Positions 1 through 64,000 of a stretch of 64,000 bases of DNA are shown here, piece by piece. The number at the start of each line of letters is the position of its first letter. Positions within the stretch are counted from its first letter, which is position 1. A program made the translations under genes and the position numbers. Under the pieces are notes generated by a model. The model was not told the DNA's origin. It made no database searches and worked only from the letters and a program-made list of their open reading frames with translations. Source of the stretch: Shigella phage ShigP1; sequence record PQ818763; one strand, written 5' to 3'.

Positions 1-658
1 CCTGAAGGATTGTCCAGCCTTCAACCAACCATTTATGGAGGAAGGTTTCAACTTGACTCTCTTCATCTTCACAATAGAAGGTTCGGTCTAACATCAAATA
101 GAACAGACAACGATCAGCAGGGATATTCTCAGTTGCTACCCCCATAAAACCTTTATCGTGCCAGCGTAAACAGGAGGGACGATCTTTGTCCACAAATGCT
201 TCCATAGCTTCCAGTACAGCACGAGGTGTGGTTCGATGCTCAGGGTTTTTGTCGTTCCAACGTTCGATGTTGTTCTTAGGGGGCGTGTCTTCATCTTCAT
301 ACGAACACCAACTTAAAGCTTCAGCTACATGCTTTTCATCACGCCAACGTCTAAAACCTAACATCTTCATATGAGTTCCAGAGTTCCAGATATGCTTGAT
401 TTTACACATATCCATCTCTCGGCTTAACAGGAACTCTTCCCCATCAGCACTACGAACGTTAGCTTCTTCATGCCACACTCGAACGTGCATATTCCATCCA
501 TGAGTTGCCTCATACATGTTAGGGTCGAAGTAGTCATCATACTCTTCATCGTCTTCATCAACGCCACCGTTATAGTTGCGAAGCTGAAGGAACCCATAAC
601 AAGGAGGGTTGACTGTTAAAACATTACCTTCAGTATCTTCTAATGTTACTGGAAACAT
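1..658 (-). CDS. hypothetical protein, partial (start codon at 656-658, C-terminus beyond window start)
   Basis: Hand translation from ATG 656-658 (MFPVTLEDTEGNVLTVNPP...) stays open to position 1; acidic and Trp-rich, no recognised motif. Confidence 0.45.
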   Translation of the reverse strand, partial: MFPVTLEDTEGNVLTVNPPCYGFLQLRNYNGGVDEDDEEYDDYFDPNMYEATHGWNMHVRVWHEEANVRSADGEEFLLSREMDMCKIKHIWNSGTHMKMLGFRRWRDEKHVAEALSWCSYEDEDTPPKNNIERWNDKNPEHRTTPRAVLEAMEAFVDKDRPSCLRWHDKGFMGVATENIPADRCLFYLMLDRTFYCEDEESQVETFLHKWLVEGWTILQ

Positions 659-669
659 TATACCAACCT

Positions 670-1032
670 CTATTGGTTTTTAATCAACTCAATCGACTTA
701 CGAATATAAAGAATATCTCGGAAGTTTCGATAGTTGTTCATAAATTGATGCTTCTGGAACTCAGCTTCTTCCAGAGCTTTCTTTGCTTCTGCGTAGTTTT
801 TACGGGCAAGATGTACAACCCGATCCGGTAACACGTTTGCACGATGGATTAGATACTTATGAGCTTTCATGTTACTTTGCTCACGAGCAATCTTACCTTT
901 AGCAACCTTGATACCATTTGCAATCCAAGCAAGTTCTTGCTCAAGCTCTTCGTTGGACATACCACCGAGGTTTGATGCAACCTTGTTCAGAGTTTCAATA
1001 TTAACGTTGCCCTTGATGGGACGTGTATTCAT
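670..1032 (-). CDS. hypothetical protein (120 aa)
   Basis: ORF track; same strand as neighbours, tight spacing. Confidence 0.5.
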   Translation of the reverse strand: MNTRPIKGNVNIETLNKVASNLGGMSNEELEQELAWIANGIKVAKGKIAREQSNMKAHKYLIHRANVLPDRVVHLARKNYAEAKKALEEAEFQKHQFMNNYRNFRDILYIRKSIELIKNQ

Positions 1033-1204
1033 ACTTACTCCTGTTGTTTACACTCGTCAATAACCCACTGATAAGTGGATTGCCCAGAAAAGAAACACTG
1101 AATAAATCCAGATGTTCTCTGCGTTACCAGTGCTAGTGCACAAATCACTACCGCTGCTGCTAGCAGTTTTAAATCTAATTTAGACATATTTCCTCTCGTT
1201 GAAT

Positions 1205-1231
1205 TTAAAAAAGGACTCTCCGAAAAGAGTC
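1205..1231 (-). terminator. rho-independent terminator (minus strand)
   Basis: Hairpin GACTCT-ccgaaa-AGAGTC at 1214-1231, followed on the minus strand by a T-run (plus-strand A-run 1206-1212). Confidence 0.5.
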
Positions 1232-1297
1232 AAGCTTTAAATACAAAAAGATATTACCCAATATCTGTGGATAACCTGCTCTTAAAATATCTATCCG

Positions 1298-1418
1298 ACG
1301 GATGTTCGAGGAATGTTCCTCTCCCTAGCATCGGCCCCATACGGGAAATATATTAAGATTAGGTTAGTTGAGTCAGAATAACTCACATAGCCCTCCGAAG
1401 AAGGCTATAGGCGTTACT
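1298..1418 (-). repeat. conserved intergenic structured element, copy A
   Basis: About 120 nt shared with 6935-7050: blocks CGGATGTTCGAG, CTCTCCCTAGC, CTCACATAGCCCTC, GGCTATA; three hairpins with compensatory changes between copies. Confidence 0.55.
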
Positions 1419-1422
1419 ACAA

Positions 1423-1641
1423 CTAAAAATCACCTGATTTTACAAAATCATCACTAAGAATTTCGTCAATCTCTTTGCTAGTCAAATCTTTCCTGAACCA
1501 GCAACAAGGAACATTCACCCATTGACCAGAGTTGTTCTCTACAGAGCATAGATTCCCTGTCTTACTCTTGCATTTATAAGATTTTCCTTTATCTAGGCGA
1601 TAGTGTAATCTGTAAACTACAGACACAAGTGTTATCATCAC
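1423..1641 (-). CDS. small Cys-rich protein (72 aa)
   Basis: ORF track; several Cys residues (CKSK...CSVE...PCCW). Confidence 0.45.
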   Translation of the reverse strand: MMITLVSVVYRLHYRLDKGKSYKCKSKTGNLCSVENNSGQWVNVPCCWFRKDLTSKEIDEILSDDFVKSGDF

Positions 1642-1871
1642 TCACCTTTCTTAGCACGATCTTTGGCAGTTTTGCCAGTGCGGATGCGATGAGAAACGTT
1701 AACCAGAGTGCCACCATCAACTACGGTAACGCTCTTGTTTTTAGCCAGATCAAACACAGTCTTCTCTGTACCACCCAAGCGAATTTGCTTAGGTTCGCTG
1801 AAGGTTTGGGTTGATTTGGATTGGAACTGAAACGGTTGACGGATTGCATCGATTGCGCTTACTTTAGACAT
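1638..1871 (-). CDS. hypothetical protein (77 aa)
   Basis: ORF track; AAGGAA Shine-Dalgarno upstream of ATG; 4-nt overlap with downstream gene. Confidence 0.5.
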   Translation of the reverse strand: MSKVSAIDAIRQPFQFQSKSTQTFSEPKQIRLGGTEKTVFDLAKNKSVTVVDGGTLVNVSHRIRTGKTAKDRAKKGE

Positions 1872-1943
1872 AGGGGAAATTCCTTAAAAAATTATGGCTG
1901 CGTAGAGGGAATTCCCTACGCAAATCGGGCCGCCCACAGAGAG

Positions 1944-1961
1944 GCGTCATAGTACTAAAAG
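1944..1961 (-). promoter_or_regulatory. conserved 18-nt intergenic motif GCGTCATAGTACTAAAAG, copy 1
   Basis: Identical 18-mer recurs at 9762-9779; both copies sit just downstream of a minus-strand stop and upstream of a hairpin and the next gene. Confidence 0.4.
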
Positions 1962-2103
1962 GAGGAGAGAAGAGGGCTTATTTAGCTACCTTTTTCTGTC
2001 CGTTTACGAACCAGATAATTGAACCGTCAGGCTGTCGTTGACCGAAGCCTTTCTGGTTAATCATATCGTCATAAGAATATGCTTTACGTCTCATTTGTTT
2101 TCC

Positions 2104-2358
2104 CTACGAAGTTAAGATGATTTCAGCCTTAATAAACTTCTCACCAACAACCATATCACCAGAGATGACACGTAGTTCTCCAGTGCCTAGGTTAACAGCT
2201 CCAGCAGGTTGACAACCCCTGCTTTTAGCTGTCATCATATAAACCTTTTGATTTTGGCACTCTTGGAGAGTGAACACATCTGACATATTTAGATCTCTGA
2301 CGCGGAGGATTTTTTCCTCTTTGTCTTTAACTTTAATGTTAATAATGCTCATATGCAC
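2104..2358 (-). CDS. small protein, paralog family 1
   Basis: ORF track; shares L-x-x-G-[DA]-V-F and C-x-[VA]-N-L-x-x-G motifs with 8 other ORFs in 2104-7748. Confidence 0.5.
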   Translation of the reverse strand: MHMSIINIKVKDKEEKILRVRDLNMSDVFTLQECQNQKVYMMTAKSRGCQPAGAVNLGTGELRVISGDMVVGEKFIKAEIILTS

Positions 2359-2603
2359 TACTCCTGAACCACTGACATACGAATCATTTCTACCTGATCA
2401 TCAAGACCTTTAACAGATAACACACCTGTGGAAAGGTTTACCACAGGAACCCAACCACTGGCTATACGGATGTTACCAGAAGCATTTTCAACCCTCATGT
2501 AATACTGAGGAGAGGCACTTCCGTTCTGAACCACGAAAGGGTTTCCGGGAATGATTGTTTCCAATCGTACCGTATTATCCTTTTTCTTTGGGATGATTTT
2601 CAT
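2358..2603 (-). CDS. small protein, paralog family 1
   Basis: ORF track; tandem with neighbours; VVNLSTG motif. Confidence 0.5.
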   Translation of the reverse strand: MKIIPKKKDNTVRLETIIPGNPFVVQNGSASPQYYMRVENASGNIRIASGWVPVVNLSTGVLSVKGLDDQVEMIRMSVVQE

Positions 2604-2851
2604 TGCGTATTATCCACCAAAAGTTCTGCTGATACAGGAACAACTCGGCACCAGATAGAAGGTGCTGTTACGTTACCATCGGATAGACGAAGAGTAATTG
2701 TTCGATCAGAGTTAACGGTTACATTAGGACTTTCAGACACAGACCCTTTAACATAGAGAGTAGCACTCTCAGGGAATTTAAACACTGCTCCGCTGGGGAG
2801 GGAGTTGAGATCAATCGTGGTCACTTCTTCTTTCTTGTGGGTAATCTTCAT
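2600..2851 (-). CDS. small protein, paralog family 1
   Basis: ORF track; LPSGAVFKF motif; start overlaps upstream stop. Confidence 0.5.
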   Translation of the reverse strand: MKITHKKEEVTTIDLNSLPSGAVFKFPESATLYVKGSVSESPNVTVNSDRTITLRLSDGNVTAPSIWCRVVPVSAELLVDNTQ

Positions 2852-3102
2852 TTAGAATCCTTAATAACGTTAGCTTCAACCTTAACAGGAATAACAGAGA
2901 TGCCCTCAACGGGGCCACTTAAGTGTCCATCTTCCAGTCTGACACACACGACTCGATCTCGTGCAACTTCTACCCAATTAGTAGATGCCGCAGTACAGAC
3001 CATATGAATTGGACCGTTCTCTTCCAGCCGGAAGGTATCGCCCTTCTTCAGAGTGTGGAGTTTCACAGTCTTGATAGTTTTGTTCAATTCGTTAACTTTC
3101 AT
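2848..3102 (-). CDS. small protein, paralog family 1
   Basis: ORF track; LKKGDTFRL motif. Confidence 0.5.
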   Translation of the reverse strand: MKVNELNKTIKTVKLHTLKKGDTFRLEENGPIHMVCTAASTNWVEVARDRVVCVRLEDGHLSGPVEGISVIPVKVEANVIKDSK

Positions 3103-3110
3103 ATTGATTC

Positions 3111-3422
3111 CTATTTAAGTTTGAGGCTAATGTTAAGGTGCATACATGCTCTGTTCTGTACAGCAGCATAACTTCTACCGAGCATGTCAGCCATTCTCTG
3201 AATAGACATGAACCCAGCATTACGGATAAGGAACTGGTCTTCTTCTTCAGACCATTTAACTCGGATTGAAGCTCTTGATATTCCGAATTTAGTACAAGCT
3301 GTGTTAACTGCATTCTCCGTTACATTCATAATCTGAGCAACTTCTTGAACCGAGTACTCTTTGATTAGTCTCCGAAGATTTTCAATCTGCATCGGAGTCC
3401 ATATAGTTCTTCGTGCTTTCAT
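3111..3422 (-). CDS. putative DNA-binding protein with two Myb/SANT-like helix-turn-helix repeats
   Basis: Two repeats of W-x(2)-E-x(2)-L ... hydrophobic helix (WTPMQIENLRRL...; WSEEEDQFLIRN...MADMLGRSYAAVQNR). Confidence 0.45.
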   Translation of the reverse strand: MKARRTIWTPMQIENLRRLIKEYSVQEVAQIMNVTENAVNTACTKFGISRASIRVKWSEEEDQFLIRNAGFMSIQRMADMLGRSYAAVQNRACMHLNISLKLK

Positions 3423-3450
3423 ACATCCTCCAATTAGCTATTATTCAATT

Positions 3451-3596
3451 TGGTTACAGGTGTAGGATTCGAACCTACGCTCGGACTCCCTAGCCATCAC
3501 CAAAGGAATGCATCCAATGGGCATACGGTCATTCGACCACGGGCGACTGCTTTACCGTAGACTCTGCATTACTGAGTCCCATAAGCTATACCTGTA
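3451..3596 (-). ncRNA. tRNA-like stable RNA (about 146 nt), non-canonical
   Basis: 3' end is a canonical T-arm GTAGG-TTCGAAT-CCTAC plus acceptor ACCTGTA-A-CCA; the complementary TACAGGT lies 146 nt upstream; internal region does not fold as a standard tRNA. Confidence 0.3.
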
Positions 3597-4087
3597 ATTA
3601 AAAGGTTGTTCCACATTTACCCTAAAGTTATTGGGGAGTACACTAGCTCTGGGCCACGCTGTAGATATCGGCCTACCTTCCACAGCTAATCAGCTAATGT
3701 ACTCTCCTAATAGTTTATGAATAGGGGGAGGGGACGAATCCTCCCTTATCCTATTAATTAATATTGCATGTAAGACCTAACAATCGGTTGCCTTTGTAGG
3801 AATAAGCGTTATGCTAATCCAGCACTAAACTCCCGCCCCCTTAGTGGGCTGGGTTATTAAAGGGTAACGCCCTTATGGGCTAGTTACATGAATGTTAGTT
3901 TGATAGGAGATCTGAAGTCCTATCTCAAAGGACTCTCGTAAGAATCCTTCACGATATTACTTATTCATCTCTCGTCGGCTATCTCTCCAAGCCAACCAAG
4001 TGTAGGTTTTCAGTTCTTCAAAGTCTTCTGGAGAGAATAGATACTCTTTGAAGGTATCACCAAACCACTTTAAAAATTCTTCAGTCA

Positions 4088-4345
4088 TTAGTCCTCATAC
4101 TTTTTGTTAGGAAGGATGAAATCCCAAAGAGCAGCCCATGATACGAGTGCTATAAATAGTACAGCAATAATAGGCCACAAGAAAACCATAGCTGCTATCT
4201 TTCCGAGGTCTGGCTCACCATCCCAACCTCTGAAACACTGATTACCTTTAACATCTATAATCTTAATCAGAACACCTGATACTACTGATCCTATCAGATA
4301 GGCTATTAACATACTAACAAGACTGGTCACAAGGTTGATCTCCAC
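4088..4345 (-). CDS. small membrane protein (two predicted transmembrane helices)
   Basis: ORF track; hydrophobic stretches LVSMLIAYLIGSVVSGVLI and AAMVFLWPIIAVLFIALVSWAAL. Confidence 0.5.
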   Translation of the reverse strand: MEINLVTSLVSMLIAYLIGSVVSGVLIKIIDVKGNQCFRGWDGEPDLGKIAAMVFLWPIIAVLFIALVSWAALWDFILPNKKYED

Positions 4346-4496
4346 ATGTTTTACAGATCACTGGTGAGTAACTACAGGCAGGGTATACTGACACTCCATC
4401 AAATGTCTCACACCCACAGTCAGGGCATGTACCATTGGATTCCATGTCGTCGTCATCACACACTTCACCGCCACCATAACAGCTCATATGAACTCC

Positions 4497-4718
4497 TTAG
4501 TAAACTAAACCTACAGCCTTAGCATCAGGCTGAGGGACTACCTTTGCGCTAGGGCGATAACCATCCACTGAACCGTTCCAAAGATTGACACAGGTGATAT
4601 ATCCATCGTCTATGATGTCTGTTTTAATCCAGAAGTGTTTATCATGACCAAAAATACTTCCGTTTGGCAGCGTGGACAGCTCAACGGTTTTAAGTGACTG
4701 CTTAGAGTCTAGTTTCAT
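4497..4718 (-). CDS. small protein, paralog family 1
   Basis: ORF track; LPNGSIF and CVNLWNGS motifs. Confidence 0.5.
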   Translation of the reverse strand: MKLDSKQSLKTVELSTLPNGSIFGHDKHFWIKTDIIDDGYITCVNLWNGSVDGYRPSAKVVPQPDAKAVGLVY

Positions 4719-4727
4719 ATAAGTTCC

Positions 4728-4925
4728 TTAATATACCAAACCATGTAAAAGAAACACCCTCTTTGTAAGCTCTGCTTTAGCTCTGTAATAAGCCTTAGAA
4801 CCTAACAGGCGGCTCTTAACAAAGAACTTAATGTCATTGCTAACATCTTGTATTAAACGCTCCTGTACAGCTTCTGAGGAGCTATTAATTGAATCAATTA
4901 ACACCTTTGTGGATGTGTAATTCAT
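4728..4925 (-). CDS. hypothetical protein (65 aa)
   Basis: ORF track only. Confidence 0.4.
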   Translation of the reverse strand: MNYTSTKVLIDSINSSSEAVQERLIQDVSNDIKFFVKSRLLGSKAYYRAKAELTKRVFLLHGLVY

Positions 4926-4926
4926 A

Positions 4927-5226
4927 TCACCACTCCTTACCGGTTGTTGTTACAGAGCCACCACACCACAACGCTGTATCAATCACAACATTGTCTGGCG
5001 TAGACTTCTCTTCGTTGATAGAAGGGTTAGCATTAGAACAGGTTGCTCCGTTCCATCGCATATCAATTTCACCAGAAGGAATCTTCTCACCCTTATACCA
5101 GCGAGAAACACAAACACCTTCCACTGCTACTGCACACCATCCATCAGGACGGCTCTGTACGCAGCCTGTAAGGGCTATGCAGACAAGGAAGATACAGATT
5201 AAGGATATTACACCACCCCAACTCAT
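4927..5226 (-). CDS. putative lipoprotein (Cys-rich)
   Basis: N-terminal hydrophobic signal ending in lipobox-like LTGC; mature part Cys-rich. Confidence 0.5.
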   Translation of the reverse strand: MSWGGVISLICIFLVCIALTGCVQSRPDGWCAVAVEGVCVSRWYKGEKIPSGEIDMRWNGATCSNANPSINEEKSTPDNVVIDTALWCGGSVTTTGKEW

Positions 5227-5245
5227 AATTACCTCCTATTAGATT

Positions 5246-5340
5246 TGGTGGACTATCTGGAATCGAACCAGAAGCTCACTAAGAAAGTAATTCCCACTGT
5301 TATAAAAGCACTTGCCTCAACAGGGATACACTAACTCTGG
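5246..5340 (-). other. tRNA-like remnant (T-arm and acceptor 3' strand only)
   Basis: TCTGG-TTCGATT-CCAGA T-arm followed by TAGTCCA-C; no matching 5' acceptor strand within 100 nt. Confidence 0.25.
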
Positions 5341-5366
5341 TGCCGCACCCATACTAGCCCTAAATG

Positions 5367-5442
5367 TGGTGCGCCCTACAGGACTCGAACCTGTAACCAA
5401 TAGCTTAGAAGGCTACTGCTCTATCCATTGAGCTAAGAGCGC
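5367..5442 (-). tRNA. tRNA-Arg (anticodon UCU)
   Basis: Hand fold: acceptor GCGCTCT/AGGGCGC, D-arm GCTC-AATGGATA-GAGC, anticodon stem GTAGC/GCTAT with loop CTTCTAA, T-arm ACAGG-TTCGAGT-CCTGT, discriminator A, encoded CCA; 76 nt. Confidence 0.8.
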
Positions 5443-5622
5443 AGAATTATTTAGATCATATCTCGCTTGGTGATATGACCACATGTTTTACATCGAAGTA
5501 TATAACGAGTACCTGTGTCTTCTATTTGACCAATCTCATTATATATGTGTAAACGAACTTCTTTTATTGTCTCCCAATCATGGAGATGGAAGAAACGTTT
5601 AAACCACTTGAACATAATAACC

Positions 5623-5874
5623 TCAAGCACAAGCAGGGAGTGTGATGATTTTATACTGACCATCAAACTCACTAAACAAACCCAAGAATGTAGGACTGTA
5701 AGTACCAGTACAAACAAACTCATCAAACAGTGCGTTATAACTAGGCTTGATCTTCCAAGCCCATACATATCCCATCTTGTCAATTGCAATATAACGAGTG
5801 TTCAGAGGAACAGCCATCATCACATCATTAACTGCAATCACTTTAGTTATTGGTGCAGCTTGGAAGTTTTTCAT
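5623..5874 (-). CDS. hypothetical protein (83 aa)
   Basis: ORF track; start overlaps stop of upstream gene. Confidence 0.45.
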   Translation of the reverse strand: MKNFQAAPITKVIAVNDVMMAVPLNTRYIAIDKMGYVWAWKIKPSYNALFDEFVCTGTYSPTFLGLFSEFDGQYKIITLPACA

Positions 5875-6095
5875 CCTACTCTCCTAACGTTTAGGGTAGC
5901 TTGATAAAATTTGACAGGACAACTTCTGTCAAACGTAAATCTTGTTTCAGGATTATTTATACAGATAGCATGTCTGTGCATAACCTTCATATATAAAGGA
6001 GGTTTTGTATCCCCATCTATCTCTAGAGAGAACACATCACCATTACGGAGGCTACCAAAAGTGTTATCTTTAGGCTCAGAGCGAACGATAATCAT
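5871..6095 (-). CDS. small protein, paralog family 1
   Basis: ORF track; LRNGDVFSL motif. Confidence 0.5.
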   Translation of the reverse strand: MIIVRSEPKDNTFGSLRNGDVFSLEIDGDTKPPLYMKVMHRHAICINNPETRFTFDRSCPVKFYQATLNVRRVG

Positions 6096-6311
6096 ACTTT
6101 ACCTTTGATAAAAATATCATTACCACAGACACAGCATGAACGAACAACAGTAGCGCCACGCTGAACGATACGAACCTCTTCCTTAACCAGACTAATACGA
6201 GCACCGCAGCAAGGGGAGTTGACATAAGAGTAACCAGCTTGCGTATGTTTGATTGTTTGCTTAGACATTTTAGCTTCCTCTTGTTAGTTTAAGTAAGAGT
6301 TGTCCCTTAAT

Positions 6312-6341
6312 TAAAACAACAAAGGCCGCCCGAAGGCAGCC
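6312..6341 (-). terminator. rho-independent terminator (minus strand)
   Basis: Hairpin GGCTGCC-TTCG-GGCGGCC followed by TTTGTTGTTTT on the minus strand, just after the stop of 6347-6598. Confidence 0.55.
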
Positions 6342-6346
6342 TCTCT

Positions 6347-6598
6347 TTATTGACTCACACCACGAATCAGATGATTCTGTAGCGTACCGTCTTCTGCATT
6401 ATACAGGAATGCGAACATCAACTCCTTAGCCACATCTCTTGAGCAATTAAGACACTTAGAGATTTGAGTTAGTTGCATGTTACGTTCAGTGTGTTCCATC
6501 AAGGCAATGCGAATGATCTCTCGCATACCTATTACATGAACTGTTTTAACCGGCATAGGTCCAATTACCTTGCTTGTTACGAATGGCTGACATTGCAT
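6347..6598 (-). CDS. hypothetical protein (83 aa)
   Basis: ORF track only; start codon uncertain. Confidence 0.4.
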   Translation of the reverse strand: MQCQPFVTSKVIGPMPVKTVHVIGMREIIRIALMEHTERNMQLTQISKCLNCSRDVAKELMFAFLYNAEDGTLQNHLIRGVSQ

Positions 6599-6934
6599 GA
6601 ATCCAGAAGCCTTCCAGTTTCAGAGCACCATTAGCTACTGCATCCATACGTTCAGGGCGGTTCATACGTTTGGTTGATACTTTCATACCTATCTCTCTTT
6701 GTTAGTGGAGGCATTATTGCCAGTTGATATAAGGGATAGCCCTAGTCAGTAGACTAATCCTGACCGCGTACTCATTGCCGACCTTCTCTGCCTAAGAGTT
6801 CAGGTTCTAGAGCTATCTCTTATTCCAACTGGTGAAGACTCCCTACCCCTAGGAAGTCTCCTGAATCCCAAACCAATATGTACCCCTACATATTAGAAAG
6901 TCTTTTCGAAAATTAACAGGTTTTAGTCTAACAC

Positions 6935-7050
6935 CGGATGTTCGAGCAAGCTCTCCCTAGCGGTGTGGCATATGCCTGAATTAATAAGTTAATGAGGAAC
7001 ACCCTCACATAGCCCTCTGATAAACACAAGGGCTATAAGTCGGTGTTACT
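6935..7050 (-). repeat. conserved intergenic structured element, copy B
   Basis: Second copy of the 1298-1418 element; hairpins TGAGG/CCTCA and ATAGCCC/GGGCTAT covary with TGAGT/ACTCA and ATAGCC/GGCTAT in copy A. Confidence 0.55.
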
Positions 7051-7264
7051 TTTGGGATAAACACAGATCAGGACGGGGCATAACAGTGGTTGATAAACCG
7101 AAGACTTCAACAGAACCACTGCTCAAGTTAGCAGCCTTACACAAACCATCAGGGGTTTTATCTTCTAACATCAGCCAGAAACGTCTGTCGTAAGAGAAAA
7201 CATCACCACTTTTAATATCTTCTGCATTTGCATATTTAGGATAATCAACTACTTTAATTTCCAT
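7046..7264 (-). CDS. small protein, paralog family 1
   Basis: ORF track; IKSGDVFSY and ANLSSGS motifs. Confidence 0.5.
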   Translation of the reverse strand: MEIKVVDYPKYANAEDIKSGDVFSYDRRFWLMLEDKTPDGLCKAANLSSGSVEVFGLSTTVMPRPDLCLSQK

Positions 7265-7522
7265 CTACTTGCCCTTGTTAGTAATAACAACATCATGAAG
7301 AAGAACAACCTTGCTTTTCGAGCTAAGCTTAAGGACTTGCTTATTTGTCAGACTAAGGACGACACAACCACCATCAGAAGGCTTGGTCTCTTCAATCTGT
7401 GGGGTAAACAGCTGAACAACCATGTAGAAATCTGCTCGTGTTTCTCTGATTTGGAATACATCTCCAAGTTTGAGATCACCAACACACAAAGACGGTTCAT
7501 TTACTTCAAGATTAATCTTCAT
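7265..7522 (-). CDS. small protein, paralog family 1
   Basis: ORF track; LKLGDVFQI motif. Confidence 0.5.
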   Translation of the reverse strand: MKINLEVNEPSLCVGDLKLGDVFQIRETRADFYMVVQLFTPQIEETKPSDGGCVVLSLTNKQVLKLSSKSKVVLLHDVVITNKGK

Positions 7523-7748
7523 CTTTAGCCTCTATATTAGTTATGTGGAGATCGCTGCGTACTTGGCAGACTTCATCCCGTTTAAAAGGCATGAGCTTTC
7601 CAGTTACCACATCAACACAGTTGACATAATTGTCTGCGTACAATGTGTCGGTTCTAATGTAAAGGGATTCTTTACGCTCAAACAGAACGCCCGGCTTCAT
7701 GTTGTTTAATCGAAGCATTGTACGATCGGATTTAATATTAACTTTCAC
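7512..7748 (-). CDS. small protein, paralog family 1 (GTG start proposed)
   Basis: Track ORF 7512-7856 trimmed to a GTG at 7746-7748 preceded by AGGAG; resulting N-terminus KVNIKSD... matches family member MKVNELNK...; MKPGVLF and CVDVVTG motifs. Confidence 0.4.
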   Translation of the reverse strand: MKVNIKSDRTMLRLNNMKPGVLFERKESLYIRTDTLYADNYVNCVDVVTGKLMPFKRDEVCQVRSDLHITNIEAKDED

Positions 7749-8034
7749 TGTTAATCTCCTGCTGCTTAGCAATAGCCGCTCGCAAGTCTTCATTAGCACG
7801 AGCAAGGCGCAACACTTCATGATTGAGGTTCTGAAGACGTTTGTTTCTGTCTTCAACTTGCATAATAAGATCGTTGAGTGTTACTTTAACTTTCTCATTA
7901 TACATCTCATCCACTCGAACTAGGGATTTATACATTCTTTCCCAGCTTGCTGCTTTATTTCTGAGAATAATAAATCCTAGAACGCTGATAGTTAAACAGC
8001 TTACAAAAAGGAATTTATATACTTCTAAAGTCAT
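7738..8034 (-). CDS. membrane-anchored coiled-coil protein (Rz/i-spanin-like architecture)
   Basis: N-terminal transmembrane helix FLFVSCLTISVLGFIIL followed by heptad-like charged region. Confidence 0.4.
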   Translation of the reverse strand: MTLEVYKFLFVSCLTISVLGFIILRNKAASWERMYKSLVRVDEMYNEKVKVTLNDLIMQVEDRNKRLQNLNHEVLRLARANEDLRAAIAKQQEINSES

Positions 8035-8234
8035 ATTATTTACCCTTTTATCAGAGATTAAAAGTAATATTATTTAAGTAAGTTATATTTAGTAAACTTA
8101 TTTTCTAAGAAATTTTCAAAGGGTCTATATACAGAGCATTACCCATAGTCCCAGAATACTGCCATCTTTTTCAATAAATTTACTAAGTGGTTGGTTTATA
8201 AAGGAATTTAGTTTGTCAAATCTGGCACTAGTGA

Positions 8235-8624
8235 TTATTCCCTAGAGCTATTATCGAACACTAAATCACCACAATACATAGGATTGGCATACCATTTTGG
8301 CACCCCTTCGCTCTTACTCTGAAAGTAAGTCCCACTGTACAGCGGAACATAATTCTTCTTAAGGGCACGTTTAGCAAGTCGCTCGCTTTCTCCAATGGCT
8401 TGCTTAGTCATCGGATTTTTATCACGAATCAGCTTTACATAACGTTTATAAGGTTTCTCCTGTTTTAATAGTACCGGAATCCACTCAAACTGGTTCTTTT
8501 GTCTTATCACCTGTTCAGCGGTCAGTTTTCGTTGGGCCATTCTATTTATCACGGTATCCGCAACTAAAGCCTTACATGCGGTTGGCTGATTCCCTGCCTC
8601 ATAATAAATAGTCAATGTCAACAT
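8235..8624 (-). CDS. cell-wall hydrolase, SleB/CwlJ (Hydrolase_2) family
   Basis: Motifs YYEAGNQPTACKALVADTVINR and QFEWIP resemble the SleB/CwlJ catalytic core. Confidence 0.55.
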   Translation of the reverse strand: MLTLTIYYEAGNQPTACKALVADTVINRMAQRKLTAEQVIRQKNQFEWIPVLLKQEKPYKRYVKLIRDKNPMTKQAIGESERLAKRALKKNYVPLYSGTYFQSKSEGVPKWYANPMYCGDLVFDNSSRE

Positions 8625-8699
8625 TAGCTGTGCCGTTGTTATCAGAACTTGCTACCTCCTGTTTTGTTGTTTCAATAAACACCCTCGAAAAGATGCTTA

Positions 8700-8727
8700 T
8701 AGAAACACCCCTCCCTTTCGGGAGAGG
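8700..8727 (-). terminator. putative terminator (minus strand)
   Basis: Hairpin CCTCTCCC-GAAA-GGGAGGGG followed by TGTTTCT on the minus strand, after the stop at 8735. Confidence 0.45.
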
Positions 8728-8734
8728 CACTATC

Positions 8735-9636
8735 TTACCACTCGTAACTTACACCAGCGCCCAGAACAGCGTCACTCTCTGAAGTCATTGCCACTGATGC
8801 TTTAGTTACTACGTTTTCATTGAAACGAGCACTAACACCAATAGCAAGAGCAGATTCACCATCGTAAGCACCTACCCCAGCACCAACAGAGAAAGCAGAT
8901 CCTTGACTTACTTGCGGGATGTTAGCCATTGCAGCCACGCCAGAAATACCAGCAGAGGCATGATCACGGTTACGGTCTACTTGTTTTTGCAAAGAAGCAA
9001 AACGTTTGTTGGTGGATTGTTCCAGAGCTTTGATAGATTTGGCGTTAGCATTAACGGCAGACATATCTGCATCTTTACCATTTTTGCCATTTAATCCGTC
9101 AACGCCATTCAAACCTGCTGCACCAGTTAGGCCAGTTTCGCCTTTCTTACCATCTGCACCAGAATCACCTTTTTCACCTTGAGCGCCATCTTTACCATCA
9201 ATGCCATCTTTACCATTGATGCCATCTTTACCATCAATGCCATCTTTACCATCAATGCCATCTTNNNNNNNNNNNNNNNNNNNNNNNNNNNNNNNNNNNN
9301 NNNNNNNNNNNNNNNNNNNNNNNNNNNNNNNNNNNNNNNNNNNNNNNNNNNNNNNNNNNCAATGCCATCTTTACCATCAATGCCATCTTTACCATCAATG
9401 CCATTAGTACCATTGATGCCAGCCGATCCAGTATCACCTTTTAAGCCCTGCTCTCCGCGATCACCCTTGTCACCTTTCGGACCTTGTTCGCCTTGAATAC
9501 CCTGTTCTCCTTTATCACCTTTCGGCCCCTGCTGGACTTCACACTGTTTAGAGTGTGAGCATTTGTCAGAATGAGCAAAGGATGGGGCACTAATGGCAGA
9601 TAAAACTAGAATAGCTGACAATGCAAATGCTTTCAT
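8735..9636 (-). CDS. secreted collagen-like protein with YadA-type C-terminal anchor (trimeric-autotransporter-like); interrupted by assembly gap
   Basis: Signal peptide MKAFALSAILVLSAISAPSFA; G-X-Y triplets on both sides of the N-run; (IDGKDG)n encoded by an 18-bp tandem repeat; C-terminus GISGVAAMANIPQ...VGAGVGAYDGESALAIGVSARF...LGAGVSYEW matches the YadA anchor pattern; track ORFs 9127-9708 and 8735-9112 are the two halves put out of frame by the gap. Confidence 0.6.
9185..9410 (-). repeat. 18-bp tandem repeat (CATTGATGGTAAAGATGG on the coding strand) with N-run 9265-9359 inside
   Basis: At least 4 copies left of the gap and about 3 right of it; the gap is flanked by identical repeat units. 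Confidence 0.85.
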
Positions 9637-9661
9637 TTCATGGTTTCCTATATAATAGATA

Positions 9662-9717
9662 CAAAAAAGCCTCCAATTAAGGAGGCGGTAACGCAAAAAG
9701 CCGCCCAAAGGCGGCTA
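9662..9717 (-). terminator. tandem rho-independent terminators (minus strand)
   Basis: Hairpins AGCCGCC-TTTG-GGCGGCT and GCCTCC-TTAATT-GGAGGC, each followed by a T-run on the minus strand. Confidence 0.6.
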
Positions 9718-9761
9718 TGCGGAAGCTTCAAATGGGGAGAGGGCACGACGCTACAGAAAGA

Positions 9762-9779
9762 GCGTCATAGTACTAAAAG
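9762..9779 (-). promoter_or_regulatory. conserved 18-nt intergenic motif GCGTCATAGTACTAAAAG, copy 2
   Basis: Identical to 1944-1961; same position relative to flanking genes and hairpins. Confidence 0.4.
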
Positions 9780-9796
9780 AGGGGGCTATATTCCTA

Positions 9797-10240
9797 CTAC
9801 TTAACCCTTGCCTCTTTGATGGGGTCAATGTATTTCTCAACGCCCCACTTGTGTTTACTATCTGCGTAGAAAACATCAGGTGCACACTGGCTTGTCTTAG
9901 GGAATGCCTGAGGGTCTTTCGTGCTACCCTTAAACTTCTGTTTACCACGGGTGCGACCATTACAGAAGATTTCTAACTTCTTCTCTTCTTCTGTTTTAGC
10001 GCCCCCGCTCTGTAACAAAGAACGTTTATGATCAGCTAACAACAACGCATCAGCACGATGGACACGATGGCCTACACGTTTTGCCACACTGGAAGGAACA
10101 TGGGATTCAGCCTCAGCCTTTGCAGCACGGCGTTTTAAACTACGCTTACTAACGTGATTAGTTGCCTTCGGTTTCTCTTTCTCTAGTTCAGAGATAGCAA
10201 AACAACGCCCGCCCTTCATGCTGATTTTAGATTTAGCCAC
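9797..10240 (-). CDS. hypothetical basic protein (147 aa)
   Basis: ORF track; Lys/Arg-rich. Confidence 0.45.
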   Translation of the reverse strand: MAKSKISMKGGRCFAISELEKEKPKATNHVSKRSLKRRAAKAEAESHVPSSVAKRVGHRVHRADALLLADHKRSLLQSGGAKTEEEKKLEIFCNGRTRGKQKFKGSTKDPQAFPKTSQCAPDVFYADSKHKWGVEKYIDPIKEARVK

Positions 10241-10309
10241 AATCTTATTCCTTCCAGTGATAAGTTATATCGGGCAAGCCCATCAAGTCGATAGGCTTGA
10301 ACAAATAAC

Positions 10310-10519
10310 TTAATCAAGTAAACTAAACGATTTCCAACTACGTAGAAGGATTGTACCGTCATCCATAGTTACACATAATTTTAGTAGTTTCTTATTGGCA
10401 CTACTCACCGTTGTAATTCGTCCGGTTGTACATTTACCTTTATTGCTATAAAGATACACTACACGACGGCCTAACAGACGAGAGGGAGCTTTCTTAAACT
10501 CTGAAATGTTAGTGATCAT
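10310..10519 (-). CDS. hypothetical protein (69 aa)
   Basis: ORF track only. Confidence 0.4.
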   Translation of the reverse strand: MITNISEFKKAPSRLLGRRVVYLYSNKGKCTTGRITTVSSANKKLLKLCVTMDDGTILLRSWKSFSLLD

Positions 10520-10740
10520 GATGCTTGATACCTTTGAATGTGTTCAATACGGGTTGATTGAGCAAATGACGCTTTAACAGCCATTTTCCTAACTTCTTCT
10601 TTACGCTGGTTAGTGTGTACAGTATCCCAATGTTTGTTATCACGTTGGCGCTGTAATATCTTACTACATTTGCGATGGTTTCCCGTGCTGCGATGTTTCT
10701 CACAAATAGGACACTTGCCAAAATTACTACTGAATATCAT
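10516..10740 (-). CDS. small zinc-finger-like protein
   Basis: CPICEKH...HRKC motif; start and stop overlap neighbours. Confidence 0.4.
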   Translation of the reverse strand: MIFSSNFGKCPICEKHRSTGNHRKCSKILQRQRDNKHWDTVHTNQRKEEVRKMAVKASFAQSTRIEHIQRYQAS

Positions 10741-10964
10741 TTTCTCAATCCCAGCTTTCTTAAGATACGGCCTAACGTTGTTTCTTGCGTGATAATATAA
10801 CTGATCGCTTCACGTTCCAGCGTTTCAATCTTCATTGGTGACGGATACCATTCACCGGTAATAACACATTTACATTCAACGCCATACTTTTTAGATAGGC
10901 GGTAATGTTGACCGTTGACAAGATTCCTATAAATCGTGGTATGCGTAATTAACATGATCATCAC
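10737..10964 (-). CDS. hypothetical protein (75 aa)
   Basis: ORF track only. Confidence 0.4.
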   Translation of the reverse strand: MMIMLITHTTIYRNLVNGQHYRLSKKYGVECKCVITGEWYPSPMKIETLEREAISYIITQETTLGRILRKLGLRK

Positions 10965-11007
10965 CTTTGATTAAATTCTTTGATTAATGCACTGAATCAA
11001 TGCACTG

Positions 11008-11044
11008 ATAAAAGAAAAGGCGCTACCCGTTAAGATAGCGCCTT
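11008..11044 (-). terminator. rho-independent terminator (minus strand)
   Basis: 9-bp stem AAGGCGCTA/TAGCGCCTT followed by TTCTTTTAT on the minus strand, after the stop of 11067-11975. Confidence 0.5.
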
Positions 11045-11066
11045 ATGTTTATTCAAATTGTCTTAC

Positions 11067-11975
11067 TTATGCCGCCTGACGTGCCGCCATAATTTCAGCC
11101 GCTTTACGCAATACTTCTTCCTCTTCTGCTTTCGCCGCTTGTTCGGTACGGGTAGCAACCGTTGAAGAGATACGACCGCGCAGACTTTCTAACTTCTCCT
11201 GCATAGCTGCAACAGTCTTTTCCATTTCATCAGCGTATGAATCGAGTGATTCTAATTCCTTGCTTGATGCGTTCATCAGATAATCATCCGAGATCGCTAC
11301 CGTCGAGGCCGTGATTTTCTTGATGAGTGAATCAAAGGACTTTTTAACCTTCCCAACTTCTTCACTCAGGGCGATAGTGTTATCGCTGGTTGCGCCGTTG
11401 CGCTCATCAGCCAGTAATTTGGCTTCAATACGGATTGCATTCAAGCGTTCAACCAAAGCGTAAATATCCTGATTAAAATCTTCCTTGTTTTTCGCCGGAA
11501 TTTGCAGGTGTGCCGCCACGTTGTCATTGCAACCTTTGTAGAAGTTAGGATTATCCACTTCAATTGCACGACCTAATGCAAAGTTTTCGAAAGCGTTTGA
11601 CCAGCGGGCACGGTTTTGCTCCATTTTGGCTTTAATTTGCGCTTCTTTCGCATCTTCTTTAGCTTTCGCTTCACCTTCCAGATTAATCCACTTCTTACGA
11701 CCATTTGACGCATCAGTGTTAAACTTGATAGGAGTTAAGAAAGTGATCGCGGTGGCAATAACATCCATATCGCGGAAACGTTCGGTTAACAGGAAGTCAA
11801 CCGCCGCCTGCAATACATCTAACTTCTTACCGTTGCTACGAAAGTGCTGCAAATGACCTAACAGGAAGTTAGAAACATCTTGTTTGATCGCTGCATTATT
11901 GCTACGGATATTGTTAGCCAGAGCATTAAAACCAGATTCGTTAACCAGAGTAAAGATTTTAGCCATAATATTCAC
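11067..11975 (-). CDS. hypothetical protein (302 aa), coiled-coil rich C-terminal half
   Basis: ORF track; no recognised motif. Confidence 0.5.
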   Translation of the reverse strand: MNIMAKIFTLVNESGFNALANNIRSNNAAIKQDVSNFLLGHLQHFRSNGKKLDVLQAAVDFLLTERFRDMDVIATAITFLTPIKFNTDASNGRKKWINLEGEAKAKEDAKEAQIKAKMEQNRARWSNAFENFALGRAIEVDNPNFYKGCNDNVAAHLQIPAKNKEDFNQDIYALVERLNAIRIEAKLLADERNGATSDNTIALSEEVGKVKKSFDSLIKKITASTVAISDDYLMNASSKELESLDSYADEMEKTVAAMQEKLESLRGRISSTVATRTEQAAKAEEEEVLRKAAEIMAARQAA

Positions 11976-12786
11976 CTTTCAATTGTAAGGGCGCTATTGC
12001 CCCGCTCTCTATGAGCAATTCAAGTCACTATTGACTTAACTATAACCACTCATTGTAAGTAGTTATAGGTAAGCGGGGCGGTCTTATCAGGAGTTAACCT
12101 TGCCGCCCCCTTATCCGTGATGTTTCATCTGGTATCTTTAATTAGTCGCTATAAACGAAGCCGACCTGATAGCGATGATCAATCATCACAATAAGGCAGT
12201 GCGTCCGACTCTAATTAGTTACGTTATTGTAACCGTCGGCAATATCGTTTACTTTGCTTTCGCTCTCGCCTATCCTTTTATATCAACTCTCAATCGCTAG
12301 TCATCGCCCACTACGGGATACTATTGCGAAAGAGTCATTGACCGTCTAATGTTCCGACGTTTTATATCTTTCGGCAAGTTTACTACATAAACCGACTATG
12401 TACTTTCATCATAAGATGAATCTCAAGCCGTTCACATCGTAAACGTTCACACTAAACCTTATTGTTAAATAGCAATTTGCCACTTTTTAACCATTCACCG
12501 CCGCTCTCAATTGAGCGTTAATTCGTCGGGATTGCCTACCCTGATTAACTTCTTTCACCGTAGCACCATGTTAGCGATGACCGCCGCTACCCTTAACCGT
12601 GGGCGATTAGCTTAAGTCTTTGCGTGTACTCAATGAATCCGTTTATCAATGGTGACGTTTCCAGTAAGGGAATGTAAAACTGTTTACCCTGATAATTTAG
12701 GGAGTTTTACGCCGTTTTATCTGGTATGCTTTCCGATGGTTATTATCATCAAGCATATTCAACCGATATAGGAGAATGTTTAAATT

Positions 12787-13729
12787 ATTAAAGAGCGGTA
12801 AATCTATCAGTGTGCTTTCTCACACTATGCAACTGTTAGCCGTTGTTACGCTTTTCACTGAAGCGATGATTTGCTTAGTGAGTGCTCATTATGAATCATG
12901 TTGTTTTCGCTGTCAACCGCTTTTTAATCTTTTTCGTCGTTCCCGCTATTGGGAGGATATATCAATCAGCTTTATTTGATTGAAGATTAAGCGGTGAGGC
13001 TTAACTTATGACTCATGTTGTTAAAGAGCGTTTAGCCTTTTAAAGTGTCTGCTAATCACTGTCACATTGAAGGCTTACTGATTCATTAACAGGCCGCCTA
13101 CACCTGAACTAATCGCTGCACTATGTGCCACCTTTCCCGCGATACGTTGATTTGGGAACTAGTTAGCGATGTTTTGCTAACTTGTGGTTAGTATGGACTA
13201 CTTTAACCACGTTTGCAACTCTTTTTATCATCTTCTTTTAATTCCTTTCCCTTATCTCGCGTGAATCTATGCGAAAGGGCAAGATGATAAGTCTGATTTG
13301 TCTTTCAGGGAATCTAGTGCGCTTTCAAGCATTAATCTTTTGAAAGTATCGAACAAATAAGGCTTATTGATATTGCTTATTGTCCGCCTGCGTCACGTAT
13401 GAATCAGGAATCAATTCTACCGATTAACTGAGCGCCTTATAGTAATGACGTCGCCGCCACCCGTAAGACAAATCATATTTTTAAAGAGCGGGATTTTTTA
13501 AGTCATCGCTGACTATGCTCACTATATATCAGGCTGTTTTCGGTGTCAATACTCTTTTTAAGAATATTTTCACTTTCTAGCCTGATTTTTAAAGAGCGGG
13601 GCAAGTTTCCTTGCCTTGTATGTTTTACATCGTACCCGATGAAATGAAGTATACATTAATCAGTGAGGGATGCAATAGGGTAAAACAAAATATTTTAAAC
13701 TTTTTCACTATAGGAAGGTAAAAGAGCGG
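12787..13729 (+). repeat. five dispersed copies of the motif TTTAAAGAGCGG in an ORF-poor region
   Basis: Copies at 12787-12798, 13020-13031, 13480-13491, 13588-13599, 13718-13729, all in the same orientation; copy 4 is followed by a GGCAAG-TTTC-CTTGCC hairpin. Confidence 0.6.
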
Positions 13730-13935
13730 GCGAACGTGATACATCATAGGAAAAGGCTTGTAAAGCGATAACAAGCGGCCTATAACGCATCACAATGAGC
13801 TAAAAGGGAGTAAGGTATACAATCACCTTAGAAAAGAAAAAAGCCTCATAGCGAGGCTTATAGGAAGGATTTAAAGCATCAGATAGATTATGACCATAGG
13901 CATGACTACGGCACAATACAGGAGAAAGATTAAGC

Positions 13936-14301
13936 CTATGGATTTACACATTGACCATTACCGGACTCAATTTCATTCATGGACTCATCAAAGAGCGTCA
14001 ACGATGAGCGCATCAAGTGATCTATCGTGATTTGTTTACCGGTAGTTTCATTTACCAGCAGAATAGCTTTGTTATCTGATTGCACATGATCAAAATCATT
14101 TACATGCAAAATAATAACTTTAGGTGACTGTTTACCAGTTTCGTAATTCTCTACGAGATAGGTACACTGTAAACCGTCAACCGTATCAGGGGAGAATGTT
14201 GCAGCCTTAACGCTACCCATAGATGACAGCAGGACACCTAACAGGAGAACAACCAGAAAGAAGCCTACAAATACTTTCACTACAAACTTGATAACACCCA
14301 T
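13936..14301 (-). CDS. putative secreted or membrane protein (121 aa)
   Basis: N-terminal hydrophobic segment FVGFFLVVLLLGVLLS. Confidence 0.5.
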   Translation of the reverse strand: MGVIKFVVKVFVGFFLVVLLLGVLLSSMGSVKAATFSPDTVDGLQCTYLVENYETGKQSPKVIILHVNDFDHVQSDNKAILLVNETTGKQITIDHLMRSSLTLFDESMNEIESGNGQCVNP

Positions 14302-14396
14302 GATAATAAACCTTTAGTTAGAGAATGTAAGAATACAGCATATCAGCAATGAACAGCAGGAAGGTCGCACCAAACAAGCAACGCCAAAAATAATCA

Positions 14397-14672
14397 CTAT
14401 TCATCGTTGCTATTCTCGCCAAAAAATGCTACGCTAATCTGTTCCACTTCTTCCAGCGACAGGAGAATCCCGCGTTGGGCTAAATACTTCCCAACAGTTA
14501 GATAATCTTGCACTAAACAGACAATAGGAAAGCGTATGTTTTGTATCTCACCTTTAGAAAGAAAAGACAAATAACCAGCGTCGACTGATTCATCAAAGGA
14601 CAATGTAACGCCACCGTAATTATGCGTATCAATTAACGCAATAGTTTCATTTCCCATTGGTATCATCCCCAA
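14397..14672 (-). CDS. hypothetical protein (91 aa)
   Basis: ORF track only. Confidence 0.4.
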   Translation of the reverse strand: MGMIPMGNETIALIDTHNYGGVTLSFDESVDAGYLSFLSKGEIQNIRFPIVCLVQDYLTVGKYLAQRGILLSLEEVEQISVAFFGENSNDE

Positions 14673-14913
14673 TCAGACCATGATTAAGCAGGTTAGCCAG
14701 CGACAAATCACCGTCAATATAGATTGATCTGAAATCATCGCGGGTAATTTCGAAATCAGCAAAGGCTAGCCAATCTTTAAGAGGCTGATATTCCATCCTG
14801 CAAAAAGTGATAACAGGCAAGATTATCTGACCATCAAGTGTATTAAACTCGATAGATTGCCCACCAACAAAACAAGAAAAGCCGTTTGATAACTTAACTT
14901 CTTTGATAGCCAT
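14647..14913 (-). CDS. hypothetical protein (88 aa)
   Basis: ORF track only. Confidence 0.4.
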   Translation of the reverse strand: MAIKEVKLSNGFSCFVGGQSIEFNTLDGQIILPVITFCRMEYQPLKDWLAFADFEITRDDFRSIYIDGDLSLANLLNHGLIGDDTNGK

Positions 14914-14938
14914 TTTTACACTCCTGAAAATAGGTTAT

Positions 14939-15811
14939 TTACTTACTAGCCTTAATACAGTTGGCTAAACTAACGTGAACGGTATAAACAGCGTTATTAG
15001 CGTTATTGTAAACAGTGGTAGCAATCATCGACTCATTGATCGGGCCATAACTCACTAGATTGGTTACAGCTTTAACGTCTTCGTAACGTTGTACAGTGCC
15101 AAATGTAACCATATCCGAGTCACTATCGGTGCGCTTGAGAACTAGATCATTGTTAGGCTGATTGTCTAGTGTCTTAGACTGAAAGAGAACGCCATCATTA
15201 GTTACGTTGCTAAACTTCATTTTTAATACAATAGTACTTCCATCACTATCCGCACCGTTGCAAATCATCCAACCCTTATTGATGGAACTAGAGAAGACAC
15301 TAGCGGCATCAGTTGCAGGAGTAGAACTAGCGATAGCTTTATCAGAAAGAGATGTGACCAGTGCACTAACACCGATCGCTGCAACCAGTGCATAACTTGC
15401 CAGATTAACAGACTTCATAATCTTACTTGCAACAGTAGGCTTGATTGGCTGTTTCTTGTTTTTCTTATTCCATGCTTCAACCATGACAGACAAGCGGGAT
15501 AATTCAGCTTTCACATCGCGGCATGACTCAGGCCAATCCTTCTGATTCCAGCTATCTAAATTTGCTTGAATGTAGCAATTAATAGCGTCCTGCATATTGG
15601 TAAAACCGTTCTCTTTGAACGTGCTTTCATCTTCACACTGTAAAGCGTTCGCAGTAGAGTTAATGATCAAGCAAGCCAGCATTACAGAGTTTTTGAATCC
15701 TTTACGTGCACTTTCGTTTTCCATCCACGCATCAGGACTACCAACGGTTAAGCCTAAAGAGGAAAGGCTTTCGTTTGCTTTGTTCAAGTGGTTAATCGCT
15801 ACTTTAGACAT
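14939..15811 (-). CDS. hypothetical protein (290 aa), first gene of the leftward block
   Basis: ORF track; internal hydrophobic helix ASYALVAAIGVSALVTSL. Confidence 0.5.
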   Translation of the reverse strand: MSKVAINHLNKANESLSSLGLTVGSPDAWMENESARKGFKNSVMLACLIINSTANALQCEDESTFKENGFTNMQDAINCYIQANLDSWNQKDWPESCRDVKAELSRLSVMVEAWNKKNKKQPIKPTVASKIMKSVNLASYALVAAIGVSALVTSLSDKAIASSTPATDAASVFSSSINKGWMICNGADSDGSTIVLKMKFSNVTNDGVLFQSKTLDNQPNNDLVLKRTDSDSDMVTFGTVQRYEDVKAVTNLVSYGPINESMIATTVYNNANNAVYTVHVSLANCIKASK

Positions 15812-16404
15812 TTGATATTCCTTATGGTTGATGAAAACTACAAACTACAATCGCAACTATATAATAAAGGAAAAGGCTGTCAACCATTTATTTTCTAACT
15901 TTCCTATAACTCACTGAAAACTAAAGGGATTTAATTTACTAAACTTTCCATACTCAGAGAATCAGCTTACTTCTTATTGTTACTTTATAACACTACGGGT
16001 AACAGACCAACAGATCAGGACAAACGGGGATACAACAACCGCAGAACAGACCACGGGGAAACATAGGCAGATAGTGCGGTAGTAATATACCACTTAAATA
16101 ATTGTATAACTCAAACATCAAAGACGTTCGCTACGCTCACAAAGGCACGCTGAAAAAAGAAAAGAATAAAAGCAATTATTAAAAGAATTACAATCATCCA
16201 CTTAATTAATACATATATCATTATTGCACTCATAATCATTACTATTGAAACTATTTACATTCAAACTATGGGGGATGTGGGCTATTACTTATGGGTATTA
16301 TTAGCCTCTTATGGTAGTGCCTGTACTAGTTTATACAGTGCTAGCCTTTCTCTCACTCTTTAAAGGGGAACTAAATAAACGGGTAGCTAATGAATAGGAT
16401 GGTA

Positions 16405-16456
16405 TACACGGGGGAATAATTACGGGGAGTAGGCACGGGGAAAGGTGGAACGTGGG
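16405..16456 (+). repeat. G-rich direct repeats (ACGGGG x3, ACGTGGG x1) in the divergent intergenic region
   Basis: Copies at 16408, 16422, 16435, 16450, spaced 13-15 nt. Confidence 0.6.
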
Positions 16457-16594
16457 AATGGGCTTAAAGGCATTGCCAATAACCCTTTTTTTAAATGAGG
16501 ACTCCCCCTTTTTAGGAAACGCGCGGCGAGCGGCTAGCCCCATTCGGTCAAATCAGAATTTTAAACTCTTATATATAAGGTTGAAAGAGAACTT

Positions 16595-16759
16595 ATGTGG
16601 AAAATTAAGTTAATCATTAAGCAATTCAAATGTGATCATGAGTACTATCGGATACGCAAAGCTTACGGGGATGAAAGAGTTCACACCCTTTATAAGTCCA
16701 CTTGGAGATGTAGTAAATGTGGAAAGCTTAAACACAGCACATGGATGGATAGGCCTTAA
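16595..16759 (+). CDS. small zinc-ribbon-like protein (54 aa), first rightward gene
   Basis: Hand-translated (below the track length cut-off): MWKIKLIIKQFKCDHEYY...WRCSKCGKLKH...; frame checked from ATG 16595 to TAA 16757-16759. Confidence 0.35.
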   Translation: MWKIKLIIKQFKCDHEYYRIRKAYGDERVHTLYKSTWRCSKCGKLKHSTWMDRP

Positions 16760-16800
16760 CGTGACATGGCCTTTATGTGATAGTGCCTTAATGTGAAGTA
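16753..16800 (+). repeat. three tandem 16-bp repeats GCCTT(T/A)A(T/C)GTGA
   Basis: Copies at 16753, 16769, 16785; degenerate copies near 16818, 16934, 16961. Confidence 0.55.
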
Positions 16801-16993
16801 GTCATCAAAGATGACGTCCCCTTTATGTCTTAACTTTATCAGAGGGATGTATGACAGAAGATGAATACGGTAGCTTCTCTGAAGAAGACTACGAAAATGA
16901 ATACAGGTATTCTCACGGGTGTTAATGTGAGGTGGCCTTTACGGGTATGTCTTATGATGTGCCCTTTATACTCTTATTCAGAGGAGAAGAATT

Positions 16994-17248
16994 ATGAATT
17001 TAGTATTAGACTTTTTATCAGAGATGGTGCCTCGGTTCAGAACGGAGACATACGCTTTCGTGGTCAACAGTGACTCTGAAGAAGGGATGGAAGCTACTTG
17101 CTTAGGCCGTCTTGTTGATTTAGATGATGAAACAGATTTCGATATTACAATTGATGTAAGTAGTTTTGGTTGGCTCTTCTTCAGAGCATTCCGCACTTAC
17201 AGAAAAGAAACATACAAAGATTACAGCAAGGGAGATACAAATGAATAA
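16994..17248 (+). CDS. hypothetical acidic protein (84 aa)
   Basis: ORF track; GGAGAAG ribosome-binding site. Confidence 0.45.
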   Translation: MNLVLDFLSEMVPRFRTETYAFVVNSDSEEGMEATCLGRLVDLDDETDFDITIDVSSFGWLFFRAFRTYRKETYKDYSKGDTNE

Positions 17249-17873
17249 TTTAATCCAAGCGATGGACCTTAACGATTACAATTCACAGCTATGTCGCTCT
17301 GGTTGTAGCTTACAGCATTTAGAAACTATGGGAAATGTTTCAGGATTGGCTGTACAAGATTTATATAGTGGAAGTATTCTTAAACCAACTATTACGGAGA
17401 AGAAAGATATGATGAGTTTAGTAGAACAATACCGTGGACTTCAAGTCGGTACTATTGGTGATAAATATGAGAACTACTACAAAGATCGCTCAAAAGTACT
17501 TGAAGAAGTTGCACGGGCTAAGCCTTCTACTCTGGAAGTAGTTGAATACGAATCTACTAAACATGATCACCTCCCTGACTATGCTCGTGCAATGATTGAG
17601 ATGATTGAAGAAGCTGAATACGAAATGCTCCATGATTATATTACCTCCAAAGATGAATGGCATCGTGATGTTAGAATCGAAGAGGATGGTACAGAAACAA
17701 TTACGTGGATTCACAAGAGTGAGCTAGTAGACGACGCACTGCGAGACTACGAAAAATTTTTGGTCGACGGCTCTATTCTTTTAGAGGAAGAGAAGGGTGC
17801 AGAACTTCCGTGGGAAGGTGAGACGATTGCTCTAGGTAAGATGTTTAACCTGTCCGTTGGTGATTGTAAGTAA
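17241..17873 (+). CDS. hypothetical protein (210 aa)
   Basis: Track ORF 17166-17873 trimmed to ATG 17241, preceded by AAGGGAG and overlapping the upstream stop. Confidence 0.5.
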   Translation: MNNLIQAMDLNDYNSQLCRSGCSLQHLETMGNVSGLAVQDLYSGSILKPTITEKKDMMSLVEQYRGLQVGTIGDKYENYYKDRSKVLEEVARAKPSTLEVVEYESTKHDHLPDYARAMIEMIEEAEYEMLHDYITSKDEWHRDVRIEEDGTETITWIHKSELVDDALRDYEKFLVDGSILLEEEKGAELPWEGETIALGKMFNLSVGDCK

Positions 17874-17878
17874 TATTT

Positions 17879-17902
17879 GCCTCCATTGGGAGGCTTTTTG
17901 TG
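17879..17902 (+). terminator. rho-independent terminator
   Basis: GCCTCC-ATTG-GGAGGC followed by TTTTTGTG. Confidence 0.6.
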
Positions 17903-17929
17903 TTGTTGATAATGTAGAAGGAGTATAAA

Positions 17930-18403
17930 ATGTTTGGAGAAAACGGAGAACTCACGCCTGCACAGGTAGCTGAGATTACAGGAAGATTACCCGGAGTAAC
18001 GGAAGAACTCGAAAGCCGTGGTATGAACCCAAGCAATGGGAAGTTTCAAAAGGGAAATAAATTCGGACGACCCAGAGGTAGTAGAGGTAAACTGACACAA
18101 TTAATGTTGGACCGTGTTGCTGCAAGTCATTTGTCTCCTGATGAAGTGTTAATTCAAATTTACGAAGATCCTAATATTCCACCCGATCTTAGATTCAAGG
18201 CTGCATCAAAAGTTGCAGATCTGGTATATCCTAAGGCGGCCTCTGTTGAAGTTAAGATTGAGGAAGAGAATGTAATCAACGAAGAATCACTGAATGCACA
18301 AATCAAGGACTTCTTGACTGGAGCACTTGGTGTTGACGTTATGCCTCCAGAAGAAGATAACTCTGAGGACGCTGAAAAGGGGGAGGAAGCGGACGAGAGT
18401 TAA
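17930..18403 (+). CDS. putative terminase small subunit
   Basis: Immediately upstream of the large terminase; basic Gly-rich N-terminal segment KGNKFGRPRGSRGK typical of small-terminase DNA-binding regions; acidic C-terminus. Confidence 0.45.
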   Translation: MFGENGELTPAQVAEITGRLPGVTEELESRGMNPSNGKFQKGNKFGRPRGSRGKLTQLMLDRVAASHLSPDEVLIQIYEDPNIPPDLRFKAASKVADLVYPKAASVEVKIEEENVINEESLNAQIKDFLTGALGVDVMPPEEDNSEDAEKGEEADES

Positions 18404-18564
18404 GTAAAGGAAACAGGGAGCTGTCGAAGATCATCTGATTAATAATCTGAGGATTGTTATAGTTTTATTGCCACGATGTTCTTTTGCAGTGTACCCTTGT
18501 AGTGGAGAGGGGAGGTTCTTTGACGAAGGGACTTTCCCTTTTCTATTTTTAAACTGGAGGAAGT

Positions 18565-20106
18565 ATGTCATTAGATAAACAAATTTATGAAGCTCTAACT
18601 GGTAACAACCTTAGTGTAGAGGAAAAGAAAGCACTATTGAATATGTTGAAAGAGCGTGACCAATGGAGGAAGTATAATAAGATTTTGTCTTTCAAGGCGT
18701 ATGACTTCCAAAAGAAATTTTATGCAGCAGGATTGAAGCATCGCTTTAGATTCTTGTGTGCAGCGAACCGTGTTGGTAAATCTTATAGCGAGGCATACGA
18801 GTTTGCTTGTCATGTCACAGGTCGCTACCCAACTTGGTGGACAGGGTATAAATTTAAAAGACCTATCTTAGCATGGGCAGTTGGTATTACAGGGGATTCC
18901 ACAAGGAAAGTATTGCAAAAGGAGTTGTTTGGTACACCTATCGGAAAGGATACAAATTTATTAGGGACAGGTGTCATTCCTCGTGATGCTATCGTCATTG
19001 ACACGATAGAACGAGATGGTAACAAACTTCAAATCGTACAAATCAAACATCAAAACGAAAGAGGAGAGTTTGACGGTTTAAGTACATTAGAATTCCGTTC
19101 AACCCAACAGGGTGAACACACATTGATGGGTGCAACAGTTGACTACATTTGGTTAGACGAAGAAGATCCATACGAGTCTATGGCTATATTCGCACAGTGC
19201 GTCACACGTACACTCACAACTAAAGGTCTAGTTACAATTACAGCTACACCAGAGAACGGTTTAACTGAACTGGTAGATAAATTTATGAAAGGTGAAGGGG
19301 ATGAGAACACAGGTTCTCTATATTTCCAGAACGCTTCTTGGTGGGATGCTCATGCAGACCTAGGTGGACACATCACTGACCAAGATATAAAAGATATGAC
19401 TGAAGGTATTCCAGCGTGGCAGTTAGAGATGCGTTCGAAAGGTATGCCATTGTTAGGAAGTGGTTTGATTTATGATGTATCGGATGACACAATTAAATGT
19501 GAACCATTCGAAATTCCTGATACGTGGAAACGTGTCTGTGCAATTGATATTGGTATTGATCACCCAACTGCTGCTGTTTGGACAGCTTACGATGCAAACA
19601 CGGATACTATCTATGTTTACGACTCATATAAAGAAGGTGGCTTTACTCCAGTGTATCATGCTCCAGCTATTAATGGTCGTGGTCAGTGGATTCCTGTCAT
19701 CCTACCGCATGATGCGGACAATATTGAGAAAGGTAGTGGTTCATCTGTTGCTCAATTCTATAAGAATGCAGGAGTTAACGTACAGAGTGAGACCTTCTAC
19801 AACAAAATTGGAATGGATGGTAAAAAGAACTTCTTTGTAGAACCCGGAATCACAGATATCCGAGAAAGAATGATGAGTGGACGCTTTAAAATCTTTAACA
19901 CAGCTGCTAACGCTAAGCTATTCGAAGAGAAAGCTAGATATCACCGTAAGGTTGGTAAGATTATTAAAGAACATGATGACTTAATGGATGCAATGCGCTA
20001 TTCAGCGTGCTCTGTTACACATCGTGGTCGCTCTAAACATGACGTTAGCTACGGAAGTGCTTCTCTGTATGAGGCAAACGTAAGCAGATGGAATCAGAGT
20101 TACTAA
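18565..20106 (+). CDS. terminase large subunit
   Basis: Walker A-like CAANRVGKS, Walker B-like DYIWLDEED, nuclease-domain acidic motifs (AIDIGIDHP, LPHDAD); 513 aa. Confidence 0.8.
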   Translation: MSLDKQIYEALTGNNLSVEEKKALLNMLKERDQWRKYNKILSFKAYDFQKKFYAAGLKHRFRFLCAANRVGKSYSEAYEFACHVTGRYPTWWTGYKFKRPILAWAVGITGDSTRKVLQKELFGTPIGKDTNLLGTGVIPRDAIVIDTIERDGNKLQIVQIKHQNERGEFDGLSTLEFRSTQQGEHTLMGATVDYIWLDEEDPYESMAIFAQCVTRTLTTKGLVTITATPENGLTELVDKFMKGEGDENTGSLYFQNASWWDAHADLGGHITDQDIKDMTEGIPAWQLEMRSKGMPLLGSGLIYDVSDDTIKCEPFEIPDTWKRVCAIDIGIDHPTAAVWTAYDANTDTIYVYDSYKEGGFTPVYHAPAINGRGQWIPVILPHDADNIEKGSGSSVAQFYKNAGVNVQSETFYNKIGMDGKKNFFVEPGITDIRERMMSGRFKIFNTAANAKLFEEKARYHRKVGKIIKEHDDLMDAMRYSACSVTHRGRSKHDVSYGSASLYEANVSRWNQSY

Positions 20107-20167
20107 AGTAAGGGGGAGGTTTGTCCTCCCTTCTTTTATTTAAGCTATCAACCGAGGGAGAGAATCG

Positions 20168-22411
20168 ATGGCTAAGCAAAAATATAGTGAAGAGGTGTTG
20201 GACGAGTTACGTGTTGACCTTCAACGTCGTTTTAATTATGCTCAAGGCTACGTGGACATGGCTGTTAAGGGCTATGCTCGTGAAGCTTGGGAATATTTCT
20301 ATGGTAACTTACCTGCACCAGTAACTGCTGGCAGCTCTAGTTGGGTAGATCGTACTGTTTGGGAATCTGTTAACGGTACATTGCAAGATATTATTAACGT
20401 ATTCTGTTCTGGTGATGAAGCAGTTACTTTCGTAGCTGACAACCAACAGGATTCTGATGCTGCTGACGTAGCAACTAAATTAGTTAACCAAATTCTTCTG
20501 CGTGATAATCCGGGATACAATATTATCTCTTCTGCTGCACAAGAATGTCTGGTTACTCGTAACTCTTTTATCAAGTATTATTGGGATGAACAAACTTCTA
20601 CTCAAACTGAAGAAGCTGAAGGTGTACCACCGGAAGCATTGGCTGCATATGTTCAGGGATTAGAAGCTGGTGGACTCAAGAATCTGGAAATCTTCACTGA
20701 AGAAAATGAAGATGGTACAGTAGATGTTAAAGTTACTTACGAACAAACCGTTAAACGTGTGAAAGTTGAATATGTTCCTTCAGAGCAAATCTTTGTTGAC
20801 GAACATGCTACCTCTTTTGCAGATGCACAATACTTCTGTCATCGTGTACGTCGTTCTAAAGAAGATCTGGTTGCTATGGGATTCCCTAAAGATGAGATTG
20901 AAGCATTTAACGACTGGACAGATACAATGGATACCACTCAATCTACAGTTGCTTGGTCTCGTACTGACTGGCGTCAGGATATTGATGCTGATATTGGTAC
21001 AGATACCGAAGATATCGCTTCTATGGTTTGGGTTTATGAGCACTATATTCGTACTGGTGTTCTAGATAAGAATAAAGAGTCTAAACTCTATCAGGTTATT
21101 CAAGCTGGTGAGCATATCCTTCACACTGAAGAAGTAACTCACATTCCGTTTGTAACCTTCTGCCCGTATCCGATTCCGGGTTCCTTCTATGGTCAATCGG
21201 TCTATGACATTACGAAAGATATTCAAGATTTACGTACCGCGTTAGTTCGTGGTTATATTGATAACGTCAACAATGCTAACTATGGTCGATACAAGGCTCT
21301 TGTTGGTGCATACGACCGTCGCTCTCTGCTTGATAACCGTCCCGGTGGAGTGGTTGAAATGGAACGTCAGGACGCTATTGACCTGTTCCCATACCATAAC
21401 CTACCTCAAGGTATTGACGGCCTCCTAGGCATGTCTGAGGAGCTTAAAGAGACACGTACAGGTGTAACCAAACTAGGCATGGGTATCAACCCTGATGTGT
21501 TTAAGAATGATAACGCTTATGCAACCGTAGGCTTGATGATGAATGCTGCACAGAACCGTCTCCGTATGGTATGTCGTAACATTGCTCACAATGGTATGGT
21601 TGAATTGATGCGTGGTATTTACAACCTTATCAGAGAAAATGGTGAAGTTCCTATCGAGGTACAAACCCCTCGTGGTATGATTCAGGTAAATCCAAAACAA
21701 TTACCAGCTCGTCACAATCTTCAAGTTGTTGTAGCTATCTCTCCTAACGAGAAAGCAGAACGTGCACAGAAACTGATTAGCTTGAAACAGCTGATTGCAG
21801 CAGATGCACAGTTAGCACCTCTCTTTGGTTTGGAGCAAGACCGTTACATGACTGCACAGATCTTTGAGTTGATGGGTATTAAAGATACTCATAAATATCT
21901 TCTGCCTCTGGAACAGTATCAGCCTCCAGAACCTTCTCCGATGGAAATCCTCCAGCTCGAGATGACTAAAGCACAGGTTGAGAACGTACAGGCTTCTTCT
22001 CAGAAGATGATTGCTGATGCATTCGACCAACGTGAACGTACTACATTCGAACAGCAGAAAGCTGCGGATGAATTAAGTCTACGTCAGGAAGAGTTGCAAT
22101 TCAAGCAAGAAAATGCAGCAGATGCAATGACTCTGGAAAACCGTAAAGAAGATAACAATGCTACTCTGGAACAAGCTAAGCACAAGTTAGCTCTTATGCA
22201 ACAGCAGGTCCGTCAGTATGAATCTGTACTGAAAGAATTGCAGATGGTTATGTCTCATCAGGTAGACCAAGAGAAGATTGTTCAGCAAGCTCGTGTTCAG
22301 GATAAAACTTTGGAACTCCAAAAGAAAGAAGCTAATGTAACTAAGAAAGAGCAACAAGCTTCTCTCAAAGATTCACGGATTCCAGGCAAACGTCTTGGAA
22401 GTAAAAACTAA
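20168..22411 (+). CDS. portal protein
   Basis: 747 aa ORF directly after the terminase; position and size; C-terminal coiled coil. Confidence 0.65.
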   Translation: MAKQKYSEEVLDELRVDLQRRFNYAQGYVDMAVKGYAREAWEYFYGNLPAPVTAGSSSWVDRTVWESVNGTLQDIINVFCSGDEAVTFVADNQQDSDAADVATKLVNQILLRDNPGYNIISSAAQECLVTRNSFIKYYWDEQTSTQTEEAEGVPPEALAAYVQGLEAGGLKNLEIFTEENEDGTVDVKVTYEQTVKRVKVEYVPSEQIFVDEHATSFADAQYFCHRVRRSKEDLVAMGFPKDEIEAFNDWTDTMDTTQSTVAWSRTDWRQDIDADIGTDTEDIASMVWVYEHYIRTGVLDKNKESKLYQVIQAGEHILHTEEVTHIPFVTFCPYPIPGSFYGQSVYDITKDIQDLRTALVRGYIDNVNNANYGRYKALVGAYDRRSLLDNRPGGVVEMERQDAIDLFPYHNLPQGIDGLLGMSEELKETRTGVTKLGMGINPDVFKNDNAYATVGLMMNAAQNRLRMVCRNIAHNGMVELMRGIYNLIRENGEVPIEVQTPRGMIQVNPKQLPARHNLQVVVAISPNEKAERAQKLISLKQLIAADAQLAPLFGLEQDRYMTAQIFELMGIKDTHKYLLPLEQYQPPEPSPMEILQLEMTKAQVENVQASSQKMIADAFDQRERTTFEQQKAADELSLRQEELQFKQENAADAMTLENRKEDNNATLEQAKHKLALMQQQVRQYESVLKELQMVMSHQVDQEKIVQQARVQDKTLELQKKEANVTKKEQQASLKDSRIPGKRLGSKN

Positions 22412-22420
22412 GGACGTCGA

Positions 22421-22657
22421 ATGAACATTAGACATCAATTTAATAAAGAGCACGCCGCCGCTTTGGCGGCTCTCAACCTTAACGGCAGTCTTGACGCAGC
22501 ATTAGAGGCATTGAAAGAAAGACTCATGACAGAGATAGTTCAAACAGAACCTCATGAGAATAAGAAACGCGAAGATTGTTATCAAAAGTATAAAATGGTT
22601 GGTAGCTTAAAAGAGGTCATAAAAGCTGCTATCAATAGTGCAGGAGATGTTTCATAA
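22421..22657 (+). CDS. hypothetical protein (78 aa)
   Basis: ORF track only. Confidence 0.4.
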   Translation: MNIRHQFNKEHAAALAALNLNGSLDAALEALKERLMTEIVQTEPHENKKREDCYQKYKMVGSLKEVIKAAINSAGDVS

Positions 22658-23733
22658 TGCCACAAGATAATTATATTGACCCGAACGATTTTAAATCTTT
22701 CCTCCAACTGGATGACCTGAAAGGTTCTTTCAAAGAAGAACTCGGTCGATTAGAATCTGAACAAGAACCAGAAGTGGACATTGACGATGAGTTCCCGGAA
22801 AAAGACGGTGACGATTTCGACTTTGATACCGACCTTCTCGGTGAAAGCGATGAGCTTAAGTTCGAAGATGAAGATGGTTGGGAAGATCGTGAAGAGGAAG
22901 GCGAAGTCGAAGAAGATGAAGACGAATCCTCTGAAGCAGAAGAACAAGAGGAAGAAGATTCAAGCGATGCAGAGTATGAAGATGATTCTGCTGACGGTGA
23001 AGGTGAAGTCTTTGATGTAGACTACGAAACCGTTATCACCCTTCCTGATGGACGTGAGATGACTATTGAAGAACTTTCTAATGGCTATCTTACTGGTGCT
23101 GATATGACAGAACGAGAATCAACTCTTCAGCGTCATATGGAAGCATTCGAGGAACGTGTAGTAGGTTTGAAGGATGTATTAGAACTAGCGTCTTTAGAAG
23201 CAGACCGAGTAATTGAAGATTATAACGGTTTTGATTGGGACAAGCTTGCAGTAGAAGATCCTCAAGCATATGTTGAAAACAAACGTTTCCTAGAGAAGTA
23301 CACAGCTCGCCGTCAACAGCTTGAACAGGCTCAGGTCCGTATTAAGCAGGAAGCAGCAGCTAAAGAGCAGGAAGCTTTCCAAGCCAAGAGTATTGAATGT
23401 GTTAATATTCTGAAACGCGAGATTCCAAATTGGGATGAAAACTTATATCAAAACTTAATGCAATACGCAATTGACTTAGGTGCTACTGAAGAAGAAGTAT
23501 TGAAGGAAAACCGTCCGTCTATTTTCCTAGCTCTCCATAAAGCATACCAATTTGATAAAGGTAAGCAACAGGTGATGGCTAAGATTAAACGTCCCGGTGC
23601 TCCACGCAAGGTTGTGAAGTCTGATGCTGCAAAGTCTCGCACTTCCAATAAGCCCGACAACGCTAAGGTTGCCAAGGCATTCGCAGAGGGTCGCGTTAGT
23701 CACGAAGACGCATTCAAATTCCTCGTAGATTAA
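22657..23733 (+). CDS. putative scaffolding protein
   Basis: Very acidic low-complexity N-terminal half, helical C-terminal half; sits between portal and capsid genes. Confidence 0.55.
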   Translation: MPQDNYIDPNDFKSFLQLDDLKGSFKEELGRLESEQEPEVDIDDEFPEKDGDDFDFDTDLLGESDELKFEDEDGWEDREEEGEVEEDEDESSEAEEQEEEDSSDAEYEDDSADGEGEVFDVDYETVITLPDGREMTIEELSNGYLTGADMTERESTLQRHMEAFEERVVGLKDVLELASLEADRVIEDYNGFDWDKLAVEDPQAYVENKRFLEKYTARRQQLEQAQVRIKQEAAAKEQEAFQAKSIECVNILKREIPNWDENLYQNLMQYAIDLGATEEEVLKENRPSIFLALHKAYQFDKGKQQVMAKIKRPGAPRKVVKSDAAKSRTSNKPDNAKVAKAFAEGRVSHEDAFKFLVD

Positions 23734-23773
23734 TCGACAAATTAATTATTAATAGTATAGGAGCTAACATAAC

Positions 23774-24832
23774 ATGGCTAATCCAACTTTATTTGTATCG
23801 TATGACCAGAATGGTAAAAAACTTTCTTTTGCTAACTGGATTTCTGTTCTGTCCCCTCAGGATACCCCGTTCGTATCTATGACCGGTAAAGAGTCTATCA
23901 ACCAGACTATCTTTAGCTGGCAGACCGATGCACTGGCAAGCGTTGACGGTAATAACGCACACGTCGAAGGCTCTCGTGCTGAAGACGGTGAAATGAAACC
24001 GACTGTTATCAAATCTAACGTTACTCAGATTCTGCGTAAGGTTGTTCGTGTTTCTGATACTGCTAACACCACCGCTAACTACGGTCGTGGTCGTGAACTG
24101 ATGTATCAGCTGGAGAAGAAAGGTAAAGAGATCAAGCGTGACCTCGAGAAAATCCTTCTGTCCGGTCAGGCTCGTACCGACGTTCTGGCTGACCAGTATC
24201 TGACTAACTCTGCAACTGATCCTGCTGTTGTTGGTCTGAATGACACCCATGCAGCTCGTAAGACTGGTGCATTCCAGTTCCTGTGTGCTCACGGTGGTCT
24301 GGCTGGTGGCGTTGTTGACAAGACCAAGAATGGTCCTGCTGACCCGGATACTGGTGCAGTGACTGTTAAAGTTGCACAGAATGCTTCTAACCCGACCACT
24401 AACATTGGTTTCGACGAAGCTGATATCTTTGATATGACTCTGCAACTGTATACCGCTGGTTCTGAAGCAGATATCATCATGATTAACCCGGCTCATGCTA
24501 AGATCTTCGCTGGTCTGCAAGAAAATACTCAGGGTTCACGTAAGCGTATCTTTGAGAACACCAAGCAGTTCATCTACGAAGTTAATAGCATCACTGACCC
24601 GCTGGGCCAGAGCTACAAAATCATCGTTAACCGTTGGATGCCTACCGATGCAGTTTACTTCTTCCGTAGCGCTGACTGGACTCAGATGGTTCTGCGTGCT
24701 CCGAAACGTACTGAACTAGCAAAAGATGGTTCTTACGAGAAGTGGATGATTGAAATGGAAGTTGGTCTGCGTCACCGCAACCCGTATGCTTCCGGCGTCC
24801 TGTTCACTGCTGCGGGAAAGGTGGCGGCGTAA
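23774..24832 (+). CDS. major capsid protein
   Basis: 352 aa after the scaffold gene; followed by a frameshift site, an Ig-like ORF and a strong terminator. Confidence 0.65.
   Translation: MANPTLFVSYDQNGKKLSFANWISVLSPQDTPFVSMTGKESINQTIFSWQTDALASVDGNNAHVEGSRAEDGEMKPTVIKSNVTQILRKVVRVSDTANTTANYGRGRELMYQLEKKGKEIKRDLEKILLSGQARTDVLADQYLTNSATDPAVVGLNDTHAARKTGAFQFLCAHGGLAGGVVDKTKNGPADPDTGAVTVKVAQNASNPTTNIGFDEADIFDMTLQLYTAGSEADIIMINPAHAKIFAGLQENTQGSRKRIFENTKQFIYEVNSITDPLGQSYKIIVNRWMPTDAVYFFRSADWTQMVLRAPKRTELAKDGSYEKWMIEMEVGLRHRNPYASGVLFTAAGKVAA
24814..24820 (+). other. candidate programmed -1 ribosomal frameshift site (slippery heptamer G GGA AAG)
   Basis: X XXY YYZ heptamer in the capsid frame, 10 nt before its stop; the -1 frame is open from 24754 and continues into ORF 24844-25356. 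Confidence 0.55.
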
Positions 24833-24843
24833 CAGTAGACAGT

Positions 24844-25356
24844 GTGACTGTTAGCCCTGCGTCTTTAGCAAGTCTAGAGACAGGGGCTACTCGGCAGTTC
24901 ACTGCAAGCGCGGAGAAAAGTGATGGTTCTACCGAAACAACTGGCTTTACTTGGTCAGTGACAGGGGGTGGTTCTATCACTCAGTCGGGTTTGTATACTG
25001 CTCCGAGTGCGTCTCAATCCACTGATGTATCCATTACTGCAACTTTAGAAGGTGTTTCTGGTACAGCAACCATTTCTGAAATTGTTGCTCCTGCTCCTAC
25101 TATTGTAGCTAAGGGTCCAATTACGGGTAAAACTGGTGGTTCCTCCACTAATTTCACTACCATGTTTACTGTAACTAACTCTGCTGCTGCGGATTACACG
25201 TTTGTTGTAACTCCTACAGAAGCCGGTACAGTAAGCGCCGCTGGTGCGTTAACCTTAGATGCTGCTGCAAGTGGCGAAGTTACTGTTCAAGCAAGTTTGA
25301 CAGCTGACCCGTCCATCAATGCAACATGCACTTTTACTGGTGTAACACCTACTTAA
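24844..25356 (+). CDS. Ig-like (Big_2-type) domain, probably made as a C-terminal extension of the capsid protein
   Basis: Ser/Thr/Gly-rich beta-strand pattern VTVSPASLASLETGATRQFTA...FTWSVTGGGSITQSGLYTA; no ATG or ribosome-binding site of its own (track start is GTG); -1 frame relative to the capsid gene. Confidence 0.55.
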   Translation: MTVSPASLASLETGATRQFTASAEKSDGSTETTGFTWSVTGGGSITQSGLYTAPSASQSTDVSITATLEGVSGTATISEIVAPAPTIVAKGPITGKTGGSSTNFTTMFTVTNSAAADYTFVVTPTEAGTVSAAGALTLDAAASGEVTVQASLTADPSINATCTFTGVTPT

Positions 25357-25363
25357 AACTAGA

Positions 25364-25388
25364 CCCTGCCTTCGGGCGGGGTTTTTTC
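25364..25388 (+). terminator. rho-independent terminator
   Basis: CCCTGCC-TTCG-GGCGGGG followed by TTTTTTCG. Confidence 0.7.
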
Positions 25389-25457
25389 GTTTTAAGACCT
25401 ATACAAGCTAGTGTGTAATGTATATTCTTTGTCTACATATAACAAGGAGGACAACCT

Positions 25458-26210
25458 ATGGCAATGCCAGATGTTCAATACCCCATCAATACCTATGGGT
25501 GGCTAAAGAAGGCCGTGGCCCTCTGGGCAGATAGGGACGATGACGAATTTGTTAATCAAATTCCAAACTTTATTAACTTTGCAGAGAAAGAGATTTATCG
25601 TAACTTACGTATTCCTCCTCTGGAAAAAGAAGTGTATTTAGATATTAAAGATGGAGTAGCTTATATTCCTCCTGATTACCTAGAAGCTCAATGGATGATG
25701 AGAGCCAAAGATGGTACAATCTTCCAAGTAACATCTCCTGAAGAGATTAGCTATCGTAGACAGCATGGAACAATTAACCCATCTCACTGGAATAACCAAC
25801 CTGTCAACTTTGCTCGTTTCGGTAGTCGTTTCATTTTCTACCCTAGCATCGAAGCAGATACTCCGTACTACCCTGATGATGGAAGCCCTTTGATTCCAGC
25901 AGAAAACTCAGTGATTCTTAGCTATTATGCAGACCCACCGGAATTCCATGAAGATACAGATACTAGTACTATTCTTACTATAGCACCAGAACTTCTTCTG
26001 TACTTCACCCTACGTCATGCTTGTCTCTTTGTTCAAGATGATAATGGTGTTCAGAAATGGTCAGCATTAGGAAAAGCTATCCTTGATGAAATGGTAGAAC
26101 AGAATAAGAAACAAGAGTACTCAGGTTCACCTATCGCAATTCCGAATAACATGACTCGACTTCAGAGCAGCCTGCCTGATATTTATGGTATTCGTACTTC
26201 TCGTGTATAA
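25458..26210 (+). CDS. virion structural protein (possible head-tail adaptor)
   Basis: Position in the structural operon only. Confidence 0.4.
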   Translation: MAMPDVQYPINTYGWLKKAVALWADRDDDEFVNQIPNFINFAEKEIYRNLRIPPLEKEVYLDIKDGVAYIPPDYLEAQWMMRAKDGTIFQVTSPEEISYRRQHGTINPSHWNNQPVNFARFGSRFIFYPSIEADTPYYPDDGSPLIPAENSVILSYYADPPEFHEDTDTSTILTIAPELLLYFTLRHACLFVQDDNGVQKWSALGKAILDEMVEQNKKQEYSGSPIAIPNNMTRLQSSLPDIYGIRTSRV

Positions 26211-26219
26211 GGAGATAAT

Positions 26220-28622
26220 ATGATCGTTTATAATAACCAAGCACCTGATGCAGTGAATAACGTTGGGCAGTTTGGTGCTACTGAAGGCTCTATCGGGGCT
26301 TATAAGCAAGCAGCAGAATATGCAGCTGACTCCAAATATTGGGCACTGTTAGCAGAATCTAAGTTTGGTACAATTGATGATTTAATCGCTGAAGTAGAAC
26401 GTCTATATCAACAGGGTGTTCTGATGAAGCAGGATATTGAAGATCTTAAGCAGGATTTTAAGGATCAAGATGCTCGTTTGATGACTCTGATTGCCCAAAC
26501 CAACGCAGCAGTATCGGATGCTAATAATGCCGTTGCTCTCATTAACCAAAAACTTATTGAAGTCCAGAATCAGCTTGATGTTCTGTTAGGAATGTCTGTT
26601 GATGTAACAACTCTCCCTCCGGGAACTCCGGCTACTGGCTCTTTTAATCCTAACACTGGTGTAATCTCTTTAGGTATTCCAGAAGGTGATCCCGGAAAAG
26701 ATGGTTCTGTTAAGGATTTGGATACAGCACCTACAGGTGTTCCAGAGCTAGGTGATTTAGGTTTCTATGTTGACAAAGATGACAATACCGTCCACAAAAC
26801 TACTCTAGATAACATTGCTAATTTAATCCCATCTGTTCGTTCTGTCTCTATTAACGGCGGTCCAGCTCTTGATGGAGAGGTTGCTCTAACACTTAACAAA
26901 GAGACGGTAGGTTTAGGGAATGTTCTGAACGTTGCTCAGTACAGTCGTCAAGAGATTAATGACAAGTTTGATAAAACCACCAAGACATATCAATCTAAAG
27001 CAGAAGCTGATGCTGACGCTCAGTATCGCCAAGTTGGTGAGAAGGTCTTAGTTTGGGCAGCTACTAAGTATGAATTTTATACTGTTGCTGCTAACAAAAC
27101 ATTAACTCCTGTTAAAACTGAAGGTAGAATTCTTACTGTTAATTCCCGTTCTCCAGACTCCAGTGGTAATATTGACATTACCATTCCAACAGGAAACCCT
27201 TCTCTATATCTTGGTGAGATGGTAATGTTCCCTTATGACCCAACGAAGAATATCTCCTATCCGGGCGTTCTTCCAGCCGATGGTCGTCTAGTGTCTAAAG
27301 AGTCTGCTTCAGATTTAGGCCCATCCCTTGTCAGTGGACAACTTCCTGTTGTTTCTGAAACTGAATGGCAAGCAGGGGCTAAACAATACTTCTCTTGGGG
27401 TAAATTGGCAGATGGTATTACCGATGCAGATTCTACTAATTTTATCAACATTCGACTTCCTGATTGGACTGGAGGGGAGGCAATAAGAGCACCAGATTCT
27501 GATAAAGACTCTCAGTACAATGGGTCTGTACAGGCTCAGAAACCTTATGTTGTTACTGTAAATAACCAAGCTCCTGATGAGATTACTGGTAATGTGAACA
27601 TCTCCAGATCAATTTTAGGTGCTGCCGCTTCTGGTACAAACTCTGATATAACATCCCTCACGGGACTCACTACAGCACTGTCTGTCACACAAGGAGGCAC
27701 TGGAGCTAAAGACGCTGCTAGTGCTCGTTCTAATCTAGGTCTNNNNNNNNNNNNNNNNNNNNNNNNNNNNNNNNNNNNNNNNNNNNNNNNNNNNNNNNNN
27801 NNNNNNNNNNNNNNNNNNNNNNNNNNNNNNNNNNNNNNTGCTGCTAGTGCTCGTTCTAATCTAGGGTTGGGAAGTGTTTCCACTCTGGATAATGTACCTA
27901 TTGCTAATGGTGGGACAGGGGCTGGAGATGCTGCTGGTGCAAGGTTCAATATTGGAGCGCTAAGTAACACCCCAGCAAATTCAGGCGTAGGTGGTACTGG
28001 GGATCGTGTCCAACATGCCTCCGGGAACGGCCTGTTTACTTTAGACTTGTTTAACTGCTACTGGTATATGCAGCCAGAGGATACTAACTTCTGGATTGCC
28101 CACGGTGTGTCATATGCAGGGTCTGGTGGCGAAGCCTCACAATACGGTCGCATATCTTACGCAATAAAGATTGCAGACGGAACAATAAAATATGTCCATT
28201 GTCTTACAAACAAAAACACCACTGTTGATGTAAACGGATTTATCAAAGCGGCATCTCCGGTAGTTCATATTTACTCCGACGGTCGATATGAGACGAACGA
28301 GGAATCTGAGGGGGTTAATGTCATTCGGCAAGGTGTTGGTGAGTACTTGATTACCGGTTGCCTTGGCTTAAACGCAGATGCAAAATGGGGAGGCATTGAC
28401 GGCGGCTTTGAAATCCCTACTGACCGCAACAAACAACCTAGGGTTTGGCTGGACTATGAGATTAAAGAAGATGGTTCTATTTTAGTTAAAACCCATCACA
28501 GAACCCATCCAACCTCTCCGGTTTTTGCTAGAAATGAGATAGAAGGTTTTTCTGACGGTGATCCTATTGATATCCCGAGTGATGCTTTTATTTCAGTTCG
28601 TGTTGAAATGCCTTCTGAGTAA
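26220..28622 (+). CDS. tail fibre or tail spike protein, contains assembly gap
   Basis: 800 aa; repeated motif AASARSNLG either side of N-run 27743-27838; Gly-rich repeats GGTGA...AAGARFNIG. Confidence 0.55.
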   Translation: MIVYNNQAPDAVNNVGQFGATEGSIGAYKQAAEYAADSKYWALLAESKFGTIDDLIAEVERLYQQGVLMKQDIEDLKQDFKDQDARLMTLIAQTNAAVSDANNAVALINQKLIEVQNQLDVLLGMSVDVTTLPPGTPATGSFNPNTGVISLGIPEGDPGKDGSVKDLDTAPTGVPELGDLGFYVDKDDNTVHKTTLDNIANLIPSVRSVSINGGPALDGEVALTLNKETVGLGNVLNVAQYSRQEINDKFDKTTKTYQSKAEADADAQYRQVGEKVLVWAATKYEFYTVAANKTLTPVKTEGRILTVNSRSPDSSGNIDITIPTGNPSLYLGEMVMFPYDPTKNISYPGVLPADGRLVSKESASDLGPSLVSGQLPVVSETEWQAGAKQYFSWGKLADGITDADSTNFINIRLPDWTGGEAIRAPDSDKDSQYNGSVQAQKPYVVTVNNQAPDEITGNVNISRSILGAAASGTNSDITSLTGLTTALSVTQGGTGAKDAASARSNLGXXXXXXXXXXXXXXXXXXXXXXXXXXXXXXXXXAASARSNLGLGSVSTLDNVPIANGGTGAGDAAGARFNIGALSNTPANSGVGGTGDRVQHASGNGLFTLDLFNCYWYMQPEDTNFWIAHGVSYAGSGGEASQYGRISYAIKIADGTIKYVHCLTNKNTTVDVNGFIKAASPVVHIYSDGRYETNEESEGVNVIRQGVGEYLITGCLGLNADAKWGGIDGGFEIPTDRNKQPRVWLDYEIKEDGSILVKTHHRTHPTSPVFARNEIEGFSDGDPIDIPSDAFISVRVEMPSE

Positions 28623-28662
28623 TTTAACAATGCTCCCTTCGGGGGGCTTTAAGGAGATTTAA

Positions 28663-30861
28663 ATGTCTAGAGAATTAATGCCCAAATCTGGTATAATGAT
28701 GCCTCATGTGGTTGTAACCAGAGACGCGGCTGTTGTTGGGGTTTCTACTGTAGATGGACAGGCTGGAGCTATTAACCTCACCGGAAAATATTTACAGAAA
28801 ACCGACGCAGCTGCTACCTATCAAACTAAAACAGAGGGTGCATCTAAAGATTTTGTGCTGGATTCGATTCAACCTATTATGTCTGGTGCGCTGTTCCGAG
28901 AAGACCCTTGGGTTGTTAATGATACCCCATTCCGTTCTACTGGAGCTAATGGTGTAGAATCAGTTGATATGATGAAAGTTACTACTGATAACTCAATCAA
29001 GATTGGTAGTTATGCCTCTTCAGTTCAAGGTGTAGAGATTCATTCTGCTGGTCGTCTTCAGGTTGTTGACCAGAATGACTCTGGGGTAGAAACTAAGTAT
29101 CCAGTTTATTCTAAACGTTACCGTCCTGAGATTGAGGATTTGCCTTTTGCTGCAATTGGTTCTTATGTTAAAGACTCTAAAGGTCGTACGGTAGGTGTTA
29201 CTCGTACAGGGATTAACTCTGATATCAAACAGCTCACACAGAAAGTTACTTTCACTCAACCAGTAACTGTCCCTGATGCAGTTGGTGATTATGATGCGGT
29301 TACTTTGAGACAGCTTCGAAACAGTGGTGGTGGCTCTGGTGGTCCTACGATGAGCGGTATCTCTAACTTTGGTATTGGTGATTTCCATTTACGTGACAGT
29401 CGAGCTTTTATTCCAGCTTTTGAGGTAACGTCAGACGGTCAGCTTCTTAATCGTTCAGAGTACCCAGATCTCTGGGCTTATGCACAGCTGTTATCCCCTA
29501 TCTCAGATTCTGAATGGCTTAGTGATGCCCAAAAACGTGGACAGTACTCTACTGGTGATGGTTCTACTACTTTCCGCGTTCCAGACCGCAACGGGGTTCA
29601 GGTCGGTTCTATTAGGGAGCTATTTGGTCGCGGTGATGGTGGTACATCATCCAACGATGGTGTTATCTATGATTCTGCTGCACCTAATATCAAAGGTAAG
29701 GTCGCTGGTGTATCAGCCGGGACTTATGCAGGGATATTCGGGACGTATGTGCAAGATTCATTCTATACGGATAACAGTTTGTATCCGGCTGGTGGAGGGG
29801 ACACTATACCTCCGGGGTCCGGTGCAGTTGATGGACGTAATAATACTCTAGTCTTCGACGCAAGCCAGTCCAACCCAGTTTATGGTCGTTATAGTATCTC
29901 TGACAATATTATACCGAGAAACTTTGTGGGGGTTTGGACTATTCGTGCTCATGGTGGATTTGTTGCTGCTAATACTTCTTGGTCTGTTATTAATAGTGAC
30001 ACCACACGACCTTCCAACGGAACGAAAGTTTCTAGTGGGTCAGTTGTCTCTGAGTATAAAATCGGTTCAGAAGTAGAAGCTTCTACTACTCTCAAAACTG
30101 ATGCCTACATCAACGGAGCTTACTATGGAATCATTGACGTCTATAATAAAACTAAAGGAGTTACCAAGCAGTTAGCTTTCGACGATTCTGGTACACTGAA
30201 TTCTGATAGGTATGTTTCTAGATTTGGCACTTTGATATCTTGGAGTGAAACAGGAGCTAGGAAAGGAACATTCTCCATGGACAACCAAGGGATAGGGTCT
30301 GACTTCTCCTTCAATTCCATACTAAGTGCTTCTCAAACATCTAGTGGGGGATACAAGACCACCACTCATGTTGGCATGATTCACAACGACGCCGGAACTT
30401 TTGCCGATTCTTGCTGGCACGTTGCAGGTGATGAAGACAACAAATACGGTTGTCGCCTAACCCTTCGACCAAACAGGAATGAGATTTTCTATTATACTTG
30501 GCAACCCAGCTCTACTGGAACATATACCCTTGCCTTGAATCCTGTGTCAGATGAAAGGTTAAAACATAATATCCAAGATATTTCCCCTGAGAAAGCTATC
30601 AAGGCTATCAAAGGTTTGGATTTCAAATCGTTTGTGTACAACAGTGATGAACAAGGAAGAACTCGTCGCGGTGTTATTGCACAGCAAGCAGAAAAGGTAG
30701 AACCTCTTTATGTTAAGACTCGTAGGTTCCACGACAATGATGGTGTAGAGCAAGAACAGAAAGAGCTAGACTCAGCTCCTATGCTCCTTGATACTATGCA
30801 GGTTGTTCAAGACCTTCTGAAGCGTATTGAAGTTCTAGAAGCAAAACTAGCAGAGAGGTAA
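28663..30861 (+). CDS. tail fibre protein with C-terminal intramolecular chaperone (S74-like) domain
   Basis: C-terminus SDERLKHNIQDISPEKAIKAIKGLDFKSFVYN...GVIAQQAEKVEP... matches the auto-cleaving chaperone domain of phage fibres and endosialidases. Confidence 0.6.
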   Translation: MSRELMPKSGIMMPHVVVTRDAAVVGVSTVDGQAGAINLTGKYLQKTDAAATYQTKTEGASKDFVLDSIQPIMSGALFREDPWVVNDTPFRSTGANGVESVDMMKVTTDNSIKIGSYASSVQGVEIHSAGRLQVVDQNDSGVETKYPVYSKRYRPEIEDLPFAAIGSYVKDSKGRTVGVTRTGINSDIKQLTQKVTFTQPVTVPDAVGDYDAVTLRQLRNSGGGSGGPTMSGISNFGIGDFHLRDSRAFIPAFEVTSDGQLLNRSEYPDLWAYAQLLSPISDSEWLSDAQKRGQYSTGDGSTTFRVPDRNGVQVGSIRELFGRGDGGTSSNDGVIYDSAAPNIKGKVAGVSAGTYAGIFGTYVQDSFYTDNSLYPAGGGDTIPPGSGAVDGRNNTLVFDASQSNPVYGRYSISDNIIPRNFVGVWTIRAHGGFVAANTSWSVINSDTTRPSNGTKVSSGSVVSEYKIGSEVEASTTLKTDAYINGAYYGIIDVYNKTKGVTKQLAFDDSGTLNSDRYVSRFGTLISWSETGARKGTFSMDNQGIGSDFSFNSILSASQTSSGGYKTTTHVGMIHNDAGTFADSCWHVAGDEDNKYGCRLTLRPNRNEIFYYTWQPSSTGTYTLALNPVSDERLKHNIQDISPEKAIKAIKGLDFKSFVYNSDEQGRTRRGVIAQQAEKVEPLYVKTRRFHDNDGVEQEQKELDSAPMLLDTMQVVQDLLKRIEVLEAKLAER

Positions 30862-30953
30862 TATAAGCCCCTTCGGGGGCTTTAGTAGTGAGTACCCTTA
30901 GTAAGTAATGAAACTAATATATCCCAAGAGGTTAATATATAGGAGACACTCAA

Positions 30954-31172
30954 ATGAAAATGATGAAACAAGCTGCATATGGTTTAATATGTTTAGGCGC
31001 AGGTGTTGTGGTATCCACCGCAGTTCCTGTAGGCGCAGTTCATCCATTAGTAACTGTCCCTGCTCCAGTAGAGAAGCTTAGCTCTCAATGCAAGCAGAGA
31101 ACAATTCAAAATAACTTAGTTGTTATTTGCCCTGATGCTGAATCTAACGCTCTGAGAAAGATACTACCTTAA
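30954..31172 (+). CDS. small membrane protein, holin candidate
   Basis: One transmembrane segment AAYGLICLGAGVVVSTAVPVGAV; immediately upstream of the endolysin. Confidence 0.35.
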   Translation: MKMMKQAAYGLICLGAGVVVSTAVPVGAVHPLVTVPAPVEKLSSQCKQRTIQNNLVVICPDAESNALRKILP

Positions 31173-31201
31173 TTTAAAGGGACTACAAAAGGAGGTTAGA
31201 A

Positions 31202-31693
31202 ATGGATAACGTCGCATTGCCACCTGTACAACTAAACTTAAGCCCAGCTGGAATGGAATTCATCATGAAGCATGAGGGTATGAGAACAAAGGCTTATAAA
31301 GATTCCGCAGGTATCTGGACTATATGTGTAGGGGCTACGCGCGATATGAATGGTTATCCGGTTAGACAAGGATTAACGTATTCTATAGAGGATTGTCTAG
31401 CTCTGCTAGATAGAGACACACAAGACTCTGTTCGTGCTACTCAGAAGAACATAAAGGTTCCTTTACTAGTTCATGAGTTTGATGCACTCACTTCTTTCAA
31501 CTTCAATGTTGGCAGTGGAGCTTTGAGCACATCTAAGTTAAGGAAGGTAATCAATGGAGATGTTAAGGGGGATGTTTATTCCGAATTTCTTCGTTGGGAT
31601 AAAATAACGGTCAAGGGAGAGAAGCAGAGAAGTCAGGGTCTTCATAATAGAAGAGTTGCAGAAGCTAATCTTTACACCGAAGGTAAATATTAA
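31202..31693 (+). CDS. endolysin, GH24 (T4/lambda-type) lysozyme
   Basis: FIMKHEGMRTKAYKDSAGIWTICVGAT with catalytic Glu in HEG; conserved Asp and Thr positions. Confidence 0.75.
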   Translation: MDNVALPPVQLNLSPAGMEFIMKHEGMRTKAYKDSAGIWTICVGATRDMNGYPVRQGLTYSIEDCLALLDRDTQDSVRATQKNIKVPLLVHEFDALTSFNFNVGSGALSTSKLRKVINGDVKGDVYSEFLRWDKITVKGEKQRSQGLHNRRVAEANLYTEGKY

Positions 31694-31705
31694 TGGAGGT
31701 GCCTT

Positions 31706-32509
31706 TTGGCTATCGAAACTAATGCGGTAGTTATTACCGACTTAAACCCACTCTATCCTAGAGACAGGGATTACATCTACGAAGGGGCGGCTCAAATCCG
31801 CCTCATTAAACAAACGTTACAGAACACATTCCCCAATGTTACAGAACCGGTTGATATAGATTCTGACACCTTTAAGATTATGTCAGAGAAGCTCAAGTTT
31901 ACTGGTGATGCAATGGATGTTGGTGGTCTTATGATCAATAACGTTACTCCGGGAACTGGTGACAAGGATGTTGTTACTAAAGGTCAGATGGAAGCGTTCA
32001 TGAAGAACTGGATGGAGAATAAGCTCTATCGAATTGGTTCTTACTACATCACTGAAGAAGATATTAACCCCGGTGATTCTATCTCCTTAGGGTTTGGTTC
32101 TTGGGCTAAAGTGACTGGTGTCATTATGGGTACTGGTGTAGTAAACCCTGATGGTTCTGTCCCTAATGCTCAGAGAGTTGAGTTCCAAGCAGGTGGTACT
32201 GGTGGTCGTGTCTTCAATACCATTCGAACTGAGAACGTACCTCTGATGACAGTTAATGGCTCCAGCTTCTCTCTATCCAGTAACACTCACAGTCACAATA
32301 TGGTGTTTGGTCGTGGAGATGCTAGTGGTCATAACAGCTCACCAAACTGGTATAGTCCGGGTGGTGGTTACAGTCAGAGAACTGATAGCGACACTCACAC
32401 TCATACAATCTCTGGTAGTGTAAGTCTTGGTCGTGATGATATCTCTCGTCAACCTATTAACACTTTGCCACCATTCAGAGCAGCTCACATTTGGAGACGT
32501 ATTAGCTAA
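31706..32509 (+). CDS. tail structural protein (267 aa)
   Basis: Position; Gly/Ser/Thr-rich C-terminus. Confidence 0.4.
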   Translation: MAIETNAVVITDLNPLYPRDRDYIYEGAAQIRLIKQTLQNTFPNVTEPVDIDSDTFKIMSEKLKFTGDAMDVGGLMINNVTPGTGDKDVVTKGQMEAFMKNWMENKLYRIGSYYITEEDINPGDSISLGFGSWAKVTGVIMGTGVVNPDGSVPNAQRVEFQAGGTGGRVFNTIRTENVPLMTVNGSSFSLSSNTHSHNMVFGRGDASGHNSSPNWYSPGGGYSQRTDSDTHTHTISGSVSLGRDDISRQPINTLPPFRAAHIWRRIS

Positions 32510-32518
32510 GGAGGAATT

Positions 32519-35500
32519 ATGGCGCTGTATCCAATAAAGTCACTAGGTGCTGTAGGCGTTATCGCTGATCAGGCTCCGACAGACTTAGCTCCTAATGCTT
32601 TCACTAATGCTATAAATGCTCGATTTGTTGAGCAGAGAGTATTTAAGACGGGGGGCAATGCCCCTCTTTCTTATGTAGATGAAGATAAGGATTTAACCCC
32701 TCTGTCTTTCGTTTCTATGCCTTTCGATTATTATAGCGCAGGTAATAGCTTTCTTGTTGTAGGTACGGATAAGAAGTTATATAAACTGACAGATGAAAGC
32801 TTGACTGATATTAGCCGTAAGGTTGCTACAGTCACTAAGAAGGCTTCTGCCTCAATTAAGATTTATCCAGTTGTTTCTCAGATTGTTCCTAAAGAATCAA
32901 CTATCTCAATGAACTTCAATCAGACCAAGAATCTAGAGGTTTCTCTTCTCCCTGCTGATGCTAACAACACTGATCTTATTTGGGAGGTTAGTAACTCATC
33001 CTATGGAAGTATTACGGTAGACCCTGGTGACTCTAAACTTGCTACTCTAACATCTTTTGAGAAAGAGGGTAATCTTGTAGTAACTATCTCTACTGCCAAC
33101 GAATCCGTAGTGGCTCAGATTGCTGTTAATATTATCGATGGTGATTCAGGTATCTTCTTGAGTCAAGATACTGTTACAATTCGTAAAGGAGGGACTACTA
33201 CTCTCACGGCTGTTACTGGCAAGACCCCTGTAACTTGGTCCAGCAATAATGCTTCTATTGTATCCGTAACCCCTAACGCCAACTCTTTAACTGCTGTCAT
33301 TACAGCGAATGGAGAAGGTAATGTAACAATCACTGCTGATAACGGAACTAAGACTGCTTCTTGTGAGGTTGTTTCCATCCCTCAGATTGATAGTATCTCT
33401 TTAAGCCAGTCAGATGTTACTGTGAGTAGAGGTTCTCAGTATATCTTAACTGCTACCCTTTCTCCTGCTAACGCCCCTAATCAAAATATTACTTGGACCT
33501 CTTCTAATCCAAATATTGCAACAGTATCAGGGACTAGCACACAAGGGACGATCAACGCTCTACTTGCTGGTTTTACTGAGATTACAGCTACCACTGAAGA
33601 AGGTAACAGAGTTGCTGTCTGTACTGTACGTGTGGATTTAGCTGGAAGGACAATGAGGACAAGTGCTATGGCATTTGCTGCTCCTGTGTCAGAGCCAGTA
33701 GAAACTCAAGAGGAAGAAGTAGTAACTCCTCCTGAAAGTGAAGAGACGGTTTATTTTGCTGAGCCTACATCCGGTATTGATACGTCAGGGATGTACGAAG
33801 GTAATAACTTCTATGACTACTCTAACGTGAATGACATTGAAGGTTTTGCAAGAGCTTCTTTACTGGCAACCCCTTTGTCATCTGTAACCTTAGATGTTGT
33901 CAGCGCCTCACTTGATGTTGGTGAAGAGATTGTCATTACAGCTACGGCTTCTCCAGAAGGTGATTATTCTTATCAATGGTCTGTTGATAAAACTGGCTAT
34001 GTTTCTACAACTTCAGTCACTGGTAAATCTATCAAACTGGTTGCTCTCCGTAAAGGGGAGATTAATGTAACTTGTACTGTTAGTCAGATGACTCAGAAAG
34101 ATTACGATGCTTTTGATGACTATCCTTGGTATCACGCTGTTATCTCTAACTGTGCAGTTGCTACAACTCACTATGAAACTCCTCAGGTAAAAGAATTCGA
34201 ATCAGAATACTTTGTAGATCTTCCGGGATGGGGTGAGCAAACAGTTGTTGATAATGATGGAAACCCTTCAGTCAAGAAGTTTAACTGGAAATGTGAGAGA
34301 GTAAGATCTTTTAACAACCGTCTTTTTGCTCTGAATATGAGAGAGGCTAATGCTTCTGGTGTTACCACTAACTATCCACTTCGTCTTCGTTGGTCTAACT
34401 TTGCCAATGAGAACAAGGCTCCTACACTGTGGGATGACTTTGCCTATGATCGAGTTGTGTCTTCGGACTTAGCTTCTAATATCGTAGGACAGACTCAGGC
34501 TTTGGAAAATGGGTATGCTGGCTATATCGACTTAGCTGACTCTAACGGAAGCTTAATTGATATTCTACCCCTTAAAGATTACTTGTTCGTTTATACAGAG
34601 TTTGAAACGTATATTGGTTCTCCGACTAATAACACATACCAACCTCTGATGTTCAAGAAACTCTTTAATGACTCTGGTATCCTTGCCCCTGAGTGTGTGG
34701 TTGAAGTAGAAGGTAGCCACTTCGTAGTTACTCAGAACGATGTAATCTTACACAACGGTGCAACCAAGAAGTCAATTGCATCTAACCGTGTTAAGAACAT
34801 GCTGATTAATGAGGTGTGTCTGGTTAATCCTCTAGCAACTCGAGTACACTTGCATCAGGATAAGAAAGAAGTTTGGGTTCTCTATGTAGGTCCGGGAGAG
34901 CCGAAAGAAAGCTTCGCTTGCACTAAAGCTGCTGTATGGAATTATGAGTTTGATACTTGGTCTTTCCGTACTATCCCTTATGCTCAATGTATCGGTCTAG
35001 TCGATCCTCCTGTTTTAGAGAGAGGGCCAATCTGGTCTGACTTCCAAGAGATCACTTGGGATGACCCATCTATCAAAGAGCTTGTTTGGAGAAAGGATGC
35101 AACAAACTTTAGACAGAGGGTTACGATAGTAGGTTCGTTCTTGAGGGGATTCTACCAAGTGGATGTAGGTGCTCTTGACTATTTCTATGACAGGTTAAAT
35201 GATGTTGTTATAGAGAAGCCTCTGGAGATGAGGTTGGAGAGAACTGGTCTAGATTTTGATAATGTGACGAATGAGTGGAATCAGAAGCATATTAACAGAT
35301 TCCGTCCTCAGACAACTGGCTCAGGCACTTATACCTTTGAAGCTGGAGGTAGTCAATTCTCAAATGAATATGGACACCCACACACATCTAAGACTTATAC
35401 AATTGGTGTTGACAGGCATGTCTCGGTGAGACTGAACCATCCATACCTTTTCTATAATGTTATAGATAATGATGTTAACAGTAATGCTGCTATCAATGGG

Positions 35501-35536
35501 TTAACGATAGAGTTTGCTGTTGGCGGACGGAGATAA
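32519..35536 (+). CDS. large tail protein with tandem Ig-like (Big_2-type) domains
   Basis: 1005 aa; repeated pattern TLTAVTGKTPVTWSSNNASIVSVTP... and ILTATLSPANAPNQNITWTSSNPNIATVS... Confidence 0.5.
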   Translation: MALYPIKSLGAVGVIADQAPTDLAPNAFTNAINARFVEQRVFKTGGNAPLSYVDEDKDLTPLSFVSMPFDYYSAGNSFLVVGTDKKLYKLTDESLTDISRKVATVTKKASASIKIYPVVSQIVPKESTISMNFNQTKNLEVSLLPADANNTDLIWEVSNSSYGSITVDPGDSKLATLTSFEKEGNLVVTISTANESVVAQIAVNIIDGDSGIFLSQDTVTIRKGGTTTLTAVTGKTPVTWSSNNASIVSVTPNANSLTAVITANGEGNVTITADNGTKTASCEVVSIPQIDSISLSQSDVTVSRGSQYILTATLSPANAPNQNITWTSSNPNIATVSGTSTQGTINALLAGFTEITATTEEGNRVAVCTVRVDLAGRTMRTSAMAFAAPVSEPVETQEEEVVTPPESEETVYFAEPTSGIDTSGMYEGNNFYDYSNVNDIEGFARASLLATPLSSVTLDVVSASLDVGEEIVITATASPEGDYSYQWSVDKTGYVSTTSVTGKSIKLVALRKGEINVTCTVSQMTQKDYDAFDDYPWYHAVISNCAVATTHYETPQVKEFESEYFVDLPGWGEQTVVDNDGNPSVKKFNWKCERVRSFNNRLFALNMREANASGVTTNYPLRLRWSNFANENKAPTLWDDFAYDRVVSSDLASNIVGQTQALENGYAGYIDLADSNGSLIDILPLKDYLFVYTEFETYIGSPTNNTYQPLMFKKLFNDSGILAPECVVEVEGSHFVVTQNDVILHNGATKKSIASNRVKNMLINEVCLVNPLATRVHLHQDKKEVWVLYVGPGEPKESFACTKAAVWNYEFDTWSFRTIPYAQCIGLVDPPVLERGPIWSDFQEITWDDPSIKELVWRKDATNFRQRVTIVGSFLRGFYQVDVGALDYFYDRLNDVVIEKPLEMRLERTGLDFDNVTNEWNQKHINRFRPQTTGSGTYTFEAGGSQFSNEYGHPHTSKTYTIGVDRHVSVRLNHPYLFYNVIDNDVNSNAAINGLTIEFAVGGRR

Positions 35537-35540
35537 CAAC

Positions 35541-35569
35541 AAGGGGCTTCGTGCCCCTTTTATTGTTTT
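35541..35569 (+). terminator. rho-independent terminator or attenuator
   Basis: AAGGGGC-TTCGT-GCCCCTT followed by TTTATTGTTTT. Confidence 0.55.
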
Positions 35570-35579
35570 GGAGGAACTT

Positions 35580-36548
35580 ATGGGTGCAGGTGGTTTTCGT
35601 AAGAACACTGGTCGTAATAACACCACACTCCCGTACAACGTTGGGTTTCTCAATAATGTACAGGACACAGAAACATATAACGTAGCCGTATATGACGAGC
35701 TACAGAAAGTCAGCACAGCTACTAACCAAATGTTCCAAGCTATTGATGAGATTCACGATGAGATTGATGTTCGTATCAAAGCCCTTCATGCGATGAACTT
35801 ACAATTTGATGAGCTTGAGAATAGAATTACCACAGAGATAGAGACAGCTATTGCAGATATTCAAACACAGATGGGGAATCTCTCCACTGAAGATATTTGG
35901 GATAATTCTGTTCAACCTCCGGTAAAACTAGAAAGCACTGTATCTGGCTTTAAAACAAGTATTGAAGGTAACACAACTAAGATTCAAACGGTAGAAGGGA
36001 TTGTTAACGACCAAGGTCAAGAGATTGCTTTAGTTCAGACAGAGATTCAAAATATTAATGGAAGCCTATCTCAGTATATGAAGCTTTCTGAGTATGAAGC
36101 TACATGGGGTGTTAACTCTACAGTCAACGGAAGATATGCTGGGGTTAAGTTAACTAACAATGGAACAAACAGCCAATTCCAAGTAACAGCTAACAAGTTT
36201 ATTGTTGGTGATGGCAGCTCTGGTAACACCCCTTTTGTATTTGAGGGCGGAAGAGCTAGGATGGAATTCGCTGACATAAAGAACGTCAACATCACAACGG
36301 CTCAGATTGCCAACGCCAGAATCCAATGGGCACAGATAGATAACGTATCTATATCCAATGCTCAGATTCAGAATTTATCAGCGGATAAAATCACTGCTGG
36401 TTCTATGTGGGGTTCTAACTGGAGACTTACCGTTGGGGGTGACTTTGTTATGGGTGGTACAGGTGGGGCACAACTATGGATGAATGGAAACAGAATAGAC
36501 TTCTACGATGGAAGTGGTGCTCTAAGAATTAGAATAGGGAGTTGGTAA
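35580..36548 (+). CDS. virion protein (323 aa)
   Basis: Track ORF 35514-36548 trimmed to ATG 35580 (GGAGG upstream, downstream of the terminator hairpin). Confidence 0.45.
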   Translation: MGAGGFRKNTGRNNTTLPYNVGFLNNVQDTETYNVAVYDELQKVSTATNQMFQAIDEIHDEIDVRIKALHAMNLQFDELENRITTEIETAIADIQTQMGNLSTEDIWDNSVQPPVKLESTVSGFKTSIEGNTTKIQTVEGIVNDQGQEIALVQTEIQNINGSLSQYMKLSEYEATWGVNSTVNGRYAGVKLTNNGTNSQFQVTANKFIVGDGSSGNTPFVFEGGRARMEFADIKNVNITTAQIANARIQWAQIDNVSISNAQIQNLSADKITAGSMWGSNWRLTVGGDFVMGGTGGAQLWMNGNRIDFYDGSGALRIRIGSW

Positions 36549-36549
36549 T

Positions 36550-37581
36550 ATGGCATATGGAATATGGACACAACCAGTAGGGCCGGGGCCAGCAACCCCC
36601 GCTCCCTTGTTTATTGATAGCGGAAGTACTTTCCCTCAGTTCAAGAATAGCATAAGAGGGAGTTTTAACTTCAATGGAGCTGGGAGATCTTTCCCTATTA
36701 GTGGATGGGATGGTAGTGGTCAGATAGTTATTGTTCCCACTGGTTCTCTATGCTGGCAATGGGAAGTCCCTCCTAACTTAGTCCCTGATGTTTATTGTGT
36801 AAATAACATCTATGTAGAAAATACCTCATCTTTTAGGGTGACTCTGAACCAGAATCCCGGCGGCAATCCTTTGTTTGACTGTGGATTCAACGTCTACCAG
36901 ATTTGGCCTAGAGCTGATAGAAACTATGGGATAACTTTCTCAAATACAGCAGACTACTTTTCCATATCAGATGCTGGGGTTGTTGGTCAATGCATTTGGG
37001 CTTGGCAGGGGGTCATAAACAATGCCCTTCAGATACCAAATATCGGTGGGTTCAATATGACCAATGCTGTTGTATTTGCTAATTGGTCTGATGGAGGACT
37101 TGGGCTGTCTTATACCTCTGATGATAGAGTTATTCGTGTCTACCAGAACAGACCTTACGTAAACGGCAACACTAATGAGGGTGGTTCTGTGTTTGCTAGA
37201 ATTGCAGTATTCTGCAATGGGGCAGGTGTTCCGGAACATAATGGAGGTTTAAATATCTACTCTCCGGGAACCACTCAATGTGTATTTTCTACTAACAGAA
37301 CACCTTTTACTGTGGATACTTTTATAGGCTCAGGAGGTGGTAACACTGGAATGGCGTACCCTATGATACCTCTTACTTCTGGAATAGGTGCAATAAAAGG
37401 CCAAGGTAGTGGGTGGAGATACCAGCAAATGAGATCTCACACAATGAGTGGCTCTAGCATAGGAACTGGTTATGGAAGGTACTTATTTCAGTGGAATCAA
37501 AATTACGACCTAGGGGCTGACACTGTTGTTAACTTATCAGTTCCTGTAATAAACGCAGCTAAGGTTTTTGCTGGACTATAA
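36550..37581 (+). CDS. virion protein (343 aa)
   Basis: ORF track; position. Confidence 0.45.
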   Translation: MAYGIWTQPVGPGPATPAPLFIDSGSTFPQFKNSIRGSFNFNGAGRSFPISGWDGSGQIVIVPTGSLCWQWEVPPNLVPDVYCVNNIYVENTSSFRVTLNQNPGGNPLFDCGFNVYQIWPRADRNYGITFSNTADYFSISDAGVVGQCIWAWQGVINNALQIPNIGGFNMTNAVVFANWSDGGLGLSYTSDDRVIRVYQNRPYVNGNTNEGGSVFARIAVFCNGAGVPEHNGGLNIYSPGTTQCVFSTNRTPFTVDTFIGSGGGNTGMAYPMIPLTSGIGAIKGQGSGWRYQQMRSHTMSGSSIGTGYGRYLFQWNQNYDLGADTVVNLSVPVINAAKVFAGL

Positions 37582-37593
37582 CAAGGAGATATT

Positions 37594-38376
37594 ATGGCAA
37601 TTAAAATGGGTATTGAAGAACTAGACCCAATGGTGCAACAGGCTTCAAAAAAGTATGGAATACCAGCTGCTTTGATTCATGCTGTAATCCAAAGAGAGTC
37701 TAGTGGACGTCCTAAGGTAGCCTCTGGAACTGGTCCTGTAGGTTTAATGCAGATCAGTAAAGGATTGGCTAAAGACTATGGATACAAACTGGAAGATAGA
37801 CTGGACCCAGCAAAGAATATTGACATGGGTGCTCGTTATATCAGAGATAACTTAAAAGCTTTTAATGGCGATGTTAAGAAAGCAATGGTTGGTTATTCAG
37901 AAGGAACCGGTGGTGCTAGGCAGATGTTCGCTGGTAAGAAAGGGTTTACCCCTCAGGCTCTAGACTCAATGAACAACAAACACTTTCTTCCTTTTTACGG
38001 TGATGCAGCTTCTCAGATTGCTAACCCAATTGGAGCTTTACAAGCTGTTCAACCAGTCAATCAGTTTAATCCTGACTTGTTAGACAGAGAGAAGGCTGCA
38101 CAAGCTCCCACTCAGGCAGAGATTGCTGCTTCTAAGACAGGCGCTTTAGGTGGTAATCCGGTAGAGTTTTACTCTGATGAAGTACAGGAAGGTGAAGACC
38201 AGAAGCCTCAACAGAACTTTGGTAATGCAGTATTAGGAGTAGCTGCTATGCTTGCTGGTAAACCTCCTACTTCTCAAACAGTTCAGAGAGCGAGTGCACC
38301 ACATGCGGCAGGTTCTCAGTACAGTCCACAAACACAAGCAGTGCTTAGACGTTTGGCTAGCATTGGTGTTAAGTAA
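37594..38376 (+). CDS. lytic transglycosylase (SLT domain) virion protein
   Basis: ALIHAVIQRESSGRPKVASGTGPVGLMQIS with catalytic E-S and GLMQ motifs. Confidence 0.65.
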   Translation: MAIKMGIEELDPMVQQASKKYGIPAALIHAVIQRESSGRPKVASGTGPVGLMQISKGLAKDYGYKLEDRLDPAKNIDMGARYIRDNLKAFNGDVKKAMVGYSEGTGGARQMFAGKKGFTPQALDSMNNKHFLPFYGDAASQIANPIGALQAVQPVNQFNPDLLDREKAAQAPTQAEIAASKTGALGGNPVEFYSDEVQEGEDQKPQQNFGNAVLGVAAMLAGKPPTSQTVQRASAPHAAGSQYSPQTQAVLRRLASIGVK

Positions 38377-38395
38377 TAATCGTTAAGGAGGACTT

Positions 38396-39448
38396 ATGTC
38401 TTTATTTGGAAAATCAGCTTCTAGCAAAACCACAGTGGCTCCTTCCTCTCAGGTTGATGCCCTGCTGAAGCAGATTGTTGCTAATGCTCAGAATATGCAG
38501 AACAACGATCCGGGATTCATCTCCCAACAGCTAGCTGGGTTTAATGGCAACCAACAGGGTGCTCTGAACAACTTAGCAGCTTCTACTACTCAGAAGCAAT
38601 TGGCTGATATGTACACACCTCGTACACAGCAAGGGTTGGACCAACTAAATGCTCTTGCTCAACAATATCAGAATATTGTCAACGGTGGTGGTCTAACTGC
38701 TGAAGGTGTTAATAAGTTTAGTAAAGGGTTGAATAACTCAGCTCTTGCTCAGGCTACTAGCAAGGCAGCTTCTAATGTATCTCTTGGAAATGGTTCTGAT
38801 TCAGGTTCCCTCCGTAGAGCTGCGGCTCAAGGGGCTGCTTTGAATGGTGCTAATACAAACCTATCTCGTACCATCAACGGTAAGAACATGGGGATTAGTG
38901 CTCTTCAACAAGATCAGAACTTCCAGAGAGGTTTGCTTGGTGCTCAGTCTGGTCTAGCTGGACAGAATCTCAATCTTGGTGCACAAGGTGTTCAGGCAAC
39001 TCAACAGGCTATTCAGAATCAGCTGATGGCTGGTAATCTACAACAGCAACAAGCTCAAGCTCAAGCGGATATTAACTGGCAAAATGCTATTGGCTCTCAG
39101 CAGTATGGGTGGAATCAGCTTAACAACCAACTTAATGTATTAAATAGTGTAAGCCCAATGGCTGGGTACACGATTAAGAATGCTGCTCCGGGGGTTAATA
39201 CTGGACAACAGCTCCTAGGTGCTGGTATCACTGGATTAGGTATTGCAGGTCGTATGGGTGCTTTCTCTCCTAATCAACAGACTCAGAATGCTTGGAGTTC
39301 CTATAACAACTCAGGTGGGCAATCTGGAATGGCTGGTCCTATGATTGGTGGTTCTAATCTTTCTCAACAGAGAGGTCAGTCTAACTGGTTATCCACAGCA
39401 GGTAGTAATATCTTAGGTGGTGTCTTAGGGGCATTTGGAGCAAACTAA
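38396..39448 (+). CDS. Gln/Asn-rich virion protein, paralog of 39461-40429
   Basis: Begins MSLFGKSASSKTT, ends in a Gly-rich hydrophobic tail; strongly Q/N-biased. Confidence 0.45.
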   Translation: MSLFGKSASSKTTVAPSSQVDALLKQIVANAQNMQNNDPGFISQQLAGFNGNQQGALNNLAASTTQKQLADMYTPRTQQGLDQLNALAQQYQNIVNGGGLTAEGVNKFSKGLNNSALAQATSKAASNVSLGNGSDSGSLRRAAAQGAALNGANTNLSRTINGKNMGISALQQDQNFQRGLLGAQSGLAGQNLNLGAQGVQATQQAIQNQLMAGNLQQQQAQAQADINWQNAIGSQQYGWNQLNNQLNVLNSVSPMAGYTIKNAAPGVNTGQQLLGAGITGLGIAGRMGAFSPNQQTQNAWSSYNNSGGQSGMAGPMIGGSNLSQQRGQSNWLSTAGSNILGGVLGAFGAN

Positions 39449-39460
39449 AGGAGATTTGAT

Positions 39461-40429
39461 ATGGGACTTTTCGGAGGCGGGGGTAGTAAAACTACTTCCC
39501 AAATGATTCGCCCTGAATACATTCAACAGTATATTGACCAGCTTAACCAACAGATTGGTAATACTAGTTCAGGGGATTATGTCTATCGTGACAATGTAGG
39601 GTTTAATAACAATCAGACAGAGGCACTTAATAACCTAGCACAATCTGGCGCTTTGGGCACTCTCTCACAGCAATACATGGATGCAGCAGGTCAAGGGTTA
39701 GGGTATCTGGATAATGCCTATAAAGGCTATCAGAGCCTCTCTGGACAAGGTGGGATTACTGGAGAACAGATTGGTGCTCTCGCTGGTCAACTGTATGATG
39801 ATGACGCTGTGCAAGCAGCCATTACAGCTAATAATGAACAGGTTCAACAGAACTTGGCACGTAATGCTCTTCCTCAGTTAGCTCAACAGTATGCTGGTCA
39901 GCAGGGTTCAGGTGCTCGTATGGCTAAATCTTTTGCCCAAGGTGATGCTCTGAATCAGATGCAAGGGCAAGCAACAGATATTACCAATAGTGCATATAAC
40001 TCGGCTATCAGCCAAGCTGAAAGCATCCTCTCTGGTAATAGACAGAATCAGGCAGCTGCTCTCTCTGGTCTTTCTAATATTGGTTCTAACCTTTCTAACC
40101 TAGGTCAGCAGGGTGCTAATTTGTCTCAACAGCAAATAATGAATCAATGGAATGCAGGGTTGCAGCAACAACAGCAACAACAGAATGAATATGATAATGC
40201 CTACCAGAATGCTCAGAACGCAGCTAATTGGGGATGGCAAGATATCAATAACCAACTCGGTGCAGCAGGTGTACTTAACGGTGCTCTCGGACAAACTACA
40301 ACTACTAAAACATCTGGTGGCAAAGGTGGTTTCCTTGGTGGAGCTATGAGTGGTGCAGCAGCTGGCTCTTCCTTTGGACCTTGGGGTGCATTAGCTGGGG
40401 GTGTAATCGGTGGGTTGGCTAGTACTTAA
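39461..40429 (+). CDS. Gln/Asn-rich virion protein, paralog of 38396-39448
   Basis: Begins MGLFGGGGSKTT, ends in a Gly-rich hydrophobic tail; same composition. Confidence 0.45.
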   Translation: MGLFGGGGSKTTSQMIRPEYIQQYIDQLNQQIGNTSSGDYVYRDNVGFNNNQTEALNNLAQSGALGTLSQQYMDAAGQGLGYLDNAYKGYQSLSGQGGITGEQIGALAGQLYDDDAVQAAITANNEQVQQNLARNALPQLAQQYAGQQGSGARMAKSFAQGDALNQMQGQATDITNSAYNSAISQAESILSGNRQNQAAALSGLSNIGSNLSNLGQQGANLSQQQIMNQWNAGLQQQQQQQNEYDNAYQNAQNAANWGWQDINNQLGAAGVLNGALGQTTTTKTSGGKGGFLGGAMSGAAAGSSFGPWGALAGGVIGGLAST

Positions 40430-40442
40430 TTAGGAGATAAAT

Positions 40443-42098
40443 ATGCAACAGACAACTTACGCTCAGGTCAGAAGTCGTGACCCGAGAAATACTTTCTATG
40501 GTGTTAATCCGGGAGCGGCTTCGGCCTCTCCTTATATGGCTAGACCTACTCAGACAGCAGATATTTCTATGTATCAACGTCCTGCTGTACCTTCATCTCT
40601 TGCGGGTCTTGTCTCTCAGGCAGAGGAAGATCAGAATGCTATGGTTAATCCGGGATTCCAGCAACGTCTTATGGAACAGCAGAATCAAGGAACTCCTACC
40701 AGTCTTCAGGGTATTGATATTGGAGCACCGGCCCCTGTATCAGCTAATCCTAACCTATCCACTGATCAAGGTTTACAGGATGCTGGGCTTATGCCTAGTG
40801 GCCCTCTTCCGGTAACACCTCCTCCTAAACCACTAGAAGCTGGTCCTATGGAGTTTACTCCTTCTCAGGTGGAACAGGCACAGGGTGTGATTAATACTCT
40901 TGCTCAAGGACAAGACACTGGTGATGGAATGGCTGCTGCTACTCGTGCTAAAGATCAGGAACGTGTTAACAACGATATCTTGCAAGTTGCGAAAGCTAAA
41001 GACCCTTCGGAAGCTTGGAACAAACTACAGAAAGAACCATTCTACCAAAACTCCAGTTTCTACACAGGTTTGATGGGTGTAGGTCTTTCCATTATGTCAG
41101 GTAAGTCTCCTATTGAAGCTTTCCAGATTGGTCAGGGAATGGCTAATCAAGATGAGACTAAGAAGCAACTGGAAGCTAACCGTGATGCTCTGATTGAACA
41201 AGGCTTCTCTCAAGACTCGATTGCAGCTGCTATTGCTAACGGAGACCCGTCTCTACTGAAGATGAGAGCTGTAGACCCTGCTCAGAAAGAAGCGCTGTAT
41301 GCTGCTCGTGAAGAACGACAAAATGCTGAATGGGATAGACGTCAACAGATTCAAGAGCAGACTATGCGTGAGCGTGCTGAGGAAACTCGTCGTGCTGCTG
41401 AAGAAAGGGCTAATATGAACTTTGAACGTCAGAAAGAGTTGATTGGGTATCGTGATCAAGTCAAGGCTGAACGTGCTGAACAAGCTGCTCAGAGTTTTAA
41501 CTTTAACCCGAAAGAAGTTCGTCTTGCTCAGAATACAGCTGAAGGTACGGTTGCTAAGCAGTGGGCAGAGAAAGGTGGCCTGTTTAACCAGTCTAATAAA
41601 GACTTGGATTTGGCTGATAAGGCTGTTAAGGATAAAGACTATCAGACAGCTCGTTCTGCTTACATGCAAGCTATCATGAACTCCGCAAGGGCTGAAATCG
41701 GTGCTACTCGTTCTCTTACCGAAGAAGACTTGGGGCACTTTGCAGAAGACCCGTCAATCTTCGTTCGTGTTGGCAACAAGTTTGCACTGAAGTCTGGATG
41801 GCGTCCTACTGATTCTGCTCTTGCTTATGCTCGTAAGCAAGCTAACGTTGGTCATACCTCTGCAATGAAAGGTGTTGCTGATGCTAAGAGAGCTACGATT
41901 GAAGCTTACATTGGTTCTGGTATGGATAAGAAGAGAGCTACTGCATTGGTCAACCGTGCAATCCCTTCTGGTGGTTTCTATGACCCTCTAGGTGTTTTCT
42001 CTGAACAAGCAGAAGAAGCGGTTGGTGGTGCAGCAACCAATCCTAAGCTTAATGGTGCTCTATCAGCTGTTGAAGATACGAGCTGGTTCACTCAATAA
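40443..42098 (+). CDS. internal virion protein (551 aa)
   Basis: Position; charged coiled-coil central region. Confidence 0.4.
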   Translation: MQQTTYAQVRSRDPRNTFYGVNPGAASASPYMARPTQTADISMYQRPAVPSSLAGLVSQAEEDQNAMVNPGFQQRLMEQQNQGTPTSLQGIDIGAPAPVSANPNLSTDQGLQDAGLMPSGPLPVTPPPKPLEAGPMEFTPSQVEQAQGVINTLAQGQDTGDGMAAATRAKDQERVNNDILQVAKAKDPSEAWNKLQKEPFYQNSSFYTGLMGVGLSIMSGKSPIEAFQIGQGMANQDETKKQLEANRDALIEQGFSQDSIAAAIANGDPSLLKMRAVDPAQKEALYAAREERQNAEWDRRQQIQEQTMRERAEETRRAAEERANMNFERQKELIGYRDQVKAERAEQAAQSFNFNPKEVRLAQNTAEGTVAKQWAEKGGLFNQSNKDLDLADKAVKDKDYQTARSAYMQAIMNSARAEIGATRSLTEEDLGHFAEDPSIFVRVGNKFALKSGWRPTDSALAYARKQANVGHTSAMKGVADAKRATIEAYIGSGMDKKRATALVNRAIPSGGFYDPLGVFSEQAEEAVGGAATNPKLNGALSAVEDTSWFTQ

Positions 42099-42165
42099 GA
42101 CCTAAGTCCTGCCTTCTATAATGTATATAGGGGGTAGGACATTTTTATTTATAAAAGGAGACGTT

Positions 42166-45100
42166 ATGGCTAACATTAAACCGTGGGAAGAAGCTTCCAA
42201 AGCTCCTGCGTATCTGAATGCCTCTCCGGAGCAACAAGCTCAAATGAGAGAACAATATAAGGCAGCAGGTGGCTCTATTCCTGAGGAACAGCCAGTAGCA
42301 CAACCACAACAAGAAGAACGTGGTGCTATAGGTGAGTTTGCTCAAGGTGTGTCAAATGCTCTTCAATCTGGTGGTGCAAATATTGCAGCTAGTGCTGCTA
42401 AAGGTATTGGTGGTTTAGTTGAGATTGGTGAGAATCTAGCTGGAGCACAAACTAGTTATGGTAAGCGTATCCAAGAGAACTCTCAGAATCTTCTGAAAGA
42501 ACGTATGGATAAGATTGAGGATGGGATTGGTAAAACTGTAGGTCAGTATGCTGGCGTTGCTGGTGATATTGGTATGACTGTTGCTAACCCATTGGCTGCT
42601 GCTGCTATCATCGCAGGTCGTGAGACAGGTCGTGCATATGCAGACCAAACCCCTGAAGAGGGGGAAGATAAATCTATTCTAGATGCAGCCTTGGTTGGTG
42701 GTGCTAACTATGCGGCTCAGAGAATCCTTCCGGGCGCTGTTGGTACAGCTGAGTCCACACTTGGACGTATTGGTCAGAACGTTGCTACTAACGCAGTGGC
42801 TGGTGCTAAAGGTGGTGCTCTTGTAGGTGCTGCTGAAGCTCAGAACAAGCATGGAGATGATACAACCTTTGCTAATGTATTAGAGGGTGCTATCGAAGAA
42901 GGTGCTATGGGTGCTGCATTCGGTGGTGCAGTTGGTGGGGTTCATGGTTTGATTAGCCGTCCGGATTCTGCTGTCTTCAAGAACACTCCAGAGTATGCGA
43001 AGACCGATATTGCTGCTGATGATGAACTGATTCGTAGTGCTAAGAATATTGATGAATTGAAAGAAGCTTACTCTAAAGCTGAAACTGCTAACGCTGCTTC
43101 TGCTCTGAACCTTCTGGATGAGAATGGATTCCGTATTACAGATGCTGTTGCTGTAGATTCTCCTGCCGCTCAGCGTATTCTTAATACTGACCAAGCTCGT
43201 GCTGAGAAAGCTGCTTCCGTTCAGAAAGAACATTCCAACATTCCGGGCCTCAACCCTTTAGCTTCTCCTGCTAAGACTCGTGGTAAAGCATTCGCTGATA
43301 ACGAGCACAACCAGAAGCAGGCTGTTGCTATGAAGGATGCAATGGCTGACTACACCAAAGACAACACGAAAGCTCTTACAGATGTTCTAGATAATCTAGA
43401 CCGTGAATTAACCTCTCTCCGAGCTTCTGGTGATTTTACTGGTAGTCCGATTGATATTAAGAATCGTACACAAGCCGACCGTGACTTCATTGATGCTTAC
43501 AAGACTTTCTATAATGAAGCAAATCGATTCAAAGCTCGTGATGGTGAAGACTTTAACAACTTTGTAGAGAAAGCTGCTGAACTACAGAAGATGGCTGATA
43601 ATGTTTCTCCAGAGATGAAGAAAGCTATTGGTGGGTTGAAGAAACTGAAAGGTATGCCTGAAGGTTTTAATCCTATTCAAGATGCTTACACTCTGAACAA
43701 TACAGCTAAGTTCATGAGCAATCAAGACCGTGGTTGGACTTCCCTGACTGATGATGGATTCCGTGAGGCTTCTTCACCTAGTCTGGTAATGAACACTCTT
43801 GGTGCTGCTAAGTATGCTCTGAATCGCTTCTCTTCTCAGCGTGCTCGCTCTCAACGTGTTAAGCAACAAGAATCTAACAGCGAAGCTATCCGCTCTCTTG
43901 CTCGTGGTGATTTGGAAGTTGCTCGTGCTAAATCTACTGCTGATGAAGCTCGTGCTAAAATGGAAGAAGAACCAGTTGTTGATGACATTAAATTTAAGAC
44001 GCAAAATGACGTGGAAACCGAACCGGTTCGGGAGCCTTCTTCTAGTACTGTGACGGAAGAAAATCTTCCTTCTTCTGCTCCTCAAGAAACTCCTCTTACA
44101 GCTCGTGATTTAGTTGCGCAAAGACGCGCTATCCGTCAGGCTGAACAGCGTCGCGCTGAAGAAGAGGCATTGGCTGCTCAAGAAGCTCCGGTCGAACAAA
44201 CTCCACAGGCTGAACCTCTCCCTGCTCGTAACCCTCTAGAGGAGCGTCGTGCAATGGAACAGCAACGTGCTCAAGAAGAGGCCGCACAGGCTCCAGAACC
44301 AACCGTAGAGGAACCAACAGTCAAAGCTGAGCCATTACCTGCTCGTGCTCCTAAAGCTCCTAAGGAAGCTGTACAGGACGTTAAACCGGCAAGTGGTGTA
44401 GAACGTTTAGCTGCTATGTCTAGTGCTGCTCGTCAGGCTACTAAAGATCGTGCAGAACGTTTTGCTCGTTCTCTGTACTCTAAGGCTGCTAAAGCTAAAG
44501 CTACTGCTGAAAACTTCTTGGCCTATAAAGGTGATCCTAAGGAACTGATGCGTCGTATTCGTCAGGAAGATAATGCTATCAACACTGAACGTCATGAAGA
44601 AATGGCTCGTAACCAGCTGGCTTCTCAGCAAGGTATTGCTACTGCTAAGAACAACACTGTACGAACTAATTTTGCTGAGTGGGTTAAGGAACGTGGTCTG
44701 CCAGAAGACATTGCTACTAAGGCATTACGTGCTGAAGAGAAAGGTTTAGGTGGGAACGTAACTAACTTGGATAGTCTGAAACGTCGTGCTGAAAGGTTGT
44801 ATCAGAAGCAGCGTGAGGATGAGTTTGATAGATTATATCAACAAGCTCTAGAAGAGAACAAAGCTTTCGATAAGAAGGATGCTCCTAAACTGGTTGACCA
44901 GAAGAAAGAGCTTCAGTCTGAGATTGATGCTTTGATTGATTCAGAACCTTTACGTCCTGCTCAGAAAGATGCTATGCGTAAGCTGATGAATGACTTTGTA
45001 GATGGGAAGTTTAAATCTTCAGAGAAGGCTGGCAGGGAAGAGGCTTTGGAAGTTGGTCAGATGAAGGATATTTGGGATGGGTTTATTAACACCTACAACA

Positions 45101-46587
45101 GAGAAGTGAATGCCTTCAACAAAGCTAACAAGAACTCTCAGTACGAAGCTGCTGCTAAGCATTTACAGGCTCGTGAAGAACGTCTTGCTACTCTGAAAAA
45201 CAAAGCTCAGGCTCGTTCAGATGCTAAGGCTGCTGTTGAGAATGAACGTAAAACTTTAGAGGCTATTGCAGCTCAGAAGAGTGAGATTGAGAAGATGATG
45301 GAAGGTTTACCTAAACCTGTTCGTGAGGCTCAGGAATCTCGTACATTGAAACAGTTGGCTGCTCACCATGACAAGAACTCTCCAGTTCCTCCAGAGAAGT
45401 TCCGTAGTTACATTGAACGTATCCACAACGCCGAGTCAGATTACCTTGATCGTCAGCGTCGTTTAACTGATGCAGAGGAAGATGCTCGTCAGGCCAAGTG
45501 GAACAAGATGTACGAGCAAGCGGAAGAGATGAACCGTAAGTTTGATGTGGACAAGAGAGTTAAGCGCAGTGAAGAGCTTAAAGCGGCCCAAGAGCGTGAG
45601 AATGATCTTATGGCAGTACAACGTCAACGTGATGACATTCATCGCCGCCTGATGCGTACTATGGAAGATAAGGGCATATCTAGAGAGGATGCTGAAGCAT
45701 TTGCTGGTTCCTATATGGATAACCGTTATGCACTTCTTGAGAAGCCTATGACTCCTACTGAACATCAGAATGCTCGTTCTCGTATCGAAGCTGATGTTGA
45801 GAAGTTTGCTAAGAAGTACGAATCAATGACTCCTATCGAGAAAGAGATTGTTAAGGTTACTGGAGATACTGAAGGTAAGCTTGATAACTTGGATGCGGAT
45901 ACTAGGAAGGCTATTGAGGAGGCTCAGAAGGTTGACTCTGATATTAAGAAACTGCAAGAGGAAGAATTGGAGATGGAGAAGATTCGTTCTGCTCTGCCTG
46001 ATGATGAAAAATCTCAAGCAAATTCTGATATCTTGGAAAGCATTAAACAACAGGAAGAGGTCTTTGCTGATAAAGTAGAGAAAGCTTTCTTGAGTGGGAA
46101 GAGCTTGGATGAGTTGGCTAGTGTGGCTGAAGTTTTAGACAGGGTTCATGGTGCAGATAAGGCTGGTAACAACCGTCGCTTTGTACGTGCATTGCAGACT
46201 GCTGCTGAAAACAAGAAGAAGTATGGTGATAATCCAGTAGCTTGGTTTAGTGCTGATGATTACTCTGCCATTGCTAAACTTGGTGCTTCTTCCGCAGGTG
46301 GTAACAAATCCAGAGCACTGGAGAAGATCTTTGGTTCTACAGCTGAACAGGCTAAGAGTAAGTTGCTTGGTAGGGATGATGTAGCGAAGATGAGACGTGT
46401 AATTGAAGAGAACCCTGATATTAAGATTCCTTCTTACAAGACAACGAATCGTACTGAGTACTTGAAGTTCTTGGAGAAGTTTAATGACGAAGGGAAGCCG
46501 AAGATTAAACGTGGCTCATTGTCAGAGAAGCTTGAACGCAGTAAGCGTCAATCGAGACTCCGTGTAAGAGTTCGACCTAAGGAGTGA
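42166..46587 (+). CDS. large internal virion or ejection protein (tape-measure-like), about 1473 aa
   Basis: Track ORF trimmed to ATG 42166 (AAAAGGAG upstream); Gly/Ala-rich hydrophobic N-terminal third, long charged helical remainder; last gene of the structural block. Confidence 0.45.
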   Translation: MANIKPWEEASKAPAYLNASPEQQAQMREQYKAAGGSIPEEQPVAQPQQEERGAIGEFAQGVSNALQSGGANIAASAAKGIGGLVEIGENLAGAQTSYGKRIQENSQNLLKERMDKIEDGIGKTVGQYAGVAGDIGMTVANPLAAAAIIAGRETGRAYADQTPEEGEDKSILDAALVGGANYAAQRILPGAVGTAESTLGRIGQNVATNAVAGAKGGALVGAAEAQNKHGDDTTFANVLEGAIEEGAMGAAFGGAVGGVHGLISRPDSAVFKNTPEYAKTDIAADDELIRSAKNIDELKEAYSKAETANAASALNLLDENGFRITDAVAVDSPAAQRILNTDQARAEKAASVQKEHSNIPGLNPLASPAKTRGKAFADNEHNQKQAVAMKDAMADYTKDNTKALTDVLDNLDRELTSLRASGDFTGSPIDIKNRTQADRDFIDAYKTFYNEANRFKARDGEDFNNFVEKAAELQKMADNVSPEMKKAIGGLKKLKGMPEGFNPIQDAYTLNNTAKFMSNQDRGWTSLTDDGFREASSPSLVMNTLGAAKYALNRFSSQRARSQRVKQQESNSEAIRSLARGDLEVARAKSTADEARAKMEEEPVVDDIKFKTQNDVETEPVREPSSSTVTEENLPSSAPQETPLTARDLVAQRRAIRQAEQRRAEEEALAAQEAPVEQTPQAEPLPARNPLEERRAMEQQRAQEEAAQAPEPTVEEPTVKAEPLPARAPKAPKEAVQDVKPASGVERLAAMSSAARQATKDRAERFARSLYSKAAKAKATAENFLAYKGDPKELMRRIRQEDNAINTERHEEMARNQLASQQGIATAKNNTVRTNFAEWVKERGLPEDIATKALRAEEKGLGGNVTNLDSLKRRAERLYQKQREDEFDRLYQQALEENKAFDKKDAPKLVDQKKELQSEIDALIDSEPLRPAQKDAMRKLMNDFVDGKFKSSEKAGREEALEVGQMKDIWDGFINTYNREVNAFNKANKNSQYEAAAKHLQAREERLATLKNKAQARSDAKAAVENERKTLEAIAAQKSEIEKMMEGLPKPVREAQESRTLKQLAAHHDKNSPVPPEKFRSYIERIHNAESDYLDRQRRLTDAEEDARQAKWNKMYEQAEEMNRKFDVDKRVKRSEELKAAQERENDLMAVQRQRDDIHRRLMRTMEDKGISREDAEAFAGSYMDNRYALLEKPMTPTEHQNARSRIEADVEKFAKKYESMTPIEKEIVKVTGDTEGKLDNLDADTRKAIEEAQKVDSDIKKLQEEELEMEKIRSALPDDEKSQANSDILESIKQQEEVFADKVEKAFLSGKSLDELASVAEVLDRVHGADKAGNNRRFVRALQTAAENKKKYGDNPVAWFSADDYSAIAKLGASSAGGNKSRALEKIFGSTAEQAKSKLLGRDDVAKMRRVIEENPDIKIPSYKTTNRTEYLKFLEKFNDEGKPKIKRGSLSEKLERSKRQSRLRVRVRPKE

Positions 46588-46631
46588 TAAAAGAAAAGCC
46601 CTCAAGGAGAAATCCAAGAGGGCTTTATTAT

Positions 46632-46997
46632 TTAACGTCCCCAATCTTTATTGGTAAACGTTTTTAGTCGGTGACAGTTCGCACAAAGTGTTTGAAGATT
46701 TTCTTCTCTATTATCTTTGTGATTACCGTTTATGTGATCTACATCTAATTGACAAGTGTGTTTAGGGACGAAACCACACAACTCGCACACTTCTTTCTTA
46801 AAGTCTACGTATGGCGATTTATATCGTCTAGTACGTTCTCTGTGTGCATCCATATTCTCGTACTCTCTTTTATTGCAAGGAGAGCACAAAGGTGCAAACT
46901 TTCCACCACCTTTTGATTTCTGAGGGTTCTTGTTGCACAAAACACAAAGACCACGAACATTAGATGGCTCTGTTTTTCTAAACCTCCATGTTCCCAT
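46632..46997 (-). CDS. HNH endonuclease
   Basis: CxxC ... DVDHINGNHKDN ... LQTLCANCH motif. Confidence 0.7.
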   Translation of the reverse strand: MGTWRFRKTEPSNVRGLCVLCNKNPQKSKGGGKFAPLCSPCNKREYENMDAHRERTRRYKSPYVDFKKEVCELCGFVPKHTCQLDVDHINGNHKDNREENLQTLCANCHRLKTFTNKDWGR

Positions 46998-47053
46998 TAA
47001 TCCTCCTTGAAGGGGCTTTATTTGTTTCTATATGCTAGAATCCATCAAATTCA

Positions 47054-47314
47054 TCATACATCCCAATTTTCTTCTTCGAAGTCAATCATATAGACCTCCC
47101 AATCATCTGCAAATAAATCACCCTGAGATGGAATCCATCCGGGCTGAATAATACCTTGAGCGTTCTTTAAGACCAAATATGGGGCAAAACGGTATTGACC
47201 TACAGTATCAACTTTATCACCTACTTTAAAAATGAACTGGTTTGCACCATTCCAACCAGAGCGGGTAATCTTTTTCCCTTCTTTTACTTTCTCAAGTGCT
47301 AAACTAAAATCCAT
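47054..47314 (-). CDS. DUF2829-family small protein (Tad2-family-like candidate)
   Basis: ALEKVKEGKKITRSGWNG ... WIPSQGDLFADDWEV resembles the DUF2829 pattern as recalled. Confidence 0.45.
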   Translation of the reverse strand: MDFSLALEKVKEGKKITRSGWNGANQFIFKVGDKVDTVGQYRFAPYLVLKNAQGIIQPGWIPSQGDLFADDWEVYMIDFEEENWDV

Positions 47315-47322
47315 TTGTTCTC

Positions 47323-47550
47323 CTAGATTAAATCATAATACTTAATAATATCAGAGAGTTTGAACTCTCGAATCTCATCCTTCTCTACATCAATCGCTGT
47401 CATAATCCAACAAGGTTTGCCACCGTTATGAAAACGGGAGCTAGCAACGGAGGTTCGGAGTGGAATAACGGACCGGTCAGCGATCTCACCTCTCCAATTG
47501 CGATAGCGAAAGCGAAGCACTTGTTGCGTAGATTTTTGATCATCACTCAT
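47323..47550 (-). CDS. hypothetical protein (75 aa)
   Basis: Track ORF trimmed to ATG 47548-47550, which overlaps the upstream stop by 8 nt. Confidence 0.4.
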   Translation of the reverse strand: MSDDQKSTQQVLRFRYRNWRGEIADRSVIPLRTSVASSRFHNGGKPCWIMTAIDVEKDEIREFKLSDIIKYYDLI

Positions 47551-47944
47551 TTCCTTTTTTGAATTGTTTTCTTGCATCATTTTCCATCTTAGTTTTAATC
47601 TTATGACAAGGGTCTTTACACAGAACCTGAAAACCTTCTTTCTCACATAGAGCACGAGAGATGATTTCATCCCAAGTTGCTTCATGGTCAAGAGGAACTA
47701 TAGGCTCTATGTGGTCAATAGCCATATCCTTTACAGGGTGGTCAGAACCACACATGGCACACTTGAAGTGCATTGCCAGTCTACCTGTCTTTGGATTAAT
47801 CTTCTGCTCTGTCTTGGCGTCTGCTAGTGCATCGAACATGGGCTTCCACTTTCTAGTCAGAGAACGAATCCCGGACTTGATGAAAGAGTTGTAACGAGCT
47901 TCAGTCCACATTCCACTACAGCGAGTCTTCTCAGACTTCGCCAT
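47543..47944 (-). CDS. HNH endonuclease
   Basis: CAMCG ... AIDHIEPI ... LC..CHK motif. Confidence 0.6.
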   Translation of the reverse strand: MAKSEKTRCSGMWTEARYNSFIKSGIRSLTRKWKPMFDALADAKTEQKINPKTGRLAMHFKCAMCGSDHPVKDMAIDHIEPIVPLDHEATWDEIISRALCEKEGFQVLCKDPCHKIKTKMENDARKQFKKGNE

Positions 47945-48123
47945 AATCAGCTTCTTCCCAAACTCGTTTGTTTACACGATGGCTCACCTTACCCTCACGA
48001 GGAATACGACCAGTTCTCTGATCAAACAGTTGATGTTTAATCTTTTGGTCTTTACGAGATTCACGATTGGAGGAGTTTTCATCATATGAACGATAATCAA
48101 ATTTACCCATTATAATATCCTTA

Positions 48124-48942
48124 TTACCAAGATTTATCTAACCATGTCCAGTCGAACAGGTCTTCCGGAGTCTGACCAACAAAGAGCAGCCGAGCATTCT
48201 CAAGCATCTTCTCTTCATCTTCAGTATCGAACTTCTTATAATATTCCATTCGTACTATATGATACATGGTCCACTTATCTGTAACACCAGCCAATAGTTT
48301 AGCTGCTGCTTTCTTCCCTATTCCTTGACGTCGAAGCTGGAGCTTACCACCCCACATAACTTCTTCACGTTCTCCACATCCGGGGATATTATCTGTACCA
48401 TCTCCAATCAACATTTGATAGAAGAAGTTTTGCCATGAAACTAAATCAGATACATAGTGAGGAGGAACCTCTTTCTGTCTTTCTCCACAAGCCCAACGGT
48501 AGTGCCATCCGGGAGTTATCAACAAATCCTTGTCTCTAGTACAGATGATAGTGTTTTTATCCCTACGTTGCCTTTCAGCTAGTGCATCATCAGCCTCTCT
48601 CCCAAATACATCTATGTATTCATATTTACCTTTAATGTAATCACCAACATTTTGCCAGTGAAAAGGTCTTTCTCCGGGAGGTCTGTTTGCCTTGTAGTCT
48701 TGCTGCTTAGCAACATCAAAACGGAAATTACCACCTTCGCTGAAGTAGAACACAACCTTACTACAACCTGATCGAGCTATGATTGTATCAATCTTATACT
48801 GAAGTCGTTCAATCATGAAATTGTAATCAACTGGAACACGTCCTGTGTCAAGAAAGGGATGCTCCTGAGTAAGAGCACCCACTTCATATCGAAGAACGTC
48901 AGCATCCACTATAGCTACCTCAGGGAGCTTAACGTCTTCCAT
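48124..48942 (-). CDS. 5'-3' exonuclease / flap endonuclease
   Basis: Acidic clusters DADVLRY, DDALAE, TRDKDLL and helix-hairpin-helix LIGDGTDNIPGCGE...GKKAAAKLL. Confidence 0.7.
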   Translation of the reverse strand: MEDVKLPEVAIVDADVLRYEVGALTQEHPFLDTGRVPVDYNFMIERLQYKIDTIIARSGCSKVVFYFSEGGNFRFDVAKQQDYKANRPPGERPFHWQNVGDYIKGKYEYIDVFGREADDALAERQRRDKNTIICTRDKDLLITPGWHYRWACGERQKEVPPHYVSDLVSWQNFFYQMLIGDGTDNIPGCGEREEVMWGGKLQLRRQGIGKKAAAKLLAGVTDKWTMYHIVRMEYYKKFDTEDEEKMLENARLLFVGQTPEDLFDWTWLDKSW

Positions 48943-48943
48943 A

Positions 48944-49470
48944 TTATTCTCCTAACAGCTTACGGATTTCATTGCGGAAGTTATCATACTCTTCAGGGTA
49001 TTCAAACCCACACTCAAGAAGGGCGTAGTGAACAACCTTCAACAAATCCTGAACCTTATTCTTATCTTTGTGTCGATAAGCGTATTTGATCATATTGGTT
49101 TGTTGGAAGTTCAACTGAGGGTTTGCATGGTAAAACTCAACAGGCTGAATGATTTTAGATTCAGGGTTATAGTGTGCACCCCCAACCATAGTGTCTAAAG
49201 CTGGACTTCTTTTGCTGGTTTGTTCAGTTGTAGGCTTAAAACTGACTACAGGAACAGAGGAATAAATTGGATACTCTTCACCTACTGGCGGCTTTACTAT
49301 CAACCTTTTCATTGCATACCGAATTTCTGTATCAGCAGAACACGAAGAGATTTCTTCAACAGATTTACGATAGCTATCAATAACTGCACGTAACATAGAA
49401 ATCGTTCTGGTCTTATCTCTTAATTTGTGACACAGATCAGCAATCTCTTCTTCCATAAGGTTAAACTTAT

Positions 49471-49480
<10 letters not shown>
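48944..49480 (-). CDS. DUF3310-like protein
   Basis: C-terminal GGAHYNPESKIIQPVEFYHANPQLNFQQTNMIKYAYRHKDKNKVQDLLKVVHYAL matches the DUF3310 pattern as recalled. Confidence 0.4.
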
Positions 49481-50966
<1,486 letters not shown>

Positions 50967-50967
<1 letters not shown>

Positions 50968-51227
50968 TATTCTATTCCACGCTCTTTCAGAGCTTCTAAC
51001 AATCCATTGTGATTGGCAGCACATTCTGTGTACTGGTCCTGATACCACTCCAACGTAGTGGCTAATGCTTTTCCTTGAGCACTTTCTAAAAGAGGCAGGT
51101 CAACCCTACATTCAGCTTTTAGGTTTGTTGGTAAGGGCATTGATTGCCTGCTGTTGTCGCTCGTTGAACAAGCTGACATACTCATCACTAGCGCAGACAT
51201 TATAAAAAACTGGTTTAGTTTTCTCAT
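50967..51227 (-). CDS. putative o-spanin (Rz1-like outer-membrane lipoprotein)
   Basis: Signal peptide MRKLNQFFIMSALVMSMSAC with lipobox-like SAC; Pro-containing mature part; starts inside the i-spanin candidate in another frame and extends past its stop. Confidence 0.45.
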
Positions 51228-51462
51228 AATGCATCTCTTTATAAACGGTTTCCGTGTTCTTCTTCCAGTTAGATAAACCGGTAAGAACTCTCTGAGCAAC
51301 TTCATCAGCTGCTCTACTTCTTTCAATCTCTAACTCTTGCTGGTGCTTCTCTTTGTCCAGATTACTGCTGTCTGTTTGATATTCGTTAAACTTCATACCA
51401 CCAAAGAATACAAGAGCTGAGAAAACGATAAACCCTAAGTTATCACTTAATGTGTTTTGCAT
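51112..51462 (-). CDS. putative i-spanin (Rz-like)
   Basis: N-terminal transmembrane helix LGFIVFSALVFFGG then periplasmic coiled coil; start trimmed to ATG 51462 (GGAG upstream). Confidence 0.45.
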   Translation of the reverse strand: MQNTLSDNLGFIVFSALVFFGGMKFNEYQTDSSNLDKEKHQQELEIERSRAADEVAQRVLTGLSNWKKNTETVYKEMHYEKTKPVFYNVCASDEYVSLFNERQQQAINALTNKPKS

Positions 51463-51473
51463 GTTGTCTCCAA

Positions 51474-51498
51474 CGAAAAAAGCCACCCGGAGGTGGCT
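51474..51498 (-). terminator. rho-independent terminator (minus strand)
   Basis: AGCCACC-TCCG-GGTGGCT followed by TTTTTTCG on the minus strand. Confidence 0.6.
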
Positions 51499-51519
51499 AA
51501 GCTATAACAAGGAGAGTTA

Positions 51520-52266
51520 TTAGAATGGGCTATCGTTGTCGTCTTCGTAAGTAGAAGCAGGCTCTTTATCAATCGTAGGGATTGAAGGAGTAGCTTCTTT
51601 CTGCTCTGTTTCAGAAGCACGAGTAATTTCACGACCAGCCAGAGGCATGTTCTTAGCGTCATTAGCTTGAGTAAGCAGGTTGCGCTGGAACGGGAACATC
51701 AGTTGATAGGATGCTACGTTCTCATCGGTTTCAGCATACGGTTCGAAGAATACCAGAGGACTACGAGCTTCACCAACTGCTGCACGATATTTGGTTGGGA
51801 TTGGAGAAATGGTCTTGATGGAGTTTTTAACTTCACCAGATTTGTTAGTATAAGAGTTAACCAGAATGTTAACAGGCTGACCTAACAGAACATCCTTGAA
51901 CCAAGACAGATCACCTTTCAGTGCTTGAATACTTGGGTCAATCATTTTGCAAAGATCAAGAATACCAGAGTTCTTAGCTCGTGGGTTTACATCATAGCTC
52001 TTGAACTGGCAAGCTGGACGTGGTTCTAATGCCTTACCATCGGAATCTTTACCAGTAGCATCAACACCAATCAGCTCGAAAGCTAAATCCATACGGAAAG
52101 CCGGATTCTTAGGAGTTACTGCTTTGGTCTTCGGGTCAATCCAAGGGTCACGATTGTGAACACCCAAACCTACTACACGAACGATACGTGCTTCGTATTC
52201 ACCATCAGGGATTACATCGTAGTTGGATTTACGGGAAGCAGTTGCGATAGTTGGAATCATAGACAT
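51520..52266 (-). CDS. putative single-stranded DNA-binding protein
   Basis: C-terminal acidic tail YEDDNDSPF resembles the SSB tail DDDIPF; N-terminal fold not assessed. Confidence 0.4.
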   Translation of the reverse strand: MSMIPTIATASRKSNYDVIPDGEYEARIVRVVGLGVHNRDPWIDPKTKAVTPKNPAFRMDLAFELIGVDATGKDSDGKALEPRPACQFKSYDVNPRAKNSGILDLCKMIDPSIQALKGDLSWFKDVLLGQPVNILVNSYTNKSGEVKNSIKTISPIPTKYRAAVGEARSPLVFFEPYAETDENVASYQLMFPFQRNLLTQANDAKNMPLAGREITRASETEQKEATPSIPTIDKEPASTYEDDNDSPF

Positions 52267-52682
52267 ATTTTAATTTCCTTATTTAATTTGAAAGATTGTT
52301 GCTCTCTTTGAGCGGTTATGTATAGTATACATTACGCTTATACCGATAAGAGTACTATATAATATAAGTATCTTTGGTAGTAGATATAACACACTAGTAA
52401 TGTATATATTGTATAGCTGATAAAGTTATTGCAGGCTTGTATATTGGGCAATTCACAGAATCCCTTGCAAGTACCGAAGGGCAGGAGCCACCTGCGAGAT
52501 AAAAATAGAGAATTAAGGAATCCTTGATTTAGGTTGTAGGGACTCCTAGGGACTTTGATTCTCTATTTAAAAGAATATTAATTACTTATTACCTAAATAA
52601 TTAACTAACCTACTTAAACCAAATTCAAGAATAATAGATAAAAAGATTATTCCTAAGAAAGCTAAAAAGTAAAGGATATAAG

Positions 52683-52910
52683 TTACCATTCAAGTAAACC
52701 TTTAAAGTTAGTTTGTTCTACTATCCTCTGATAACGAAGATTAGAATCAGCTTGTTTCTTTAACATCTCATTATATTGATCTCTGATAGAGTCTTTATAA
52801 ACTACAGGTTCTTTAAATACTGAGATCTTCTTTTTCTCAGAGTTAGATAGTACATCCATCACAGGTAAGATCTCCGAGAAGGGACAGTGATAACAAACGA
52901 GACTGCTCAT
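52683..52910 (-). CDS. hypothetical protein
   Basis: ORF track; overlaps the next ORF, start uncertain. Confidence 0.3.
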   Translation of the reverse strand: MSSLVCYHCPFSEILPVMDVLSNSEKKKISVFKEPVVYKDSIRDQYNEMLKKQADSNLRYQRIVEQTNFKGLLEW

Positions 52911-53058
52911 CGCTATACAGTTGATCTATCTCTTCTTTAAGTTTTGCTAACTCAATGAAATTGATAAGTTGACCATGTTCAAGACAGTCTGTTTTTAGTA
53001 TAAATAAAACTTCAGCGTTTGTTGAATCTTCACTTGAGTATTTATCAATGTATTCCAT
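52843..53058 (-). CDS. hypothetical protein (71 aa)
   Basis: ORF track only. Confidence 0.35.
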   Translation of the reverse strand: MEYIDKYSSEDSTNAEVLFILKTDCLEHGQLINFIELAKLKEEIDQLYSDEQSRLLSLSLLGDLTCDGCTI

Positions 53059-53060
53059 TT

Positions 53061-53282
53061 TTATGCCACATCTCCTTGTTTGTTGTTAATAACATCCAGT
53101 GCTGTGTAAGGTTTACCTGTTCCTAAGTATTCCAGAACTGGAGGATTCTTCTTTTCTTCAGCGACTACATAAGGTGTGATCTTTCCTTTCAGTACAGCCT
53201 GAGATGCTTTAGCACTATCTTCAGATGTGTGAATAGTAGTAAGCCCTTTCTTCCCAATTCTATAAGTGTGAACCCAAATCAT
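53061..53282 (-). CDS. hypothetical protein (73 aa)
   Basis: ORF track only. Confidence 0.35.
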   Translation of the reverse strand: MIWVHTYRIGKKGLTTIHTSEDSAKASQAVLKGKITPYVVAEEKKNPPVLEYLGTGKPYTALDVINNKQGDVA

Positions 53283-53442
53283 ACTTCTTCCTCATATTCC
53301 CAATTTCTTTCATAATACCCAGAGTTGTAGTTTAGGGCGCACTTCTCGGCCTCTTCTATGTCGTCGGTGTTTAGGATATTCACCCACCCTCCAGCTTCAT
53401 CAAAACCTTCTTCTTCCTCGTTAATCCATACACTATATTTCT

Positions 53443-53853
53443 TCATCGAATCACCAAAGGCTCTTCAGAGTACACAGGAGCGGCTATTTCTACAGGAGGT
53501 GCTGCCCTAAGGTCATTAAGTCTTACGCCCTTCAGCATACCGTCTAGGTGGTCCTTTTTGGGGATTCCAACAGGGAAGTCGTCAATCCAGATATCGACGA
53601 AGAAACCTAGCTGTCGACAGACCTCATCCTTCTGCACACCATTACAAAAGATAATAGGAATCTGCAAACACTCTGCATCAATCTTAATGTCGTGGTTATC
53701 GTACCCATTAGGCTCTGCAAAGCGATAAGTTACAAAGCGTACATCGTAGCCCTTTTCTTGCATTAATGCCACCACAGAGCGCCACAGCTTTTTATCTGAG
53801 GTGTAAGTGTCATCGTAATCTAAACCAATATTCATGTCAAATCCTTTAGACAA
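53443..53853 (-). CDS. HAD-like hydrolase (possible 5'-nucleotidase)
   Basis: Motif I IGLDYDDT (D-x-D-x-T); acidic motif VDIWIDD. Confidence 0.45.
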   Translation of the reverse strand: MSKGFDMNIGLDYDDTYTSDKKLWRSVVALMQEKGYDVRFVTYRFAEPNGYDNHDIKIDAECLQIPIIFCNGVQKDEVCRQLGFFVDIWIDDFPVGIPKKDHLDGMLKGVRLNDLRAAPPVEIAAPVYSEEPLVIR

Positions 53854-53877
53854 GAAAAGCCGCCCGAAGGCAGCTTC
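53851..53877 (-). terminator. rho-independent terminator (minus strand)
   Basis: AGCTGCC-TTCG-GGCGGCT followed by TTTCTTGTC on the minus strand. Confidence 0.55.
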
Positions 53878-54067
53878 TTATTTAACTGTTCACTTTAGCT
53901 TCAAGTGTTTCGTTTTCAATACTCAAGTCAATCACTACACCAGTAAGCTCAACGACTGCTTGGCGAAGGGCATCTTTACCCATAGAGTGTACTTGAGATA
54001 AGAAGAAAGCTTTACCTTCTTCAGTGGATAGGGTTTCTTTTAATTCAGAAGCAGTCATTGATATTCC

Positions 54068-54262
54068 TTATGTTATGTTATAAATTCGCATGATTGTACC
54101 ACCATTGGCTTCAATAGCAGCAACCATTTGGTTTCGTTCTTCATCCGTGTAAACTAACACACTTCTAAACTCGCCTGTTGCATCAGTATAAAGGATGTTA
54201 TATTTTGGAGGCGGTTTACGGTAAATACCTTCCATCACTCTTTCTCCTCTCGTTCTTTCCAC
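54068..54262 (-). CDS. hypothetical protein (64 aa)
   Basis: ORF track only. Confidence 0.35.
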   Translation of the reverse strand: MERTRGERVMEGIYRKPPPKYNILYTDATGEFRSVLVYTDEERNQMVAAIEANGGTIMRIYNIT

Positions 54263-54418
54263 AGTTCGGCTAGCTCTAGATAGAACTCAGCCTCATCAAG
54301 ACGACCTTGTTCATTACAGATGGCGCTCTGACGATAACACCAATCCGATGGCATCTCTTCCACTTCAATCTCCTTGTTACGAACCAATCAATAAGAATAG
54401 TTCATTCGTCTTATTTAT

Positions 54419-54613
54419 TCACTCTACCAATGCAGGTACTTCTATCATTTTAACTGTGAATGTCTTGTTTGGAAACTTTCGAACTAGCTCTGCTGCTTTG
54501 GTTATTGCTAAGTTCTCTGTCTCAAAGATACACAGTTGACCATTTAACGCTACGAGAGTGGAGCCACCACTGAAGACGGCCCAAGATTCATAATAACCAC
54601 GAACACTCATCAC
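54419..54613 (-). CDS. hypothetical protein (64 aa)
   Basis: ORF track; overlaps the upstream stop. Confidence 0.35.
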   Translation of the reverse strand: MMSVRGYYESWAVFSGGSTLVALNGQLCIFETENLAITKAAELVRKFPNKTFTVKMIEVPALVE

Positions 54614-54978
54614 TCAACCTCAATATTATATAGAGTTTTCAGTGTATCTTTAATCCAAGCACGTCGTTTTGGATTCTTATGATGTGCCCCGTTTTCCCTA
54701 TCTCTAAAATATTGATCACATCCGAATGGGTATGTTGGGTCAAAAAACTTTTCTTGATTAAACATATTCTTCATGTCGTCAATATCTAAATGCTTTGTGA
54801 AATAGTAATACCTCTTATAACAGCGAAAGTTGAAGCATAATCCTTGATCTTCACTAAACCATTTTGGATAAATTCCAGTCTTAGCTATTTCATAATATTG
54901 GAGGAGGAAATCCTCCATCCCCCTCTCTTTAGCTAAACATCTCAATGTTCTGTAGATGATATTGGTTTCTTTCATCAC
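54610..54978 (-). CDS. hypothetical protein (122 aa)
   Basis: ORF track; immediately downstream of the polymerase gene. Confidence 0.45.
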   Translation of the reverse strand: MMKETNIIYRTLRCLAKERGMEDFLLQYYEIAKTGIYPKWFSEDQGLCFNFRCYKRYYYFTKHLDIDDMKNMFNQEKFFDPTYPFGCDQYFRDRENGAHHKNPKRRAWIKDTLKTLYNIEVE

Positions 54979-54983
54979 TCACC

Positions 54984-56828
54984 TTAGTGTGTATGCATCC
55001 AGTTAAGTCCAATCTGACAATCAGATGCCAGAGGACATTCCATATTCAGATACTCGCCAGCTTTCTTAACACAAAGCTCGGTGTGCTCTTTGAGTTTCTG
55101 TACATCATTACGGTTTACTGAGAATTGACCTTCATCGTGCATATCAATTACCTTAGCACAACGAACCTTATCTTTCTCAATCCACTTGTTAAGGAACATC
55201 ATAGCATATTTCATAACAACAGCACCAGCACATTGCAGGAGTGTGTTAAGGGCTTTATGAACCATAACCTTACCAGTGGCATCCCGTCTCATTGTAATCT
55301 TACGACCATCAACTCCAATCAAGTATCCTTGAGCAGCTTTCTCTGTCATACGATCAATGAGGATTGCAATACATGGGTTCTCTGCTAAGAAACGTGCTCG
55401 CATCACTGAACCTTCGTCAGCCCCACCACCTACAATTGAACCAAGCTTAGCATCACCAGCACCATAGTTGAATGCGTAGATAAACGTCTTAGCGTTGTCA
55501 CGAGTAGGAAGACCAGCAAGTTTCTGGTTGTGGGAGTGGATATCACCTTCAAGGAGAATATCACGATACATAATAGCAGAAGCTAAACCACGTTCTGCCA
55601 GAGCTTTCTTAGCTGGGTTGTTCTCTTCAATTGCCTCAGCAAGCATATCCCTACACTCTTTAATGAGGTAGTGAGCGAGCATACGAAGTTCAAGTCCAGA
55701 ACCATCATACCCTAAGAATACTTCTTTACCAGCGGGTATGTAATATTTGTAAGCACCTATAGGTTTATCTTTCTTCCCCGGCTTACCTTTCTCGTAAATT
55801 ACGTTAGTACCTTTTCGTATATAACAACCATCAGGAACAACGTTAGTAATAACGAAAGGACGAGAGTGATCACTGTCTGAGTTATAGTCAGACTCAAACA
55901 GACTGCGACACTCGTGACCAAACAAACCACGGGAGGGAATATTAACCACGATACGATGTTTGAATCGAAAAGTCGGCGTAGCGCAGCTGTTAGCTTCTGC
56001 CGAAAGTTTACCATCTTCGCGTTCCTTTGCTATGAGTCCACTGATAAGACCTAGCCTGTGAGCCGCTACAACGCGTCTCTTAAGCAAACTTCCAACACTC
56101 CCTAGTTCACCCCCTAGCCCTTCTTCAAGAGTCTCCTCGAGGTTTGTAGGAGCTGTAGGCCACTTGTTTGATGTGGCTAATGCTTTCTTAATCTCATCAA
56201 ACGTTACAGGATTACGGCGATTAGGGTTCAATCCCAAACCAAACACGTAAGCTTTCATGTAGTTCTTAGTTTTAAACCTGAAGTGCTTTTCTAAGAACTT
56301 CTTAATATCAGCGTCAACCATCTCGGCTGTCTGCTTTTGCTTAGCATTGCCTCGCATCCAAGCAGTATACCATGCTTGGTATGTTCCATACTTTCTCATA
56401 TCTTTCTTAATTTCGAAAGTATTCCAAGGCTTCTTAGATACGTTAAACTCTGGAGGAAGAAAGCCCTCATCCATAAGAGCTTCTTTAACTCGTGCATCCT
56501 TCGATGGGTCAAAGTCTACATATTCGACACAGGTGAAAGCTCCACCAATGTCTTCTCTCTTCAGTCCAACCCTATCACAATAAGCTTGAGGCCACTTCTG
56601 CAAAGCCCCTGACTTCTTAAATGGCTTCATGTAAGTAGAGCCATCTAATCTCATCTTAGGTAAGAGAGGAATCAACTCTCTGTCAATATTAACAATAATC
56701 TCTTTAAGGAGGTGAACATACCACCGAGCATTTCTTCGGTTGAAACTCACTCCGTGCTTTGCTTGCTTAGAGATTATATCAGCGACAGTCATCTCTGTCA
56801 AAAATGGAAGAGCGTCCGGGTTGCTCAC
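54984..56828 (-). CDS. DNA polymerase, family A (T7-like), polymerase domain only
   Basis: Motif A DGSGLELR, motif B RDNAKTFIYAFNYGAG, motif C MHDE; C-terminal third alignable with T7 gp5 as recalled (GVDGRK..., KALNTLLQCAGA); no Exo I/II/III motifs in the N-terminal 250 aa. Confidence 0.8.
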   Translation of the reverse strand: MSNPDALPFLTEMTVADIISKQAKHGVSFNRRNARWYVHLLKEIIVNIDRELIPLLPKMRLDGSTYMKPFKKSGALQKWPQAYCDRVGLKREDIGGAFTCVEYVDFDPSKDARVKEALMDEGFLPPEFNVSKKPWNTFEIKKDMRKYGTYQAWYTAWMRGNAKQKQTAEMVDADIKKFLEKHFRFKTKNYMKAYVFGLGLNPNRRNPVTFDEIKKALATSNKWPTAPTNLEETLEEGLGGELGSVGSLLKRRVVAAHRLGLISGLIAKEREDGKLSAEANSCATPTFRFKHRIVVNIPSRGLFGHECRSLFESDYNSDSDHSRPFVITNVVPDGCYIRKGTNVIYEKGKPGKKDKPIGAYKYYIPAGKEVFLGYDGSGLELRMLAHYLIKECRDMLAEAIEENNPAKKALAERGLASAIMYRDILLEGDIHSHNQKLAGLPTRDNAKTFIYAFNYGAGDAKLGSIVGGGADEGSVMRARFLAENPCIAILIDRMTEKAAQGYLIGVDGRKITMRRDATGKVMVHKALNTLLQCAGAVVMKYAMMFLNKWIEKDKVRCAKVIDMHDEGQFSVNRNDVQKLKEHTELCVKKAGEYLNMECPLASDCQIGLNWMHTH

Positions 56829-56844
56829 TTTATACTCCTTTAAA

Positions 56845-57258
56845 TTATTGGTAAAGTAAATCTGTAAATGCTTGGTTATCTTCTACTACATCCAAGGATG
56901 TGGAATCAACAGCATATGTTCTCATTGCTGCATTTGTTTGTGCCCAAGTAGGTGGAGAATAAGAAGACCTAACCTCACGAGGCTGCTCTCTGACTAGATG
57001 GGCCACAACCCTCTGATTAGCAACTTCTTCTCTTTCTCTAATAGCCCTCTGGATATAGGCCAGCTTCATGCCCCAAGCTTCTTCAAACTCTTGAGGATGC
57101 TTATCACTGATAACCACATACTGACGTTCAGGAATACCAGAGCGAATCTCTGATAATAACTCATGGAATAAATCTAGTTCATGTTCAGTGAGATTCATTT
57201 CAATATCATCCCACTTAAGAACTAGGAAACGGTTTTGGTGTCTAGCTGGTAATGGCAT
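56845..57258 (-). CDS. hypothetical protein (137 aa)
   Basis: ORF track only. Confidence 0.45.
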   Translation of the reverse strand: MPLPARHQNRFLVLKWDDIEMNLTEHELDLFHELLSEIRSGIPERQYVVISDKHPQEFEEAWGMKLAYIQRAIREREEVANQRVVAHLVREQPREVRSSYSPPTWAQTNAAMRTYAVDSTSLDVVEDNQAFTDLLYQ

Positions 57259-57421
57259 TCTACTCCACCTCTACTTCAATGTAAGTTCTCTCGCCAACGT
57301 CATCTTTTAAGACCCATGCCTTGGCATCTTCTTCAGACTTAAAAGCTTTCACAACGCTGTATCCCCCTTCCCATTCATCACCGACCCAGCGCTGTCCTAC
57401 GTAAATGTATTCTTTCATCAC

Positions 57422-57706
57422 TCAACCTTTCGGGAATGGCATTAAAAACTCTACAGCAGATTTGATTTCGTTATTGATTCGTGAATCACGGTAAGAGATA
57501 AACTTACCTTTGCTGTCACGTAACATCACATGGGTTCTGGCTGTTTTGTGAGGAAGCAAAGTGATACTGGTTGGTATAGTATCAATTCCTACAGAGCATG
57601 AATTAATAGTCTTACTCTCTACTAGCAGATAAGACCAAGTACGCGGTTTCTGCTCCGGACGGTTGGGGTATGTGTCTCGAATCTGTACCATAGCTAACTT
57701 ATTCAT
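57422..57706 (-). CDS. small protein, paralog pair 2 (C-terminal PFPKG)
   Basis: Shares KTARTxVxLR...GKFISY...PFPKG with 57708-57962. Confidence 0.5.
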   Translation of the reverse strand: MNKLAMVQIRDTYPNRPEQKPRTWSYLLVESKTINSCSVGIDTIPTSITLLPHKTARTHVMLRDSKGKFISYRDSRINNEIKSAVEFLMPFPKG

Positions 57707-57707
57707 G

Positions 57708-57962
57708 TTAAACTCCTTTAGGGAATGGGATGAGATTTTCTACTGCAACACGGAAAGATTTTTCTACATCTTTGTTTTTATAAGAAATGAATTTACCATC
57801 AGCACCACGAAGGATTACATTAGTGCGAGCTGTTTTTGGGTTAATCTCAATCATCCGTTCGATGATCTTGTTTGATTTGTTGTGGTGGTTAGTGAAAGTC
57901 CACTTAACAATCTTGCCATCTCTGGTTACATCAAAAATATTTACGATTTTTACAATAGACAT
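57708..57962 (-). CDS. small protein, paralog pair 2 (C-terminal PFPKG)
   Basis: Shares KTARTxVxLR...GKFISY...PFPKG with 57422-57706. Confidence 0.5.
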   Translation of the reverse strand: MSIVKIVNIFDVTRDGKIVKWTFTNHHNKSNKIIERMIEINPKTARTNVILRGADGKFISYKNKDVEKSFRVAVENLIPFPKGV

Positions 57963-58030
57963 ATTTATTACCTAAGAAGTTTATTTTGGTTTATATAAAA
58001 GAAAAGGCCACCCATTTGGGTAGCCTCATA

Positions 58031-58348
58031 TTACGATGAGCTTAAAGCCCCTTTGCGTGCTCCAGCTGCTTTTCCAGCTCGATCACCACTTTTGCCGCCG
58101 TTTGAACGGTTTGAGCTGACTGATTCAACACGTAAGTTGCTTGACGCATTAGAGCCTCCAGACTTGACAGCTCGTTTGTGTCCAACATCTTTACCTCTGA
58201 CAGCAGCTTTTCCATCGCGCTTTTCAACGATGCGACGTGCACGGTGGCGCTGAGCATCTCCGCTCTTGCTCCCAACGCCTGTTTCACCACGGGCAATTGC
58301 GGTACGTCTTTCTTGTGCATAATCTCTCTTTCCTACATGGTCTGCCAT
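58031..58348 (-). CDS. basic low-complexity protein, possible nucleic-acid binder
   Basis: Strong AAGGAG Shine-Dalgarno 6 nt before the ATG; Arg/Lys/Gly/Ser-rich; preferred over overlapping 58042-58320. Confidence 0.5.
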   Translation of the reverse strand: MADHVGKRDYAQERRTAIARGETGVGSKSGDAQRHRARRIVEKRDGKAAVRGKDVGHKRAVKSGGSNASSNLRVESVSSNRSNGGKSGDRAGKAAGARKGALSSS

Positions 58349-58404
58349 TTAGAACTCCTTAATATATCAGTGTACACTAAGGAGTATACATTATAAGTTA
58401 CTGT

Positions 58405-59142
58405 TTAAGCTTTCTTTTCCATTGCTTTAACAATCGCCTTACAGAAACCAGAACGAACAATATCATCTGATTCACCATCTACAATCTCAGCAAACTCATA
58501 CAGATCGTGTTCATCAATAAAGTTAGTAGCCCAAGTTAGACCACTCTCTCGACCACGCATATCATGCTGGTTTGTATCACCCATACAGAACAATTGAGAG
58601 GTTTCTCCCAATCGAGTCATGATGGAGAAGGCTTCATCCTTAGTTGTATTCTGGAACTCATCTACGATAACAATGGCATCATTGAAAGAGCGACCACGGA
58701 GATATTCCAGAGGTACAAATTCAATGTTACCATTTCCGATTTGGCATTCATAGAATCCCTTACCGTATCGCTGAGTAATAACATCAATGATAGGCATCAG
58801 GTATGGTTCAAACTTCTCACGCATTCCTCCCGGAAGTAACCCAAGAGAGTTACCCATGCCAACTGAAGGTCGACTCAGGATGATCTTCTGAATCTTACCA
58901 CTCTTCAGTGCATCGATAACCGTGGAAGTGATTACAAAGGTCTTACCACAGCCCGCAGGAGCGTCTGTGAACACAACTTGTTTAGTCTTAATAGCATTGA
59001 GTAGCTCAGACTGAAACTGGTTCTGAGGGACTACAGGCTTTGCTAAAACCACCTCTTCATACTCTCGCTTACCTTTACGAGTAACAAGTGCTTCCCGACG
59101 AAGGTCTTTCCGTGATTCTTTCCGTGATTGACGACGACTCAT
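58405..59142 (-). CDS. phoH: PhoH-like ATPase
   Basis: Walker A APAGCGKTF; Walker B IVIVDEFQN; typical PhoH length. Confidence 0.7.
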   Translation of the reverse strand: MSRRQSRKESRKDLRREALVTRKGKREYEEVVLAKPVVPQNQFQSELLNAIKTKQVVFTDAPAGCGKTFVITSTVIDALKSGKIQKIILSRPSVGMGNSLGLLPGGMREKFEPYLMPIIDVITQRYGKGFYECQIGNGNIEFVPLEYLRGRSFNDAIVIVDEFQNTTKDEAFSIMTRLGETSQLFCMGDTNQHDMRGRESGLTWATNFIDEHDLYEFAEIVDGESDDIVRSGFCKAIVKAMEKKA

Positions 59143-59324
59143 TTACGCTCTCCAATTTCTTCGTAATGACATTCAGTAGTTAAACAATCTTTACAGATTG
59201 CTGTGTAAACCCTGACGTTAGTAAATCGTTTGTTCTTCCCTTTGGTTGGAGAGCCTTTAGCAAGCTCTCTGATAACCTTGTTACTTAAGTGAAGGTTTGT
59301 CCCTTCACATCTAGAGCACTTCAT
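59139..59324 (-). CDS. small zinc-ribbon protein
   Basis: CSRCEG...CKDC motifs. Confidence 0.4.
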   Translation of the reverse strand: MKCSRCEGTNLHLSNKVIRELAKGSPTKGKNKRFTNVRVYTAICKDCLTTECHYEEIGERK

Positions 59325-59640
59325 GGTTCATATCTTTATGAAGTCTATAAACAGCTGTCGCCATACAAGCAACAGCTTCATTATGCGGGAGATGCATACC
59401 TGTAGAACCATCCCAATCCCTGAACTCATTGTCAAAGACTCCGGTAGGCTCTTGATACAAGGCTTGCAACTCCACTAGATCATTAGCAACTTGTTGCCAT
59501 TTATCATCAGACCAGATAGGGTCATCCAACCAGTAATACAAATAGGAATGGATGATCAATTGCCTTCTGTGCCGATTAATTACTTCAGCGGGACTTATCT
59601 CACTTCCATTTGAAGTCCTAAATGTATTACTGTCAATCAT
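59311..59640 (-). CDS. hypothetical protein (109 aa)
   Basis: ORF track only. Confidence 0.4.
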   Translation of the reverse strand: MIDSNTFRTSNGSEISPAEVINRHRRQLIIHSYLYYWLDDPIWSDDKWQQVANDLVELQALYQEPTGVFDNEFRDWDGSTGMHLPHNEAVACMATAVYRLHKDMNHEVL

Positions 59641-59891
59641 TTCACAACCTTAAATTTGAATGTTGTTGGGTGATAATAATGCAACCTGTTGATGGTGTGC
59701 TTGATTTCAAGGTATGTCCTACAGGAGTGGCACATAACATGAGACAAACCAGTCACAGGATTGGGCTTAAAATTGATGATAGGCTTCTCTTTCTTACAGA
59801 AGCTACAGACTTTCTTTTCCATCTTTTCTCCAGTGGTCAACGAATTGCTGAAACACTTTATGGTCGAATGTGAAACCTCGAGCAATCCCAC
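59637..59891 (-). CDS. small zinc-finger-like protein
   Basis: CSFCKK...CHSC motifs. Confidence 0.4.
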   Translation of the reverse strand: MGLLEVSHSTIKCFSNSLTTGEKMEKKVCSFCKKEKPIINFKPNPVTGLSHVMCHSCRTYLEIKHTINRLHYYHPTTFKFKVVK

Positions 59892-60036
59892 ACTCTACGA
59901 AAGTAGAAGGCATATAGTCTACATCATCTTTAGATGTATGACCATAAACTTGAATAAGCTTTTTAATCTTATCCTTCTCTCTTCGAGGAAGCATTCTAAA
60001 TGCCTCCTGAATATCTGTAATATGTTTGATTTTCAT
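59803..60036 (-). CDS. hypothetical protein (77 aa)
   Basis: ORF track; overlaps the previous ORF in another frame. Confidence 0.3.
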   Translation of the reverse strand: MKIKHITDIQEAFRMLPRREKDKIKKLIQVYGHTSKDDVDYMPSTFVECGIARGFTFDHKVFQQFVDHWRKDGKESL

Positions 60037-60052
60037 CAGAAAGCCTCTGATA

Positions 60053-60709
60053 TTAACTCTCCAAAGTTTTCTTCAGAGCTGCCCACGAGATTGGGTAGAG
60101 TTTAGCCATCTCTTCATCTAGAGATTTAGCAAACACTCGAACTTCATATTGAGCGTGAGAGGAGAGTCGCTGACGACACAACTCAAACCAGCCGTACAAA
60201 GAACCGGTCCACACCCACTCAGTGATCATCCCCTGAGGAAGAACAAATCGAGCTTGCTCTGGTGCAATAAATTCAATCAACTTGTCATATGCTGCTAGAG
60301 AAGCTTCATATGAATCGTTAATCAGCATTAATGCTTCAGCTCGCTCTCCGTCGATGAGTTGAACCCCTGAACCTGCATGGAGGTCCGAAGGTCTCGCAAA
60401 AATCTCTTTAGGGATGAAGACTTCAACTGCTCCATCTTTATACCGCCGGGACATTTCGTTCCACGAGAATCCAACCTGATGCTTCTGTAGTTGACGAGCG
60501 ATTGCAATTGGAGCCTTACAACGAAAGGACACTTGTGGATGACGGAACGGAGTGCAGTGTTTCTCTCTAGCCAAGAAGTTAATCAGCCGAGTATCACGAT
60601 CATTCAAATCACCCTCTCGTACAACACCAAAAGAAACTCTTGCAGCATTAACAACAGTTTTATCACTGCCCATAGCTTCAATCAATGTTGCTTGCAATTG
60701 TTCATTCAT
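60053..60709 (-). CDS. thyX: flavin-dependent thymidylate synthase (ThyX)
   Basis: ThyX signature RHxxVSF...SxNEMSRRY. Confidence 0.75.
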   Translation of the reverse strand: MNEQLQATLIEAMGSDKTVVNAARVSFGVVREGDLNDRDTRLINFLAREKHCTPFRHPQVSFRCKAPIAIARQLQKHQVGFSWNEMSRRYKDGAVEVFIPKEIFARPSDLHAGSGVQLIDGERAEALMLINDSYEASLAAYDKLIEFIAPEQARFVLPQGMITEWVWTGSLYGWFELCRQRLSSHAQYEVRVFAKSLDEEMAKLYPISWAALKKTLES

Positions 60710-61181
60710 ACTTCAACTTCTCCTTGTTATAAGCAATCTCTGCTTCTTCTGGAGTATGGAAAGTTCCTAAATGCTTAGTCTTTCCGTTAACTCCGATGAT
60801 AGCTCTGAATTTTGTACCACTAGCCGTCTCTCTGATGTAAACACCCATTGGGAGTTTTCCAGCTTTTCCGGCTCTGTTGTATTGTTTTCTGTTATGACAG
60901 TTTGTAGATGGGTCAACATCTCTTAGGTTTTTAAGAGAGTCATCCAGTTTAATCTGGTTGATGTGATCAATCTCAAACTCAGGCATCTTTCCATAAGAGA
61001 AAAACCAAGCTAATCGACATGCTCTGTAAGATTTCCCTTCATAATAGATGTACCTGTAGCCTAATGTTGAGATACACCCAGCAATATTCCCTGATACTCT
61101 CCGACCTTTAGTGTTCTTCCACCTAAAGATTCCAGTATCAGGGTCATATGCTAGGTCTTCTTTTATCTTATCAGTTAACAC
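60702..61181 (-). CDS. HNH homing endonuclease with C-terminal AP2 DNA-binding domain
   Basis: EIDHINQIKLDDSLKNLR...CHN (HNH_3-like) and GVYIRETASGTKFRAIIGVNGKTKHLGTFHTPEEA (AP2-like); free-standing between the thioredoxin and thyX genes. Confidence 0.65.
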   Translation of the reverse strand: MLTDKIKEDLAYDPDTGIFRWKNTKGRRVSGNIAGCISTLGYRYIYYEGKSYRACRLAWFFSYGKMPEFEIDHINQIKLDDSLKNLRDVDPSTNCHNRKQYNRAGKAGKLPMGVYIRETASGTKFRAIIGVNGKTKHLGTFHTPEEAEIAYNKEKLKYE

Positions 61182-61446
61182 CTAAAGCTGTATCCAAAAA
61201 TGCTTTCAGGTTTGCTTCGGTTTGCATACCAGAGAGGCTATAGTGTGCACCACTGTTACGGTTAGGTACAACGAAAGCAGGGATGCTACGAACCCCGTAC
61301 TTAACAGCTTGTTCACGACCATCACCTTCAAGGATGTTAATCTCTTCCACTTCTACATCAAACTCCTTAACAACCTTCTCAAAGGTAGGAGCCATTGCTT
61401 TACATGGAGCACACTGATCGCTATAAAACTTAATTACTTTAGACAT
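61171..61446 (-). CDS. thioredoxin-like protein
   Basis: CAPC active site and cis-Pro motif SIPAFVV; 91 aa. Confidence 0.6.
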   Translation of the reverse strand: MSKVIKFYSDQCAPCKAMAPTFEKVVKEFDVEVEEINILEGDGREQAVKYGVRSIPAFVVPNRNSGAHYSLSGMQTEANLKAFLDTALGVN

Positions 61447-61695
61447 GTAAATCCTTATGCAGTCAGGAGGTGAAGCAGGAATGGGATAACAACAGCTACG
61501 ATAACCATGACAGTTGATGCTGTTTGAATCTCACCTTTCTTATCAGGAGTTTCTTCAATAAGCTTACCAGAAGCCCAATAAATACCACCACCAATAAAGA
61601 TAGCCCAAATACCCCATACGATTGCTGATAACATATATCTATATCCTTATAAATAAGTTCGCCCCACCTCGGGTTAGGAGACAGGGCGGAGGTTT

Positions 61696-62307
61696 TTAGT
61701 AAGACACGTCACCACTTGAATGGGACATGTTGCTCTTGACGAAGTAGCAATACTTGCCAAGACCTTCATTTATTTCTTGAAGCATACTCTGGTCAACTGG
61801 ATAAGTGGCTAAATCGCCATCAAACTCATCCATCTTCTCAATAATACACATCAATGTCATGCACATATCAGAGAGCATACCGTCCATGTCTAGATCAGCA
61901 TTACCCTCTGAGAACCAAGCATGAGATAGGTAGTTAGCTGCTGTAGCGTCCACTTTAACACAGTGGTAACGCATACGTTCAGCAATACGATCTCCTACTT
62001 GTCGTGCGTAATCTTCCAGCTCATCAAACATACCATGAACACCCTGAAATCCTGAACCAGAGACGTTCCAGTGGTAGTTTTTAGCTTTGATATGCAAGAG
62101 TTCCATGTTAGCTTGTAAGCAGCTCAGGATGTGTTCTAGGCTGTTTCCACTAATCATACCTTGCATCGTTTCAAGGCGAGAGATTGATAGGTCGGACCGG
62201 TCTAACATATTGTAGCTGTCACGACCAATCTCAGGTAAATCAAAGACATTCTTATGCATTTGGGTTTTCTCCATCAAGTTCAACTGAGTTAGCAACGTTA
62301 CGTGCAA
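61696..62307 (-). CDS. Dps-like ferritin-superfamily protein
   Basis: YHWNVSGSGFQGVHGMFDE and DRIAERM match the Dps ferroxidase-site pattern. Confidence 0.55.
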   Translation of the reverse strand: MHVTLLTQLNLMEKTQMHKNVFDLPEIGRDSYNMLDRSDLSISRLETMQGMISGNSLEHILSCLQANMELLHIKAKNYHWNVSGSGFQGVHGMFDELEDYARQVGDRIAERMRYHCVKVDATAANYLSHAWFSEGNADLDMDGMLSDMCMTLMCIIEKMDEFDGDLATYPVDQSMLQEINEGLGKYCYFVKSNMSHSSGDVSY

Positions 62308-62581
62308 TATTATCCATTACCTGCTGGGTAATTACGATGCAGTTCTGTGGGTCTACTGACTTAGAACGCCCCATTTCAGGGTCATACACCTTAACTCGCT
62401 TAGCAGTTGAACCTGTAACCTGAAGAACCTTCAACAGATACCCCTGATTACCAATAGACCAAGCAACAACATCACGATTCTTGATAAAGCGACCAAGCAT
62501 ATCACGATGATAAAACTGTTGCATCACCTTGGATTTTGTAATCTCTTCAGTGGGCGGGGCCACTTTACTCAAATCTAACAT
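62252..62581 (-). CDS. hypothetical protein (109 aa)
   Basis: ORF track only. Confidence 0.4.
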   Translation of the reverse strand: MLDLSKVAPPTEEITKSKVMQQFYHRDMLGRFIKNRDVVAWSIGNQGYLLKVLQVTGSTAKRVKVYDPEMGRSKSVDPQNCIVITQQVMDNIARNVANSVELDGENPNA

Positions 62582-62653
62582 AACTCTCTCCTGTAAAATA
62601 CAAATTCTTATTGTACTCTATATACATTTGAGAGTTATCATATCTACTACCAA

Positions 62654-62863
62654 TCAGTAGTAAATTACTTTAGACATAAAAGAACCAGTGTTAGGGTCTT
62701 CATACCAGCGATGTATGTCAGCGCTTTTTACTATTGTGCCCAGAGTCTTCAACTGTTTCTTAGCAATACGAGCCTCTTTGCGAGTGTCAAACAATTTGAT
62801 GTTATCTTTTCTCATGTGTTGCTCAAGATCCCAAACAACATGAATAGCCCACATCTTTTTCAT
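62654..62863 (-). CDS. small protein, paralog triplet 3 (C-terminal Y-Y)
   Basis: Basic, about 67 aa, ends VIYY; tandem with two similar ORFs. Confidence 0.45.
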   Translation of the reverse strand: MKKMWAIHVVWDLEQHMRKDNIKLFDTRKEARIAKKQLKTLGTIVKSADIHRWYEDPNTGSFMSKVIYY

Positions 62864-63072
62864 TAGTAATGTACCTTTCCGCTGATATAAACACGACCAG
62901 AAGAATACTCCTTGGCCTTATGGATGCTGATACTATTAACCACGTCACCAGTAAGCATAGTCTTTTTAAAATCTCGAGCTTGTTGACGAGTAGGGAGTGC
63001 AGTCATAGTCATACCACCTGATGCCCACTTAATCTTCGCTAACCAGAATTTTCTCATAGTGATTGGTCTCAT
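62863..63072 (-). CDS. small protein, paralog triplet 3
   Basis: About 69 aa, ends KVHY; overlapping start and stop. Confidence 0.45.
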   Translation of the reverse strand: MRPITMRKFWLAKIKWASGGMTMTALPTRQQARDFKKTMLTGDVVNSISIHKAKEYSSGRVYISGKVHY

Positions 63073-63269
63073 TAGTAATAAACCTTACTGTTGACACAAA
63101 AAGCACCTTCACTATTCACGATAGCTTTTCCTAGTGTAACCTTATTAAGTCTAAAAGTAGACTTGTATTGATTTTTGACCCTACGTGCGTGCTCTCGAGT
63201 CTTAACAAAATCTACAGCTACTAACTCTCCAGTCGTGTTATCATGTACACGAACAATCCACTTTTTCAT
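63072..63269 (-). CDS. small protein, paralog triplet 3
   Basis: About 65 aa, ends KVYY; overlapping start and stop. Confidence 0.45.
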   Translation of the reverse strand: MKKWIVRVHDNTTGELVAVDFVKTREHARRVKNQYKSTFRLNKVTLGKAIVNSEGAFCVNSKVYY

Positions 63270-63803
63270 TTACACACCTTTAGATGCAACCACACCTTCA
63301 GAGTTATTATAACGACCCTTCACTGCGTAGGAATGTTCCCCTGCATGAGAGTGCTCAAACATAACCATCTGACCAACACGCATACCAGCACGAACTCGTA
63401 AGCTGTGGTGCTTGGTTACGTTATGGAATTCAAATGTCAGCTTACTACTATTAAATCCTGCATCTGCCCAACCGGCGTGAAGGTGGTTCAAACCACAACG
63501 AGCCATAGACGAACGCAGAACAAACAGACTTGAGATGTTATCTGGAAGATTAAACTCCTCCATAGAGTGAGCCAAGAAGAACTGACCCGGAGTGATAACC
63601 AAACCCTCTTCAGGAATCTTTACTTCCTTCCACTGAAGATTCTCTTTCGCATCAATATCAACGATGCCATCAGCCTGTTCTTCAACAAGGATAGTATCAC
63701 CAATACGGATATCCACACTAGCAGCGTTAACATACTTATGCTCCGCATCCAGATAGCCATTGTCAATTACATCATGCAGTTCAATACTTCCTAGTAAACT
63801 CAT
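63270..63803 (-). CDS. dcd: dCTP deaminase / dUTPase-superfamily protein
   Basis: ASVD ... R ... GW ... G ... E spacing typical of the Dcd/Dut jelly-roll family; 177 aa. Confidence 0.6.
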   Translation of the reverse strand: MSLLGSIELHDVIDNGYLDAEHKYVNAASVDIRIGDTILVEEQADGIVDIDAKENLQWKEVKIPEEGLVITPGQFFLAHSMEEFNLPDNISSLFVLRSSMARCGLNHLHAGWADAGFNSSKLTFEFHNVTKHHSLRVRAGMRVGQMVMFEHSHAGEHSYAVKGRYNNSEGVVASKGV

Positions 63804-63812
63804 TCTTATTCC

Positions 63813-64000
63813 TTAGTTATTTGTTTCCATGTCAAAAGAGATTCCACGACCCGCTTCATCGGCAAACCGAACTGTACGGGTTTGAGGTTCTAATACTTCA
63901 GGGTTGTTAGCAATAAAGCGATCAGCGAGACTATCTCCCAAATCTTGTTCCATACCTTCATCAGTCCAGATAACACGAGAAGGGGCGTTGATATCACCAA
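63813..64000 (-). CDS. hypothetical protein, partial (N-terminus beyond window end)
   Basis: Hand translation open from 64000 to TAA at 63813-63815 (...RGISFDMETNN*). Confidence 0.35.
   Translation of the reverse strand, partial: GDINAPSRVIWTDEGMEQDLGDSLADRFIANNPEVLEPQTRTVRFADEAGRGISFDMETNN

Follow-up and report, generated by a model that had tools for sequence, protein, structure and literature searches.

SPO1 Tad2 (gp34.65; structures 8SME, 8SMF and 8SMG) is the founding anti-Thoeris sponge and binds 1''-3' and 1''-2' gcADPR. HgmTad2, which is AcrIIA7 (8KBI-8KBM), and SptTad2 (8WJD) are dual sponges for gcADPR and cyclic dinucleotides, and ModTad2 (8V3E, 9EIB) sequesters His-ADPR (type II Thoeris) and cUMP (Pycsar). 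Solved Tad2 proteins are homotetramers of two V-shaped dimers, with the ligand pockets between non-dimeric protomers; in SPO1 Tad2 and ModTad2 the V-shaped dimer is built by helix alpha2. In the SPO1 pocket, W25, N26, W73 and D79 hold gcADPR and T78 forms a hydrogen bond with its adenine; the contacts through I63 and T65 are non-polar, and waters are coordinated by D67, H71 and S76. The equivalents in HgmTad2 are W21, N22, G23, W87, L88, S90, T92, D93, M76, A78, T82 and V84, and the HgmTad2 mutants W21A/N22A and S90A/T92A/D93A lose binding; the residues of the beta1-beta2 loop (W25/N26 in SPO1 Tad2, W21/N22/G23 in HgmTad2) stack on the ligand and bind its diphosphate. In HgmTad2 and SptTad2 (cGG, cGAMP) and in MoTad2 (cUMP), a 35-41-residue insertion after strand beta2 forms a second pocket.

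The family is functionally diverse: its members act on Thoeris I, II and IV, CBASS and Pycsar, and its binders include binders of His-ADPR, N7-cADPR, cUMP and cyclic dinucleotides. Type I Thoeris was inhibited by four of five diverse Tad2 homologues tested, and of 84 sponge homologues 65 were active against one or more of seven signalling systems and 19 against none. Here we describe a Tad2-family gene in a window of 64,000 nt from Shigella phage ShigP1 (record PQ818763), a Kuravirus/SU10-like podovirus. A preliminary description had proposed that the gene encodes a DUF2829-like protein, possibly a sponge, of a family that sequesters gcADPR; the last point holds for SPO1 Tad2 and HgmTad2 and is too narrow for the family as a whole. 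What is already known is the domain, which Pfam names for its anti-Thoeris function; what is new is an allele with a minimal loop and a fused tail.

A Tad2-family protein in a leftward operon

The ORF starts with ATG and encodes MDFSLALEKVKEGKKITRSGWNGANQFIFKVGDKVDTVGQYRFAPYLVLKNAQGIIQPGWIPSQGDLFADDWEVYMIDFEEENWDV (Table 1). The preliminary description had reported an 86-aa product with two characteristic segments, and both occur exactly as quoted, ALEKVKEGKKITRSGWNG as residues 6-23 and WIPSQGDLFADDWEV as residues 60-74. ORFs that overlap it on the + strand are just 35-39 aa long, and an exact-sequence look-up of the 86-aa product returned no identical protein on record. The Shine-Dalgarno sequence overlaps the TAG stop codon of the upstream WYL-like gene, which argues that the Tad2-like gene is translationally coupled within a leftward operon.

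Table 1. Coordinates of the Tad2-like gene, its parts and its neighbours in ShigP1.
Feature	Position	Strand	Evidence
Complete 86-aa ORF, Tad2-like domain and fused acidic tail	47054..47314	-	ORF list, Pfam, AF2
Tad2-like (DUF2829) domain, residues 1-74	47093..47314	-	Pfam match, model DSSP, Foldseek
Codons W21-N22-G23, GWNG loop	47246..47254	-	Alignment and published residue roles
Codons W60-I-P-S63-Q-G65-D66	47117..47137	-	Alignment and published residue roles
Tail residues 76-86, MIDFEEENWDV, and stop	47054..47089	-	DNA alignment with L004, Bas88, Bas91, ECBP2
Shine-Dalgarno AGGAG, 5 nt 5' of Tad2-like ATG	47320..47324	-	Sequence
Exchanged cassette, ~250 bp	47074..47321	.	BLAST maps, windowed identity
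64-nt element holding the mini-ORF	47036-47099
HNH endonuclease gene, free-standing	46602-47008 (ORF 46632..46997)	-	PF01844, 35.8 bits
WYL-like protein, 85 aa	47323..47580	-	PF13280, 20.8 bits, under the 21.8 cutoff; phrog_3715
Second HNH-like gene	47543..47944
YAcAr (YspA/cpYpsA-related SLOG) protein, 130 aa	49471..49863	-	PF10686, 29.5 bits (cutoff 28.2)
Macro-domain protein, 173 aa	50527..51048	-	PF01661, 41.6 bits

The DUF2829 assignment, for which the preliminary description had proposed an HMM search and a comparison of the predicted structure with a Tad2 structure, is confirmed by both. The single Pfam match of the ORF in hmmscan is PF11195, the DUF2829 model, now named "Tad2-like, Thoeris anti-defense 2-like domain" (E=1.7e-24; 86.5 bits against a curated gathering score of 25 bits), with residues 1-74 spanning profile positions 1-72 of 73. 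A phmmer search against all PDB sequences matches exclusively Tad2/AcrIIA7 proteins (E 1e-10 to 1e-12), the best being SptTad2 8WJD, ModTad2 8V3E/9EIB, HgmTad2 8KBI and SPO1 Tad2 8SME. PHROGs 1048 and 872, both of unknown function, match at E 1e-21 to 1e-23, and NCBIfam has no model for the protein. The label "transcriptional regulator" carried by phrog_643 (E=6e-7) is rejected as an annotation artefact of a DUF2829-containing PHROG, because unannotated DUF2829 PHROGs and Tad2 structures match far more strongly. An exhaustive HMMER scan of 1.84 billion representatives gives 3,349 relatives at E<=1e-3; a word-indexed search gave 4 relatives only, and the alignment used here (A1, 59 sequences, also the AF2 input) was built from the exhaustive search. 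The relatives also show other layouts: many family members are 150-260 aa long and carry the Tad2 domain at the C-terminus behind an N-terminal domain of ~100 residues, a layout shared by PHROGs 1048 and 872, and two giant proteins (P0006, 2877 aa; P0022, 2004 aa) contain 9-13 separate stretches that match the ShigP1 query.

The AF2 model (pLDDT 89.9, pTM 0.77) has, by DSSP, a helix at residues 3-11, six strands, a helix at 64-68 and a strand at 72-74, with disorder confined to the final ~10 residues (pLDDT 46 in the last block). These elements reproduce the Tad2 layout of helix alpha1 at the N-terminus, an antiparallel sheet, a short helix near the C-terminus and a closing strand. Foldseek against the PDB returns 24 matches at E<1e-3, all of them Tad2 structures (TMq 0.71-0.78; best rmsd 1.6 A), and the first non-Tad2 fold follows at E=0.83. 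The matches include the ligand complexes 8smf, 8kbj and 9eib, with 1''-3' gcADPR, 1''-2' gcADPR, cGG and His-ADPR among the ligands. Together, the Pfam, PDB-sequence and AF2/Foldseek matches establish membership of the Tad2 family. We conclude that the ORF product belongs to the Tad2 (DUF2829/PF11195) family as a minimal protein of one domain. Current Pfam and AntiDefenseFinder would pick the gene up automatically; it leaves knowledge of Tad2 unchanged, and its practical value is modest.

Cassette exchange and neighbouring genes

The closest relatives of ShigP1, that is, Bas91, PGN6866, SU10 and MN03, are 95-98% identical to it over 44-52 kb, and all four lack the Tad2-like gene, which is missing or replaced in most Kuravirus relatives. 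At the corresponding position Bas91, the closest sequenced relative, has two unrelated small ORFs of unknown function, at 3158-3265 and 3278-3439 of its own sequence (35 aa, phrog_24805; 53 aa, phrog_653), and ECBP2 has no gene. A homologue at the same locus occurs in only eight Gordonclarkvirinae records (Bas86-88, EK010, TH43, NC-B and E20-1 among them), mostly Suseptimavirus; these homologues are 63-69% identical to the ShigP1 protein and 13 residues longer.

Identity along the locus is a mosaic. The gene body is ~95% identical to a metagenomic contig (L004) that carries the allele P0001, and cannot be aligned with Bas91; the flanks at 47321-47800 and 44000-46601 are 95-99% identical to Bas91 and ~75-79% identical to the contig. 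The mosaic points to recent transfer of a ~250-bp cassette, and the alignments place its junctions in the intergenic ribosome-binding region on one side and in a conserved 3' element on the other. The 64-nt element with the mini-ORF is 97% identical to ECBP2, against 76-79% for its flanks, and apparently serves the variable cassette as its recombination anchor on the downstream side. We conclude that the ~250-bp Tad2 cassette moves between Kuravirus-like and Suseptimavirus-like phages, probably at this anchor. To judge from these comparisons, the Tad2 locus behaves as a small hotspot for accessory genes, and the other genes that occupy it may likewise have anti-defence roles; a variable locus and cassette exchange are typical of anti-defence genes.

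The Tad2-like gene and its WYL-like neighbour are flanked by two HNH endonuclease genes. The free-standing one, immediately downstream of the cassette, is inserted relative to Bas91: it separates the stop codon (46587) from the terminator-like hairpin (47003-47015) of the convergent 1488-aa gene, and hairpin sequence forms the ribosome-binding site of the HNH gene, whose product is likely a homing endonuclease. The second HNH-like gene overlaps the start of the WYL-like gene, which lies directly upstream of the Tad2-like gene and is kept in all relatives examined, with or without Tad2.

The macrodomain protein is encoded in the same operon as the Tad2-like protein and is labelled "phosphatase" or "Appr-1-p processing" in relatives; its best NCBIfam match is the macrodomain of the antitoxin DarG, a DNA ADP-ribosyl glycohydrolase (E=7.9e-42, 143.7 bits). 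The score falls short of the equivalog cutoff, since the phage protein has the N-terminal domain alone; the protein may help the phage to counter DNA ADP-ribosylation of the DarT type. The product of the YAcAr gene is labelled "GTP-binding domain" or "ATP-binding protein" in relatives. SLOG domains are sensors of nucleotide ligands and include the gcADPR-binding domain of ThsA, so this product could be another signal-binding protein in the operon.

Ligand pocket and candidate signal

In HMMER alignments all core pocket residues are present: W21, N22, G23, W60, S63 and D66, together with conservative I61 and L49. W21-N22-G23 corresponds to W21/N22/G23 of HgmTad2 and, in its first two residues, to W25/N26 of SPO1 Tad2; W60-I-P-S63-Q-G65-D66 corresponds to W73..S76..T78-D79 of SPO1 Tad2 and W87..S90..T92-D93 of HgmTad2. 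Across the 59 aligned sequences the six core residues are invariant or at least 90% conserved, with N22, W60 and D66 invariant and W21 and G23 at 90% or above. The adenine side differs at four positions from every solved Tad2: G65 stands for T78/T92 (SPO1/HgmTad2), N51 for T65/A78, Q53 for D67/D80 and Q57 for H71/V84. In the same alignment the nearest relatives have the consensus LKNAQG..QPGW.PSQGD, and at the T78 position Gly prevails, with 92 of 155 motifs from the nearest representatives carrying it. Because Gly is the majority residue there, G65 marks a subclade and gives no ground for exclusion from the family. To judge from these alignments, the diphosphate/ribose side of the pocket is of canonical type and the adenine side is of the type of a large "PSQGD" subclade. 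The literature consulted, which did not cover the 18 Tad2s of Hadary et al., yielded no experimentally tested member of this subclade.

By analogy with the characterised homologues we infer sponge function for the ShigP1 protein, and with it oligomerisation, ligand binding and an anti-Thoeris phenotype. Our preferred reading, to which we give a probability of roughly 0.6, is an anti-Thoeris sponge for an ADPR signal with 3'cADPR (1''-3' gcADPR), by the same analogy the most likely ligand. Since four adenine-side contacts are changed and the family is functionally diverse, gcADPR is the likeliest ligand, yet not an established one. The reading draws support from the family match and fold, the core pocket residues, the dN/dS values, the strong ribosome-binding site with its operon coupling, the published rates of inhibition, the AntiDefenseFinder calls for orthologues and the variable locus; against it count, besides the adenine-side changes and the diversity of the family, the missing alpha2 element, the lost stop codon of the domain and the roughly one quarter of tested sponges that inhibited no system. 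According to this reading, the protein would be expressed from the leftward non-structural operon, coupled to translation of the upstream gene, and would assemble, as its homologues do, into a homo-oligomer in which protomers pair through helix alpha1. The GWNG loops and W60-x-P-S63-x-x-D66 segments of two protomers would enclose a closed pocket, and this pocket would bind and sequester, without degrading it, the ADP-ribose-derived signal that TIR (ThsB) enzymes of the host produce upon infection. The Thoeris effector would be left unactivated and the phage would escape abortive infection, with the gene serving as an accessory cassette presumably swapped among Gordonclarkvirinae phages by recombination at conserved flanks. 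With this gene the phage is likely to resist TIR signalling immunity of the Thoeris type, a point relevant to predicting host range and to the choice of therapeutic phages. We found no literature linking Kuravirus with Thoeris.

The rival that survives best keeps the fold and the sponge mechanism and tunes the pocket to another signal, His-ADPR (type II Thoeris), N7-cADPR (type IV Thoeris) or an undescribed one. Tad2 specificity does vary, in that ModTad2 takes up His-ADPR but no gcADPR, Tad2_71 acts on types I, II and IV, and further homologues on Pycsar or CBASS; the changed residues face the adenine side and are conserved across a large subclade; and the 19 tested sponges that hit none of the seven systems suggest that further ligands exist. 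However, the diphosphate/ribose contacts are the ones through which gcADPR is bound, type I Thoeris is inhibited by most Tad2s tested, and in the judgement of Li et al. ~99% of the family keep the gcADPR site. We therefore regard a different ligand as possible but rather unlikely. A more specific proposal, which we offer more tentatively still, is that the LKNAQG..QPGW.PSQGD subclade to which the protein belongs, here with a minimal insertion and no alpha2, uses its remodelled adenine side to recognise a signal other than 3'cADPR, conceivably an undescribed TIR product, and that a dimer might take the place of the tetramer. If that were true, the protein would be usable as a signal-capture reagent, as ModTad2 is for His-ADPR.

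Insertion loop, tail and comparison with described Tad2 proteins

The beta2-beta3 insertion of the ShigP1 protein comprises ~12 residues, and the W-to-W spacing is 40, against 49 in SPO1 Tad2 and ModTad2; it is equally short or shorter in 43 of the 143 nearest family representatives. When the long allele P0002 is modelled (pLDDT 95.8), it shows in addition a strand at 34-38 and a short helix at 44-47, both missing from the ShigP1 allele. Helix alpha1, the interlocking interface, is predicted to be present, whereas the alpha2 element, the V-dimer interface, is absent from the ShigP1 model and kept in the long allele. With alpha2 missing, the tetramer of the solved structures may not assemble in the same way, and on these models the quaternary structure of the short-loop form is uncertain. 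A naturally minimal Tad2 of this kind, with a 74-residue core and no alpha2 insertion, could help to define the smallest functional sponge.

The short loop is taken to be derived, because the long-loop relatives (P0002, P0003, P0004, P0014 and Bas88) are more diverse and only two alleles, those of ShigP1 and P0001, are short. P0001 is a 75-aa allele with the same short loop and 95% identity, found on three metagenomic contigs with the same neighbours. For ShigP1 against P0001, dN/dS is 0.20 with dS 0.16, from 12 differences only; for ShigP1 against Bas88 it is 0.30, again from few substitutions. These values are compatible with continuing purifying selection on the gene.

The tail has a separate origin. 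MIDFEEENWDV is encoded in the P0001 contig, Bas88 and ECBP2 by a separate, conserved mini-ORF of 11 codons; in the first two its ATG overlaps the Tad2 stop codon (TTATGA), and in ECBP2 it directly follows the upstream gene and has its own AGGAGG ribosome-binding site. In ShigP1, a 1-nt insertion near 47091 (TCT-TATGA to TCTATATGA) removes the domain's own stop codon and fuses the Tad2 domain in frame to the mini-ORF, yielding a C-terminal segment of 12 residues (75-86) that AF2 predicts to be disordered; the insertion may be a real variant or a sequencing error. The 35-aa protein of Bas91 (Bas91_0021) likewise ends in ...EENWDV. As a structured RNA, the 64-nt element with the mini-ORF gave nothing in Rfam beyond a chance CRISPR-DR match (E=0.96), and its predicted fold is insignificant (z-score -0.43).

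The loop and the tail together raise the reading that the allele is decaying or non-functional, its two-protomer pocket lost through a 13-residue in-frame deletion and a frameshifting insertion of 1 nt. The derived state of the loop, the strand and helix missing relative to the long-allele model, the loss of the domain's stop codon, and the dispensability of the gene, seen in its absence from most Kuravirus relatives, would all fit decay. Yet the dN/dS between the two short alleles, for all that it rests on 12 differences, indicates that selection on the gene has been purifying since the deletion; the model gives the domain a confident fold; loops as short or shorter are found in the representatives counted above, and the Pfam core model has only 73 positions; the cassette was recently transferred intact between lineages; and C-terminal extensions are present in many Tad2 homologues, as the alignment shows. 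We consider decay improbable.

Much less likely still is a cyclic-nucleotide sponge, anti-CBASS or anti-Pycsar, that like HgmTad2, SptTad2 and MoTad2 works through a second pocket within the V-shaped dimer. Some Tad2 proteins bind cGG, 3'3'-cGAMP or cUMP in such a pocket, and CBASS is common in E. coli. But the pocket comes nearly entirely from the insertion after beta2; the large insertion that marks the cyclic-dinucleotide-binding subclass (HgmTad2, SptTad2, SaTad2) is absent from the ShigP1 protein, whose ~12 residues there make such a pocket unlikely, and among the HgmTad2 contacts R31, S47 and N85 have no counterparts and only F70 is kept, as F43. With the insertion and most contacts missing, we reject this reading. 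To our knowledge, E. coli has no type II-A CRISPR-Cas, which counts against an anti-CRISPR of AcrIIA7 type that inhibits Cas9. That reading is scarcely credible and we reject it, for although the domain recurs in AcrIIA7, one of the top PDB matches, and AntiDefenseFinder names its model tad2_acriia7, the domain alone is common to the two, Li et al. report no SpyCas9 antagonism by Tad2, and Yirmiya et al. make the case that the role of DUF2829 proteins is anti-Thoeris and not anti-CRISPR.

Compared with SPO1 Tad2, the ShigP1 protein is likewise a small, single-domain phage protein, alike in Pfam domain and in fold (Foldseek E ~3e-7, TMq 0.72-0.77, 33-38% identity) and keeps the GWNG loop and the W-x-P-S-x-x-D segment. 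It differs in G65 for the adenine-bonding T78, in N51, Q53 and Q57 for T65, D67 and H71, in an insertion ~9 residues shorter and without alpha2, which in SPO1 Tad2 provides the V-dimer interface with its F44 stacking, and in an extra acidic tail of 12 residues. HgmTad2 and SptTad2 align with it without gaps over the C-terminal half (ShigP1 39-74 with 66-101); HgmTad2 has W21, N22 and G23 under the same numbering, and its W87, S90 and D93 are ShigP1 W60, S63 and D66. Unlike these two, the ShigP1 protein has no 35-41-residue insertion for a cGG/cGAMP pocket, and T92 is replaced by G65. ModTad2 gives the best superposition (rmsd 1.6 A over 76 columns, TMt 0.89, 38% identity) and shares the core W/N/W/S/D residues, but has Ser at the position of G65 and a longer insertion, whose extended alpha2 creates a second pocket.

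The nearest described genes are Bas88_0021, Bas87_0021, Bas86_0022 and the EK010, TH43 and NC-B orthologues. AntiDefenseFinder labels the three Bas genes tad2_acriia7 / Anti_Thoeris (BASEL collection; PMC11990801, S2 table). These orthologues have the protein identity to ShigP1 given above and sit at the same locus, where the WYL-like gene directly precedes them and the convergent 1488-aa gene follows. They differ from it in being 88 aa long, in the 13-residue longer loop with its extra strand and helix, and in ending ...DDWEIL with the mini-ORF kept separate.

Follow-up and report, generated by a model that had tools for sequence, protein, structure and literature searches.

The genes for the spanins Rz and Rz1 of phage lambda close the lysis cassette. 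Rz is a type II inner-membrane protein, Rz1 is a lipoprotein of the outer membrane whose gene is read in the +1 frame, and the pair has periplasmic cysteines (Kongari et al. 2018, BMC Bioinformatics 19:326, PMC6139136). Disulfide-linked spanin complexes are restrained by peptidoglycan until the wall is removed (Kongari et al. 2018). A position remote from the endolysin gene does not disqualify spanin genes, as those of T4, PseT.3 and PseT.2, lie far from both the holin gene t and the endolysin gene e; they encode proteins of 117 and 83 aa, the o-spanin having a predicted C-terminal helix (Kongari et al. 2018). Proteus phage Privateer provides another case of spanin genes remote from the endolysin gene.

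The pair described here is already known, since it was catalogued in 2018 in phiEco32-like coliphages. In the classification of Kongari et al. (2018), the i-spanins of phiEco32, NJ01, KBNP1711 and ECBP2 belong to the JH2 i-spanin family, and the kuravirus o-spanins make up a family of their own with four members. The table rows for NJ01, KBNP1711 and ECBP2 give lengths of 116 and 86 aa, the class "ovl", an overlap of 115-116 nt and cleavage before CST/CSM; the length tables give the same 116 and 86 aa for phiEco32. In the rows for NJ01, KBNP1711 and ECBP2, the curators moved the o-spanin start upstream to gain a LipoP signal, and such a signal is recorded for these three o-spanins in the supplement. 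Similarly, a pair consisting of a TMD protein and a lipobox protein was detected by DeepTMHMM and SignalP in kuravirus ZCEC16 (in a 2026 paper), and a 2025 paper lists a holin, an endolysin and a distant o-spanin on the complement strand. RefSeq labels the homologues of phiEco32 gp39 "Rz-like spanin" and the partner is called "o-spanin" in a few records. A genus-wide review from 2023 names the holin and the endolysin as the sole lysis genes; this omission shows that the pair is often overlooked, though it is not new. In the literature searched, we found no experiments on these two proteins or on any kuravirus spanin.

The window, i.e. the whole 64,000-nt stretch of DNA analysed, comes from a Kuravirus, a phiEco32-like E. 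coli podophage of the subfamily Gordonclarkvirinae. In its region 50400-52300, identity is 99.2% to Escherichia phage MN03 (window coordinate = MN03 coordinate + 9600) and 98.4% to phiEco32, and the records matching this region (98/98) all come from Kuravirus-group phages of Escherichia or Shigella. Two overlapping minus-strand genes in this region very probably encode the two-component spanin of the phage, judging from their sequences. They and their neighbours are arranged as follows:

50527-50967, minus strand: macrodomain gene, 146 aa, PF01661 Macro (E=8.2e-11), downstream neighbour of the o-spanin gene
50967-51227, minus strand: predicted o-spanin gene, 86 aa, ATG start, +1 frame relative to the i-spanin gene, PHROG 2425 (E=3.5e-27)
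51112-51227, minus strand: dual-coding overlap of 116 nt, encoding i-spanin aa 79-116 plus the stop codon and o-spanin aa 1-39
51168-51170, minus strand: codon of the o-spanin lipobox Cys20, the first residue of a predicted mature lipoprotein of 67 aa
51171-51227, minus strand: predicted o-spanin signal peptide, aa 1-19, MRKLNQFFIMSALVMSMSA, followed by CSTSD
51112-51462, minus strand: predicted i-spanin gene (phiEco32 gp39 homologue), 116 aa, ATG start, PHROG 1152 'Rz-like spanin' (E=2.7e-37)
51467-51471, minus strand: i-spanin Shine-Dalgarno sequence, GGAGA, 5 nt upstream of the i-spanin ATG
51520-52266, minus strand: gp40-like gene (phiEco32 gp40 homologue), 248 aa, PHROG 6599 of unknown function, upstream neighbour of the i-spanin gene

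Both open reading frames were found where the sequence-only reading had placed them, on the minus strand, which it had left unstated. Its central proposal, an overlapped pair of i- and o-spanin genes, was borne out by the PHROG and tblastn searches, by conservation and by nucleotide diversity, and is in agreement with the census of Kongari et al. (2018). The pair had also been placed between an SSB-like gene and a macrodomain gene. The macrodomain is recognizable (PF01661) and the gp40-like protein ends with an acidic, SSB-like C-terminus (...DDNDSPF), but neither an SSB family match nor a PDB sequence match was found for this protein, so that the SSB part of the description holds only for the acidic tail. 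The stop codon of the o-spanin gene and the ATG of the macrodomain gene share TAATG (50969-50965). The order of the gp40-like gene and the spanin pair is kept even in a relative with 48% identity on an 88-kb IMG/VR contig; the IMG/VR scan gave only 6 loci, and most of these were copies of phages already known.

The proteins encoded in the window are close to those of the catalogued phages. Compared with phiEco32, NJ01 and KBNP1711, the i-spanin is 94-99% and the o-spanin 84-99% identical, with the same starts, and compared with ECBP2, whose i-spanin is one residue shorter, the identities are ~80% and ~77%. Only two residues distinguish the o-spanin from that of NJ01, and there is no substantive difference from the phiEco32-group pairs.

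The i-spanin contains one strongly hydrophobic segment, aa 9-23 (LGFIVFSALVFFGGM, KD15 = 2.23, codons 51394-51438), and none elsewhere according to hydropathy. This is the N-terminal transmembrane helix which had been proposed for the ORF 51112-51462. With a single N-terminal TMD and the rest of the protein downstream of it, the protein has the predicted topology of a type II i-spanin. Its N-terminus, MQNTLSDN, is without positive charge, an unusual feature in an N-in anchor, and an uncharged i-spanin N-terminus is likewise flagged in the table of Kongari et al. (2018). In the same table, which bears on the putative periplasmic coiled coil of the sequence-only reading, the phiEco32 i-spanin is listed with 61% helix and no coiled-coil segment and the NJ01 i-spanin with one coiled-coil segment at aa 24-51. 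The AlphaFold model of the window i-spanin, computed from the single sequence with low confidence (mean pLDDT 56), contains helices at aa 3-25 and aa 36-111. The only periplasmic cysteine is Cys90. The Shine-Dalgarno sequence is at the same site as that marked for NJ01 and KBNP1711 in the supplement of Kongari et al. (2018). Position 51486, the outer end of the interval proposed earlier for the pair, is that of a GTG-extended form of the i-spanin ORF; this GTG lies inside the stem of a hairpin and its use as a start is unlikely. Pfam and NCBIfam searches gave no meaningful match for either spanin, and no PDB sequence match was found for the i-spanin.

The o-spanin sequence agrees with a lipoprotein signal of the PROSITE PS51257 type, applied here as K/R within the first 7 residues, an uncharged h-region, a lipobox and a cysteine: it has R2/K3, an uncharged h-region, the lipobox MSAC and Cys20, with Ser at +2. 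Sorting to the outer membrane is predicted since the residue after the cysteine is not Asp. The lipoprotein-like signal peptide ending in SAC and the short Pro-containing mature domain of the earlier description were thus both recovered. The mature part of 67 aa contains 3 Pro (4.5%) and 2 further cysteines, Cys40 and Cys69, and a C-terminal helix is predicted in the single-sequence AlphaFold model, again with low confidence (pLDDT 59). Given the low confidence of the AlphaFold models of both spanins, we regard the helical content as weakly supported by them. Besides PHROG 2425, the o-spanin weakly matches PHROG 456 'Rz-like spanin' (E=1.3e-3). It is the only ATG-initiated lipobox ORF in the 64-kb window. 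Starts of ORFs following the lipobox rule are, however, not above chance (2 in the window vs a mean of 2.5 in 60 shuffles), and the significance of the signal therefore rests on its conservation.

Relatives of the i-spanin were detected by tblastn in 434 phage records and relatives of the o-spanin in 253. Those with 28-40% identity which are annotated as i- or o-spanins come from Felixounavirus, Sashavirus (9NA-like), Gorganvirus and Erwinia phages. The window pair resembles the spanins of Felixounavirus (JH2/Felix O1) and Sashavirus in sequence (~33% identity for the i-spanin and 28-35% for the o-spanin), in the +1-frame overlap and in the cysteine positions, whereas the pairs of these two genera lie in or near a lysis cassette. 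The homologous overlapped pair of Salmonella phage Solent is the last part of a curated cassette with the order holin-endolysin-holin-i-spanin-o-spanin. That of Proteus phage RS10pmA comes after a peptidase, and that of one Felix O1-like phage is 1.2 kb from the lysin. The kuravirus o-spanins form a family separate from the JH2/Felix O1 and 9NA-like o-spanins in the clustering of Kongari et al. (2018), and are weakly linked to them by tblastn and PHROG 456. The pair is homologous to recognized spanin families through PHROG 1152, PHROG 456 and the tblastn matches to curated spanins.

Conservation was compared at 20 loci with 28-100% identity. At all of them (20/20), the Met and basic residues of the o-spanin are retained in its homologues, as are a hydrophobic stretch, an [AGS]-Cys lipobox and both of the further cysteines, and the single cysteine of the i-spanin homologues is kept within NVC/NEC (20/20). 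The periplasmic cysteines, i.e. Cys90 of the i-spanin and Cys40 and Cys69 of the o-spanin, are kept down to 28-33% identity and may form disulfides. The predicted pair is like lambda Rz/Rz1, which also combine a type II inner-membrane protein with a +1-frame outer-membrane lipoprotein and have periplasmic cysteines (Kongari et al. 2018), although no sequence similarity to Rz/Rz1 is detectable. Lambda Rz1 is fully embedded, Pro-rich and unstructured, whereas the window o-spanin is overlapped, contains 4.5% Pro and has a predicted C-terminal helix. The T4 pair is similar in its remote position, in protein size and in the predicted C-terminal helix of the o-spanin; in contrast to the window, its genes are separated and its sequence family is unrelated.

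The o-spanin gene starts 116 nt before the stop codon of the i-spanin gene and ends 145 nt beyond it, which is the 'overlapped' class. The description of a gene beginning within the i-spanin gene in another frame and running past its stop proved correct, with an overlap of 116 nt in the +1 frame. Among 13 kuravirus-group sequences, mean pairwise nucleotide diversity is 0.103 in the overlap, compared with 0.210 in the i-spanin-only part and 0.224 in the o-spanin-only part, and outside the overlap each gene varies most at the third codon positions of its own frame (0.32 and 0.40). Lower diversity in the overlap, here by half, is what dual coding predicts, and both reading frames are under selection. 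In the part of the overlap which encodes the signal peptide, the diversity at i-spanin third positions (0.223) is only slightly lower than in the adjacent i-spanin-only codons (0.270; 29 codons), a small and not decisive difference.

Seven kuraviruses (KM01, E20-1, EK010, SU7, PAS59, Bas86 and Bas87), represented by 9/98 records, carry an HNH endonuclease gene (PHROG 99) between the two spanin genes; the window itself has the unsplit, overlapped form. In KM01, the insertion comprises ~537 nt and lies at window position 51175-51182. The i-spanin of the split relatives gains a different tail of 16-19 aa, and the old o-spanin start remains inside the i-spanin gene with its cysteine lost. New n- and h-regions of the o-spanin come from the 3' end of the endonuclease gene, read in another frame, and join the original lipobox in frame (in KM01 ...KKKLLSCTGILLAFSLSAC followed by SMSD, in PAS59 MLTKKKQKSCLVIFLASSLMAC followed by STSD). 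A similar split by a GIY-YIG homing endonuclease was described in a comparison of T5 with Shivani and phiR201 spanins (Kongari et al. 2018). The kuravirus case parallels that of T5 versus Shivani and phiR201 in the altered extreme C-terminus of the i-spanin and the renewed o-spanin signal, with HNH instead of GIY-YIG; as the T5/Shivani split had already been described, the HNH split is a parallel case and not a new phenomenon.

These split genomes bear directly on the question of which o-spanin form is made. Most GenBank records annotate only a form of 57 aa, starting at 51140 (MPLPTNL...) and without a signal. If this form were the only one translated, the protein would be soluble and the upstream lipobox would be a by-product of i-spanin coding. 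The 174-nt ORF is annotated in most records, including phiEco32 gp38, an AGG precedes the ATG at 51140, a lipobox pattern can occur by chance, and third-position constraint in the signal-peptide part is only slightly raised. We nevertheless consider this reading highly improbable. The long frame is open in all relatives down to 28% identity, always with a Met, K/R, a hydrophobic stretch and [AGS]-C, and is kept even in phages with an i-spanin C-terminus of unrelated sequence. In the genomes split by the endonuclease, the signal peptide was renewed from different DNA and the cysteine was kept, which shows that the lipoprotein signal is under selection and argues against the 57-aa form. The start was moved upstream for the same reason in the curated rows of Kongari et al. 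(2018), and gene callers are known to penalize overlaps. The value of the 86-aa o-spanin is mainly one of annotation, i.e. the correct o-spanin start in kuravirus records: in RefSeq, the o-spanins of phiEco32, MN03 and SU10 are still 57-aa "hypothetical proteins" without a signal peptide, and the 86-aa start would complete the holin/endolysin/spanin lysis system for kuraviruses that are candidates for therapy.

The other genes discussed in connection with lysis lie elsewhere in the window:

8235-8624, minus strand: SleB-like Hydrolase_2 protein, 129 aa, a real domain match, ~200 nt upstream of the ORF 7738-8034
30954-31172, plus strand: predicted holin gene, 72 aa, one hydrophobic segment, PHROG 11161 (E=2.8e-50), annotated as holin in MN03
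31202-31693, plus strand: GH24 (T4-lysozyme-type) endolysin gene, 163 aa, PF00959 (E=3.7e-32), PHROG 7 endolysin (E=4e-46)

The holin and endolysin genes are among the late structural genes (late operon) on the strand opposite to the spanin genes. The distance from the endolysin gene to the stop codon of the o-spanin gene is 19,274 nt, in agreement with the ~20 kb of the sequence-only reading. The locus is not a classical lysis cassette, as the spanin genes are 19.3 kb away in a minus-strand cluster of middle genes. Lysis genes are not usually found among middle genes. After T4, this is a further example that spanin genes need not be late or located in the lysis cassette, and the remote placement fits the view that spanins are inactive until peptidoglycan is removed. 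The kuravirus spanin pair opens no new question, being a known family with a known overlapped architecture and a remote placement that has precedent. The endolysin of a relative was described in one paper as a SAR endolysin; in the window endolysin, a SAR anchor segment is not evident because KD15 of the N-terminus reaches a maximum of only 0.82 and the N-terminus contains three prolines.

The distance from the holin and endolysin genes is also among the grounds for a different view of the pair, namely that a membrane protein and a lipoprotein act together outside lysis, in a role suited to middle genes (e.g. in superinfection exclusion or envelope remodelling), and that the outer membrane is disrupted in another way. 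The genes are indeed in a replication/regulation cluster beside the sigma factor gene, at a distance of 19 kb from the holin and endolysin genes, which are on the opposite strand, and the genus-level review names only these two for lysis. We regard a non-lysis role as very unlikely, since both proteins are homologous to pairs which end canonical lysis cassettes in other phages, the lipobox scan revealed no other spanin candidate in the 64-kb window, and the spanin genes of T4 and Privateer are far from the endolysin gene as well. A second i-spanin had been proposed for the ORF 7738-8034, making a third lysis locus together with the neighbouring SleB-like hydrolase. Of the 98 aa encoded by this ORF, the N-terminal part is a hydrophobic helix (KD15 2.58) and the rest is charged and prone to form helices, and the hydrolase beside it is a genuine Hydrolase_2 protein. 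However, a transmembrane helix with a helical tail is very common among small proteins, and the ORF matches only PHROG 12154, labelled 'DNA helicase' (E=1.2e-57), being hypothetical or 'DNA helicase' in public records. The PHROG search gave no spanin family match and there is no similarity to the i-spanin; a scan of the window found no lipobox ORF embedded in it, overlapping or adjoining it; and its sole cysteine, at position 13, lies inside the hydrophobic segment, leaving no periplasmic cysteine. Homology, lipoprotein partner and periplasmic cysteine are all missing, which makes an i-spanin at this site extremely unlikely, and we found nothing tying the Hydrolase_2 protein 8235-8624 to lysis. 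Instead of the three dispersed lysis loci suggested before, two are supported, one with the holin and endolysin genes and the other with the spanin genes.

If the two proteins function as an overlapped spanin pair, their action may be outlined by analogy with lambda Rz/Rz1. The 116-aa i-spanin would be anchored in the inner membrane via its N-terminal helix with a mostly helical domain in the periplasm, and the 86-aa o-spanin would be exported, cleaved by signal peptidase II, lipidated at Cys20 and, having Ser at +2, sorted to the outer membrane. As in lambda, the C-terminal regions of the two proteins may interact, giving a complex that crosses the periplasm through the peptidoglycan mesh, and the conserved periplasmic cysteines may form homotypic disulfides. 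After triggering by the holin and destruction of the peptidoglycan by the GH24 endolysin, the freed complexes would complete lysis by fusing the inner with the outer membrane. Early synthesis of the spanins would be harmless because spanins are inactive until peptidoglycan is removed.

Three elements found upstream of the spanin genes suggest how they may be expressed:

52326-52334, minus strand: putative gp36-type middle promoter motif TAATGTATA, upstream of the gp40-like gene, found by motif search
51511-51516, minus strand: CUCUCC element flanking the hairpin, which can pair with the i-spanin Shine-Dalgarno sequence (GGAGA)
51475-51498, minus strand: terminator-like hairpin AGCCACC-TCCG-GGTGGCT with a T-run after it, located between the gp40-like and i-spanin genes, found by terminator scan

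The sequence aagcgtaatgtatactatacataacc at 52340-52315 (minus strand), which carries the motif TAATGTATA, is identical to the 'middle promoter between CDS37 and CDS38' of phage SU10 (Table S2 of PMC4281155), and the consensus of gp36-type promoters has been described (PMC12276001). This promoter likely drives a transcription unit comprising the gp40-like, i-spanin, o-spanin and macrodomain genes. In the literature on phiEco32 and SU10, the minus-strand block which holds the spanin genes is assigned to the middle class. The motif and the literature together suggest that the spanin genes would be transcribed with the middle (replication-type) genes from a gp36-dependent promoter. Possible σ70-like promoters inside the pair (e.g. 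ATGAGA-17-TATAAT, 51227-51199) are not enriched (12 vs 14.8 in shuffles) and were not considered further.

The hairpin, located just 5' of the i-spanin start, is kept in 12/12 kuravirus-group loci with the loop UUCG or UCCG, and also at ~78% identity and in loci with the HNH gene inserted upstream. Including the outer CUCUCC:GGAGA helix, its folding energy is -16.6 to -19.5 kcal/mol. It is not among the four SU10 terminators listed in PMC4281155. The motif and the literature suggest that the hairpin attenuates expression, and it probably lowers that of the spanins relative to the abundant gp40-like protein. We propose only tentatively, and with more doubt than confidence, that the spanin might be uncoupled from the holin-endolysin timer as a gp36-dependent middle product, its dose set by the hairpin and the anti-Shine-Dalgarno element and the envelope pre-loaded with it before lysis. 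The sigma factor gene, which follows the macrodomain gene, has its own σ70-like promoter, TGGACA-18-TATAAT, at 50555-50526.

In 7 kuraviruses (9 of the 98 records), the spanin overlap is interrupted by an HNH homing-endonuclease gene, and the two spanin genes, otherwise overlapped, are thereby separated.

L016 (KM01, PV018827), 673-1209: HNH insert in the spanin overlap
L015 (PAS59, OQ921332) and L020 (E20-1), two further related loci: HNH insert in the spanin overlap

The position equivalent to the insertion point of these three loci is 51175-51182 in the window. In the split kuraviruses, the insert encodes a new C-terminal tail of the i-spanin and also provides a new n/h-region of the o-spanin signal peptide, which is fused to the original lipobox Cys. 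This replacement n/h-region is encoded by another frame of the 3' end of the endonuclease gene. The HNH-split spanins of kuraviruses are parallel to the T5/Shivani GIY-YIG case (Kongari et al. 2018, PMC6139136).

Another endonuclease gene and a hairpin were found upstream of the i-spanin gene.

L004 (SU10), 1422-1835; also in L005 (CHD5UKE1): second, different HNH endonuclease gene (PHROG 959)
51475-51516, minus strand: terminator-like hairpin (loop UCCG/UUCG, T-run), with CUCUCC upstream

The PHROG 959 gene of SU10 and CHD5UKE1 lies between the gp40-like gene and the hairpin. Since this site is distinct from that in the spanin overlap, there are two independent endonuclease insertion sites within a short region. 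The hairpin, which immediately precedes the Shine-Dalgarno sequence of the i-spanin gene, is kept invariant across the kuravirus-group loci (77-99% identity), and the upstream CUCUCC is able to pair with that Shine-Dalgarno sequence. The hairpin is absent from the four terminators listed for SU10.

Downstream, the spanin pair and the macrodomain gene are followed by two more genes.

49471-49863 and 49860-50507, minus strand: gp36-type sigma factor (PHROG 1740) and SLOG/YspA-like protein (PF10686)

Depending on the record, these genes are labelled 'GTP-binding domain', 'chromosome segregation protein' or hypothetical, which shows that kuravirus annotation is inconsistent.

The endolysin of a related kuravirus was termed a SAR endolysin in the paper on that phage, and its holin was described there as having no transmembrane domain. 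The endolysin encoded within 30954-31693 (plus strand) of the window has an only weakly hydrophobic N-terminus (maximum KD15 hydropathy score 0.82, three Pro), and in the 72-aa holin a single segment, aa 6-30, is clearly hydrophobic.

Further features were found in the early region, and two runs of bases are masked.

8235-8624, minus strand: SleB-type cell-wall hydrolase domain protein, 129 aa (PF07486)
8735-9112 and 9127-9708, minus strand: YadA-like trimeric-autotransporter anchor (PF03895, E=4.7e-20) and the preceding collagen-like ORF
9265-9359 (95 bases) and 27743-27838 (96 bases): masked N runs

The SleB-type protein (score 32.2 bits, cut-off 27), encoded in the early region, carries neither a signal peptide nor a transmembrane domain and is distinct from both the GH24 endolysin and the virion transglycosylase annotated in MN03. 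The phage-encoded YadA-like anchor gene, also located in the early region, is variously labelled agglutinating adhesin, YadA-like protein or tail protein. The ORF preceding it specifies a signal peptide as well as G-X-Y repeats of the collagen type; the first N run lies inside this repeat ORF and breaks up the anchor and collagen-like ORF.

Follow-up and report, generated by a model that had tools for sequence, protein, structure and literature searches.

A probably split T7-type DNA polymerase and a phage-encoded thioredoxin, most likely a redox auxiliary, in the phiEco32-like Shigella phage ShigP1

We analyzed a 64,000-nucleotide window of Shigella phage ShigP1 (PQ818763), which belongs to a phiEco32-like Kuravirus, the best-matching nucleotide records having only ~95-96% identity to ShigP1 over 12 kb. 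Our analysis centered on a DNA polymerase gene and a thioredoxin gene lying 4.3 kb upstream of it on the same strand, together with the genes around them. The following features were assigned:

48124..48942, minus strand: FEN-like 5'-3' exonuclease encoded as a separate gene, 272 aa; its phiEco32 homolog is gp33 (Pfam 5_3_exonuc_N at E 6.5e-6, which does not reach the curated cutoff; phiEco32 annotation)
51520..52266, minus strand: SSB-like OB-fold protein whose invariant acidic C-terminus (...DDNDSPF) is similar to the tail of T7 gp2.5
54984..56828, minus strand: polymerase subunit of a split family A polymerase of T7 type; its phiEco32 homolog is gp53 (Pfam, T7 gp5 match, PHROG_17 at profile positions 836-1233)
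56121..56426, minus strand: family-specific helical thumb insertion after helix H1, polymerase residues ~135-236 (alignment and model)
56514..56675, minus strand: half-length insertion resembling the thioredoxin-binding domain (TBD), between thumb helices H and H1, polymerase residues ~52-105 (alignment and model)
60053..60709, minus strand: ThyX flavin-dependent thymidylate synthase, between the exonuclease (exo) and polymerase (pol) genes
60702..61181, minus strand: HNH homing-endonuclease-type ORF between the thioredoxin and ThyX genes, not at this position in phiEco32
61171..61446, minus strand: phage thioredoxin with CAPC, homolog of phiEco32 gp65 (Pfam Thioredoxin, alignment to E. coli Trx)
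61696..62307, minus strand: Dps/ferritin-like 'DNA-binding protein', homolog of phi32_67, in a conserved neighborhood of thioredoxin, gp68-like and Dps-like genes
62252..62581, minus strand: conserved hypothetical protein, homolog of phi32_68
63270..63803, minus strand: dCTP deaminase, nucleotide-metabolism cargo between the exo and pol genes
63813..64000, minus strand: 3' end of a nucleotidyltransferase, homolog of phi32_73, inside which the window ends (phiEco32/Bas90 gene order)

The polymerase ORF encodes 614 aa from a GTG start and shares 99.7% protein identity with phiEco32 gp53, which RefSeq labels "DNA polymerase; lacks 5'-3' and 3'-5' exonuclease domains". Its sole Pfam domain is DNA_pol_A (residues 361-611, E 2.5e-23), and its best solved relative is T7 gp5 (phmmer E 1.2e-32, against 1.5e-6 for Klenow), with aligned blocks running from 63-135 to T7 289-357, from 269-337 to 404-475, and from 421-614 to 490-698. 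These matches bear out the original prediction, made from the sequence alone, of a family A polymerase with motifs A, B and C and a C-terminal third alignable with T7 gp5. Motif A (GYDGSGLELR), motif B (RDNAKTFIYAFNYGAG), motif C (MHDE) and the C-terminal His are all kept (alignments A1 and A2); in alignment A2, D374, R442, K446, Y450, H563 and H613 are invariant and D564 is present in at least 90% of sequences. The Tyr at motif B position 3, equivalent to T7 Y526 and a T7-clade-specific criterion (PMC10201439), is also present, with KTFIYAFNYGAG aligning to T7 KTFIYGFLYGAG. An AlphaFold2 model of the protein (pLDDT 92.5, pTM 0.81) returned T7 gp5 as the top Foldseek match (E 1.8e-26), followed by Bst and Taq at ~1e-15. 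Its motifs, its Y526 equivalent and its closest relative thus all place the polymerase in the T7-like family A class (PolA cluster 5 / cd08643).

The ORF comprises thumb, palm and fingers only. As predicted, exonuclease motifs are absent from its N-terminus: searches of the protein with Pfam and PHROGs profiles detected no 3'-5' exonuclease domain in the same polypeptide. The N-terminal 250 residues are not an unassigned domain, however: the AlphaFold2 model and alignment identify the region as the thumb, made up of a half-length TBD-like segment and a helical insertion, with no lost domain. A full T7-type TBD (T7 residues 258-333) was not found between helices H and H1; in its place is a shorter insertion of ~52 aa, modeled with pLDDT ~90 as a strand (58-65), a helix (77-86) and a second strand (97-103), which lacks T7 residues 258-283 and falls ~25 residues below a full TBD. 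The missing part is the T7 'backwards loop', with Y265 and the DNA-contacting lysines, and it is missing family-wide. Among the six T7 gp5 residues given as thioredoxin contacts in PMC5984650 (Y265, E319, P325, T327, V329 and E330), four have equivalents here, namely E319, T327, V329 and E330. In Vp_R1 and LUZ24-like phages, where no thioredoxin-fold ORF is present, the segment is unchanged in length and motifs. The helical insertion, roughly 85-100 residues long, is not found in T7 gp5 and is shorter in LUZ24-like relatives.

The missing exonuclease is encoded separately in related phages. In 10/10 relatives examined, we found a 164-187 aa subunit with Exo I/II/III motifs (DxE, NxxxFD, YxxxD) that matches T7 gp5 residues 3-178 (E 2.4e-13; Pfam DNA_pol_A_exo1 E 6e-9) and is annotated in phiEco32, as gp74, 'DNA polymerase exonuclease subunit'. 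This answers the proposal to search beyond the window for a separate exonuclease. Both the exo and pol genes occur in all ten relatives scanned, spanning 8 lineages, and among Escherichia-phage records the exo subunit is found in 98 and the polymerase in 95. The two ORFs match consecutive parts of one PHROG polymerase profile (667-826 and 836-1233), and they meet at the exo-pol linker: the exo C-terminus falls, by eye, at about T7 residues 190-200, and the polymerase begins at about T7 gp5 residues 205-214, just past the exonuclease domain. A polymerase-only ORF starting at this linker marks the split type of phiEco32 and LUZ24, and such a split is on record for phiEco32, LUZ24-like and all Kuravirus-like phages, with discussion in PMC3517423 and PMC9965538. 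Within the 64 kb window itself, no homolog of the exo subunit (best E 0.9) or of the primase-helicase (best E 0.41) was detected. In both Kuraviruses examined, phiEco32 and Bas90, the exo gene adjoins the primase-helicase gene ~1.3 kb past the equivalent of the window end and is the next gene upstream of the nucleotidyltransferase; because the window ends inside the latter, we place the ShigP1 exo gene ~1.3 kb beyond it. Proofreading had been predicted to be either absent or supplied in trans. The exo-subunit gene in all ten relatives, next past the window end in phiEco32 and Bas90, supports supply in trans and leaves absence without support.

The thioredoxin-fold protein with a CAPC active site, predicted near the polymerase, was confirmed by a Pfam Thioredoxin match (PF00085, E 1.3e-13, 51.3 bits against a cutoff of 23.5). 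It is a 91-aa minimal version of the fold, missing the N-terminal strand 1 and helix 1 of E. coli TrxA, with residues 3-87 aligning to E. coli Trx 24-107. Alongside the profile match it has the CxxC motif and cis-Pro76 (..RSIPA..) expected of PF00085, and it departs from classical fold criteria at D26, which is Lys, and at W31, which is Gln (S, T or N in orthologs). Across orthologs of ~40% identity, C[AS]PC, R73, cis-Pro76 and G92 are invariant, and the T7-interface positions G74, K90 and A93 vary, with S, Q, N or A at G74 and Leu at K90 in Kuravirus thioredoxins. Compared with the E. coli Trx interface, the ShigP1 protein keeps R73 and I75 and carries I72 to V, G74 to S, K90 to L and A93 to M substitutions.

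As to what this protein does, its sequence and genomic setting make a redox role more likely than one as a polymerase processivity subunit. In the relatives compared, its gene always lies amid dCTP deaminase, PhoH, ThyX, Nrd and Dps-like genes, and in Aeromonas phage LAh_6 a small thioredoxin (CVNC) is encoded away from the polymerase, ~1 kb from nrdAB and separated from it by two genes. Against a redox role, all Kuraviruses retain the thioredoxin although they encode no ribonucleotide reductase (RNR); a role linked purely to RNR would therefore have to go through host NrdAB, which TrxA and Grx1 already serve.

A dedicated processivity subunit, binding the shortened TBD-like segment as TrxA binds T7 gp5 and making the replicase independent of host thioredoxin, was already proposed in 2021 (PMC7881722), and we regard it as unlikely. 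Several observations that tell against a purely redox role speak for it: the insertion sits at the TBD position and the four T7 thioredoxin-contact equivalents survive in the polymerase; the gene shares a middle-gene cluster with the two polymerase halves and is placed between them; enterobacterial phages with elongated C3-morphotype heads all keep the thioredoxin, whether or not they encode an RNR; Kuraviruses have none of their own; and the more distant E. coli phage PJNS034 likewise has a small thioredoxin near its polymerase, 1.9 kb upstream. On the thioredoxin side, the equivalents of R73, I75, P76 and G92 are kept. However, the 'backwards loop' is missing family-wide, and the TBD-like segment is indistinguishable in phages without a thioredoxin. 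Both cysteines are invariant even though T7-type processivity needs no redox chemistry, while G74, at which the G74D change abolishes T7 binding, and K90 are among the positions that have changed. The LAh_6 thioredoxin near nrdAB, away from the polymerase, also counts against this role. Published models point the same way, in that split polymerases with a half-length TBD gave no AF2 complex with host thioredoxin (PMC10201439), and in Syn5, whose phage thioredoxin increases DNA replication, AF3 puts the host protein on the TBD and not the phage one (preprint 10.1101/2025.10.05.680603). If the TBD-like segment does bind a thioredoxin, the host's TrxA is no less plausible as its partner. In the literature consulted, no experiment has been reported on 1:1 thioredoxin-polymerase binding or on thioredoxin-dependent processivity. 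It is doubtful that C3-type podophages use their minimal CAPC thioredoxin as a processivity subunit bound to the half-length TBD, with pol, exo and thioredoxin forming a three-gene replicase independent of host TrxA; if true, this would be the first demonstrated virus-supplied thioredoxin clamp.

Alternatively, the thioredoxin, Dps/ferritin-like and gp68-like proteins might form an oxidative-stress, iron or DNA-protection module separate from both dNTP supply and the polymerase. Their genes are neighbors in Kuravirus, Crifsvirus, Moazamivirus, Privateervirus and the IMG/VR contig L015, with the phi32_68 homolog directly beside the thioredoxin in Grimontviridae relatives and L015. All three were named among the few genes common to the five C3 phages whose sequences were available at the time, and mass spectrometry of SU10 preparations detected each of the three proteins (PMC4281155). 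Yet LAh_6 has the gp68-like and Dps-like pair without an adjacent thioredoxin, gp68 gives no Pfam match, and being neighbors in a cargo hot spot counts for little. We give such a module rather little credence. Finally, a ShigP1 polymerase that replicates without proofreading and has no exonuclease partner is highly improbable, for although no proofreading-type exonuclease domain or exo-subunit homolog lies anywhere in the 64 kb window, the subunit gene occurs in all relatives examined, and the gene in which the window stops is the one preceding it in phiEco32 and Bas90.

On balance, we think it probable that ShigP1 has the two-gene T7-type replicative polymerase of phiEco32-like Kuraviruses and a thioredoxin that is most likely a redox auxiliary, not an obligatory polymerase subunit. 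An ancestral gp5-like gene would have been broken in the linker between its exonuclease and polymerase domains, leaving the exo half (~185 aa) beside the primase-helicase gene, at a predicted ~8 kb upstream of the pol gene and thus shortly beyond the window end. Cargo would then have filled the space separating the halves, namely the nucleotidyltransferase, dCTP deaminase, Dps-like protein, thioredoxin, ThyX and PhoH. The exo and pol proteins may reassemble as a proofreading polymerase, which would operate in a replisome of T7 style alongside a gp4-like primase-helicase, a separate 5'-3' exonuclease and an OB-fold SSB whose acidic, aromatic-ended tail is gp2.5-like. The thioredoxin would act as a redox-active auxiliary of the nucleotide-metabolism cargo, e.g., as an electron donor for host or phage RNR or for another reductase.

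The exo-less polymerase, its separate proofreading subunit and the thioredoxin are already known, having been annotated in phiEco32 (2008) and discussed in later papers, and these prior annotations leave the split polymerase and thioredoxin little weight as a discovery. For the question of what the phage thioredoxin does, the E. coli host and the T7/trxA system offer ready controls.

Comparison with known systems places ShigP1 closest to phiEco32 (gp53/gp74), with the same gene order and neighbors (thioredoxin gp65, ThyX, PhoH, dCTP deaminase), differing in the extra HNH endonuclease ORF between thioredoxin and ThyX and in that the ShigP1 exo gene falls outside the window. LUZ24-like phages (Bruynoghevirus), with their 'DNA polymerase part I / part II', share the split at the exo-pol linker, the order primase-helicase, exo, interval, pol, and a TBD-like segment of ~39% identity. 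Their interval, however, is only 1.6 kb of small ORFs without thioredoxin or nucleotide-metabolism cargo, and their polymerase is smaller by ~70 residues, having a reduced thumb insertion and lacking the 28-residue insert that follows motif A. With the T7 gp5-E. coli thioredoxin system, ShigP1 has in common motifs A, B and C, the Y526-position Tyr, a His at the C-terminus and the C-terminal half of the TBD, and the replisome partners of the ShigP1 type carry T7-like acidic, aromatic-ended tails. In T7, by contrast, the exonuclease is part of the same polypeptide, the TBD extends over its full 76 aa and the host supplies thioredoxin, whereas the ShigP1 type has a separate exo gene, a TBD ~25 residues shorter, the extra helical thumb insertion and its own minimal thioredoxin.

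The Syn5 thioredoxin is comparable: like T4 NrdC, it is a small redox-active protein with a CxxC motif, encoded amid genes for replication and nucleotide metabolism. Kuraviruses differ in having no phage RNR. S-SBP1-like phages with a split T7-like PolA (Czernecki et al. 2023, PMC10201439), for which an AF2 model of the reassembled exo-pol complex is available, resemble ShigP1 in the exo/pol gene split and in a TBD cut by about half, but theirs is a recent frameshift fission with overlapping adjacent genes. Because the exo and pol halves lie 1.6-19 kb apart in different phiEco32/LUZ24-type lineages, with other genes between, the split of this type appears older than that of S-SBP1 and independent of it, and polymerase halves placed around such variable cargo make a convenient natural system for studying exo-pol reassembly.

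The window region is part of a phiEco32-like coliphage (Kuravirus, Gordonclarkvirinae), and its polymerase ORF, 54984-56828(-), encodes a 614-aa protein with at least 99% identity to polymerases from 40 phages with deposited sequences, phiEco32, SU10 and Bas90/91 among them, while a 12-kb stretch around the ORF shares ~95-96% nucleotide identity with the genomes of those phages. The phiEco32 RefSeq entry annotates the orthologue, phi32_53, as "DNA polymerase; lacks 5'-3' and 3'-5' exonuclease domains", and names three further proteins: an exonuclease subunit of the DNA polymerase (phi32_74), a 5'-3' exonuclease (phi32_33) and a thioredoxin (phi32_65). The sole Pfam domain of the ORF is DNA_pol_A (residues 361-611), and T7 gp5 is by far its closest solved relative (E 1.2e-32, vs. 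1.5e-6 for Klenow), with the following aligned blocks.

Aligned blocks, polymerase ORF residues to T7 gp5 residues
63-135 to 289-357
269-337 to 404-475
421-614 to 490-698

In a 19-sequence alignment including T7 gp5, the start of the ORF corresponds to ~T7 residue 205-214, directly after the exonuclease domain. An AlphaFold2 model built with 71 homologues is confident (pLDDT 92.5, pTM 0.81), and its top Foldseek matches are T7 gp5 entries throughout (E 1.8e-26). Also conserved are motifs A, B and C, a tyrosine equivalent to T7 Y526 and the C-terminal histidine. These analyses confirm the original prediction of a T7-like polymerase without an exonuclease domain. The N-terminal 250 residues, in which exonuclease motifs had been reported missing, indeed yielded no exonuclease in the domain search; they are simply the thumb, carrying a ~52-residue insertion where T7 has its thioredoxin-binding domain (TBD) and an extra helical insertion of ~85-100 residues past helix H1. 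When IMG/VR was scanned with the polymerase alignment, only four loci (the contig L015, L017, L018 and L080) were informative, the remaining matches being mostly distant T7-like marine phages aligned over the C-terminal third only.

In relatives, the missing activity is encoded by a separate gene. The phiEco32 exonuclease subunit, phi32_74, is a 185-aa protein with the motifs FDIES, HNIIDFD and YCEQD that aligns to T7 gp5 residues 3-178 (E 2.4e-13) and matches Pfam DNA_pol_A_exo1 (E 6e-9). It covers positions 667-826 of the PHROG_17 polymerase profile and the window polymerase covers positions 836-1233, and these consecutive stretches indicate two successive pieces of one ancestral enzyme. By eye, the C-terminus of the subunit (..GFDPYDPPSLYWKM) corresponds to ~T7 residues 190-200 (..HYFPPEIDF), which places the break in the interdomain linker. 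The genes for dCTP deaminase, nucleotidyltransferase, exonuclease subunit and primase-helicase follow one another in that order in phiEco32 and Bas90, and the window holds the beginning of this series.

63270-63803: dCTP deaminase
63813-64000: nucleotidyltransferase, partial, the window ending inside the gene

Given this order, the exonuclease gene is expected ~1.3 kb beyond the window; within the 64 kb itself, tblastn returned no homologue of either the exonuclease subunit (best E 0.9) or the primase-helicase (best E 0.41). Both polymerase halves were found in 10/10 relatives scanned (phiEco32, Bas90, GAP52, ECO319P1, 7-11, Proteus 3H10_20, Aeromonas LAh_6, Vibrio Vp_R1, E. coli phage PJNS034 and the LUZ24-like 'clash'), a count outside which ECBP2 falls, as its stretch stops short of the exonuclease position. 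Among Escherichia-phage records, the subunit occurs in 98 and the polymerase in 95. It had been proposed that proofreading was absent or supplied in trans, possibly by an exonuclease encoded beyond the window; supply in trans is borne out, with the gene lying between nucleotidyltransferase and primase-helicase in phiEco32 and Bas90. An unrecognised exonuclease in the ORFs flanking the polymerase (56845-57258 and 54610-54978) was rejected, as neither ORF has a Pfam or informative PHROG match.

A split polymerase of this kind is already known: it has been described in the LUZ24 group and phiEco32 (PMC3517423) and called "common to all group members" of the Kuravirus-like phages (PMC9965538). S-SBP1-like cyanophages underwent an independent, recent fission, and an AF2 model of their two products superposes on an intact polymerase (PMC10201439). 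The region bracketed by the two genes varies in length.

Interval between exonuclease-subunit and polymerase genes
LUZ24-like phage 'clash' (L005 16625-18268): 1.6 kb, small ORFs
Kuravirus and Grimontviridae phages (Kuravirus locus L001 12009-20001): ~8 kb
Vp_R1 (L013 1-19393 plus L012): ~19 kb

In the larger phages it contains dCTP deaminase, ThyX, PhoH, MazG, NrdD/G, a Dps-like protein and thioredoxin, and it behaves as a cargo hot spot gathering nucleotide-metabolism genes. The polymerase gene itself matches as two pieces in ECBP2 (L014 8995-11174), LAMP, Bas94 and KBNP1711, with a gene for a homing endonuclease or for endonuclease VII breaking it close to the 3' end, whereas the window polymerase is uninterrupted. 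These interrupted genes of close relatives look intron- or intein-like, and an intron has been reported in the LUZ24 polymerase gene (PMC3517423).

Further resemblance to T7 lies in the partner proteins. The OB-fold SSB-like protein at 51520-52266(-) has an invariant acidic C-terminal tail (..DDDxPF), and in the same phages the C-terminus of the primase-helicase is likewise acidic and closes with an aromatic residue (..KPF, ..SPW, ..RVY), mirroring the tails of T7 gp2.5 (..DEDGDF) and gp4 (..SNDTDF); in the LUZ24-like 'clash', both proteins end in -PI. Across the tails compared (the window protein, L001 9668-11458, and loci L004, L005, L006, L007, L008 from Proteus 3H10_20, L009 and L012 from Vp_R1), this lineage-wise co-variation points to a common docking site on the polymerase, and by analogy with T7 both tails would dock there.

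The phage thioredoxin, 61171-61446(-), is a genuine one (Pfam E 1.3e-13), aligning with residues 24-107 of E. coli TrxA at 26% identity and therefore without the strand and helix at the N-terminus. It has Lys in place of D26 and Gln in place of W31, the latter position being S, T or N in orthologues. Clear orthologues were found by tblastn in 127 phage records, nearly all from enterobacterial phages with the elongated-head C3 morphotype (93 Escherichia, 8 Proteus, 7 Salmonella and 6 Cronobacter). A custom HMM combined with Pfam also revealed two more small ORFs with a thioredoxin fold: that of PJNS034 (CGPC) lies 1.9 kb upstream of the polymerase, and that of LAh_6 (CVNC) is separated from nrdAB by two genes (~1 kb) and does not lie beside the polymerase. 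Vp_R1 (102/112 kb scanned) and the LUZ24-like phages yielded none. Single-query phmmer had returned nothing for PJNS034 and a marginal match for LAh_6; with both ORFs confirmed, the notion of two thioredoxin losses in the clade was dropped. The thioredoxin of Proteus phage 3H10_20 (L008 10110-10403) is annotated from an internal Met as a 68-aa protein with its CSPC active site cut off, and since the ORF extends upstream to include CSPC, the deposited start is probably wrong.

As to function, we consider it probable that the protein acts in redox chemistry, either in dNTP supply or in some other reductive step. That the protein is instead a dedicated processivity clamp of the polymerase, an idea published in 2021 for exactly this phage group (Privateer paper, PMC7881722), appears unlikely. 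The polymerase does retain, by HMMER alignment, equivalents of T7 E319, T327, V329 and E330, which contact thioredoxin K90, I75 and R73 (PMC5984650), but T7 residues 258-283, the "backwards loop" with Y265 and DNA-contacting lysines (PMC5984650), are missing from the whole polymerase family, and the TBD-like segment does not differ in length or motifs between phages that have a thioredoxin and phages that lack one, and so bears no sign of co-adaptation. On the thioredoxin side, R73, I75, P76 and G92 are kept, whereas G74, critical in T7, gives way to S, Q, N or A in orthologues and Kuraviruses carry Leu at the K90 position; C[AS]PC is moreover invariant among ~40%-identity orthologues, yet processivity of the T7 type needs no redox chemistry. 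The absence of a Kuravirus-encoded ribonucleotide reductase leaves no obvious phage-encoded redox client and favours a clamp, but the constant gene neighbours of the thioredoxin (dCTP deaminase, gp68-like protein and Dps/ferritin-like protein) argue against one, as do structure predictions by others that placed no thioredoxin on the half-length TBD of S-SBP1 (PMC10201439) and, on the TBD of Syn5, the thioredoxin of the host instead of that of the phage (preprint 10.1101/2025.10.05.680603). Of the earlier interpretation, then, proofreading in trans stands, and thioredoxin as a processivity factor is not favoured over its alternative, a reductant. A literature search on whether Kuraviruses depend on host trxA found no papers. 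A function linked to the Dps-like module seems more doubtful still.

The thioredoxin, gp68-like and Dps/ferritin-like genes form a conserved neighbourhood in enterobacterial C3 phages.

Thioredoxin/gp68-like/Dps-like neighbourhood
Window 61171-62581, minus strand
L004 12142-13123
L007 8774-11065
L008 (Proteus 3H10_20) 10110-11169
L015 (IMG/VR contig) 3464-4050

LAh_6 keeps the gp68-like and Dps-like pair without an adjacent thioredoxin, and SU10 preparations contained all three proteins by mass spectrometry (PMC4281155). An HNH (PF13392) homing-endonuclease-type ORF at 60702-61181(-) overlaps the thioredoxin gene end and the ThyX start; as these two genes lie only 15 bp apart in phiEco32, it represents a mobile insertion. 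The stand-alone 109-aa product of 59311-59640(-) contains only Nlig-Ia, the NAD+-binding Ia domain of NAD-dependent DNA ligase (Pfam E 3.6e-34). Databases call it 'DNA ligase', but a protein of this length is much too small for a ligase. Three further ORFs (49860-50507(-), 50527-51048(-) and 49471-49863(-)), immediately downstream of the replication genes, encode a sigma factor homologue of the ECF type (phiEco32 gp36), a protein with a macro domain (Appr-1-p processing) and an SLOG/YspA-like protein.

Follow-up and report, generated by a model that had tools for sequence, protein, structure and literature searches.

The window analysed here, 64,000 nucleotides of Shigella phage ShigP1 (sequence record PQ818763), reads as DNA of a Kuravirus-like E. 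coli podophage. Its 58–64 kb part matches 98 phage records with identities of up to 96–98%, nearly all of them Escherichia phages of the subfamily Gordonclarkvirinae (Kuravirus SU10, NJ01, phiEco32 and relatives); TH06, Ptacy1532 and PGN6866 are the closest relatives, and none of the 98 records is identical to the window. Three open reading frames (ORFs) for HNH proteins exist as the first-pass annotation had described them, at 60702–61181 (HNH-1), 46632–46997 (HNH-2) and 47543–47944 (HNH-3). The first of these lies between a thymidylate synthase gene and a thioredoxin gene:

60053–60709, minus strand: thyX (flavin-dependent thymidylate synthase), uninterrupted (Pfam Thy1, E=2.7e-43)
60702–61181, minus strand: HNH-1, predicted free-standing HNH_3 + AP2 endonuclease gene of lineage A (159 aa, GTG start)
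61171–61446, minus strand: thioredoxin gene, trx (Pfam Thioredoxin)

As had been noted at first pass, HNH-1 overlaps both neighbours by a few nucleotides, 8 nt with thyX and 11 nt with trx. These neighbours are full-length ORFs, the Pfam matches covering the whole Thy1 profile and most of the thioredoxin profile, and HNH-1 is free-standing, with no intron or intein and with both adjacent genes intact. Its final codons (AAC AAG GAG AAG TTG AAG TATGA) hold the Shine-Dalgarno sequence (AAGGAG) and the start codon of thyX. A scan for promoters and terminators around HNH-1 gave no signal above shuffled expectation, so the gene is apparently expressed from the operon.

The HNH-1 protein

The protein is made up of two predicted parts, encoded as follows:

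60918–61022, minus strand: HNH_3 nuclease motif core (DH...N...N), residues 54–88 (Pfam; invariant alignment columns)
60705–60854, minus strand: AP2-type DNA-binding domain, residues ~110–159

The nuclease domain is N-terminal and of the HNH_3-type beta-beta-alpha-metal kind, with its catalytic residues intact; across 42 aligned homologues D72, H73 and N85 never vary, and N94 and N97 hardly do. Since Pfam did not detect AP2 when searched with HNH-1, even with the isolated C-terminus at E<=10, this domain was tested through homologues and a structural model. Precomputed matches to PF00847 and PF13392 are present in about a third of the 120 HNH-1 homologues listed, and in the 42-sequence alignment, which was enriched for proteins with both of these families, 35 members have an AP2 match, located at the region aligned to HNH-1 residues ~110–159. 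The AlphaFold model of HNH-1 (pLDDT 90.8) has three strands and a helix there. Homologues and confident model together confirm the predicted C-terminal AP2 domain, and with the direct Pfam match to HNH_3 they bear out the two-domain architecture proposed earlier. Existing labels reflect one part or the other, being 'HNH homing endonuclease' in Ptacy1532 and 'AP2/ERF domain-containing protein' in UniRef for the EK010 homologue. Values of dN/dS are 0.04–0.06 within lineage A and 0.10–0.15 between lineages A and A', and in these comparisons the gene is under strong purifying selection.

Distribution of HNH-AP2 genes at the trx–thyX junction

DNA of HNH-1 is present in 12 of about 98 related records, each time adjoining thyX and lying between trx and thyX. 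Six of these records carry lineage A at 92–98% identity (TH06, Ptacy1532, PGN6866, pEC-N1203-2Af.1 and, twice, EP335) and six carry lineage A' at 71% DNA identity (ECBP2 twice, EK010 twice, E20-1 and Bas87). The lineages other than A, with their amino-acid identity to the window protein, are:

Lineage A': EK010 group, 70%
Lineage A'': metagenomic contig with the same dcd-ferritin-trx-HNH-thyX order, 59%
Lineage B: Bas86, PAS59, O18-011, XT32, XT18, SU7 and SDYTW1 (9 records), 41%
Lineage C: TH38, YW01, FH3, ES17, myPSH2311 and TH34 (7 records), 39%

Altogether an HNH-AP2 gene of some lineage occupies the junction in 28 of about 98 records. It is missing there in about 70% of close relatives, which grow without it, and lineage A is carried by only about 7% of kuraviruses. 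In most relatives thyX and trx are either adjacent with a 15-nt spacer, as at the empty sites of SU10 and MN03, or separated by a small ORF of ~200 nt (NJ01 type, 20 records).

A member of the same family is found elsewhere in phiEco32, where phi32_31 (locus 3056–3508) encodes a 150-aa HNH_3 + AP2 protein between the HNH-3 homologue and a 59-aa ORF, apparently marking a second homing site for HNH-AP2 genes within the group. In the annotations of Bas93 and Bas89, too, two HNH genes are listed at the phi32_31 position.

A foreign thyX 5' tract linked to HNH-1

Next to HNH-1 the thyX gene changes character:

60485–60709, minus strand: thyX codons 1–75, foreign allele of 225 nt linked to HNH-1 (putative co-conversion tract)
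60365–60484, minus strand: perfectly conserved thyX block, encoding the ThyX signature KHQVGFSWNEMSRRY and the residues that follow (proposed left crossover point)

The multiple alignment from thyX to trx took in 11 genomes. Over the 3' two-thirds of thyX (60053–60484) the window is ~99% identical to HNH-less kuraviruses, with 0–2 mismatches per 30 nt; at 60484/60485 this switches abruptly to 7–11 mismatches per 30 nt (against SU10, MN03, NJ01 and TH38), and the 5' 225 nt of the gene are ~30% divergent from HNH-less kuraviruses. On the other side of HNH-1, trx differs from HNH-less alleles only in its last ~8 codons (61171–61193, boundary at 61194), with 10 mismatches in the first 30 nt and then 0–4 per 30 nt. 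The 225-nt tract is found at >=89% identity only in the six lineage-A records, about 100 others being at <=76%, and its linkage to lineage-A HNH-1 is perfect.

Between the window and SU10, 41 of the 65 codons that encode the same amino acid differ within the tract, as against 3 of 100 in the rest of thyX (p=3e-18), and the tract figure is also above the genus-level divergence of the backbone (26/71, p=0.003). Nei-Gojobori pS values of 0.88–0.96 in the tract prompted us to consider excess synonymous divergence, that is, selection for recoding. This was rejected: a codon-usage null model gave 38.5 differing codons expected against the 41/65 observed (P=0.30), and the tract is therefore saturated at synonymous sites, not over-saturated. 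No lineage-A tract lacking the HNH gene (an 'empty cognate site') was found in phage records, and an IMG/VR scan with a 26-mer from the tract gave only unrelated thyX genes with a common patch of 28–45 nt. Exact copies of the 26-mer, AAAGAAACTCTTGCAGCATTAACAAC (60629–60654, encoding VVNAARVSF of ThyX), are present in 13 viral contigs of IMG/VR that are otherwise unrelated.

The conserved block at whose edge the tract ends forms identical runs of 120 nt with SU10 and TH38 and of 117 nt with EP335, a phage of another genus. Synonymous differences in thyX codons 76–109 amount to 1/32 (EP335) and 4/30 (EK010, TH34), compared with 35–41% in the rest of thyX (Fisher p=3e-4 for EP335, 0.03 for EK010 and 0.006 for TH34). 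In Bas86 the block is saturated at synonymous sites (16/28), so its conservation elsewhere is not imposed by the protein; it could reflect recent gene conversion or a function at the nucleotide level. The block is identical between genera whose backbones differ by 15–25%.

These data also bear on whether HNH-1 might be a domesticated regulator, with an AP2 domain that would control transcription, for instance of the thyX operon, by binding to DNA of the phage or the host, and an HNH domain that would be vestigial. Although homing endonucleases have on repeated occasions been the source of co-opted AP2 modules, as discussed in PMC10448857, and purifying selection on HNH-1 would suit such a role, the five nuclease residues listed above are invariant or nearly so across the 42 homologues, the gene is dispensed with by most close relatives, and travel with a recoded flanking tract is not expected of a regulator. 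We consider this explanation very improbable.

The same chimera in other backgrounds and lineages

The first-pass annotation had pointed to presence or absence among related genomes as the comparison to make for HNH-1; its outcome bore out the prediction, and besides the sporadic presence and the foreign thyX tract it revealed cross-genus identity above that of the backbone. EP335 belongs to Nieuwekanaalvirus, and its backbone is 73–86% identical to the window, whereas HNH-1 is 92% identical between the two and thyX codons 1–40 are ~95% identical. When EP335 is set against its HNH-less congener Bas89, there are 5–11 mismatches per 30 nt over thyX codons 1–80 and ~0 through the 3' two-thirds of the gene and into the downstream flank. 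The EP335/Bas89 pair appears to represent the same thyX chimera as that in Kuravirus, arisen independently in another genus.

Other lineages have left comparable traces. For lineage C in a Kuravirus background (TH38 versus SU10) the tract is ~165 nt, with 0 mismatches in the remaining thyX and in 300 nt beyond, and for lineage B (XT32 versus SU10) ~500 nt of thyX, close to Bas86, seem to have been brought in. The tracts of lineages A, B and C all start at the HNH/thyX junction, and on the trx side the tract is <=30 nt in all three. The pattern is that of horizontal transfer of HNH-1 with co-conversion of flanking sequence, and on these comparisons a small selfish nuclease gene has probably carried the first third of thyX between phage genera.

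The flanking genes of the window are no closer to HNH-plus than to HNH-minus phages (dcd is 100% identical to MN03; phoH is 97.7% identical to SU10 versus 93–96% to HNH-plus phages), and monophyly of the HNH-plus kuraviruses was not seen in these genes, a result that cannot separate homing from general recombination. Lineage-A copies diverge by 1–4%, similar to the background divergence, and so do not point to a very recent sweep. The thyX 5' allele of HNH-less phages is itself nearly the same in different genera, SU10 and Bas89 differing by 0–3 mismatches per 30 nt over codons 1–70 and by 3–6 in the rest, so the cassette was apparently exchanged in both directions. This two-way exchange counts against endonuclease activity as the sole driving force, with a possible contribution from ordinary recombination between the conserved flanks.

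Taken further, HNH-1 and the thyX 5' tract might be a passive cassette, one of several alternative modules swapped by ordinary homologous recombination that uses the conserved thyX block on one side and the conserved trx 3' region on the other. The nuclease would then not drive its own spread and would perhaps be kept for another task, such as cutting the DNA of competitor phages. Five HNH-AP2 lineages at exactly one junction, with a sixth member elsewhere in phiEco32, fit site-specific elements better than such a cassette; the conversion tracts, moreover, all begin at the HNH junction and in three lineages extend far more into thyX than into trx, and the architecture of HNH-1 is that of known homing endonucleases. 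We hold the passive cassette to be unlikely on these grounds, even though it is favoured by the trans-genus HNH-less allele, by breakpoints that coincide with blocks of perfect homology, by HNH-independent module swaps nearby (a Tad2-like ORF, DUF3310 versus dNMP kinase, small ORFs) and by the strong purifying selection, which suggests a long-term function.

HNH-1 as a probable homing endonuclease

It is likely, in our judgement, that HNH-1 is a free-standing HNH-AP2 homing endonuclease, active now or recently, since sporadic presence at a fixed site, intact domains, cross-genus transfer and asymmetric tracts starting from the gene are the comparative hallmarks of free-standing homing endonuclease genes. 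In a mixed infection, the AP2 domain would bind a site in or near the 5' third of thyX in a relative lacking HNH-1, and the I-HmuI-like HNH domain would then nick or cut at the bound site. Recombinational repair from the HNH-plus genome would copy HNH-1 together with thyX codons 1–75 and the last few trx codons, the crossovers resolving in the nearest perfect homology, which is the 117–120-nt block in thyX and, towards trx, a short conserved segment close to the 3' end of that gene. HNH-1 sits seamlessly in the operon, overlapping both neighbours and supplying the ribosome-binding site of thyX. The carrier is presumed to be immune through the full synonymous recoding of its thyX 5' tract. We infer cleavage by HNH-1, its position and carrier immunity from these comparisons. 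The asymmetry of the tracts towards thyX suggests a cut or nick in the 5' third of that gene; as the tract ends precisely where the one long stretch of perfect homology starts, its boundary is no certain guide to the cut site.

A more ambitious reading, which we regard as doubtful, is that the thyX 5' end is a multi-allelic conflict locus, with at least five competing HNH-AP2 specificities, shielded alleles, a resistant HNH-less allele and endonucleases acting as weapons. If so, complete synonymous recoding would be the means by which each HNH-AP2 lineage shields the thyX allele it carries, and the prevalent HNH-less form would be a resistant allele that had spread across genera. The endonucleases would then serve mainly as weapons in phage-phage competition (marker exclusion) and not be simple parasites, which would explain strong purifying selection despite their low frequency.

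Relation to known systems

The HNH-AP2 architecture has been described as a homing-endonuclease family (PMC10448857; Magnani et al. 2004, as cited there), and phage homing endonuclease genes are reported to lie at the edges of recombinant tracts (PMC10448857). HNH-1 shares with the HNH-AP2 and ICP1 'IPA-HNH' homing endonuclease genes (Barth et al. 2023) an N-terminal HNH_3-type nuclease and a C-terminal AP2 domain, and like 'IPA-HNH' it is small, free-standing and phage-encoded, adjoins a gene that is essential or serves nucleotide metabolism, and lies where a recombinant tract has its boundary. The 'IPA-HNH' proteins of vibriophage ICP1 are too diverged for Pfam HNH_3, whereas HNH-1 matches this profile directly and it is its AP2 domain that falls below detection. 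I-HmuI, the HNH nicking enzyme of Bacillus phage SPO1 (PDB 1u3e), is intron-encoded and has C-terminal DNA-binding modules other than AP2, whereas HNH-1 is free-standing with AP2, and identity between the two is only 19%.

T4 SegF and SegG are free-standing GIY-YIG endonucleases. HNH-1 resembles them as an intergenic endonuclease gene that apparently drags along part of a neighbouring essential gene in asymmetric conversion tracts. The two cases differ in that the T4 Seg proteins, whose cleavage sites are mapped, are of the GIY-YIG type, while HNH-1 is of the HNH-AP2 type. Marker exclusion by SegF and SegG and co-conversion from a cleavage site distant from the gene are on record (Liu et al. 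2003, as cited in PMC10448857).

The family and mechanism of HNH-1 are thus already known; it is a clear but ordinary case, and the locus leaves knowledge of how such elements work unchanged. The literature searched mentioned neither the thyX/trx target site nor a series of five lineages at one site. What is new, as far as that literature goes, is the occurrence of five lineages at one site, the nested conversion tracts and the alleles shared across genera for the occupied as well as the empty site. The locus would be a well-resolved natural homing locus, documented at the sequence level, in a therapeutically used E. coli phage group, in which five related endonuclease lineages share a single insertion site, tracts of 165, 225 and ~500 nt extend into an essential nucleotide-metabolism gene, and exchange spans three genera. 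It should offer a convenient system for studying HNH-AP2 target specificity and competition between homing endonucleases.

A second HNH cassette at the convergent terminator

The first-pass annotation had read all three HNH genes as homing or mobile elements. This proved largely right for HNH-1 and is plausible for HNH-2, which lies at the following features:

46595–46626, no strand assigned: convergent (bidirectional) terminator hairpin beside HNH-2, with an annotated terminator at the homologous place in SU10
46630–47022, minus strand: HNH-2 cassette, 393 nt, comprising a strong Shine-Dalgarno sequence and a 121-aa Zn-finger HNH gene (46632–46997)

Compared with SU10 and phiEco32 the cassette is a clean insertion, directly after the convergent terminator that follows a 1488-aa structural ORF. 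It is bordered by 10-nt direct repeats, GGGCTTTATT, at 46620–46629 and 47013–47022, the one on the right corresponding to the terminator arm of the phiEco32 type. HNH-less phages have an identical left flank; on the right the window carries a different module. Only 4 of about 98 related records have HNH-2, at ~95% identity (XT32, XT18 and, twice, IMEP8). The protein matches Pfam HNH (E=8.8e-9), and a search for a targeting domain turned up nothing beyond the HNH domain and Cys motifs. We regard it as probably another mobile HNH cassette of homing type, independent of HNH-1.

Adjoining the cassette is an 86-aa Tad2-like (Thoeris anti-defence 2) ORF at 47054–47314 on the minus strand (Pfam E=1.7e-24), which takes the slot of small ORFs found in SU10, phiEco32 and IMEP8. 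Its full-length DNA relatives, at 74–78% identity, are in 8 records of other genera (TH43, NC-B, Bas86-88, EK010 and E20-1), and the Kuravirus records have none.

HNH-3 as a core gene

The third HNH gene is of a different kind:

47543–47944, minus strand: HNH-3, Zn-finger HNH nuclease of the whole phage group, apparently not mobile

All 98 related records have HNH-3, always at the same position, and in 97 of them the copy is full-length. Its identity tracks the backbone (95–98% in Kuravirus and 77–81% in other genera), and it is also conserved in more distant phages of 85–96 kb. Fixation in all 98 records marks it as a core gene and not a homing endonuclease, contrary to the first-pass reading, and it is presumably a housekeeping nuclease. 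A homing role is extremely unlikely: the HNH fold with its conserved metal and catalytic residues would permit one, and the phiEco32 HNH-AP2 gene directly beside the HNH-3 homologue makes the neighbourhood an exchange site, but universal retention at one position with backbone-like identity, in the 85–96 kb relatives as well, argues against it, as do the absence of a DNA-targeting domain and a best structural match to the phage GVE2 HNH endonuclease.

This match is to a compact enzyme (PDB 5h0o), and HNH-3 likewise has a compact Zn-finger HNH fold. The likeness extends to packaging HNH proteins of the HK97 gp74 type (Kala et al. 2014, as cited in PMC9965538), but HNH-3 adjoins a 5'-3' exonuclease gene in the leftward replication/recombination operon and not the terminase genes. 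In the Kuravirus pangenome paper the terminase subunits are placed elsewhere (gp3 and neighbours), and 'small terminase' labels attached to the HNH-3 gene are judged to be misannotations (PMC9965538). For annotators the warning is that one of these 'HNH endonucleases', HNH-3, belongs to the core genes and often goes under the wrong name of small terminase.

Other observations in the operon

Three tandem paralogous ORFs of 65–69 aa lie on the minus strand at 62654–62863, 62863–63072 and 63072–63269, with invariant W5, T27, R28, A31, R32 and C-terminal Y; Pfam gives no match for them. More copies of this family are found between the HNH/thyX genes and trx in NJ01, EK010, TH34 and XT32, the NJ01-type copy occurring in 20 records.

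Another module swap in the same operon concerns a 178-aa DUF3310 ORF (48944–49480, minus strand), in whose place SU10 and phiEco32 have an 894-nt gene for a dNMP kinase/ATP-binding protein; the window shares the DUF3310 version with IMEP8. Further genes annotated 'HNH endonuclease' occur elsewhere in the operon in Bas89 (locus 1–133 and 4787–4946) and Bas86 (locus 477–857, without a Pfam match). Such extra HNH genes of relatives lie, for example, upstream of phoH, or replace or adjoin dcd, and the region is rich in insertions of this sort.
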